This document shows positions 1 to 64,000 of a stretch of DNA of 64,000 nt, one piece after another. This DNA is from Salpingoeca rosetta (taxonomy: Eukaryota; Protista; Choanoflagellata): assembly GCA_033442325.1 (NCBI GenBank), contig JAWQFM010000020.1, positions 1,127,853 through 1,191,852 on the forward strand, in the 5' to 3' direction. Within the stretch, counting starts at the first letter, position 1, and each line of letters starts with the position of its first letter. Position numbers and translations under genes: made by a program. The notes beneath the pieces are model-generated. The model was not told where the DNA came from, made no database searches, and was given only the letters and a program-made list of their open reading frames with translations.

Positions 1-240
1 GCACAACAGGGTTCACGCGCACCCTGGTGATGGTGCCTGCACGAAGCAATTGCGAGCTCATCTTCGTCCTCTGTCTTGTGGCTGAATCTGCAGTCAGCAA
101 GTCGTGCGCTTGTTCGCGATTTGGGTTGTGCTGCAGCAGGTCGTGGAAGGCGGCGATGAACACACACGTGAAAAAGGAAAGGCAGTGGCCGTGATGTTGA
201 AATTTATCCAATATCATTCATTGGAATTCTGCAGGCAAGA

Positions 241-476
241 ATGGCAGAGCAGCAAGTCGTGCGCGGTGGCGCTGTTGGTGGAGAGGATGAGGAGAGGCGA
301 GGACACACGGTGGCGAGCGTGAGGGAAGAGCAAGAGCAAGCAGAGCAGAGAGCACAAGATGGAGAACATGGGGAAGGTGGCCATGGAGAAGGTGGAGAAG
401 GTGGAGAAGGTGGAGACACAGCAGACAACTTTGCGGCCAACTTCTGGAAGAAACAGCTTGCCACGTCAAAGAAGCC

Positions 477-509
<33 letters not shown>

Positions 510-1358
510 AAGGGTGCACTACTCTTCGTTGTTTATTCATGTGTGTGTGTGTGTATGTGTGTGTGTGTGTGCAAGAGAGTGCTGCTCTTCGTTGTTTGTT
601 CATATGTGTGTGTGCGTGTGTAACAGCGTTTGTGCAAGAGAGTGCTGCTCTTCGTTGTTTGCTCATATGAAATCCTTCACCCATTGTATTCACACCCCAA
701 TCCCGGTCTTGCTCATTACCCCTCCCCTCCCCCTCTCTCTCTCCCGCTCACAGCAAGACTTTAGAGTTCAGCAAGTACCCGTGAATCGGGTCAAGAGGAT
801 TATGCGTCTCGACGAACAAGTCAAGGTACAGATGCAACACACACACACACACATACACACATTCACATACACACTCATACACACACACACACACTGTCTT
901 GCCCCTGTGCTCAAGCAGGTTGTTGTCAATTCGTCATCAGCCCCTGTGAACGATCTCTCGCATGTTCACAAGCCCTTGCCCTCATCCACAATTCCTCTCC
1001 GTTGATTATGTGCGCCTTGCAGCAACTGTCGCTTGATGCGCCCATCATCATGGCAAAAGCCGCCGAGTTCTTCATCGCCCAGCTCACGACCGCCGCATGG
1101 AAGGAGACAACACAAGAAAACAAGCGTGTCATACAGGTGTGTGTGTGTGTGGTGTTGTTTGTTGCTGGCGCCCGTTAAGCGACCTGCGCCGTGCCCTTGC
1201 TCGCTTGTGCCATTGCATCCCTCCACTATGCCCACAGCAACACCCGATTTCTCCCATCCCTCCCCCTCCTTCTGTAGCCCCGCCACATTCGAAATGCGGC
1301 CAAGCAGGAAGAACAATACGACTTCTTGGTGGACATTCTCAATGAGCTCATACCATAA
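241..1358 (+). CDS. NF-YC/HAP5-like H2A-type histone-fold protein; 4 exons (241-477, 754-825, 1023-1136, 1278-1358)
   Basis: Spliced product FWKKQL...DFRVQQVPVNRVKRIMRLDEQVK/QLSLDAPIIMAKAAEFFIAQLTTAAWKETTQENKRVIQ/PRHIRNAAKQEEQYDFLVDIL follows the NF-YC pattern (LPLARIKKIMK.DEDV..IS.EAP..FAKA.E.FI..LT..W......KR..LQ..DI.......FDFL.DI). All introns are GT-AG and phase 0. Confidence 0.85.
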
Positions 1359-1753
1359 CGAGGATCGTGCATGTCAGGACATGCGCGCGCGAGGCAACGA
1401 AGTAACAGCAACACGGGCGCGTGCACACGACGCGGACGAAGGAACAGCGCTGCGACAAGTGCCATGAAGATATGCATCGACATGGCAGGACGACGAGACG
1501 AATGGATACAGAAGGAAGGGATGAATCGACAAAGACACCTCGACATCTCAACATGACTCAGCACACGTGCACGAGATGTCAACGACAGGATGGACCGAAG
1601 AACATAGACGAGGTGCAACCAAGACAAGCGACCACTGCCACACGTACGTGTGTGAGGGTGGGCGTGGTTATGTAACTGGGAATCGTCCCAACAAGCGCAC
1701 AGGCCAATAACATGCCTGCTGCCGCTGCCGCCGCTGCTGCTGCCAGTGTATGG

Positions 1754-7322
<5,569 letters not shown>

Positions 7323-8373
7323 GGTGTTGGTGTTGGTGTGTCTGCTTTGTTTGTGGAAAATGCGATGTGTCCGCCGTGGCTGCTTTTTGATGAATGATGG
7401 ATGGATGAGTCACGATTGTTTGCTTGTTTGGATGTTTGTTGACTTGCGATGCATTGCAAGTCACAAGCCACAGAAGTACAGCTAGACTAGAGTGTCACAA
7501 CAACATCACATCACTCGCAGAGGCATCAATCTAGCAGTCTCTCATGCCTTGCCTCGTGTCGACAGAGTCGACAAGAGACGTTTTCCAGTATTGTCTGCTG
7601 CTTAGTGCCATCTTGAGTGAGCCAGCTTGCTAGCTTGTTTTTCGTTTTGAGCCACGAGATTTGCTTCCTTGCTTCTTGTACTCTTGTCTTCTTGTATGAC
7701 CCAGCCCAACGCCGGCACGCGTCTGCTGTCTTGTGCGTCTTGCAACAGGACCAGGTCGTCCACAAGATGGAAACACGCAGCAAGTGGTTGCACGTATTCA
7801 CTCTTAAGTCTTTCCGTGTCACATTCAAGCATTCTGTATTGTTGTATCGTCAAGTGGCCATGTACTTTTTTACATCCTGCTATATGCTATCTATGTAACT
7901 ATCTGGTTCGGGTTCTCATCACATGCATTCCCTCTTGTGCTTCTTCCAGTGCCACCACTGCTGCTTGATGTAGGACACTCGGATACTTTTATCACACAAA
8001 GGCCACAAGCAAGCGAAGGGCAGAGCATCCCGGAGCAGCGTAGCGTAGCGGAGGGTCTGGGTATCCTATCGACAAGTCGATTTTTCAGCGTCTCGGCCCA
8101 AGCAAGCAGCTCAAGCAAGCTAAGGCTAGAAGGCTTCCACCAAGCTTGCAGCACGACCAAATAAAGGGGTGTGTGTGTGTGTGTGTGTTCGTGAGAGAGA
8201 GAGGCACAGGTGCAAGGGCGAAGCGTGGCTTGCTGACTGTTGCGTTGTGTGTGTTTGTGTGTCCATATCTGATTGCCGAATTTGAATTTGGCGGCAGAAC
8301 ATTGAAAACGAAAACACGCGCCAACCAAGCAAGCAACCAACCACCACCTCGCCTTTGCTGCACGCCACCACAT

Positions 8374-8459
<86 letters not shown>

Positions 8460-8700
8460 CGTTGTCTCCTCCAGCACAGCACGACGACACGCTCAGACAC
8501 CAACATACACATATCGCATCACATGAGCCATGCGGAACAAGGTCTTTGTGGCAGCCATCCCCATGCAAAGTGATCGCGCAGCCGTCGCGCGCATCTTTGA
8601 GAAGTGAGTGCAACAGAAGGGGGGGGGGGCGTTGGAGAGCAGCGCAGGCGATAAGTGCAGCTGCTCAGACAGGCAGACCGATAGACGCACAGCTGCTCAG

Positions 8701-8762
<62 letters not shown>

Positions 8763-9281
8763 NNNNNNNNNNNNNNNNNNNNNNNNNNNNNNNNNNNNNN
8801 NNNNNNNNNNNNNNNNNNNNNNNNNNNNNNNNNNNNNNNNNNNNNNNNNNNNNNNNNNNNNNNNNNNNNNNNNNNNNNNNNNNNNNNNNNNNNNNNNNNN
8901 NNNNNNNNNNNNNNNNNNNNNNNNNNNNNNNNNNNNNNNNNNNNNNNNNNNNNNNNNNNNNNNNNNNNNNNNNNNNNNNNNNNNNNNNNNNNNNNNNNNN
9001 NNNNNNNNNNNNNNNNNNNNNNNNNNNNNNNNNNNNNNNNNNNNNNNNNNNNNNNNNNNNNNNNNNNNNNNNNNNNNNNNNNNNNNNNNNNNNNNNNNNN
9101 NNNNNNNNNNNNNNNNNNNNNNNNNNNNNNNNNNNNNNNNNNNNNNNNNNNNNNNNNNNNNNNNNNNNNNNNNNNNNNNNNNNNNNNNNNNNNNNNNNNN
9201 NNNNNNNNNNNNNNNNNNNNNNNNNNNNNNNNNNNNNNNNNNNNNNNNNNNNNNNNNNNNNNNNNNNNNNNNNNNNNNNNN
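8763..9281. other. Assembly gap (N run) flanked by (CA)n
   Basis: N run. Other gaps: 17129-17250, 24327-24426, 26238-26337, 42263-42362, 56562-56661, all bordered by simple repeats. Confidence 1.
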
Positions 9282-9368
<87 letters not shown>

Positions 9369-10118
9369 CAATGCTCGTCACACCGGCTCCGCATGTCCTT
9401 GTCATTCCTTCCCCCTCCTCCCTCCCCACTCTCTGTCTGCCTGTCTGCCTGTTTGCATCTCCCTTCCTCCATCCCCCTCCGCTCTTCTTCCCCGCCTCGT
9501 TTTGTCCTACCATCGTGCATGCATACTTGGAGCTGGAAAGCTCTGCTCCTGCTGCTGCTTGCGGGCGGCTTGCATTCGCGAAGCAAATCCCCCCCCCTTC
9601 CACGAACAAAGAAACCCCTCCTCTGTCTGCCTCGGGTTTGCCTTGCCATTGCGATTAGCTTGGTGACAACACGCTTACATGCCACTCTTGTGCATGCCAC
9701 CTGATCTCTGCATTCTGTCACCAATAGCCGGACACCAAAGCATCCCCCGATCGCTCTCGAACGGTAAGTTCAGCCACGCTGTGTCTTTTTCACCCGCCTA
9801 GCTAGCGAGAGCAGTTCACCACGCTCCTTCGTCTTCCTTGCCACAAGCGTGGCTGCAGGACAAAGTCCGCTGCCGCCAGCGAAATCATTCCAGGCTTGTT
9901 CCCTGCACGACGATCACGCACTCTCACAAATGCACACACGCACACACACGCACATGACCACTTGCGTGCTCTCTCACGTGCACGCACTCGTTACGCACTC
10001 TTCATCACCTCTCTTGGCCCTCTTCCACGACCACGATCACGACCACGACCACGACCACGACCACCACCACCTCGTCCTCATCGCCCTCCTTCCTCCGCCT
10101 TTGTCCTCCTCCAAATGG

Positions 10119-11303
10119 ATGCCTGTGGAATCCAGCTACGACCCGTCCTGTGTTGTTGTGATTGAAGGCATGCGCCCAAACGTGCCTGAGCGGGAAATCC
10201 ATGAACTTGTCGACAAGTACGACCCTGCAAGTCGGCCCACAATCGTCAAACTCGTGCGCACACGCTTCTTCGCCAACGCCCATGTCGTCTTCTCGAATGC
10301 ACAGGGCGCAAAGGACTGTGTTTCCGGTCTGCAAAGAGTCTCGACCTCCAACCCACGCCACTCGTTGACTGTTCAACTCTTTTCGGAACGGCAGCGCCAA
10401 GCGCCTGCTCCCAACGGTCAAGCCAACGCGCCCACAACCGAGGAACACCCGCCGAAACGACACCGTGCAAACGGGTTTCAGGGAAGCAGCCGCCCTCATC
10501 AGGACCACAACGACCGTCATCATCACCACCACCAACAGCACCAACAGCACCAACAGCACCAACAGCACCAACAGCACCAACAGCACCAACAGCACCAACA
10601 GCACAGGCCACACCACGATGGACCGCCCCAAAATCGCCGCCCTCCACCCATCCCTCCTTCCGATTCCAACAAGTGTCGCATTGTCATCATCCCCAAGCTT
10701 CCAAATGGGCTCACGGGTGTGTAACGCGTCACTAGTTCTGATCACGGCTTCTCTGCTCTTCCTGCTGACCATTGTACATAGTTATCACCTGCCACACCGC
10801 ATTGTATCCACTTCAACCACAACAATCACAGCAATCACAACAGTCACCACCACACGTGTTTTGCCATATGATTTCTTTGTGTGTTTGTTTCCGCCACGGC
10901 CGCCTTCCACCATTTCCCCGCCCCTTACCGCGCACGTGCCGTGCAGATGAGCAATTGGCTGTTGCGCTGGAGTCTCGCCTCCGTACACACGGGCCAGAGC
11001 TCGACCTGAAAGTGAGCCATGGCCCCCAATACCGCTACGCTCACGTCACCTACCCGGACCCGGCGCACGCTCGCAGCGTACGTGCACTTCATCTTGGTCG
11101 TGCTTCCATGAGAGCTGGCTGTGTTGTGCTACAGAAACCGGAGCCAAACGAACACCTAAATGCTTCTCTCAACGCTTCTCTTGTCCACTCGTTCTCACCC
11201 ACTTGACCATTTCTCGTGGTGAACTTGCGCCCACTCGATGCATACACGAACGAACAAAACACGACAATACACAACACGCACACACATGCACCCACCCACC
11301 CAC

Positions 11304-11387
<84 letters not shown>

Positions 11388-13929
11388 TGCAACGCATACA
11401 ACGCGAACACACCGTGGCACAACACTGTCTCGCGCTTGCCCTTGTGGTTATGTAGGCGGCACTGGATTTGCATCGCAGGCTGTTGTTCAAGTTTGAGATT
11501 GAAGCACACTTGGTGCCCACACTGAAATTTCCTGTAAGTGACGATTGACGATTGTGTGCCTGTCCCTGTACCGCCCGAAACGTGGCTGAGCCACATGCAC
11601 GACCACCACTCCTCCACCACACTGCTCATGCTCGCTGCACGCTGCCATCCACGAATGGAACGTGCATGTTACACCGCCGCTGCTGCTGTGAACAGCGAGC
11701 TGCACTGCAGGTGTTTCGCAACCCGCGCGCGTGGCACCCGGACATGGCGCCCACCCTGGAGCTGCGCAACCTCAATGCCGCTGTCACGCTTGTGGCGCTC
11801 ACCCAGCACCTGCAGGACATGGGTGTCAACGGCAGCGTGATACCCCACACCCACCTGGCAAGCGCCAGGATCATGTTTCAGTCGCTGTCAGAGGCGCTTG
11901 CGGCCCACGCCCTCATGCGCCGATTCCCACACATCATCTGGCCCCAGCAGGACTGCGACGTCACGTTTGGCCAGGTACGCGCGTGCTCGCCATGACATGC
12001 CTCTGTTCAAGGCTGTAGCAACCCAACCGCAGCGCCGACCTGCATAGCATTTCGTCTCTGGTTTTGTTTGGAGCAACACAAAGGCAAGGGGGAAAATTAC
12101 GCCATCCTTTTCTCGAAACAAGGCCTCGCATGCGTGCACGTTTCTCTCACACACTTCCTCATATATCGACACGATCACACTCTCCGCCACGTGCACACCC
12201 ACCCACCCACAACTCCACCCATACACACACACACACACACACAATGACACACACACACAATGACACACCCACAACCCCCACCCATACACACCCACAATGA
12301 CATACACACACACACACACACACAATGACACACAATGACACACCCACAACCCCCACCCATACACACCCACAATGACATACACACACACACACACAACCTG
12401 TGTTGTCTCGTGTTGTTGCATCAGCCCAAGGAGACGCAGTGGCTGTGGTTTCATGGTTGTGGGCGTGTGCGTGCATCATCGCAAGAGCTGCGCTCGTGGC
12501 TGTCGCAGTATGGCATGGTTACCCACCTTGGCACCTTGAAACATCAAGACGGCTTCTTTGCCGCATTTGGAACGGTGAAACAAGCCACAGTTGTGAAGGC
12601 ACAGGTTCAGGGCATGTCGTGCTCGCACCCGGTGCAAAGCGATTCCTTGCAGGTGACGTACGTGCAGGACCACACCGTCTTTGACATGGCAGGCACCCAG
12701 TATCGTGACGCCGCGGACGTGAAAGGCGTGCCGTTTGGACCCTGGAATGAAATGGGCAACGAGCAGCGCAATGAGCACGGCCTGCGTGCACACGGCGCTC
12801 ACGCTCGCCGCCACTCGTCTTTGGAGCCGAGAGACGCGGCCGTATCTGCCCCCCATGTTCCACCACCAAGAGCAGCACGCCCCCGCCGCTCGTCGCCTGT
12901 ATCCCGCTCATCGCTCGAGAGGGACACCATCAAACCCCGATTTCCTTCCCCGGCTGGGTCGTCGTCTTCATCGTCAGCAGCGGTAGCGCCGTATACGCGT
13001 GGTGCATCGCTGCCTCCGTCCTCTCGGCGACACCCCACACCTCCCAGGCCGGGCACATGGGTTGACCGGCGTGGCGACAGGGGGTTTTCCCACCGCAGGC
13101 GCGATTCAGACCGGGGCGATAGGCGGCCCCGCGACCGCGTGCATGATCGCCTCCGCTCGCCAGACAGCCGTGACGCCCCTCCCCCCCTTGGTCGGCCGCG
13201 GTCCCGCTCATCCCAGGACGCGAGTGCAGCGGCAGCGCAGCGAAGACACAGTCCAACGGCTCGGGATGACGGCCGACGCCACTCTACGCCTTCGTCATCG
13301 GCATCTGCAGATGCAGCAGTGGTGAAGCGGCGCTCTCCAACAGCGCAGCTTGCTGAGAAGGGCGGGGCACCTCAAAGCACCCGCCAGTCGCCCCCTGCCT
13401 GGAGGACAGCAACTGGTGGCCCCGGAAGCAGCAGCTTTGGGAATCGTACCGCTGCTGCTGCTGCTGCTGCGGCTGCTGTGGCACGCGCGTCCCGGTCCAC
13501 TTCAGCGTCACCGAGGACCGTGGCGGGCAGCGACGCAGATGCCGCTTTCAAGAATGCTCTCAAGGACGTTCGAGGCCGTGTGGAGCAGCTGAAGCAGGGC
13601 AAGACACAGCAGACGCAGCAGCAACAACTTGCCCACACCGGGGAACAAGGCAAGTACTCGGCTGTGTTGCAGCGGTTGATAGAGTCGTCGAAGATCACGT
13701 CACCACCTCCCTCGTCGCCATCGCCAGCCATAGGGAAGGAAGCAAGCACCTCACCTACCCCAGGTGGGAAGCCGTCAACAGCAGCATCGTCATTTGCACC
13801 ACCTGCACCTGCGCCCACAAGGGAAACAACAAGCAACGCAAAACGCCAACATGTGAAGGACGAGTTTCGAACAGAGATGGCAGAGCAAGGCCAGAATAAG
13901 GGCGGAAAGCGCCAGCCTGCGTCTGGCAA

Positions 13930-13992
<63 letters not shown>

Positions 13993-15739
13993 TAGGAAGG
14001 ACAAGGACGCCGCTGGCGTGTATGTGACACGCAAGTGGACGCAACATCGATGGGAGGACTCAGGGGACGAACCCCAGAAGGGCGTGTCTGCTGCCCTTGC
14101 TGCTGGCGCTGATGCATCCTCAGCAACACGGGCAGAGATAGCTGACGCAAACCAACCGAGACCCACCACGACCACGATAACCGCGACTCCAACTGTTACA
14201 CCACCCACAACGGCAACGACAACAACGGCAACGACGACAACAGCTACCGCAACCGCTACACAAGGGGCGTCCACAACACCCGCAGCCATGACAGCCACCG
14301 CAGCCCCATCCACCCCGTCTCCTTCAACACCGTCAACTGCAGAAACGGATACAGCGACGCCCGGAGAGGCAGCACCGCAAGCTAGCAGCACGTCGATGTC
14401 GGCGTTCACGACAACCAACGGAAACGGAAGCGTCTCGACGACGTATGCCATGCCAGGACAGTCTGAGACCACAGAGTCGCCTGTGCTCATCTCAGCGTAC
14501 GCAAACCTATACCCAACAGCGCCTGCTGTACCCTTGTCCAGTGTTACCAGCATGTGGGGACAGCAGCAACAGCAGCAGCAGCAGCAGCAGCAGTATGCTA
14601 TGCAGGCGGAATATGATGCGTATTGGGGCCATTACTATTCACAGTCCGGGTATGGCGCTTACTACGATCCATCATCCTACGCCTATGGATGGTACGGTCA
14701 ACTACCTGGAACGGAGCAGCAAGAGCAGCAGCAGCCACAACAAGCACAACAAGCACAACAACAGCCACAACCGCAAGTGCCACAAGAACAGCAGCAGGCA
14801 TCTCAACAGCAGCAACACGCACAACAGCAGCAGCCAGCAGTGAGTGCGTCCAGTGGGGCGAATCAAGGTGATACCGTGTCCGCATCGGATGCACCTTCGC
14901 AATTAACAACGCTGGACAAGATTGTCGTCGCCGCAGCCATGGATCTTCACGGCTATTCGGAGAACAACCAGCCCGCTGCCAATGCATCGAAGGACGAGCG
15001 CGCCACCGCAACGCCAACCTCCACGCCAGCAGGGTCTGGCACCGCTTCAGCAACACAAACAGCGGCAGCATCTGCACCAGGTGCCAAGGAAAGGGATGCA
15101 GCCGCAAGCATTTCGGCAGCGGCCACGACCGCGACGTCGTCTTCAAACCCCGAGAGCGCTGCGGTGTCCGTTGCCAACACGTTGCAGGGCGCAACAAGCC
15201 ATGTGTCGTTGGCTGTGGCATGGGCGGGCGCACTTCAGCTGAAGAAGTGGCACTTTGGGGTTGAGCTGCGGGCGGTATCTGGCGGGCGCGACGTGCTGTC
15301 GCGTTGCTTGCCGGAGGAGCACACGGTGCTGCGCGTGACCAAGCGAGCGGCGTTGACAGAGGCAACGCAGGCTGCATTGCTGGCGCTGGTGAGCAAGAGT
15401 CGTGCCGGTGGCGACAACAACAGCAGCGTCAGCAGCATCAGCGGTGAGGCTGGGCCTTCTGCACGCGCACGAGCTGATGCCGCCGGCATGACGTTGCATG
15501 CGGCGGCTGTGCTGACGTGCCGCGCCCGGGACCCGTTGCATCGCGCCGCGTTTGTGGCGTGTGTTGGCTTGTACCTGAGCAAGAAGAACGCTGTTGCATG
15601 CGTGACCACCCCTGCAAGCACCCTGTACATTCTGCCCCCGTGCTCGTTTGCGCAGCAATGCGTGGACAAAGCAGCGCCGTTGCTTGACAGTGCAGGAGTG
15701 CAGGACACAGACCTCGTCGTCATTGTGCAAGGGCAATGA
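10119..15739 (+). CDS. SPEN/RBM15-family protein: four divergent RRMs, long low-complexity linker, C-terminal SPOC domain; about 5 exons, start codon uncertain
   Basis: RRM-like units: VVVIEGMRPNVPEREIHELV..AHVVFSN; IVIIPKLPNGLT/DEQL..YAHVTYPDP; TLELRNLNAAVT..ARIMFQSLSEA; WLWFHGC..FFAAFGTVKQA. The C-terminus VAWAGALQLKK..VELRAVSG..LRVTKR..LYLSKKNAVA..LYILPPCSFA..LVVIV matches the SPOC pattern of SPEN (WQGLLALKN..FVSG..LRIAQR..YLQAKQAAG..IFPPCEF..LMIVI). Confidence 0.8.
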
Positions 15740-16225
15740 TTGATTGCCGACTGATGGCTGCTTGGTTGTTGTGTTGTGGTTGCTGTTGCTACTTGTATTG
15801 GTTGCGTGTTCTTTCCGTGTTTATTTGATGTTTGAACTGTACAAGCTGCTGTTCCTGGCCATTTTCGTGCTTGCGCGTTTCGTTGGCTGGTTACTTTTGG
15901 CATTTCTTAGGTCGTAGGTATCGACATACGTGTCCGCGCCATCACCGCGTGCGGTGCATGCGTCGCTCATTGATTGAATGAGTGATGATGTTGTGACTCA
16001 GTGTGACTTGAGTGGCGGTGATCGTGTGCGGATGTGGCCTTGACGGGGTGGCAGACAATACGCGTTGACACCATCCATGCCTTGCCCAGCATGCTGGTGA
16101 CACGCCTACTTGGTGACGACAGGAGCGAGCGAGTGGGGCGAGGAATAAAGCACAAGCTAGGGCTGCTGGCGTGCGTGTGGTTTGACCGTTTCATCTTCCC
16201 AGAGGGCATGAGCTTCACAGTGCGT

Positions 16226-18107
<1,882 letters not shown>

Positions 18108-18337
18108 CGTCGTCGTGTCTCGTCTTGATCTTGGACACGACTGAATTCAGTCACACTTGTATGACGAAATGCGAACCACGCAAACAACAACAACAACGTT
18201 TTGCCACTCCTCCCGCAACAACCAACAAAGCAAGAAGCAAGACAGGTACTTGCGTCGCCCATCTCTTCATCACCCTCAACACCCCAATCCCCAATCCCAC
18301 GTACACCTACCCCCTCCCCCAGCGGACCCGGCTGAAG

Positions 18338-19042
18338 ATGAGCGAGAGCACCGAGGATCACAGCGTGCGAGGACTCGCGCGTGCGCTGGGTGGTTCCATT
18401 CGGTTTGGACCGCGGCCTGCACAGCATCAGCAGAAGAAGAAGACAGAAGAGCACTCTCCGTTAGAGGTTGATGATGATGATGATGATGCCACACACTCGT
18501 CGTCAGATCAGGAACCACCGGCAGCAGCGGAGCACGATGAACAACAGCAGCACCCGCACCATCACGGCAGCACCGAGGAAACAAGCGAAACACGCCGGGT
18601 GCTGGCAGCGGATAGCGTGGAGACACGCGCTGAGGAGGAAGCAGGTGGAGACGATGCAGACAGCGCTGTTGACAAGGAACTCGTGATTTCATCGGATACG
18701 CTTCCAGAACGGCACAGCATCAAGAAGCCAGCACAATCAAAGGGCTCCCTCGGAGGTACGTACCCTGTATTTGTGTGTGAGTGAGTGAGTGAGTGAGTGA
18801 GTGAGTGTGTGTGTGTGTGTGTGAGTGAGTGAGTGAGTGAGTGAGTGAGTGAGTGAGTGTGTGTGTGTGTGTGTGTGAGTGAGTGAGTGAGTGAGTGTGT
18901 GAGTGAGTGAGTGAGTGTGTGTGTGAGTGAGTGAGTGTGTGAGTGAGTGAGTGAGTGATTTGTGTGAGTGCATTTAGCTGCGTAGTAGGCTACGCGTTCG
19001 GGTGCGCTTTCGGCTGCGCATATATGTACATCGAGACACACT

Positions 19043-19133
<91 letters not shown>

Positions 19134-19388
19134 AAACTGGGTTTGTTCATGGACACTCGCTCGCTTTTCTTGCTGCCTTGCTTTGCAGACATCAACATCG
19201 CCCGGGAGTTGAAGATCAACCAGCGCCTGGCGGAGAAGAACATGGGGCCGAAGAAGGCAACCACAGAGTTTCGGCTCAAGCACGACAAAGTCTGCCACTC
19301 TGTCAGGAGGAAGCCAGAGGTCAGTGCAGCCCACCAACATGCTCACCACGTCACACCCAGCAACGTTATACACACACACACACACACA

Positions 19389-19421
<33 letters not shown>

Positions 19422-19446
19422 CGCACACACACACACACACAAACAA

Positions 19447-19504
<58 letters not shown>

Positions 19505-19783
19505 CATGCCGTGCAGCAGATGGCTTCGTTGTCGTGGTTCGTTGGTGCACATGCCTCACACATCTCATTGTTGTTGTCGTCGTCGCTGTCCCTGACCCTG
19601 TGTCTGCACCCTGCATTGCTTGCCTCACAGAGTGAGCTGGATGCAAAGCTTTCCCAACGCGCCAAGCAGTACGACGAATCATCTCCATCATCATCCTCGT
19701 CGTCTCCGTCATCGTCAGCGCAGCAGAACGAATCAGAGCTCTCGTCTGCGTTTCTCAAGTTCAAGCGAAACGTGCAAACATGA
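18338..19783 (+). CDS. Small coiled-coil protein, possibly FAM107/DUF1151-like; 3 exons (18338-18755, 19189-~19289/19319, 19631-19783)
   Basis: In-phase GT-AG splicing gives IKKPAQSKGSLG/DINIARELKINQR.../SELDAKLSQRAKQYDE...SAFLKFKRNV. Similarity to FAM107 motifs is weak. Confidence 0.55.
18779..18957. repeat. (GAGT)n/(GT)n compound microsatellite in an intron
   Basis: Directly visible. Confidence 0.9.
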
Positions 19784-20727
19784 CCTAGCAGCCCGTAGCG
19801 TCACGCGTGGTTGCGGGTGTGGTGTGGGGTGGTTGCTGTCTTGAGCGTGCTCTTGACTCACACCAGCGGTGCGGGTTGTGGGATATGTTTGTTTGCATAC
19901 AAGCAAGTGAGTTGCGTGCGTGCATGTGTTCGATTGCTGGTTTGCACATGTGCGGGGAATTGTATTTCATATCTGTAAAAGAACGAACAGCGTCAAGAGG
20001 AACAACAACACCACCACACCACACAACAACAACGCCACACAACAACAACGCGCAGGAGTATCAACGAGCAATACAAACATGCGCACACATCACAAACACA
20101 GGCTAGCAAGCAAAAGGGAGAGAAGGGAGGGAAAGGAGGACAGAAACGAGAAGCGGCAGCAGCCAACACTGACAGTGGCAACAGGAAGACAGAAAGAAGA
20201 AAAACGCCAGCGAGCAATATCCCGTTGCAAGCACCGCCCCCTTCCTCAACACGTTGCATGCGGTTTGAATAGGGACGAGGGAGAGCAGGTGCAAGCAGCA
20301 AGCAAGTGGCGCGTGGATTACAGCAGAGTACATTATGCACGGAAAAGAATTGAGATTGGGGGGGGGGAAGGGGCAGACGAAAGAAGAGAGTGGCAGTTGA
20401 CATAAGAAGCGAGTGCACTTGATGCTTTGGACGAGCGGAAGAAGGAAAAAAGGAGGGCGGAGGTGGAAGGCGAGTAACATGGCACCACGCTGCAAAACAT
20501 GTGGTAAACAGCAACAAGTGCAATCGTCACATGCATGTCATGCGCACGCACGCACGACAATAGCTGAGAGAAGGAGGTAGAGTAGTCAAAGGGACAGAGA
20601 GAGAGAGCAAGGGGGGGGGGTGTTATGTGCGTGGTGGTGGTGGTGGTGGTGGTGGTGGTGGTAGTGAGCGGGAGAAATCACAGCCACCACCACGATACGC
20701 ACACGTGCAGGACTGGCGGTCAACAGA

Positions 20728-21768
20728 TTACATGACGGGCATGCTGCCAAGGCCAGCCTGGTTGAGGTTCCTCTCGATGATGATGTCGCTATCGTGGTGG
20801 TGGTGGTGGTGGTGGTGGTGGTGGTGGTGTTGGTGTTTGTGATGATGAGATGAGGTGGAACCATGTTGTGTGAGAAAATATGGGTGAGGCTTGAAGCAAG
20901 GACAAGTCCACAAGAAAGCAACAGTTGGTCGCAGTGACACGGAGAGATGAAGCAGAGCACTTGTCACGTGTGGAGGCGAGCGAGCAATCAACAGGTACAC
21001 GGCGATTGGTACCACCACCAGTGCATGCACGCACGCATTACCTGACAGAGTCGAAGACGTGTCGGATGTTGCTTGTGTCTGTTGCGCAGGTGAAGTGCTC
21101 GTAGATGGTCTTCTTTGGGTTTCTGTTGAGGGCGAGGAACTTGGAGAGAATGAACTTGCGGGCGGCTGCTGCGTCGTTGGGCGGGCCGTCGTACTCGGGG
21201 AAGTACTGCGACAGCGGCGTTCGCGCAATCTTTTGCGAAAACAGATCCTGTCAGCAGCGGTGGCGGTGGTGACGGTGGGGAGTGGAGTGAGAGTGGGGAA
21301 GTGAAGAGGGGATTGGCAGTGGACAAGAGTGAGAAGTCGTCACAGCGGCAGGAGCATGAACAGAGCACATGCGACATGGGAAACATGTCAAACACGAAGG
21401 CGCGCACATGCAGCATGAGGGCACCAGCACGTGCATGATGACGACGGTGCACGCGCGACCAACCGTTTTGTTCAGGAAAAGGATCATGGCTGTGTTGAGG
21501 AAGAACTTGTTGTTGCAGATGGCATCAAACAGCGTCAGGCTCTCGTGGATCCGGTTTGTCTCCTACACACACACATATACACACGTGTTGGGATTGGGTG
21601 AGGCAAGAACAGGCAAGTTGCCACACGAAGAGCAATGTGTACTCGGTCACCGGCGCGGCACACTGATACACTGACACACCGGCACGGCCATGCACACACA
21701 CACTGATACACTGACACACCGGCACGGCCATGCACACACACACTGATACACTGACACACCGGCACGGC

Positions 21769-21805
<37 letters not shown>

Positions 21806-22490
21806 CGACACCACCAGTGCAGTGTGTGGCGCACCTGGTCCTCGTAGAGCTTCATGTCATAACCGCTGAGGGCGGCGACAAAGATGACGGCAGTGACATC
21901 GTCAAAGCACTGGATCCACTTGCGCCGCTCAGACCGCTGCCCGCCAACATCAAACATGCGGTACGTCAGGTCCCGGTGCGTAAACTTGGTCTCGATGATG
22001 CCCGTCGTTCGCACACGCGCACGCAGCACATCCTGGCAAGCAGAACAATACAAGATATTTTTGTTTTGGGGGGGGGGGAGAGGAGGAACAGGGGGCAGGC
22101 AGTTGAGACAAAGCAAAGCCATTGTGCACAGTGTATGACGAACGAACATGCCCATGAAACGAGTGCCTACCCCTTCCTAAGTTTCACACCTCACAAGAAA
22201 GCAGCCGGCACTCGAACAATTCCCACCGCCACCACCATCCCCTCCTCTACTCTTCCGCCGCAACCATCGCCCCCAACACCATCCCACTCGTCCACCACTG
22301 GCGAAACAAGCAGACGCGTGGCGGGCGGCACCTGCTCTGTGGGCATGTAGCTCGGAGAGGAGATGCGGTCGATGCTGTTGAAGAAGTATTCCGCAGAGTC
22401 GTTCAGCTGGTACTCGTTTGATCGCCGGAAGCACTCCTGAACGAAAGAGAGAAAGATAGAGAGAGAGAAAACGAGAGGAAGAGAAGGAAT

Positions 22491-22528
<38 letters not shown>

Positions 22529-23266
22529 AAGAGAGGAGAGAGAGTGTGTGTGCAGCAGCAGGGATGCCGTGGGTGTTGGTGGTGAGTAGGTAAGTAGGCG
22601 GGTGTGTGCATGCATATGTGATATGGGTGTGTGTGTGTGTGATGACGAAACAGGTGGCTGCACGCATCACAGTCGGTGAAAAGAACCCCAACGTTCCACA
22701 CTAACTCGCCCACAATACTGTGTATGCAAACTGGTGGCGCAGTTCCAACCACGCCACTGAAACTGTTGTGCGAAACGACGTGCATATGCCAATATCCCTT
22801 TCCCCTCAGCTCTCCCCCTTCTTCCTCATAACCCCAAACGCGCAGATGAACTCACTTGGACACCGGAGTCGGCCCAGAGGCTCTTGAGCGCCGCTGTGAG
22901 TTCCGGGGTGAGCTGCCCTTGCGAGCCTGACTCGACATATGTGAGGACGGCCTTGGCGTGGACGCGGTTGGCCTGGTCGCCGAGGTCAATGAACAGCGCA
23001 CCCATGGCCTCCAGCACGGCGCGCATGGAGTGCACGAGGTTGTCTGCGATGGTTGGTCTGTAGCTGCGCAGCTCCTCCTGGGTGAAGCCGTCACCATGAA
23101 TGATCTTCATCTGCTTCACCAGCGTGCTCTTCCCAGATTCACCGGCACCAAGCAGCAACAACTTGATGGTTTTGCTGGCGGCGGCTCTGTCTTGGTCGAG
23201 CTGTCTGTCAAGCGCTGCGCTACGTGCCGCAGCAGCTTTCTGTTCCGCACTCATACAAATGCCCAT
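20728..23266 (-). CDS. Heterotrimeric G-protein alpha subunit, Gv-like (Gi/o-related); 6 coding exons
   Basis: MGICMS myristoylation/palmitoylation start, [37 protein letters not shown] and HFTCATDT. The helical domain [19 protein letters not shown]...NRVHAKAVL and ALSGYDM resemble Gv. Confidence 0.95.
21661..21780. repeat. Three tandem copies of a 40-bp minisatellite (CACTGATACACTGACACACCGGCACGGCCATGCACACACA) in a G-alpha intron
   Basis: Directly visible, near-identical units. Confidence 0.9.
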
Positions 23267-24199
23267 CTGCAGTCAACCAGCAGCAGCAGCAACAACAGCA
23301 GCAACGACAACAGCAACGACAGCAAATAGCAGCAGCAGACGGCAGCGGAGAAGGGTGTGGGTGAGGTTGAAATGAAGACGCCACACCCATTGCAGCAGCG
23401 CATGCAAGGCGGCAGTCGTACAGGACGCAGACTGTTGTTGGCATGTGTGCCCGTGCACAACATCACGCTGCTTCAACCATGTAAATCGCTTGCTTCGCCC
23501 TCCTCCTCTTCTTCATCGTCATGCTCCTCGTCCTCCTCGTCATCATTCGCAGCAGGCACCCCCCATACGACGAGCAGCTGCGGTTGCACCAGCCTCAACA
23601 CACACACACACACACACGTACACACACACACGCACACTGGGTCTCTCTGTCTCTCGTATCCTCTTGGTCACGCTCTTGGACTGCAGTCAAAGGGACAGCT
23701 GCAGACGTACCTTTGTGGGTTGTGTTGAGTAGGGTGTATGCTGTGGTTGTGTATGTGATTGGAAGTCCTTGTTGTTGATGCAGAGGTGTGTCAGTCTGTG
23801 CGTATGTGCAGCTCTCGTGAGGAAGCGCACAGCCGGTGAGGACACGGCAGCGGCAGCAGCAGCAGTACTGGGTGACGCCGACGAAGGTCACACGGCGAGG
23901 GAGGGATTGAGTGAGCAGCAGGTCAGCGACCAAGTCAAGCGACCAAGTCAAAGCGACGGCAGCGACGGCAGCAGCGACGGAGGCCACGAAGCACAAGCAG
24001 CGTGGGCGGGTGGTGGTGGCGTGTGAGCGAGGTGAAGCAACCAGCACACAACGACGACGACGAACGACGAACGACGAACGACGGTGATAAGAATTTGAAT
24101 TTTTCATGCATTGGTGGAATCTCCACCTGAAATTAGGGACCATTGTACCTCATATACACTTTGTGTTGTCGGGACCGATAAGGACAGCGGACCTCCACG

Positions 24200-27483
<3,284 letters not shown>

Positions 27484-27865
27484 CGATGGTGCGGGAGTGG
27501 CGGCGGTGATAAATGTTGCTATTGTTGCTATTGTTGCTGCTGTTACTGCTGTTATTACTACTACTACTGCTGTTTTGTTGCAAGGGTGGCAGTGGTGATG
27601 CATTGTTGTGGTACGCAGCGTTGTGGCTGATGAGGACGGATCAGATGTTTAAGTTAGCAGTTGTCGTGTGTTTCCAAGCGTCGTCATCGTCATCATGATG
27701 GTGTTGTTGGGAGGACTTGAAGTTGACGTGCTGGGCTGAGGCCGAAATAAACAAGCTTGCTGCACTTGTCCAACTCGTCCACACGATTACCACCACAGCA
27801 CATGAACCTCACCGTCACCACCATTCCACGTCACATGAACTTCACCGTCACCGCACCATTCCACG

Positions 27866-28360
27866 TCACTGTCTTCCGCCACCTCTTCCTCGCATCCCGC
27901 TGCTCAGTCGTCCACCACCACGACCACCACGACCACCACGACCACCACGACCACGACTGCCTTTCCCTCTGCCCTTCATACCCCCACCTCTCCCCTTACC
28001 TCTCACCCCACCTCTCCCCCTCCCACCACCGCCACCACCGCCGTGTGCTTGCTGCTGCTCGTCCTCCACCTGCTGCTTCTCGTCGTGTCGGCGCTGCATC
28101 GCCCGCCGCTGCTTCGGCCGCTTCCGGTGCCGCGTCGCGTCGTGCGAATCCTTGAACCTGTCGGAGGGGGCGACGATGGTGGCGATGGTGACGATGGTGG
28201 CGATGATGGTGTGAGGATGGATGTGCAGTGGTGGCGTGTAGGTGAGCGCATGCAGGATTAGCTCAAACAGTCGTCATTGGTGGGAGAACGACTGCAAGTA
28301 CATCAGCAACGCAGAGATAGTTATAGAGAGACAGAGAGACAGAGAGACAGGCAGGCAGAC

Positions 28361-28433
<73 letters not shown>

Positions 28434-29714
28434 TACAGATACACACACACACACACCGATGCATTGTGCGTACTTTTGCGGGAGGTTGCGGGACTGGGCG
28501 CGCATGACGCAGCCCTGGGACAGGCGGTGTCCCTCCGCGCACCACCAGCGGCGCAGCTTCGGGAACATATGCGCCGGCACGTAGCAGTACCACAGCGACA
28601 CAAATGGCGACGTGATTAGCTCCTGCTGCCGCACATTCCGCATCCCTTGCGGTGTCTCAAACCGATACCTTGTGGAGGGGACACAGCGTTTACGTGTGTG
28701 CGTGCGTGCATGCGAATATTAAGGTGAGAGGCACCCGGGCAGTGATACCACGACCAGCCGCACAGCAGAGCACATCGCTGTGCACATCACATCACCCACG
28801 TAACTTGCACGCATCACATCACATCATCACATCACCGCGACCGACCTGTGGGATGGCGTGATGAAGAAGCAGCCCTCGCCCAGCCGCTCACGTGCGGCTT
28901 GGTAGTACGGCTTGGTGTACACGTACACAGGCTGCAGGATGAAGAACGGCTTGCCCATGTCGGCGAGGAACTGCATCAGCCTCTTGATGTGGTTGTATGG
29001 CTCCGTCGAGTACGGCGGGTTTGTGATCAAGATGTCATACCTGAATGAGCAAGGAGGGGGGGGGGGGAAGGAGAAAGGGAACACAGCCAGAACAGGTTGT
29101 GTTGGGGTGGTTGAGAGAGACTCAAAGTTGTGCGCTGTAGGTTTGGGCTATGTGCGATGGCTGCGTACACGAGCGCGCTTGCAAGAGGAGGTACAAGCAG
29201 CGTTCAGGACGCAAGTGGTGAGAGAGTGTGTGCAGCAGATTGCGCCTTGCACGTACTCTGGGATATTGTTGGTGCGGATGTCTTCGTAGAAGTCGGAGTT
29301 GCGGTTGATGATGTTGGGGAAGCCGCAGCTGGCCAGCCTCTGCTTCATTGCGCCCGCACAAAAGTATGGGCTACCAACGAGGTGGTGCATTGTGTGTTGA
29401 GTGTGTGTGCGTTGAGTGTGTGTGTGTGTTGAGTGAAGCGGGGATGATGAACAGTGGCATTAGTTGAGCGCAACAAGGCACTAAGCACAATAAAGGCAAA
29501 CACAGACACACACACAGACACACACACAGACAGACACACACAGACAGACACACACACAGACACACACACAGACACACGCACAGACACATGAGGCGTACTC
29601 GTAGATGGTGACGGAATCGTCAGTCTTGCCACACATCTCTGCAATCGCAGACACGACGGGAGCAATGTCTGCGTACGCCTCCCGTGGCGTCTCGCAGTGA
29701 TCCGATGCTGGCAT
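27866..29714 (-). CDS. Putative N6-adenine (amino) methyltransferase with NPPY motif and C-terminal RGG tail; 5 exons (29714-29599, 29370-29257, 29040-28846, 28668-28474, 28157-27866)
   Basis: Spliced in frame: DHCETPREAY..VTIYD/PYFCAG..NRNSDFY..E/YDILITNPPYS..GKPFFILQP..FFITPSHR/YRF..TSPFVSLWY../KFKD..RKRPKQRR..RGRGGRGGRGGRGG. All four introns are GT-AG and phase 2. Confidence 0.8.
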
Positions 29715-30122
29715 CGCCAAGGCTCTCACCAACAGCAAGCGCAACACCAACAGCACCAACACGTGCACACTGCTTGCTGCTTGTTTGCTGCTGTATTGTG
29801 TTGCCTTGTTGCTTGCTTCTTTCCAGCTTGGATTTATTTTTGGTGGATACAAGGGCGACTGACTGGTGGTGCTGTGGATGTGGTGCTGTTGGTGGTGCGA
29901 ACACGAGAGAGACAGACGCAGGAAGGACAACAAGCAAAGGCGACACACGCACACACACGAGCAGAAGGAAGAAGCAGCAGCAGGCAACGCACAGCGCGTG
30001 TTGGAGGAGGAAGACAGGTTCACAGGGTCAACACAAGGAGAAAAGGCGCCAAGCCACACACCACGCTCATTAACCAACGTGCAGCACACTGAAACACGCA
30101 ACGACATCACCAACAAACGGTC

Positions 30123-30396
30123 ATGGATCGCCTTGCAGACCTGCGAGAGGTGCGTTGAATACGTGTCCACGTACATGGGTGTCGGCATCTTGACGCATGC
30201 GTTCTGGCGCTTGTGGCGCACTGAGCCATACACTGCGCAGGCTGCAAGGTGAAGCCTTGGCTGCTTCGTGTGCTCATGCATATCTTCACGCCTCCCCGCT
30301 ACAAATACAGTTGGCTGGAACAGTGGCAGACGACGAGGAGCCCGAAGAGCAGAACAAGGATGAGGTTGGTGCAGTGTGTTCGTGTGTTTGCATGTA

Positions 30397-30445
<49 letters not shown>

Positions 30446-30703
30446 GTGTGTGTGTGTGTTGTCTCGATAATCATGCGTGCACGCGCATATGTGTTTGGAA
30501 TGAGCACAGCACAACGTGGTCTGCCTGTTGCCGTTGCATGTGCACACACTGACGGCGGTGCTGCGCGCCATGTTGTGGTGGGGAGCAGGTGACGGTGCAG
30601 GTGGACGGCGACAAGCAGGCTGATGAGGAGCCATCGCCCTTCATGTCAGACTTCTTCGATCTGGTGCGCGCATCAAGCATGCCCACTTGCTAACATTGCC
30701 ATG

Positions 30704-30802
<99 letters not shown>

Positions 30803-31942
30803 AGGCGCAATGACTTCTACCCTTGCCTTGGATCGATCGCGGTGGCAGTCTGTTTGAACGCTCACACCCTCGTCCGTGGTGGCGTCTGGCGGCGCTTTCG
30901 GTTGCCACAGGTCAAACGCATCATCGAGGACATCAGCACCATCAACCAGCAAATTGACATGTGCGTGCTGTGCTGCCTGTCAATGTTGTGGATGACGCGC
31001 GTGTTGTTTGCGTGTGCATGATGCGAGGATTGTTTGTGGATGTGGATGTGTGTGCATGGTACACGTGTTGTGTGTACTTGTGTATGCGTGTCGTTTATGT
31101 GATTGTGTGCACTCGGTGCGCTTGTCTGGTTAGCATCACCTCACCTGCTCCTGTATCTGCACGTGGCCGGTGATGGCGCAGCCTGGCGGTCAAGCACGAG
31201 CAAGTCATCGCCGAGGCCAACTCAAACAAAGCAAACGGTAATCGTGGTGGGCCTGCTGTGCCCGCGTGCTGGCCGTGTGCTCATGTTGCGTGTGCGTGGT
31301 GATGTCAGTGCGGCGGTGTGTTGTAGCGCTTACGTTTGGTGTCGTCACGTCACAACCCCGATGCGTCACGTGGTGTGGGTTGACAGAGATCAACAAACAA
31401 CTACATGAGCACATGGACAACATCAGCGCCATCGCAAACAGAATACGCCGAGACCTCAAAGGTGTGTGTGTGTGCGTGCGTGCGTGTGAGCATATGCACT
31501 TGTGTGCGTGTGCGTGTGCGTGTGCGTGCGTGTGTGTGCGTGTGCGCGCGCGTGTGTGTGCGTGTGTACATGTGTGTGCGTGTGTGTGTCTTCGCGTTGA
31601 TTGCCTCGTCTCACATCACCTCTGTGTCCACCACCACCACCACCACCACCACCACCATCAGCGATTGAGCAAGAGAACAAGCGTCTCGGGAACCAGAAAA
31701 CAAATGTGTTTGAAGACGGCACCGTCTCCACAGAGCTCCGTATCCGCCAGTCCCAGCACTCCACGCTCAGCCGCAAGTTTGTCGAGGTCAGCACATGGTG
31801 TGATTGGTGTTGTTGGTGTTGATTGGTGCAATGGTGCGACTGTGCTGATTGGTGGGCCTTGCGATGTGATTGACGTGATTGCTGTGATCGCTGTGACTTT
31901 GAGAGGGGTGTCCTTACACCACGCTTTTCGTGTTTGTGTGTG

Positions 31943-32037
<95 letters not shown>

Positions 32038-32364
32038 GTTTGTGTGCGTGTGTTTGTGTGCGTGTGTTTGTGTGCGTGTGTACAGGTGATGACGCGCTAT
32101 AACGATGTGCAAGCGCAGAACAAGCAGAAGTACTCGGAGGCCGTTCGGCGCCTCTGCTACGTCTGTAAGTACACCATTCCATCGCCACACGTGGTGTTGG
32201 AACATGTTCCATGTACGTGTGCGTGCGTGTGTGTTTGTATGATTCAAACAGTCGCAGCCCCTCTCACATCACCACCATGACGGCCAGGCGATCCGACGAT
32301 GAGCGAGGAGTCTGTTCAGGTCGTGCTGGAGCACGGCACCGCAGGCGTCTTCTCCGGCCTCAGG
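30123..32364 (+). CDS. Syntaxin-1-like Qa-SNARE, N-peptide + Habc + linker only; SNARE motif and TM exons not found (partial)
   Basis: [10 protein letters not shown]-peptide; [12 protein letters not shown]; [16 protein letters not shown]; [27 protein letters not shown], which matches syntaxin-1 [24 protein letters not shown]. Last recognisable exon is 32288-32364. Confidence 0.85.
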
Positions 32365-32571
32365 GTACGGCAAAAGGGGGCGAGGGGGGAGCGATGATAG
32401 TGATGCCAATGATAGACGGATGGATGGATGGATGGATGGATTCCTGGAGAGGGCGCTCAACCTTTAAATCCGCACACAAACACATACACACACGTGCAGT
32501 CACGTCAAATTCACCATCACAATCCCACGCGCGCTTGCGACATGGCCACATGCGTGTGTGTGTGTGTGTGC

Positions 32572-32650
<79 letters not shown>

Positions 32651-32670
32651 TGTGTGTGTGTGTGTGTGTT

Positions 32671-33092
32671 CCCTTTCTTCAACTGAGCCTCCTTCAGTTT
32701 CCTGTGGCACAATAACAGAGGCACAACCGCTAAAGTGAAAACCGCGCTGCACCAACGATGTGGGCACCAAAGTAGCACCACCATGACACGCACGCACATA
32801 CACACACACGCACACACACACGCACACACGCACATACACACACACGCACACACATACAAGTTCTAATGTCTTACTTGTTCTTGCCTGCTGCCCTTGCCTT
32901 CTTGTATGCCTCATTGCCGTGCGTCTTGTGATGGTCCGCACGCTCTGGTGGTGACGGGAGAAGACACGCGCGCACACATACACAGCGGTGGTGTTTTCAT
33001 GTGAGGAACGCTGTCGATTTCACAATGACTCACATCAACACCAATGTGTGTGGTGGTGTTCAAGGAGATTCCGAGCACCCGATCCAATGTGC

Positions 33093-33163
<71 letters not shown>

Positions 33164-33904
33164 GCAACACACAAAACATCCCCACCAATGGGCGTCAGTT
33201 CTGCAAACATCTCTTGCAGGGCAGAGAGATGGGGGTTGTTCACATATTCTTCCTTGGTTGGCTCGTGCGTCATGAACAGCGGGTGCTTCTCCATTTCCTG
33301 TTGTGATTGAGAGTGAGAATGCAGGGTCATTGGGAGAGGGGAAGAAAAGGTGGATGAGCAAGGTGGAGATCACAAATGGGGTTCGTTGTGTACAACTCAC
33401 GCACATGCTACGTGCACAACAACAACAACTTAAACAACAACGCATACAATGTGCGGACACACGTGGCACCTTGTTTTGGTAACAGCGAACCTTAGCATTT
33501 GGATCAGCCTTTACACACACACACACACATACACACACATATGAACACACATACACACACACGCATGCACACACACATGCACACACATGCACACACGCAT
33601 GCACACACATGCACATACACATGCACACACGCATGCACACACACACATGAGTACGTCGTACCTCCTCAAAGTTTTCCTCCGTCCAGTGGCCTGGCCGCCG
33701 TTGTATTCTGCCTTCCTTGTATGCCTTGAAGAACTCATCGTCGTCCAGCATGGCAGCCTCCTCCGTTGTCAGCACGCGCACCTGCTTCTTCTCCCCATCG
33801 CTGCCATCGCCGCCTTCCTTCCCCTGCGTCGCTGCCTGCGCAGCAACCACGTGCTGCTCCTTCCCTTCTTCGTCGCCTCGCGGCTGTTCTTTGGGCGCAC
33901 TCAT
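32671..33904 (-). CDS. TTC4: TTC4/CNS1-like TPR co-chaperone, N-terminal part only (partial)
   Basis: [51 protein letters not shown] matches TTC4 (EFEKVPLFM..NPDLACLQ..PEEQAKTYKDEGNDYFK). The coding sequence runs into (CA)n at about 32670. Confidence 0.75.
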
Positions 33905-34034
33905 ATTCGCTATTCTTTGTACTGTCGTAAAGCGTAAATACATGCATACTGAATTCAGTTTTTCGCCAGTGCAAGCAAAGACAAGCAGAACGAGCGAGCT
34001 GAGCGAGAAGCACCGTCACCACCTCCAGCCAACC

Positions 34035-36919
<2,885 letters not shown>

Positions 36920-37413
36920 CACACACACACACACAGAGCGCGCATACGCAATTCCTCCACCGTCTTCTTCTTCCACGTGCGTTTGGCTCATCCCTACACT
37001 GCTTCTGCTTTGATGTTTTGTTTCTTTGCATCAGTAAACCATTACCCGTACAGACATGTGATGTGATTGCTCTTCATTTATTTGAAAGAAAAACGCAGAA
37101 CTCAATTGGGGGAACGATGTGCGTTGATGCCCAGCAACAACAGCATCATCAGCAAAGTCAAACACAAGTAGGCAGCTTGAACCAACAACAGGCCAAACCA
37201 AACAACACCCCTCACTCACGCTTCTGCAAAGCAGCCATTGTCTATCCCTCACTCAACACACCACCGGCACAGTGAAATAACACTGTCGCACGTCTGCAAC
37301 AACCGAATCAGCGCCTTCCACACCTCAATCGAAACACACAACAGAACCAATCCATGTTGTGAGCCACCATTTGCACCACCACCACCACCACCACCACCAC
37401 CTCCGCACATCCT

Positions 37414-38505
37414 CTACACCTCGTGCTCCTCCTCCAGTGTGTATGCGGCAAACGCCGGATTTGTCGCCTGCATCTGCAGCTGTGCGCGCCGTCGCCTCCG
37501 CGCAACCGTCGTCGCAGCGGCAGCAGCGCCGGATACAGACATGTCCGTCTCCCGGCGGTCGCGCGCGTATGTGTGCAGCCGCGGCCGCAATCTCGCCGTC
37601 TCGGCCTCCAGCTGGCCACGTGCAGACTCGATTTTGTCCAGCAGTTCGCGTGTTGTTGTCTCCATGCGCATCATCTCTGGGGACCACTGCCGCCGCTCCA
37701 CCTGCGACCGCTCCTCCGCTGCCCACATCAGATCTCCAATCCACTCACCGAGCACCCGCACCAGGTCCATGCGGCCCCGCGCGTGCCGTTTCCCGTCCTC
37801 CCCCGCGTCCTCAATCGTCCCGCCAGCAACAGACACCCACCCGTCGCGCGTTGTCGACAGCTTCCCCACTGCCGGCGCCACGGGGGTGTCCTGTCCAAAC
37901 GCGTGCAGCAGCGCGCTTGCTCCGCGTTCGCTTGCGCGCCAGTACCGCTGCAGGTTGAGGCCTTCCTCTTCCTCGCCCTCGTCCTCCCTGCCCGCGCCCC
38001 ACGCCCGCGTCTCAAGGAACTCCACGCAGCTGCGCATGTGCTCCTCCGTGATGCCGGCCGGGTCCGCCGGCAGAAACAGCCCGTGGAACTGGAAGATGCT
38101 CGCCAGGGTGTCGCGCGCGCGCACGCCGGACGCAATGTGATTGCCGTCAGGGTACAGCTCCAGGTTGAAGTCGCAGAACCGCTTGATCGCGCTGTCGCCC
38201 TCTGGCACGGCGGTGGTCGTGTTGTTTGCACTTACCGCACTCAACCCACCCTTCTTGGTGACACCGTTGCCAGTCTCCTTTCTGGAGGAGCCATTCTTCG
38301 CTGTGCCTTGGCAGCTGCTGCCTCTGGCATCGCCGCCACTCGCGACCACGTCTTCAACAGCATTGGCGTCGTGTCGCTGTAGGCGTGCACGGCGGTGCTC
38401 GCAACCAGATGATGACACCGAGGAAGGCGCTTCCGATGATGGCGATGGTGACGATGATGTTGGTGATGGAGAGGCCGATGCCTTGGCTCCAGGGCCATCA
38501 TGGCG

Positions 38506-38551
<46 letters not shown>

Positions 38552-39388
38552 GCATCGTCGGCGCTGTCGTCGCTGTCGTCACTGCTCTGACTGTTCTCAT
38601 CCTCGCTGTCATCGCTGACGATGGTGGTCGTGGTGGCGGTAGTTGGTGTTCGCCCCAGCACTGGTTTGCCCAGCACCCTCACATCGCTCTCTCCACCCTC
38701 GAGTGTCTTCGTCTCCATGATGCCAGTGCCGGTGTCGTCACAGGGCACATCACCTCCCCCGCTGGAGACGAGCAGCGGCAGGACTGCAATGCGCCGCGAC
38801 CGCTGCTGCTGCAGTGCCAGCTCCATCTCCGTCAGGAAGTTGTCGGGCGTGTGCTTGAATGTCCCCTCCCGCACCTCTGCCAGGGATTCGTGCGACAGCA
38901 GCGGGAGGTACGCGCAGGAGCGCATGAGCCCTTTCCTGAACCGCTGCCGCCAGTCGTCGCCCTCGCGAATGTCCTGTCGGTCCAGGAAGCACACGACGCG
39001 GTGGCCCGTGGTGAGGAACAGCCGCTGCAGCCGCGAGCACAGCTCCTGCGCCAGCTCGTCGTGCACATCGCGCCGGTAGCTGATGAAGAAGTGGAACGTC
39101 TTTCGCTTTGCGTAGCGCTTGCGGTACACGTGGTACAGCCAGGCGAGGGCACCCACGAGCAGCAGCACGAGCAGCACCACCAGCACCGCCGCCGTCTGGC
39201 CGGGGGTGAGGGTCCTGCTTGCCGAGTCAGCGCTTGAGCGCGTGGTGCACGCCAGGCGGCCCGTGGAGAGGCGGTGCAACACAGGGTACGGGGAGACCGG
39301 GTCACACGACAGGCAGTCTGTGGCGTTGCACGTGAGGCAGTTGCTGCCAGCCGGGCACTGATCGCATCGCCCTCCAGTTGTCAGCACA

Positions 39389-39480
<92 letters not shown>

Positions 39481-42195
39481 CAAGGAGACGGCGCGGGATC
39501 CACGGGGACACACGCGCAGGCAGGAGGAGCGGTTGACAGAGACGAATAGACCAGCCTCACACCGCGAACACATGTCCGCACTCACATCGCACGAGATGCA
39601 GTGCTGCGCTGCGCAGCTGCGGCATACCCCGCCAATGCCAGACGGGCCGGCGGAGGCGTGGAAGCCGAGCGGGCACGCGGGCACGCAGCGGCCATCGAGC
39701 AGAAGGAAGCCGTTCTGGCACACGCGGCACTCGTCGTCGACGCGGCACACGCGGCAGTTGGGCTCCAGACACGGCCGGCACACGCGCGAGATGGTGGCGT
39801 TGGTGCTGGCGATGGTGGCGGTCGTCGCGTTGGTGGCGGTGCTGGCAGGTGCAGATGTTGTCAGCAGTGCGGCCGCCGTTGCAGCTGTCGTTGTTGTTGT
39901 GGTGGTTGTGGTTGTTGTGGTGGTTGTTGTGGTGGTTGTGGTTGTCGTGCTTGCGATGGACATGGATACGTCAAGCACATCTGGGACGCGACCGTCGGTG
40001 GCGTCGCACACGGACCGGTCGACGCAGCGCCCGCTGAGCAGATATGCCGCTGCTGCATCCGGGGAGCAGCGCGTGCACACGTCGCTCTCGCACTCGATAC
40101 AGTTCACCTCCGTGCACGGGCGACACACTCCGCCACGAACGCCAATCGTGCGCGTCCCGAGCGCGTGTGTCCCTGGCGGGCATGTGTGTATGCATGCGTC
40201 GTTGTGGAGGAAGAGGCCTGGTTCGCACGCCTCGCACGTGCTGGCACTGGTGCAGCTCTCGCAGCCGTCGCTGGCACACGGCGTGCACACGAGGCCGCCC
40301 GCAGCCGTTGCAGCGAACGTGCGGGCCGGGCAGCGGGCGACACACGCGCCATTGTGGAGGACAGACCCTGATGCACAGGCGGTGCAGATGCTGGCGGACA
40401 CGGGGCAGGCGAGGCAGGCGGAGTCGATGCAGGGCTGGCAGGTGCCGTTGGTGGCAGAGTAGCCCGCAGGACACGCAGCGACACACGCGCCCTCATGGAG
40501 ATAGAGGCCGGGGAAGCACTTGCGACAGTCCAAGCCGTCACTGGCAGCGTCGCACGCCTCGCATCCGGAGCTGGCACAACCTGCATCGACATGACACGCA
40601 CGAATGATAACATTGGTGTGCACACGTGAAAAGAGAGAGAGAGGGGGGGGGAGGAGTGTGATTGTGTGTGTTGGGGGGGGGAGGAGTTGTGAGGATTACA
40701 GAACGCCAATCAATGGAGGTGAAGGGGTGTCTTCTGGGAGGAGGGGGTGGGAATGGGAAGGGCACGCACGCACTTAAGCACACGCACACAATCACACACG
40801 CACACAATTACACACGCATACACACGACACACACGCACACAATCACACACGCACACACGCGTACACACACACACACAACACACGCATACACGTAAACACA
40901 CGTACACACGCATACACACACAACACACGCATACACACACAACACACGCATACACATACACACATACACACGTGAGCGAACCTCTGCAGAACGCCTGTCC
41001 GACGGTGATTGGAAACGGGGTGCTGGCCAGCTCAACGTCAACCCCGGCGAAGCGGCCGCGGAAGAGAACATTGCACGCCACGGCATCGCCCGTGTCCGCA
41101 TATGTTCCTGGCGGGCAGTTGGGCAGCACAAAGTCCAGCAGCTGCGTCTGCAGGCCCTGCAAGCCGAGCTCTGCCTGGTCAAACACGTCCACGGTCTGTG
41201 CAAACTGCTGGATGAGCTGGGAGACGTTGAGACCAAGTTGGAGGCTGAGGCGCAGGATGGCCCCGCCCTCCAGCCGCTCCTGGGCCGGCGCCCACCCGGT
41301 CAGGTCGTTGCACGACGGATAGCACGCGCGCGGTGACACACACGCGCGGTGCGAGGGGTCGTAGATGCTGGCGCCGAGGAGGGAGGTTGGGCAGGTGGGA
41401 AAGGCGGCAATGTTGTCGCGAAGTGCTGCCAGCGTCGCCTGCTGGTCCTGTGTCAAGCACGTGCAGTCGCCCACATCAACAGCAGCGAGCGGCAGCAGCA
41501 CCGTCGTCCCTGTGCCCGTGGAGGCCGTCGTGGTGGCCGTCGTGGTGGCCGTCGTGGTGGCCGCGGTGGTTGGCTGCGCTGCCGTTGTGGAGGACGTGGC
41601 ATTACCAGCGCCGCCAGTGCCGGCGTGCCTGGCTGCAATGGTGGCCGTGAGCTCAGCTGTTGCGTTGCACATGATGGCGACATCCGATGCAAACCGCGTG
41701 TCATGTGCCGCCCACGCGTGCGCGCAGCAGTCATCAACGGTGAACACGGGTCGCGCCTCGTAGGGGAGAGCAGACAGCAGCGGGGACGTGCACGCGGTCG
41801 TGGCGTTGGCGGCAGCACTGGTGCAGTTGATGATGGTGTGCGGGAGGTGCACGATGTTGCGCCGCACAGGCAGGGCAGTGAAGGCCGTGTGGGGCAGGGA
41901 GGTGAGGGCGGTGTCCGTGAGGTTGATGGTGCGCAGCAGGCTGCTCTGCGCCAGCGCCGCAAACGGTGAGCCTGAACAGTAAACACAAACACGTGCACAT
42001 GACAACGTGAACGCGTGCGTGTGTGCATGGCGTGTGGAGTGGTTGGTGAGAGGAGAGAGGACGGGAAAAAGGAGGACGGTTGAGGGGGGGGGGGAATGGA
42101 AGAAATGGGAGAAGAGGGAGGAGAGGGAGATGGGAAGAGCAAGAGGGGCAGAGGTTTACATCACACACACACACATGCCCACACACACACACATG

Positions 42196-42262
<67 letters not shown>

Positions 42263-42362
42263 NNNNNNNNNNNNNNNNNNNNNNNNNNNNNNNNNNNNNN
42301 NNNNNNNNNNNNNNNNNNNNNNNNNNNNNNNNNNNNNNNNNNNNNNNNNNNNNNNNNNNNNN

Positions 42363-42447
<85 letters not shown>

Positions 42448-43778
42448 CGCACACACACACCGTCGAGCAAGGAGAGCGGGTTGCTGTTGAGCCTGAGGTC
42501 CTGCATGCGCGGTGCTGGGGTGATGGCGCCGCTGCGAAGAGCGGTGATGATGTTGTTCGACACATCCAGCATCTGCAGCTCCTGTACAAAGACAAGCGCC
42601 TTGGCGGCGATGGCGGTGATGAGGTTGCGGCCCAGGTCGAGGGAGACCAGGTGCGGCAAGCGGCGCATCCATGATGCGCTCAGAACAGGCAAGCGGTTGC
42701 TGGCGAGGTTGAGCACGCGGAGGGAGGGCAGGTTGAGGGTGTCTGGCCGGATGTAGGCGATGAGGTTGAAGCTGAGGTCGAGCGTGTGCAGCTTCGGCAG
42801 GTAGAGCGGCAGGTCCTGGTTGAGGGCCGGGATGAGGTTGAAGCTGAGATCCAGCACCTCCAGCGACGTGAACCGAGCAAGGTGCTCTACGGGGATGAAG
42901 GACAGCCCCGTTCGCCACAGGTCGAGGTGGCGCGTGGTGACCGGCAGCACCTCCAGGTGCGCCAGCAGGACCTCGATGGATGGGATGTTTCTGCAGCTCA
43001 CGTACCCGTTCTCCAGGCACGAGCACAGGCCGCAGTCGTCCATGAGCTCGGGAGCAAACGGCCTGCAGCGCTGTGGACACTCTGTCAACGCCGTCCGCGT
43101 TGTCAGCGGCGTCACGGTACTGCCGATGTTGCTGTCTGTGTTTGTGCTTGTGGATGTCGTGGCGGTGGTTGTCGTCGTTGTTGCTGTTGTTGTCGTGCTG
43201 GTGGTGGAGGTTGTGGCGTTCACGCTGCCATCGCCTGTGGTGGAGGTGGCGTTACCGCCGGCGCCGGCGAGCGTCTCGTAGCAGTGGGTGCAGTGCCTGC
43301 ACCGCGCATCTTCGGCACAGTAGAGGTGGTCCGGGCAGTCCTGGTGGCCCGCGCACGGCAGGAGCGTGTAGCACGCCTCGCCGCACTGCAGGGCAAGGTC
43401 GAACGCCGCCACCTCTGGCAGGCTGGTGAGGTGCTCGTTGGCGCAGTCTGTGATGCACGGTTGGTGGCACACGACGCTCTCGTCGGCCTGGAGCGCCAGC
43501 ACGCATTCCACAGCGCGCAGGCAGTCGCCGCCGCTCGAGCCTGTGGATGAGCAGATGCTGGTGAAGTTGCACTGGGCGCGGCACGGGTCGTCGGGGTCGC
43601 CCACACGCGCATGCACGCCACCGCCGCCGCCACTCAGCAGCAGCACCGCTACCATGGCCACTAAGGACAGGGACACGGCAACGAGTGGCGCGCGTCTGTG
43701 CACGGTGCTTCTCGACACGGCAGTGGCTGTCGCAGCAGCCACGCCATGCACACTCCACCTCCTCAGCATCTTCATCAT
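37414..43778 (-). CDS. Toll-like receptor architecture: signal peptide, Cys-rich N-domain, LRRNT + about 8 LRRs, Cys/Thr-rich stalk, 7 furin-like Cys-rich repeats, TM, TIR domain, coiled tail; 3 exons (43778-42461, 41971-40982, 40580-37414), 1824 aa
   Basis: Both introns are GT-AG, phase 1 and join in frame (1318+990+3167 nt). LxxLDLSxNxI repeats; CxxCxxxCxxC..G..L..G.CV..CP repeats; TM AVLVVLLVLLLVGALAWLY followed by RKRYAKRK; TIR FFISYRR..CFLDRQDI..GDDW..GL.RS..YLPLLS..DNFLTEMELAL..VLPLLV. Confidence 0.85.
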
Positions 43779-43992
43779 CGTGTGTTTGTGTTTCGTTTCG
43801 TGGAGAGAGTGCACACACAACAGAACAACCTGGACAGACAGGCCGAATAAGGAAGGAATTCTGCTCGTCCACTCTTCTTGTGGTGATGGGTGATGTGACA
43901 TGCCACGTGACGTGGTGCTTCTCTTCATCTCACGCTTTGTTCAGTGAGTGGTTGGTGACTTGCTGCTGCTGTGTGGGCAGTGAGTGAACGGT

Positions 43993-44119
43993 TTACTTGT
44001 TCCGCCTGAGTGCAGCCTCCACCTCTTGCAAGCGCCGGCTGCACAGCTCCTTGTTCGCGTCGTACCGCAGACACGCCCGCAGGTATCCCTTGGCCTCCTC
44101 GTACCGCCCTGCAAGTGGC

Positions 44120-44215
<96 letters not shown>

Positions 44216-44805
44216 CGTGTGTGAACGTGACGACGAACTACACGCCTGCGTGTGCGTGATAGAAAAAGTGGCTCCCTCCAATCCATCAATCTCCCTCGCC
44301 ACCTCACCCAAAGCCCACCAACCGAGGTTCTTGAGTCCCGTGCCGATGTTGAGATTGAGCACGACGGGGTCGCTGCCAACAATCGGTCGCCTGCACCACC
44401 ACCGTGAACGTGCACACAAGACATGGTGAAATGTGAGCATGCGAGTGTGAGCGTCGTTGACGCACAGAAGCTTAGCAGAAGCAGGAGGCTGCAGCAAGGA
44501 GAGTGGAAGACTTTCACCACACACATACTGTCACTGTGACGCTCACAAAGTGTCCGTGCCCACACTGCGATCATGCCCAACAAGCGCGCACACACGCACG
44601 CACACAAAGCCACACAGAAACCCTTTCTTCAAGCATTGTATGCATGAAAGCATGGAGCGCACTTGTTCCACTGCTGCAGGCCCTGCTTCCACACGTCCAC
44701 GGCCTCTGCCAGCCGGCTAGTCTGCGCAAGATGCACTCCGAGGTTGATGTACGCAGACGCTGCACAACAGCAGGTGGGGGGGGGGGGGACGGCGGAACAG
44801 GGATT

Positions 44806-44889
<84 letters not shown>

Positions 44890-44912
44890 CGGACGGACAG
44901 ACAGATAGACAG

Positions 44913-44946
<34 letters not shown>

Positions 44947-46556
44947 AGGGAGGCAGAACGATGCAGGGGACGTTGTGTTGGTCAAGTTTGGTGTGCATGC
45001 GAGCAAAGAGTCCTCCGAATCGAGCATACCATATGGCGGATAGATGTGGATTGCGGCGCGGTAGTGGTACTCTTTCTTGTCCGGATCTGGTGTCGAGTGC
45101 GCAAAGTTGTGGTTCAGCTTCGCGTTCATCGGCAACACCTGGAGTGGCGGAACGACGCGTAGGGTTGATGGTGAATGTCTTTGGGGGAGAGGTTCGTGGA
45201 GAGGGTTTCAAGGGTAGTACAAGGTGACACGTGTTCACACACAAACAAACAAACAAACAAACAAACAAACAAACAAACAAACAAACAAACAAACAAACAA
45301 ACAAACAAACAAACAAACAAACAAACAAACAAACAAACAAACAAACAAACAAACAAACAAACAAACAAACAAACAAACAAACAAACAAACAAACAAACAA
45401 ACAGACAAACACACCTACCTGCAGCCCTGTTTCGTAGAGGGTGAGGACATTCTGCCAGTCGTAATTGCGCAACCACGTGCGAGCACTCATCAGCAGCAGC
45501 ACAGCAGCAACGCCAGCAAACACAGCCCTTGCCAGCGAACGCATGTGCGAGAATGTGAAATGTTAGCCATGTTGGTACATGTTCGAGGAGGGAAGAAAGA
45601 CACGTTGGCTCGTTGTCACATCTTGTGAGCACTCCACAAGCATGTCCATTCCTTTCGTTGGTCACGCAGATCAACAAACAGACCGACAGCTAGGCAGACA
45701 GGCAGACAGGCAGACAGGCAGACAGACAATCAGACATACAATCAGACATACAATCAGACAGACAGTCAGACACACACACACAAACACACTCACACACACA
45801 TTCACACACACATACACTCACACACTCACTCACTCACTCACACACACACTCTCTCTCACGCAGGAAAGTGCTGCACCTGCGGGTGAAGATGTCGTTGGTG
45901 GTTGAGGAAGCGGCGGTGGCGGTTGCGGTGCGATGGTCGTCGTCGTCATCATCATGACCGGTCGTGTAGGCGTTGAGTGCATGCGCAGTGACAGCGGCGA
46001 AGAGAAGACACGCGCCGAGACAGGGCGTGTACAGCACACGCTCGGCCACCACAAAGCCCACCTGGGGTGAGGACAACGTGTTCATGTATGCATTGATGAG
46101 TGTACGTGATGGGTGTCATGCATTGCACATGAACATGTCACTGTCTTCCTGTAATTAAACACACAATCACAAACACTCACACACACACACACACAAATAA
46201 CATTCGCAAACAATCACACGTCCACACACACAAATAACATCCACAAACAATCACACACACACGCACACACACACACACACACGTGTCCACACCTCGAGGA
46301 GGAGGCCCGATGCCGGGATGAATGCGATGGCGGCGATGGCGACGGCCATGAGCACAACGCGGCGCAACCGGCGCGGCAGCCGCTCGTTGAACGCCGCATA
46401 CACGACGCCAAGCACCTGTCCACGCAGCCAGCAAGGGGAGGGGAGGGTGGCAGGGTGGGTGAGGTTGGCGCTGGTGTTGGTGGCTGCCGTGCTGGCTTCA
46501 CGCACATGATGAAACTCAAGGATCGGCACTTGTTGTGCACCACCACCACCACCACC

Positions 46557-46588
<32 letters not shown>

Positions 46589-47110
46589 CACCTTAAACAA
46601 CAACAACAATAACAACTTAAACAACAACAACAACAACAACAACAACTTAAACAACAACAACAACAACAACTTAAACAACAACTTAAACAACAACTTAAAC
46701 AACAACTTAAACAACACCGTCATGCACTTCTCGCGCCTTGACCGCCAATATCACGAGCACCACTCAGCATGATGAGTAAAGGCTGACCAGAGTCGTATAC
46801 ATGGCTGCAGTCTGCACGTTGCGTGGGTCTGAGACGGCGGTGATGTTTGGGATACCGAAGGAGGACCAGTCGCAGCACAGCTCGGCAGGGAACAGCAGCA
46901 GCCACGCGTGCAGGAACACATAGTAGTTCTTCGTCAGCGCTCGCAGCAGCCAGTCTGCACAGGAGAAGGGAGAGAGTGAGTTGGGGAGGAGGATGAGCAA
47001 TGCTGTGTGGGAAGGAAATCGCCAGATACTTGCAGGTGCACACACAGATGAAAGACATGCACGCACACACACACACACACACGCACACACACACGCACGC
47101 ACACACGCAC

Positions 47111-47166
<56 letters not shown>

Positions 47167-48556
47167 GCACACACACACACACACACGCACGCACACACAC
47201 ACGCACGCACACACACACACGCACACACGCACACATGTCCACAGGTACAGACACTTGTGCATATGCACGCAGCGGACCGTCAATGTGGTTTGCGGGGTTT
47301 GTCTTCTCGTCCACTTTGACCTCATCACCGGAGTTGAGGCTGACGCGCCAGCCATACACGACGGCCATGGCGCCAGCAGCCACCGCCTGCAGCAGAGATG
47401 AGCAGCGGATGGCGCCAGGAAGGTGGGCATATCATGCGTGTGCGTATGCGTACGTGTGTGCTTGAACTCAGGTTCTGGCAGAGGGAGCAATGTACGACGA
47501 AGAATCAGACAGCTCATGTTGATGCAATCACTCCCCCATTCATGCGCACAGATACACACACACAGCTGTTGTTGGACTGACCACGCGGAACATGCTGGCC
47601 GAGAGGGACGACGAGCTGGTGGTGTTGGTCGACTTGTGCTTCTTCGCTTGCTGCTGCTGCTGCTGCTGGGGGCGGCGGAACCAGCGCAAGACGACCAAAT
47701 CGAGGTCCCCGTGATACAGCAGGTCATACACCATCACCACGGGCAGCACAGTAAAGCCTTGCTCCTTGCATAACACGGCAGTCACTGCACATGTGTGTGC
47801 ATGTGTAAGTGTGTGTGTGCATGTGTGTGCATGTATGTGTGTGCATGTATGTGTGTGTGCGTGTGTGTGCATGTGTAAGTGTGTGTGTGTATGTGTGTAT
47901 GTGTGTATGTGTGTATGTATGTGTGTGTGAGCACATGAAAGGATTTGTTGCACCAATAACTTGACATGCACATGAATACATGCATACATGCACACATGCA
48001 CACATGCACACATGCACAGGCACGAAGACATGAACCGGACCTGTGAGGGCGGTGGTGGCGCCGAGTGCGAGAAAGAAGGTGAGCTGGCGCACAACAGGTG
48101 CTGCTTGCGTCCTGGCAATGCTCATGCCTTTGGCGTACACGAGAAAGGCGAGGCACCAGAACACGCACGCCAGCAGCTCTGCCCGGCACACGATGTTGGC
48201 GACGGCCTCCGTGTGCACGGGATGGACGGCGAACACGAGCCCGCACACGAGCGGAACCCACGATGCAAAGCCTTTGCACAGCTGGGCGGCGACGCAGGTG
48301 ACCAGCGCCGATGCCAGTGCGTGCAGCGCCGTGTTGACGACGTGGAACCAGAACGTGTCGAAGCCAAACACGGCCACGTTCCAGCGAAAGGTGATGGTGG
48401 TCAGTGGGCGGTACGAGTAGTGCTGGGACCACGCCGCTCCCATCTCCTGGCCTGCACACGCCAGCATGAACAAGGTGCGCACACATGGCAGTTGTGACGA
48501 GAAAGAATGTTGTGTGAGAGTGCGTGTGTGTGTGTATGTGTGTGTGTGTTTATGTG

Positions 48557-48587
<31 letters not shown>

Positions 48588-48875
48588 TTGTCGCTGTACG
48601 CATGAAAAGGAGATACATGGTTGTGCACTTGTATATGGGTGTCAAATAGGACGCACCCCAGAAGTTGTTCTTGAAGAGCGACGACAGCGGTGTTTTGGAG
48701 GGGTCCACATCCGCGTTGTCAACAATGGCTGAGGCGAGCGAGCGGACGACAGAGGTTTAATTCAGTGAGCTGGCAAACAAGACAAAAAGTGCGCACGCAA
48801 AAGGCCAACACACACACACACGTACACGCACACGCACACACACACACACACTCACTTGCACACACGCACACGCAT

Positions 48876-48919
<44 letters not shown>

Positions 48920-49173
48920 CAGTCAGCACGCATTCCAGCCAGCGACAAACTGACTCACTCACCTGGCATGTCGTCAAACACAAATTCTCCGTGCAACGAG
49001 TTGAGATACACCAGAATCGCAGCCGCTGCCACCAGCGCCATGGCATGCCACAGCTTCAGCTGCGTTTGCTGGTGGTGCTTCCCATCGTGCGCCTTACCAC
49101 GCGCATGCTTCTTCGCAGTGCTGCCGCCAGCATGCTTAGCACCAGCACCAGCACCACTGCCACTGCCACCCAT
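43993..49173 (-). CDS. TMTC-family protein O-mannosyltransferase (GT-C fold, DUF1736, C-terminal TPRs); multi-exon
   Basis: [68 protein letters not shown]...IP....[26 protein letters not shown] and TPRs. Confidence 0.93.
45241..45402. repeat. (CAAA)n microsatellite in a TMTC intron
   Basis: Directly visible. Confidence 0.95.
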
Positions 49174-49208
49174 CTTTTTGTTGTCCTTCCAAATGCTGAG
49201 CAGGGAAT

Positions 49209-49310
49209 GGCAAATTTGCCTTTGGGAAAAGGCAAATTTGCCTTTGGGTATGTTTCGCACAGGCAGTGCTGCGGCGGTGGATAGCGGGCGGTTTTGGCGG
49301 GAAATTGAAC
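49209..49310. promoter_or_regulatory. Putative cis-elements in the TMTC/SMC1 bidirectional promoter: duplicated palindrome GGCAAATTTGCC and an E2F-like TTTTGGCGGGAAA next to ATTGAA
   Basis: The sequences are directly visible between divergent start codons 49173 and 49611. Function is inferred. Confidence 0.4.
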
Positions 49311-49610
49311 AAGCCGAAGCAGGACAAGAGAAGACGCGCCGTTTTTTTGTGTCTTGTGCTGTGGAAGGAAGGTGAGACACTGGCGGAGATGGTGGTCGTG
49401 GCGCGAAGGATATTGGTGGGGATGGGATGGGATGGGGTGGGATGGCATTGCTCTCGGTGGTGTGCCCAGCCACACGCAAACACAAGCAAACACATGCAAA
49501 CATACGTTCACACACACACAAGCAAACCCGCGCAAGCAAACACGCGCAAGCATACGTTCATTCACACGCACACACACACACGCACACGCCAGCGCGAAAC
49601 TCAGCCAGCC

Positions 49611-58620
<9,010 letters not shown>

Positions 58621-59050
58621 TGGCTGCTGACGAAGCACAGGCACACATGTGCACATACATCTGTGTGTTTGCGAGCGTGCGCGTGTTGTTTGTTGTTGTG
58701 GTTCATATTTGTTGGTGTCGCACTTTATTGTGCCGTGGGCTGATTTTATTCTTTCCGTGATGATGGTGTTGTTGCTGTTGCTTCCGTGTATCCTCTTGAT
58801 TGTCGTTCACCCCCGAGCATAAAAGGCGTTGCTTTCCCTCGGCGACAGGACGAGTGGTGTGGACATCACAGACAGGCAATCGTGCAACACACTCGATACG
58901 CACATGAAACGAAACGCGCAGCAAACGCGCCTTGAATGCGTTTTTCCTTACAAGATATTCCGAATCTTCTACAATCGTCTCCTCGCTGTCATTTCCCATC
59001 CATGCAACGCAAACGCCTCCGACTGATACACACACACACACACACACACA

Positions 59051-59166
<116 letters not shown>

Positions 59167-59195
59167 AATACACACACAGCACAGCACCGCCAACA

Positions 59196-62039
59196 ATGCG
59201 GGCGTCAAGTTGCATTGCGCCGCTCCTCGCCTTCGCCATCGCCGTGGCTGCAGCCTCTGCAGGAGGCATTACGCGACCTCCACCCACACCAACAACCACA
59301 CCAACAACCACACCAACAACCACACCAACAACCACACCAACAACCACACCAACAACCACACCAACAATGACAGCGTGGAAGGCTGGAACGACGCCCTATT
59401 TGGAGTTGAGCAACGACGGCGGCGGTACCCTGCTCGTGGCGAGCCTTGGTGGTACCCACATCTGGAGGCCGTGCGCTTCGGCCGCCTCAAGCGCAGACAT
59501 GAATGGACCGCGCTTGCTCGTTGGCGATGATGGCTTTGACATTCTTGATGCGCTTCACAACATCTCTGCGGTCGCCGAAGGCTTCCGCAAGTGGACCCTG
59601 TCACACGCGCACATGCTGTGGCAACACTCCGTTGAAGGCGGCCAAGCCAGAACCATCATCGATGGCCTGATGCACGCAGCCTCCTTGGCCATCCACCCTG
59701 GCGATAACAACAGCGTGAGCAATGGCAACAACACCAGCACCTGGAGATCGCGCTGCACGCCAATCGCTGACCAGCCCTTGGTGAACGAGGGCTGGATTGA
59801 AGCCGATGCGGAGGGCAGCCTGCTCATCGGCACACAAGGCGACGTTTACCTGCATCTCCCTGCCTCGGGTGCACTTACCGTTGGAGATGTGGATTTCTTG
59901 AACGCCTTGCGTACCATCACACGCACCCTTAACAACCTCCTTAAAGCCGTTCAAGACACCCTGCCGTCTTATCTCACGGAGACACTGCCAGCCTCTGTGG
60001 CGGCTACTGCGCTCCCCACACTCCCTACACCACGCCGCAACCTCGACAACCGCACTCCTGCACCTGCTGGAGTCTCCGTGGATGCTGATGGCCACGTGCA
60101 TATTTCCAGCAACACAGCTGCTGGCGCAGGAGCCGGTGGCATTTCCTTTCAGCACCTGTCCGAGGATGACGGCTCCGCATCATCATCACCAGCCGCGCTC
60201 CACTTGCTGGTTGGCGGCGTGGATGTCGGCGGCTTGTTGGCCAACACGTCCGAGCTCGTGGCATCCTTCGCACCACACCTCCTGTCCATCACGTCAACCG
60301 CCAATCGCACGTTGGACTGCGAATCCCCGGCGTCAAAGGACCAAGCCATGGCAGAGGAGTGGACGGAGGCTGGAAGTGTCGTCCACTGCTGCTGCGAGCA
60401 GTTTCGCCACCTGCGCCGTGTGCTTGGCAGCGTTGCCCTCGCCGAAACCACGGTGGACCTGGCGTTTGGCGACGTGACCGCCGTGTGGGGGCACGTGCAA
60501 GGAAATGGAAGGGCGCTGAGCAGCGTGGACTTCGGCAGCCTGCGAGCGGTGTACGGAGACATCCGCTTGTCCGGCACCAGTGTTGCCAATCTTGACCTCG
60601 GCGGGCTCGTGTTTGTCGGTGGCGAGTTGCAGCTCGGGTACAACTACTACCTCACCTCCGTTTCCCTCGGGTCCCTGGCACACGTTGGCGGTCGCGTGTA
60701 CATCAGCGCTGGCACCCCTTCCCTATCTGCGTTTGACCTTGGCAACCTCACGCGCGTGGACGGCAGCTTCTACATCGGCTTGCACACCCCACTCCCAACG
60801 CACACTCTCACATATGTCGGTGGCACACTCAGCATATTCCAGAATAGAGACCTCACACAGCTCAGCCTGAGTTCCTTGGAGTACATTGGAGGTGATCTCG
60901 ACCTGGAAAGCCTGGAGGAACTATCGCAGGTGGACCTGGGCGCACAGCTTACCGCCATCAATGGCCGCCTTCGCGTACAGTACTGCGACAGCTTGCTGAG
61001 TCTGAACCTGGGCGCCCTCGCCACGATCGGTGGTAGCTTGTCCCTCACAGACAATGGCTTGCTGTCGTCTGTTGATCTCGGTGTGCTCACAAGCGTTGGT
61101 GGCGACATTGACCTGCGCAGATCCGCCGTCAACGGCATCTCCCTCGCACCCCTCCACAGCCTTGGCGGGCTCCTCTGGATTGAGTACAGCCTCTTCTCCA
61201 AGGTCGACCTGGACAAGCTGGAGGCAACCGGTGGTGGGATCGGGTTGTGCTGCGATGCCACGCTGCAGTCTTTCGACATTGCATCGCAGGCCTCCCGCCT
61301 CCGCCATGGTCTGGGCCTCAGCAGGTTTCCTCAGCTCACATCATTGGACTTTGGCTCTTTGACCACAGTGCTGGGGCCCGTTGCTGTCACGTTCAACGAA
61401 CGCCTGACAGCTGTTGACATGTCCGGCGTCCAGTCCATCGGGGGCACTCTCGAGATTCACAACAACGAAGCACTCACCAACATCTCCGTCCAAGGCCTGC
61501 AAACCGTGGCTGGCGACATAACAATCGGCAGAAACGGCCAGGGCCAGCTCACTTCCCTCTCCTTCCCCAACTTGCAGCGACACAACTACAGCCTGACTTT
61601 TCAGAGCAATGGCCTCCAGCATATCGACTTTGCAGTGCTCACCTGGATAGGCGGGCACCTGGATCTCTACAGCAATTCGCTCGCTTCCTTTCACTTCCGC
61701 AACATCAGTTACATTGGCGATTTTCTCTGGCTGCGACAAAACAAACTCACAACCCTAGACTTTGGCGCCCTCACAGAAGTCGGTGGATACCTTGACATGG
61801 GTGAGAACGAACTGACCACGCTCGCATTCTCAAACCTTCAGCGAGTCGGAACATTCCTCTCCTGCCGCGAAAACATGCTGCAGCACGTTTCGTTCGATGC
61901 CCTGCAGTTTGTCGGCAACAGCATCAGTTTCCAAAATAACCCTGATCTGCTGCAAATCGCCTGCAATGACACTGTCATTGCTCAGTGCATTGACGTCCCA
62001 GCGACCACAGCTCTCATTGACTGCCCCAAGAGCTGCTAG
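59196..62039 (+). CDS. Intronless secreted protein: signal peptide, PTTT mucin repeat, three N-terminal beta-rich modules, 20 or more receptor-L-domain-like (about 22 aa) repeats
   Basis: MRASSCIAPLLAFAIAVAAASA signal peptide; repeats of L..VGG.L.I..N..L...D.G across about 60410-61960; Cys caps; no TM or GPI tail. Confidence 0.85.
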   Translation: MRASSCIAPLLAFAIAVAAASAGGITRPPPTPTTTPTTTPTTTPTTTPTTTPTTTPTMTAWKAGTTPYLELSNDGGGTLLVASLGGTHIWRPCASAASSADMNGPRLLVGDDGFDILDALHNISAVAEGFRKWTLSHAHMLWQHSVEGGQARTIIDGLMHAASLAIHPGDNNSVSNGNNTSTWRSRCTPIADQPLVNEGWIEADAEGSLLIGTQGDVYLHLPASGALTVGDVDFLNALRTITRTLNNLLKAVQDTLPSYLTETLPASVAATALPTLPTPRRNLDNRTPAPAGVSVDADGHVHISSNTAAGAGAGGISFQHLSEDDGSASSSPAALHLLVGGVDVGGLLANTSELVASFAPHLLSITSTANRTLDCESPASKDQAMAEEWTEAGSVVHCCCEQFRHLRRVLGSVALAETTVDLAFGDVTAVWGHVQGNGRALSSVDFGSLRAVYGDIRLSGTSVANLDLGGLVFVGGELQLGYNYYLTSVSLGSLAHVGGRVYISAGTPSLSAFDLGNLTRVDGSFYIGLHTPLPTHTLTYVGGTLSIFQNRDLTQLSLSSLEYIGGDLDLESLEELSQVDLGAQLTAINGRLRVQYCDSLLSLNLGALATIGGSLSLTDNGLLSSVDLGVLTSVGGDIDLRRSAVNGISLAPLHSLGGLLWIEYSLFSKVDLDKLEATGGGIGLCCDATLQSFDIASQASRLRHGLGLSRFPQLTSLDFGSLTTVLGPVAVTFNERLTAVDMSGVQSIGGTLEIHNNEALTNISVQGLQTVAGDITIGRNGQGQLTSLSFPNLQRHNYSLTFQSNGLQHIDFAVLTWIGGHLDLYSNSLASFHFRNISYIGDFLWLRQNKLTTLDFGALTEVGGYLDMGENELTTLAFSNLQRVGTFLSCRENMLQHVSFDALQFVGNSISFQNNPDLLQIACNDTVIAQCIDVPATTALIDCPKSC

Positions 62040-62068
62040 CAAACTGCTTGATTGTTTGTGTTTGTGTG

Positions 62069-62103
<35 letters not shown>

Positions 62104-62770
62104 GAACAGTTTGTGCTTGATCTCAATTTTAGCCCGCTGTCTTTCTTCATCCGTATCTGGCTCTACGTAATCAAGAAATGAATTCGAAACTGACGGGTAG
62201 ACTACACAATCGTCACTGTGAGGGGGCGGGGAGCGATACAATGGATAAAATGCAGAGCAACCGCAACAAGCAAGAACATGAGGGCAATGAACAACCACAA
62301 CAAAACTGTAGAAACACGACAGGTGGTGTGTGTGTTTACTGTAGGCAAGCGCAACAAACAAGAACACAAGGAGAATGAACAAGCACAACAAGCTGCTGCC
62401 AAATCAACTCGGGCAGCACGCTCAAACAAACACAAGACAAGTGCACACACAGTCAACAACGCTGCCAAGGCGACATGGGCAGAGTGTGCACGAGCACAAA
62501 CAAACTAAACAATGAACAGCATGCATACATGCGCGCAGAGCAATGCTAAGCATGGCATGAATGCTTGCAGGCAAGCATACACAACAGACAACACTTCACA
62601 ACACTGCATGGCACGCACACATGGCATCCGTCAAGGATGACGGGCATGCACATATGTTGACAGGCAAGTCCTGTCTGCTGAGTCATCATTGACCTCCCTT
62701 CTTTACGACACCACAAATTTACATTCACCTCTCTTGTGTTCTGGAATGTTCACGTGATTTCCCTCCAACC

Positions 62771-63100
62771 TGTTGCACGTGCAGTGTTTTCCTTGTGTGG
62801 TTGCTCGATGTTACATGCTCTTGCATAACACACCACATAACCACACAACTCTCAACAAACACTGCCACGTCACCACTTTGCGTTGTCGACAATTCTTGTC
62901 TTCTGCTCTGTTTCTTTCTGTTGGAGGTTCATTCATCCTACATCCTTGTTTGCTTCACAACTCAAGTAAACACACACAACTCTCTCTTGCCAAGACAATC
63001 TCCCACACAACACACAGCACACACAGCACACACAGCACACACACACACACACACACACACAAGTCTCCAACAACAGCACCACCACCATGAACTTACAACA
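62771..63100 (+). mobile_element. Probable 5' LTR of a copia-type retrotransposon (TGTTG...TTACAACA)
   Basis: Inverted termini TGTTG/CAACA, immediately followed by a PBS-like sequence and gag. The 5' edge is uncertain (other TGTTG at 62655 and 62919). Confidence 0.55.
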
Positions 63101-64000
63101 GATTATGAGACCCAGCTCAATTAGCGCAGACGGCATCAAGGTCTTCGCTGGCGCTGAGCAGGATGCCAACCTCTTCTTCATCACCGTCGAGGCCCAAGCT
63201 CATCGCCGCTGGCATCGACGCTGGCATCATCGCCGAGGGTGGTGCTGACCACCAAGGAGACGGGCAGGCCCCAGCAGCTGCCTCATCGCCGAGCCCAAGC
63301 ACCCACGGTGCTTCGGGTCCCCGCACTCGCTCCCGCGCTCAACGCGGCCCTCGCCGCACTGGCGTCCGCCACGACGCGGGGGACCACGACGACGATGACG
63401 ACGACGAGGGCGATGGCGACGACCACGGCGCTCACCCATCTTCCTCCTCTTCCTCTCTCCCTTCTTCCGCCACTCCGAGCGGAGGAGCGCAGGTGGCGTC
63501 CCGAGCCTCTGGCCTGCTGGATCCCCGTGATCCACAGGTTGACGCAGCCATCTTCGCGTTCCTCCTTGGCGTCCTGACGGGACACCCGCTGCGGCTGGCC
63601 ATCACCGACAATCGTGGCCGCTCAGGTGTGCTTGCGCTGCGCCGCCTCCGCGAGCGCTACATCCGCAGCGGCAAGGACCACGTCAGTCGTCTCAGGCAGC
63701 AGCTCTCCTCGACCACCTGGTTGCCCACGGACACCGTTGACACGTTCATGTCCCGCATCACGGACATCAACTCGCAGCTCCTCGCTGCCGGCGTGTCCAT
63801 CCCGGAGGACGACCTGCGCACCCTCGTCCGCAACGAACTCCCCGCAGAGTTTGATGTGGCGATGCGGTTCATGGAGCGCGAGGACCCGCCGCCATCGCTG
63901 TCCAAGATGACGGCGGACCTCATCCAGGAGGAGCGCCGCCTGCATCGTCCCAAGAAGCGCACGCCCGTGCTCGCCATCGGCGGGCCAGGCTCTGGCTCCT
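63101..64000 (+). mobile_element. Ty1/copia LTR retrotransposon internal region: PBS (63101-63115) and gag with a +1 frameshift near 63193-63195; runs off the window
   Basis: After removing one C: IKVFAGAEQDANLFFITVEAKLIAAGI...AIFAFLLGVL..LRRLRERY..RLRQQLSS...DTVDTFMSRITDINSQL.AAGVSIPEDDL...NELPAEFD....M.......LSKMTADLIQEERR, a typical copia gag (UBN2-like) pattern. No introns or microsatellites. Confidence 0.8.

What the first reader, a model, noticed from the sequence alone, without database searches (positions are those of the whole stretch)
38770..39100. Receptor TIR keeps the catalytic glutamate of enzymatic (NADase) TIRs
Seen: FFISYRR, FLD, D.W, and DNFLTEMELAL with the Glu codon at 38827-38829. 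Established: SARM1 (DWVHKEIVTAL), plant NLR and bacterial TIRs use this alphaC Glu to cleave NAD+, whereas animal TLR TIRs act as adaptor scaffolds. The SYRR and FLD pattern is SARM/TIR_2-like. Inference: ligand-induced clustering of a surface receptor could directly activate NAD+ cleavage or cyclic-ADPR-type signal synthesis, i.e. a receptor-enzyme immune system.
Basis: inference. Interest (0 to 1): 0.8.

Follow-up and report, generated by a model that had tools for sequence, protein, structure and literature searches.

The report
Choanoflagellate surface receptor with SARM1-like TIR
The stretch encodes the intracellular TIR domain of a large Toll-like-receptor-style membrane protein of a choanoflagellate. 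The domain looks most like the NAD-cleaving enzyme SARM1 and keeps its catalytic glutamate, so it is a good but untested candidate receptor-enzyme of a kind a 2026 preprint has already described.

Summary
Residues 509-621 of a 1069-aa minus-strand ORF (37414-40623) match Pfam TIR_2 (E 2e-11). E599 (codon 38829-38827) pairs with SARM1 E642 in a profile alignment and is Glu in 91 of 92 relatives.

It is split by a roughly 187-aa low-complexity insert, and its last third lies at 37987-38190. AlphaFold models both parts as one domain. It superposes on the whole human SARM1 TIR (Z 17.2, rmsd 2.0 Å, 137/137 residues).

The gene has three exons (43778-37414, 1824 aa): signal peptide, LRRs, furin-like Cys repeats, TM helix, TIR, conserved tail. 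It is colinear with a Salpingoeca infusionum transcript protein. It falls in the clade of choanoflagellate LRR-TM-TIR "TLRs" (Richter 2018).

A 2026 preprint shows TLR TIRs, including human TLR4, make cADPR. It also shows that an S. rosetta TIR with the same D-N-x-L-x-E motif does so in a Glu-dependent way.

Activity of this protein is untested, and no RNA reads could be laid on the gene. The gene has no counterpart in the public protein sets searched. Verdict: new member of a known kind, moderate interest. Another first-stage note in this scan (s1-431397) read the same stretch of the same DNA from an overlapping window.

The parts
37414..43778 (-). Whole three-exon gene, 1824 codons plus stop. 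It encodes a type-I membrane receptor.
   Evidence: Exons were read from the sequence with GT..AG introns, both phase 1. All three exons are colinear with the S. infusionum transcript-derived protein P0002: exon 1 at 1e-41, exon 2 at 5e-27, exon 3 at 6e-92. The junctions fall where predicted.
42461..43778 (-). Exon 1: start Met (MMKMLRRW...), hydrophobic signal or anchor segment, Cys-rich cap, Thr-rich linker and leucine-rich repeats.
   Evidence: ORF. Pfam LRR_8 at 5e-27 and LRR_4 at 7e-17. Aligns to P0002 residues 110-424.
41972..42460 (-). Intron 1 (GT..AG). It is full of GT microsatellite and contains a 100-N assembly gap at 42263-42362.
   Evidence: Sequence read. The split codon G|GC restores the frame ...LLDG|SPFAAL...
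40982..41971 (-). Exon 2: last LRR, then a Cys-containing middle region with no Pfam match.
   Evidence: Aligns end to end with P0002 residues 426-750. No Pfam family matched.
40581..40981 (-). Intron 2 (GT..AG), rich in GT microsatellite.
   Evidence: The acceptor ...gatgcag|GT gives ...AFCR-G-CASSGCEAC. P0002 reads ...KYCRACATSHCQVC at the same place.
39214..40580 (-). Furin-like cysteine-rich repeats, interrupted by poly-Thr and poly-Ser runs. This is the extracellular stalk.
   Evidence: Pfam Furin-like_2 at 4.6e-17 in 5 stretches. Colinear with P0002, which lacks the homopolymer runs.
39127..39192 (-). Transmembrane helix (AAVLVVLLVLLLVGALAWLYHV), followed by the basic stretch YRKRYAKRK. 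Only about 10 residues separate the membrane from TIR strand betaA.
   Evidence: Read directly from the translation. The same arrangement is seen in the relatives.
38761..39099 (-). N-terminal two thirds of the TIR domain (betaA to betaD; ORF residues 509-621).
   Evidence: Pfam TIR_2 profile positions 1-92 of 122. AF2 pLDDT is above 90. The family profile scores 155.9 bits.
38827..38829 (-). Codon of E599, the counterpart of the catalytic Glu (SARM1 E642).
   Evidence: Profile-to-SARM1 alignment. Glu in 91/92 relatives. Lies in predicted helix 91-104 of the model. The same D-N-x-L-x-E motif holds the validated catalytic E1118 of S. rosetta F2UB80.
38191..38760 (-). Low-complexity insert (ORF residues about 622-811; acidic, poly-Gln, Ser/Thr-rich). 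It splits the TIR after betaD.
   Evidence: There are 231 residues between invariant P616 and conserved G848, against a family median of 51. AF2 confidence is low, mostly below pLDDT 60, apart from one short helix. The reading frame has 0 stops against 3 and 7 in the other frames, and GC3 is 0.66, between exon and intron values.
37987..38190 (-). C-terminal third of the TIR domain (ORF residues 812-879: AIKRFCDF...FQFHGLFLP...VEFLETRAW).
   Evidence: Matches the family consensus and profile positions 120-195. AF2 pLDDT is 93-97. VIA-align covers model residues 5-370 against SARM1 561-700.
37417..37986 (-). Cytoplasmic tail. Two short motifs, W(I/L/M)xD(I/L/V) and (I/L)ExxRGx(L/V)(E/A), are conserved across the LRR-receptor clade.
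   Evidence: Alignment A2 has invariant W, R and G. P0002 aligns here at 9e-14.

Best explanation
The flagged stretch is the first two thirds of the cytoplasmic TIR domain of a 1824-aa type-I membrane receptor of a choanoflagellate, probably Salpingoeca rosetta. The protein runs: signal peptide, LRRs, furin-like Cys-rich repeats, one TM helix, TIR, conserved tail.

The TIR belongs to a large family that is mainly choanoflagellate. Its closest solved relative is the NADase SARM1, not animal TLR TIRs. The domain is complete, but a species-specific disordered insert of about 187 aa splits it.

It retains the catalytic Glu (E599) plus the SARM1-equivalent positions Y516/R517/R518, D548 and G555.

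Most likely mechanism (inferred, not shown): ligand binding to the ectodomain brings the membrane-proximal TIRs together, forms composite active sites, and switches on NAD+ cleavage into cADPR and/or ADPR as a second messenger.

Shown here: gene structure, domain identity, residue equivalence, conservation. Inferred: catalysis, the product, activation by clustering, and any downstream sensor.
For: Domain identity:
- TIR_2 at E 2e-11.
- 461 relatives. The named ones among the top hits looked up are mainly choanoflagellate LRR-TM-TIR or Kelch/EGF-TM-TIR receptors.

Resemblance to SARM1:
- The family profile hits SARM1 TIR best, at 8e-12, with E599 paired to E642.
- The AF2 model (pLDDT above 90 in both halves) superposes on full SARM1 TIR at Z 17.2, rmsd 2.0 Å, 137/137 residues.

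Conservation:
- E599 is Glu in 91/92 relatives.
- D594, R517 and P616 are invariant.

Gene structure:
- The tree places the TIR with LRR-type receptors, next to S. infusionum P0002 (99/84).
- All three exons are colinear with P0002.

Precedent:
- An S. rosetta TIR (F2UB80) has catalytic E1118 in DNVLLEW and a similarly extended TIR domain. It makes cADPR in E. coli, and the preprint reports that the Glu mutation abolished production in all active TIRs. TLR4 and invertebrate TLR TIRs also make cADPR.

Geometry:
- Only about 10 residues link the TM helix to betaA.
Against: - No assay was done.
- SARM1 W638 is Asn here, as in 81/92 relatives.
- In the preprint most Glu-bearing TIRs showed no product in E. 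coli (12/61 animal, 4/29 protist active). TLR2, IL-1R9 and IL-1R10 keep the Glu but point it out of the pocket.
- A family member, Aphanomyces invadans A0A418B8H0 (= P0096), was tested and not scored active. The ordered construct stopped right after betaD, which may explain this.
- The 187-aa insert could disturb folding or assembly.
Confidence: 0.55

Rival explanations
1. Scaffold-only TIR. The receptor signals by homotypic TIR-TIR recruitment of cytosolic TIR proteins (the choanoflagellate SARM1 homologue, Kinase-TIRs, TIR-ARM proteins). The Glu would then be conserved for structural or binding reasons, without catalysis.
For: - Richter 2018 proposes adaptor- and kinase-type signalling for choanoflagellate TLRs, and lists many cytosolic TIR proteins.
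- Most Glu-bearing TIRs tested in E. coli gave no product, and TLR2 keeps the Glu but is inactive.
- W638 of SARM1 is not conserved.
Against: - Near-invariance of Glu (91/92), together with D594, Y516, R517, D548 and G555, is the pattern of an active site rather than a surface patch.
- The nearest solved relatives by profile and by fold are enzymes.
- A TIR from S. rosetta with the same motif is catalytically active.
Confidence: 0.25
2. NAD+-depleting death or arrest switch. As in SARM1 or bacterial TIR effectors, activation drains NAD+ to stop or kill the cell (for example an abortive response to infection) rather than producing a messenger.
For: - The best profile and fold match is SARM1 itself.
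- Some eukaryotic TIRs in the preprint depleted NAD+, for example Guillardia theta L1IYH1, which has a related xDHVLMEW motif and a similarly extended domain.
Against: - Most active eukaryotic TIRs in the preprint did not deplete NAD+ even after overnight expression.
- In Table S4 the S. rosetta F2UB80 row as stored shows entries only for Active and cADPR.
- A plasma-membrane receptor of a bacterivore is expected to be triggered often.
Confidence: 0.12
3. Decaying or non-functional gene. The low-complexity expansions (poly-T, poly-S, poly-Q, and the 187-aa insert inside the TIR) would mark a relaxed, possibly untranscribed locus.
For: - The insert is the longest in the family and its GC3 is intermediate.
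- The gene is absent from public protein sets.
- There is no confirmed RNA evidence.
Against: - An intact 1824-codon frame runs across three exons with canonical splice sites.
- All family-invariant residues are kept.
- GC3 is 0.90-0.93 in both TIR halves.
- The insert frame has 0 stops.
- Runs guessed to be RNA hold 98% of the sampled words of 37900-39200, but only 78-87% of the longer stretch that includes intron 2.
Confidence: 0.08

Closest known systems
Choanoflagellate 'TLRs' (LRR-TM-TIR proteins; Richter et al. 2018, eLife, PMC6040629)
   Same: - Signal peptide, LRRs, single TM helix and cytoplasmic TIR.
- The nearest relatives are transcript-derived proteins of Salpingoeca infusionum, Hartaetosiga balthica and S. 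urceolata with this architecture.
- Full-length colinearity with the S. infusionum protein.
   Different: - A long furin-like Cys-repeat stalk lies between the LRRs and the TM helix. This is shared with S. infusionum only among the hits scanned.
- Large homopolymer runs, and a 187-aa insert inside the TIR.
- That paper's introduction says TLRs had not been detected in the M. brevicollis and S. rosetta genomes. This gene has no counterpart in the public protein sets searched.
SARM1 / TIR-1 TIR domain (NAD+ hydrolase)
   Same: - Best solved match by profile (8e-12) and by fold (Z 17.2, rmsd 2.0 Å, 137/137).
- Identical FISYRR strand.
- Equivalents of D594, G601 and E642, and a long loop before alphaC.
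   Different: - No ARM or SAM domains, so there is no NMN/NAD+ allosteric control and no SAM octamer ring. Here the TIR hangs directly under a TM helix.
- W638 is Asn.
- Only about 21-23% identity.
S. rosetta F2UB80 TIR and other cADPR-producing eukaryotic TIRs (Hurieva et al. 2026, bioRxiv 10.64898/2026.04.20.719644)
   Same: - The same motif set: FISYR, the Asp after betaB, D-N-x-L-x-E with the validated catalytic Glu, and P after betaD.
- A TIR domain extended to about 220 aa.
- A choanoflagellate source.
   Different: - A different gene: F2UB80 is 1352 aa, has its TIR at 1034-1255, and is not among my 150 best hits.
- I could not see its domain architecture.
- This protein has not been assayed.
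Animal TLRs (for example TLR4)
   Same: - LRR ectodomain, one TM helix, cytoplasmic TIR.
- The preprint reports a catalytic Glu and cADPR production for TLR4 and two invertebrate TLR TIRs.
   Different: - The TIR is of the TIR_2/SARM1 type. No animal TLR TIR scored E<1 against the family profile, and only 10/92 family members match Pfam PF01582.
- MyD88 and IRAK are absent from choanoflagellates.
- Common descent of the two receptor types rests on architecture only.

Membership tests
TIR domain (Pfam TIR_2, PF13676) | Significant match to the family HMM above the gathering score | tested here: met
   44.8-49.9 bits against a cut-off of 28, E 2e-11 to 6e-13.
TIR domain (Pfam TIR_2, PF13676) | Complete flavodoxin-like fold (betaA to alphaE) | tested here: met
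   The AF2 model is confident in both halves. VIA-align covers all 137-140 residues of the SARM1 TIR at Z 17.2, rmsd 2.0-2.3 Å. Pfam alone sees only profile positions 1-92, because of the insert.
Catalytic (NAD+-processing) TIRs | Glu on helix alphaC at the position of SARM1 E642 / ThsB E85 | tested here: met
   The profile alignment pairs E599 with E642. E599 lies in predicted helix 91-104. Glu in 91/92 relatives.
Catalytic (NAD+-processing) TIRs | Glu-dependent NAD+ consumption or ADPR/cADPR-isomer production | not testable with these tools
   This needs expression and LC-MS. The only indirect evidence is the active S. rosetta F2UB80 TIR with the same motif.
Catalytic (NAD+-processing) TIRs | Other pocket and BB-loop residues known from SARM1 (Y568, R569, R570, D594, G601, W638). 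The list is from my own knowledge; PDB titles show G601P, H685A and E642A were studied. | tested here: inconclusive
   Y516, R517, R518, D548 and G555 are conserved. W638 is replaced by N595, but the active F2UB80 also has Asn there.
Choanozoan TLR architecture (Richter 2018) | Signal peptide, LRR, TM and TIR, in that order, in one protein | tested here: met
   LRR_8 at 5e-27 in exon 1. TM helix and TIR in exon 3. The exons are joined by canonical in-frame introns and are colinear with a transcript-derived orthologue. The splicing itself was not confirmed by reads.
Animal TLR family (orthology) | The TIR groups with animal TLR TIRs | tested here: not met
   No TLR TIR in the PDB scores E<1 with the family profile, while SARM1 scores 8e-12. 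Animal receptor TIRs rank lower by fold, at Z 14-15. No tree with animal TLRs was built.
SARM1 orthologues | ARM-SAM-SAM-TIR architecture | tested here: not met
   The architecture is LRR-furin-TM-TIR. No ARM or SAM match was found.

The most novel reading that the evidence does not exclude
Choanoflagellate 'Toll-like receptors' are not adaptor-recruiting TLRs. They would be receptor-NADases: an LRR ectodomain wired through a 10-residue linker to a SARM1-type catalytic TIR. Bacterial or other ligands would then be converted directly into ADPR or cADPR, which could open the ADPR-gated TRPM2 channel known in S. rosetta (PMC6461439).

This would imply that the ancestral choanozoan LRR-TM-TIR receptor was an enzyme, and that scaffold signalling through MyD88 is a later animal overlay. 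In addition, S. rosetta would possess such a receptor after all, overlooked because the gene is missing from its protein annotation.
Probability: 0.3. Interest if true: 0.7.

Novelty: new member of a known kind. Interest (0 to 1): 0.45.

Why it matters
If the TIR is active, it gives a genetically tractable organism in which to test whether LRR-TM-TIR receptors signal by making NAD-derived messengers. S. rosetta has CRISPR editing (PMC7314544). This bears on the origin of TLR signalling and on the claim that catalysis is the ancestral TIR function.

Two practical points follow:
- TIRs of this family are split by a variable loop, so domain-extraction pipelines can truncate them.
- This gene appears to be missing from public protein sets, so censuses of choanoflagellate immune receptors that rely on predicted proteomes undercount them.

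Tried and rejected
Searches and look-ups that gave nothing:
- The word-based protein search with ORF residues 470-1069 and with 500-630 gave no hits. Low-complexity words swamped the first. A third search, on the furin region, found only relatives of 38% identity or less and no self hit.
- phmmer of the single TIR piece against PDB sequences gave only a spurious designed protein. The family profile was needed.
- Exact look-ups of three other window ORFs, meant to name the source record, found nothing.
- PADLOC gave only weak TIR-like hits: PDC-S66 at 1.6e-5 and ThsB at 3e-3.

Ideas considered and dropped:
- First impression of a trypanosomatid genome, from GC-rich sequence and CA repeats. Rejected: the nearest named relatives are choanoflagellate proteins, and the gene has introns.
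- The insert as an in-frame intron. Judged unlikely: 0 stops in frame against 3 and 7 in the other frames, codon-like repeats, and words held by RNA-like runs. Not excluded.

Steps I could not take:
- I did not align F2UB80 formally, because its sequence exists here only as text in a supplement. The comparison is by short motifs read by eye.

Full report
**Observation.**
The quoted motifs lie on the minus strand in the frame of a 1069-aa ORF, 37414-40623.
- FFISYRR is residues 512-518, FLD is 546-548, DDW is 556-558, and DNFLTEMELAL is 594-604.
- The codon at 38829-38827 is GAG, E599.
- Pfam finds TIR_2 at residues 512-620 (E 2.1e-11, 44.8 bits, cut-off 28) and Furin-like_2 at E 4.6e-17.
- The isolated piece scores 5.6e-13.

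**The domain is larger than the flagged stretch.**
Pfam covers only profile positions 1-92 of 122. Relatives found by an exhaustive HMMER search number 461 at E<=1e-3, with the best at 47-48% identity. They continue after strand betaD (..ILPLLVG) with a variable loop and then a conserved block, F.F..FP...V..T....F.QG.F......W.

In the window that block (AIKRFCDF...FQFHGLFLP...VEFLETRAW) begins at ORF residue 812.
- There are 231 residues between the invariant Pro616 and the conserved Gly848. The family median is 51 and the next longest is 136.
- A family profile hits the window twice in the same ORF, at positions 2-121 and 120-195, with total E 1.6e-57. It hits nowhere else in the 64 kb.
- AlphaFold2 with the 92-sequence alignment A1 gives pLDDT above 90 for ORF 505-624 and 814-879. 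The insert is modelled with low confidence.
- VIA-align superposes the model (residues 5-370) on the entire human SARM1 TIR (561-700) at Z 17.2, rmsd 2.0 Å, 137 of 137 residues. C. elegans TIR-1 follows at Z 16.3, then plant RUN1/RPV1 (about 16) and SPARTA TIR-APAZ (about 15). Animal receptor TIRs (IL-18Rbeta, IL-1RAcPb, Hydra TRR-2) score 14-15.

So the TIR is complete but split by an insert of about 187 aa, at 38191-38760.

The insert is probably coding.
- Its frame has no stop, against 3 and 7 in the other two frames.
- Its GC3 is 0.66, against 0.72-0.93 for the exons and 0.51-0.57 for the introns.
- Runs that the index guesses to be RNA hold 98% of the sampled words of 37900-39200, but only 78-87% of a longer stretch that contains intron 2.

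This last point is weak evidence, because the RNA label is only a guess.

**The glutamate.**
A profile of A1 searched against all PDB sequences hits SARM1 TIR first (8e-12). C. elegans TIR-1, AtTIR, Cat1, L6, Roq1, TIR-STING and bacterial TIRs follow. No animal TLR TIR reaches E<1.

The printed alignment pairs the family's D-n-v-L-l-E-y-e-l-A-l with SARM1 D-W-V-H-K-E-I-V-T-A-L. Our sequence aligns to the same profile columns as DNFLTEMELAL. Hence E599 corresponds to E642, the catalytic residue given for the SARM1 control in Table S4 of Hurieva et al..

Other SARM1 positions carry over through the same alignment:
- Y516/R517/R518 correspond to Y568/R569/R570.
- D548 corresponds to D594.
- G555 corresponds to G601.
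- W558 roughly corresponds to F603.
- N595 stands where SARM1 has W638.

The functional weight of these SARM1 positions is from my own knowledge. PDB titles show that G601P, H685A and E642A mutants were studied.

Conservation across the 92 aligned relatives:

| Position | Residue count |
|---|---|
| E599 | Glu 91/92 |
| D594 | 92/92 |
| R517 | 92/92 |
| P616 | 92/92 |
| Y516 | 91/92 |
| D548 | 90/92 |
| G555 | 88/92 |
| E601 (second Glu) | 68/92 |

E599 lies in the predicted helix 91-104 of the model, which is alphaC.

**The gene.**
Upstream ORFs on the same strand carry a signal-like start and LRRs. Reading the junctions gives three exons and two introns:

| Part | Coordinates | Notes |
|---|---|---|
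| Exon 1 | 43778-42461 | |
| Intron 1 | 42460-41972 | GT..AG, GT microsatellite, 100-N gap at 42263-42362 |
| Exon 2 | 41971-40982 | |
| Intron 2 | 40981-40581 | GT..AG |
| Exon 3 | 40580-37414 | |

Both introns are phase 1. The total is 1824 codons.

- Exon 1 matches LRR_8 at 5e-27.
- The three exon products align colinearly with one transcript-derived Salpingoeca infusionum protein (P0002, 1654 aa), at 1e-41, 5e-27 and 6e-92.
- The alignments break exactly at the predicted junctions...VGQAFCR|G|CASSGCEAC against ...VGIKYCRACATSHCQVC.
- The poly-Thr, poly-Ser and poly-Gln runs and the TIR insert are absent from that orthologue.
- The TM helix (39127-39192) is followed by a basic stretch, and only about 10 residues separate it from betaA. 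The same holds in the relatives.

The protein is therefore a type-I receptor with a membrane-apposed cytoplasmic TIR.

Five LRR-clade members share two short tail motifs, W(I/L/M)xD(I/L/V) and (I/L)ExxRGx(L/V)(E/A).

**Relatives.**
The named ones among the top hits looked up are mostly choanoflagellate proteins: Hartaetosiga balthica, S. infusionum, S. urceolata, Stephanoeca diplocostata and Diaphanoeca grandis.

The hits scanned have two ectodomain types in front of the same TIR:
- LRR, with or without furin-like repeats.
- Kelch propeller, Ephrin_rec_like and EGF.

The S. rosetta protein PTSG_06613 (P0013) groups in the tree with the Kelch/EGF-type receptors.

Cytosolic forms with an N-terminal TIR occur in Rhodelphis and in a chytrid, and a Monosiga brevicollis protein groups with them in the tree.

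An IQ-TREE of 45 TIRs places the window next to P0002 (99/84). H. balthica P0001 joins next (98/90), then S. urceolata P0004 plus P0011. Together these form an LRR-receptor clade separate from the Kelch/EGF clade.

90 of 92 members match TIR_2. Only 10 match the PF01582 TIR model.

**Organism.**
- The nearest named relatives are choanoflagellate proteins.
- Other notes and follow-ups of this scan call the genome Salpingoeca rosetta. I did not verify this.

No protein search returned the window's own protein, although S. rosetta proteins such as PTSG_06613 are in the library. The gene is therefore apparently not in the public protein sets. Richter et al. write that TLRs had not been detected in the M. 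brevicollis and S. rosetta genomes.

**Literature.**
Richter et al. 2018 (PMC6040629) described LRR-TM-TIR 'TLRs' in 14 of 21 choanoflagellates. They noted the catalytic Glu only for SARM1 homologues.

Hurieva et al. 2026 (bioRxiv 10.64898/2026.04.20.719644) report the following:
- Most eukaryotic TIRs outside the TLR/IL-1R clades keep the Glu.
- The TIRs of human and mouse TLR4 and of two invertebrate TLRs make cADPR in a Glu-dependent way.
- An S. rosetta TIR (F2UB80, residues 1034-1255, catalytic E1118 within DNVLLEW) makes cADPR.

Counting along the ordered F2UB80 sequence puts E1118 in the same D-N-x-L-x-E motif as our E599. This is a by-eye motif comparison only.

The Aphanomyces invadans TIR in their set is my hit P0096 and was not scored active. 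The ordered construct ends right after betaD, so it may lack the C-terminal third. That explanation is my inference.

**Mechanism.**
Shown:
- The architecture.
- A complete TIR fold.
- Equivalence and conservation of the Glu and of five other pocket or BB-loop positions.
- SARM1 as the nearest solved relative.

Inferred:
- Ectodomain-driven clustering juxtaposes the membrane-proximal TIRs and activates NAD+ cleavage, with cADPR and/or ADPR as the product.

Speculative:
- The ADPR-gated TRPM2 channel of S. rosetta (PMC6461439) as the receiver.

Rivals are scaffold-only signalling, NAD+ depletion, and a decaying gene.

**Verdict.**

What this adds:
- A specific, apparently unannotated receptor gene.
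- The point that choanoflagellate TLR-like receptors carry SARM1-type rather than TLR-type TIRs.
- The unusual split of the domain.

Sequence reads and scripts were run beside them.

Noticed in passing
window 37414-43778: The whole receptor gene has no counterpart in the public protein collections searched: there was no self hit in four searches. S. rosetta paralogues such as PTSG_06613 are present in those collections. The gene is probably unannotated, perhaps because of the N gap in intron 1.
   Followed up: partly
window 42263-42362: A 100-N assembly gap flanked by long (GT)n tracts lies inside intron 1. The true intron length is unknown.
   Followed up: no
window 40903-40958: A GT-rich microsatellite inside intron 2 tripped the read laying filter and blocked the only read-laying run. 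These letters were not sent to any search afterwards.
   Followed up: no
window 39214-40580 and 38191-38760: Long homopolymer runs interrupt the ectodomain stalk and the TIR: about 22 Thr, about 33 Ser and about 14 Gln. All are absent from the S. infusionum orthologue, so they are lineage-specific low-complexity expansions in an otherwise conserved receptor.
   Followed up: partly
proteins P0003, P0007, P0008, P0012 (Pfam-scanned); P0013 (grouped with them in the tree): A second receptor class in choanoflagellates carries the same SARM1-like TIR behind a Kelch beta-propeller, Ephrin_rec_like and EGF ectodomain. S. rosetta PTSG_06613 (P0013) groups with this class in the tree. The catalytic Glu is kept there too.
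   Followed up: partly
window 37417-37986: The cytoplasmic tail has two short motifs, W(I/L/M)xD(I/L/V) and (I/L)ExxRGx(L/V)(E/A). They are conserved in all five LRR-clade receptors and match no known domain. They could serve in oligomerisation or regulation.
   Followed up: partly
window 40983-41969: Exon 2 encodes about 330 aa with conserved Cys residues and no Pfam match. It is conserved with S. infusionum (5e-27). This is an undescribed ectodomain module between the LRRs and the furin-like repeats.
   Followed up: no
Hurieva et al. 2026, Table S4, row 32 (= P0096): The Aphanomyces invadans TIR construct tested there ends just after betaD. In this family the last third of the TIR lies beyond a variable loop, so automatic domain extraction may have truncated it.
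   Followed up: no
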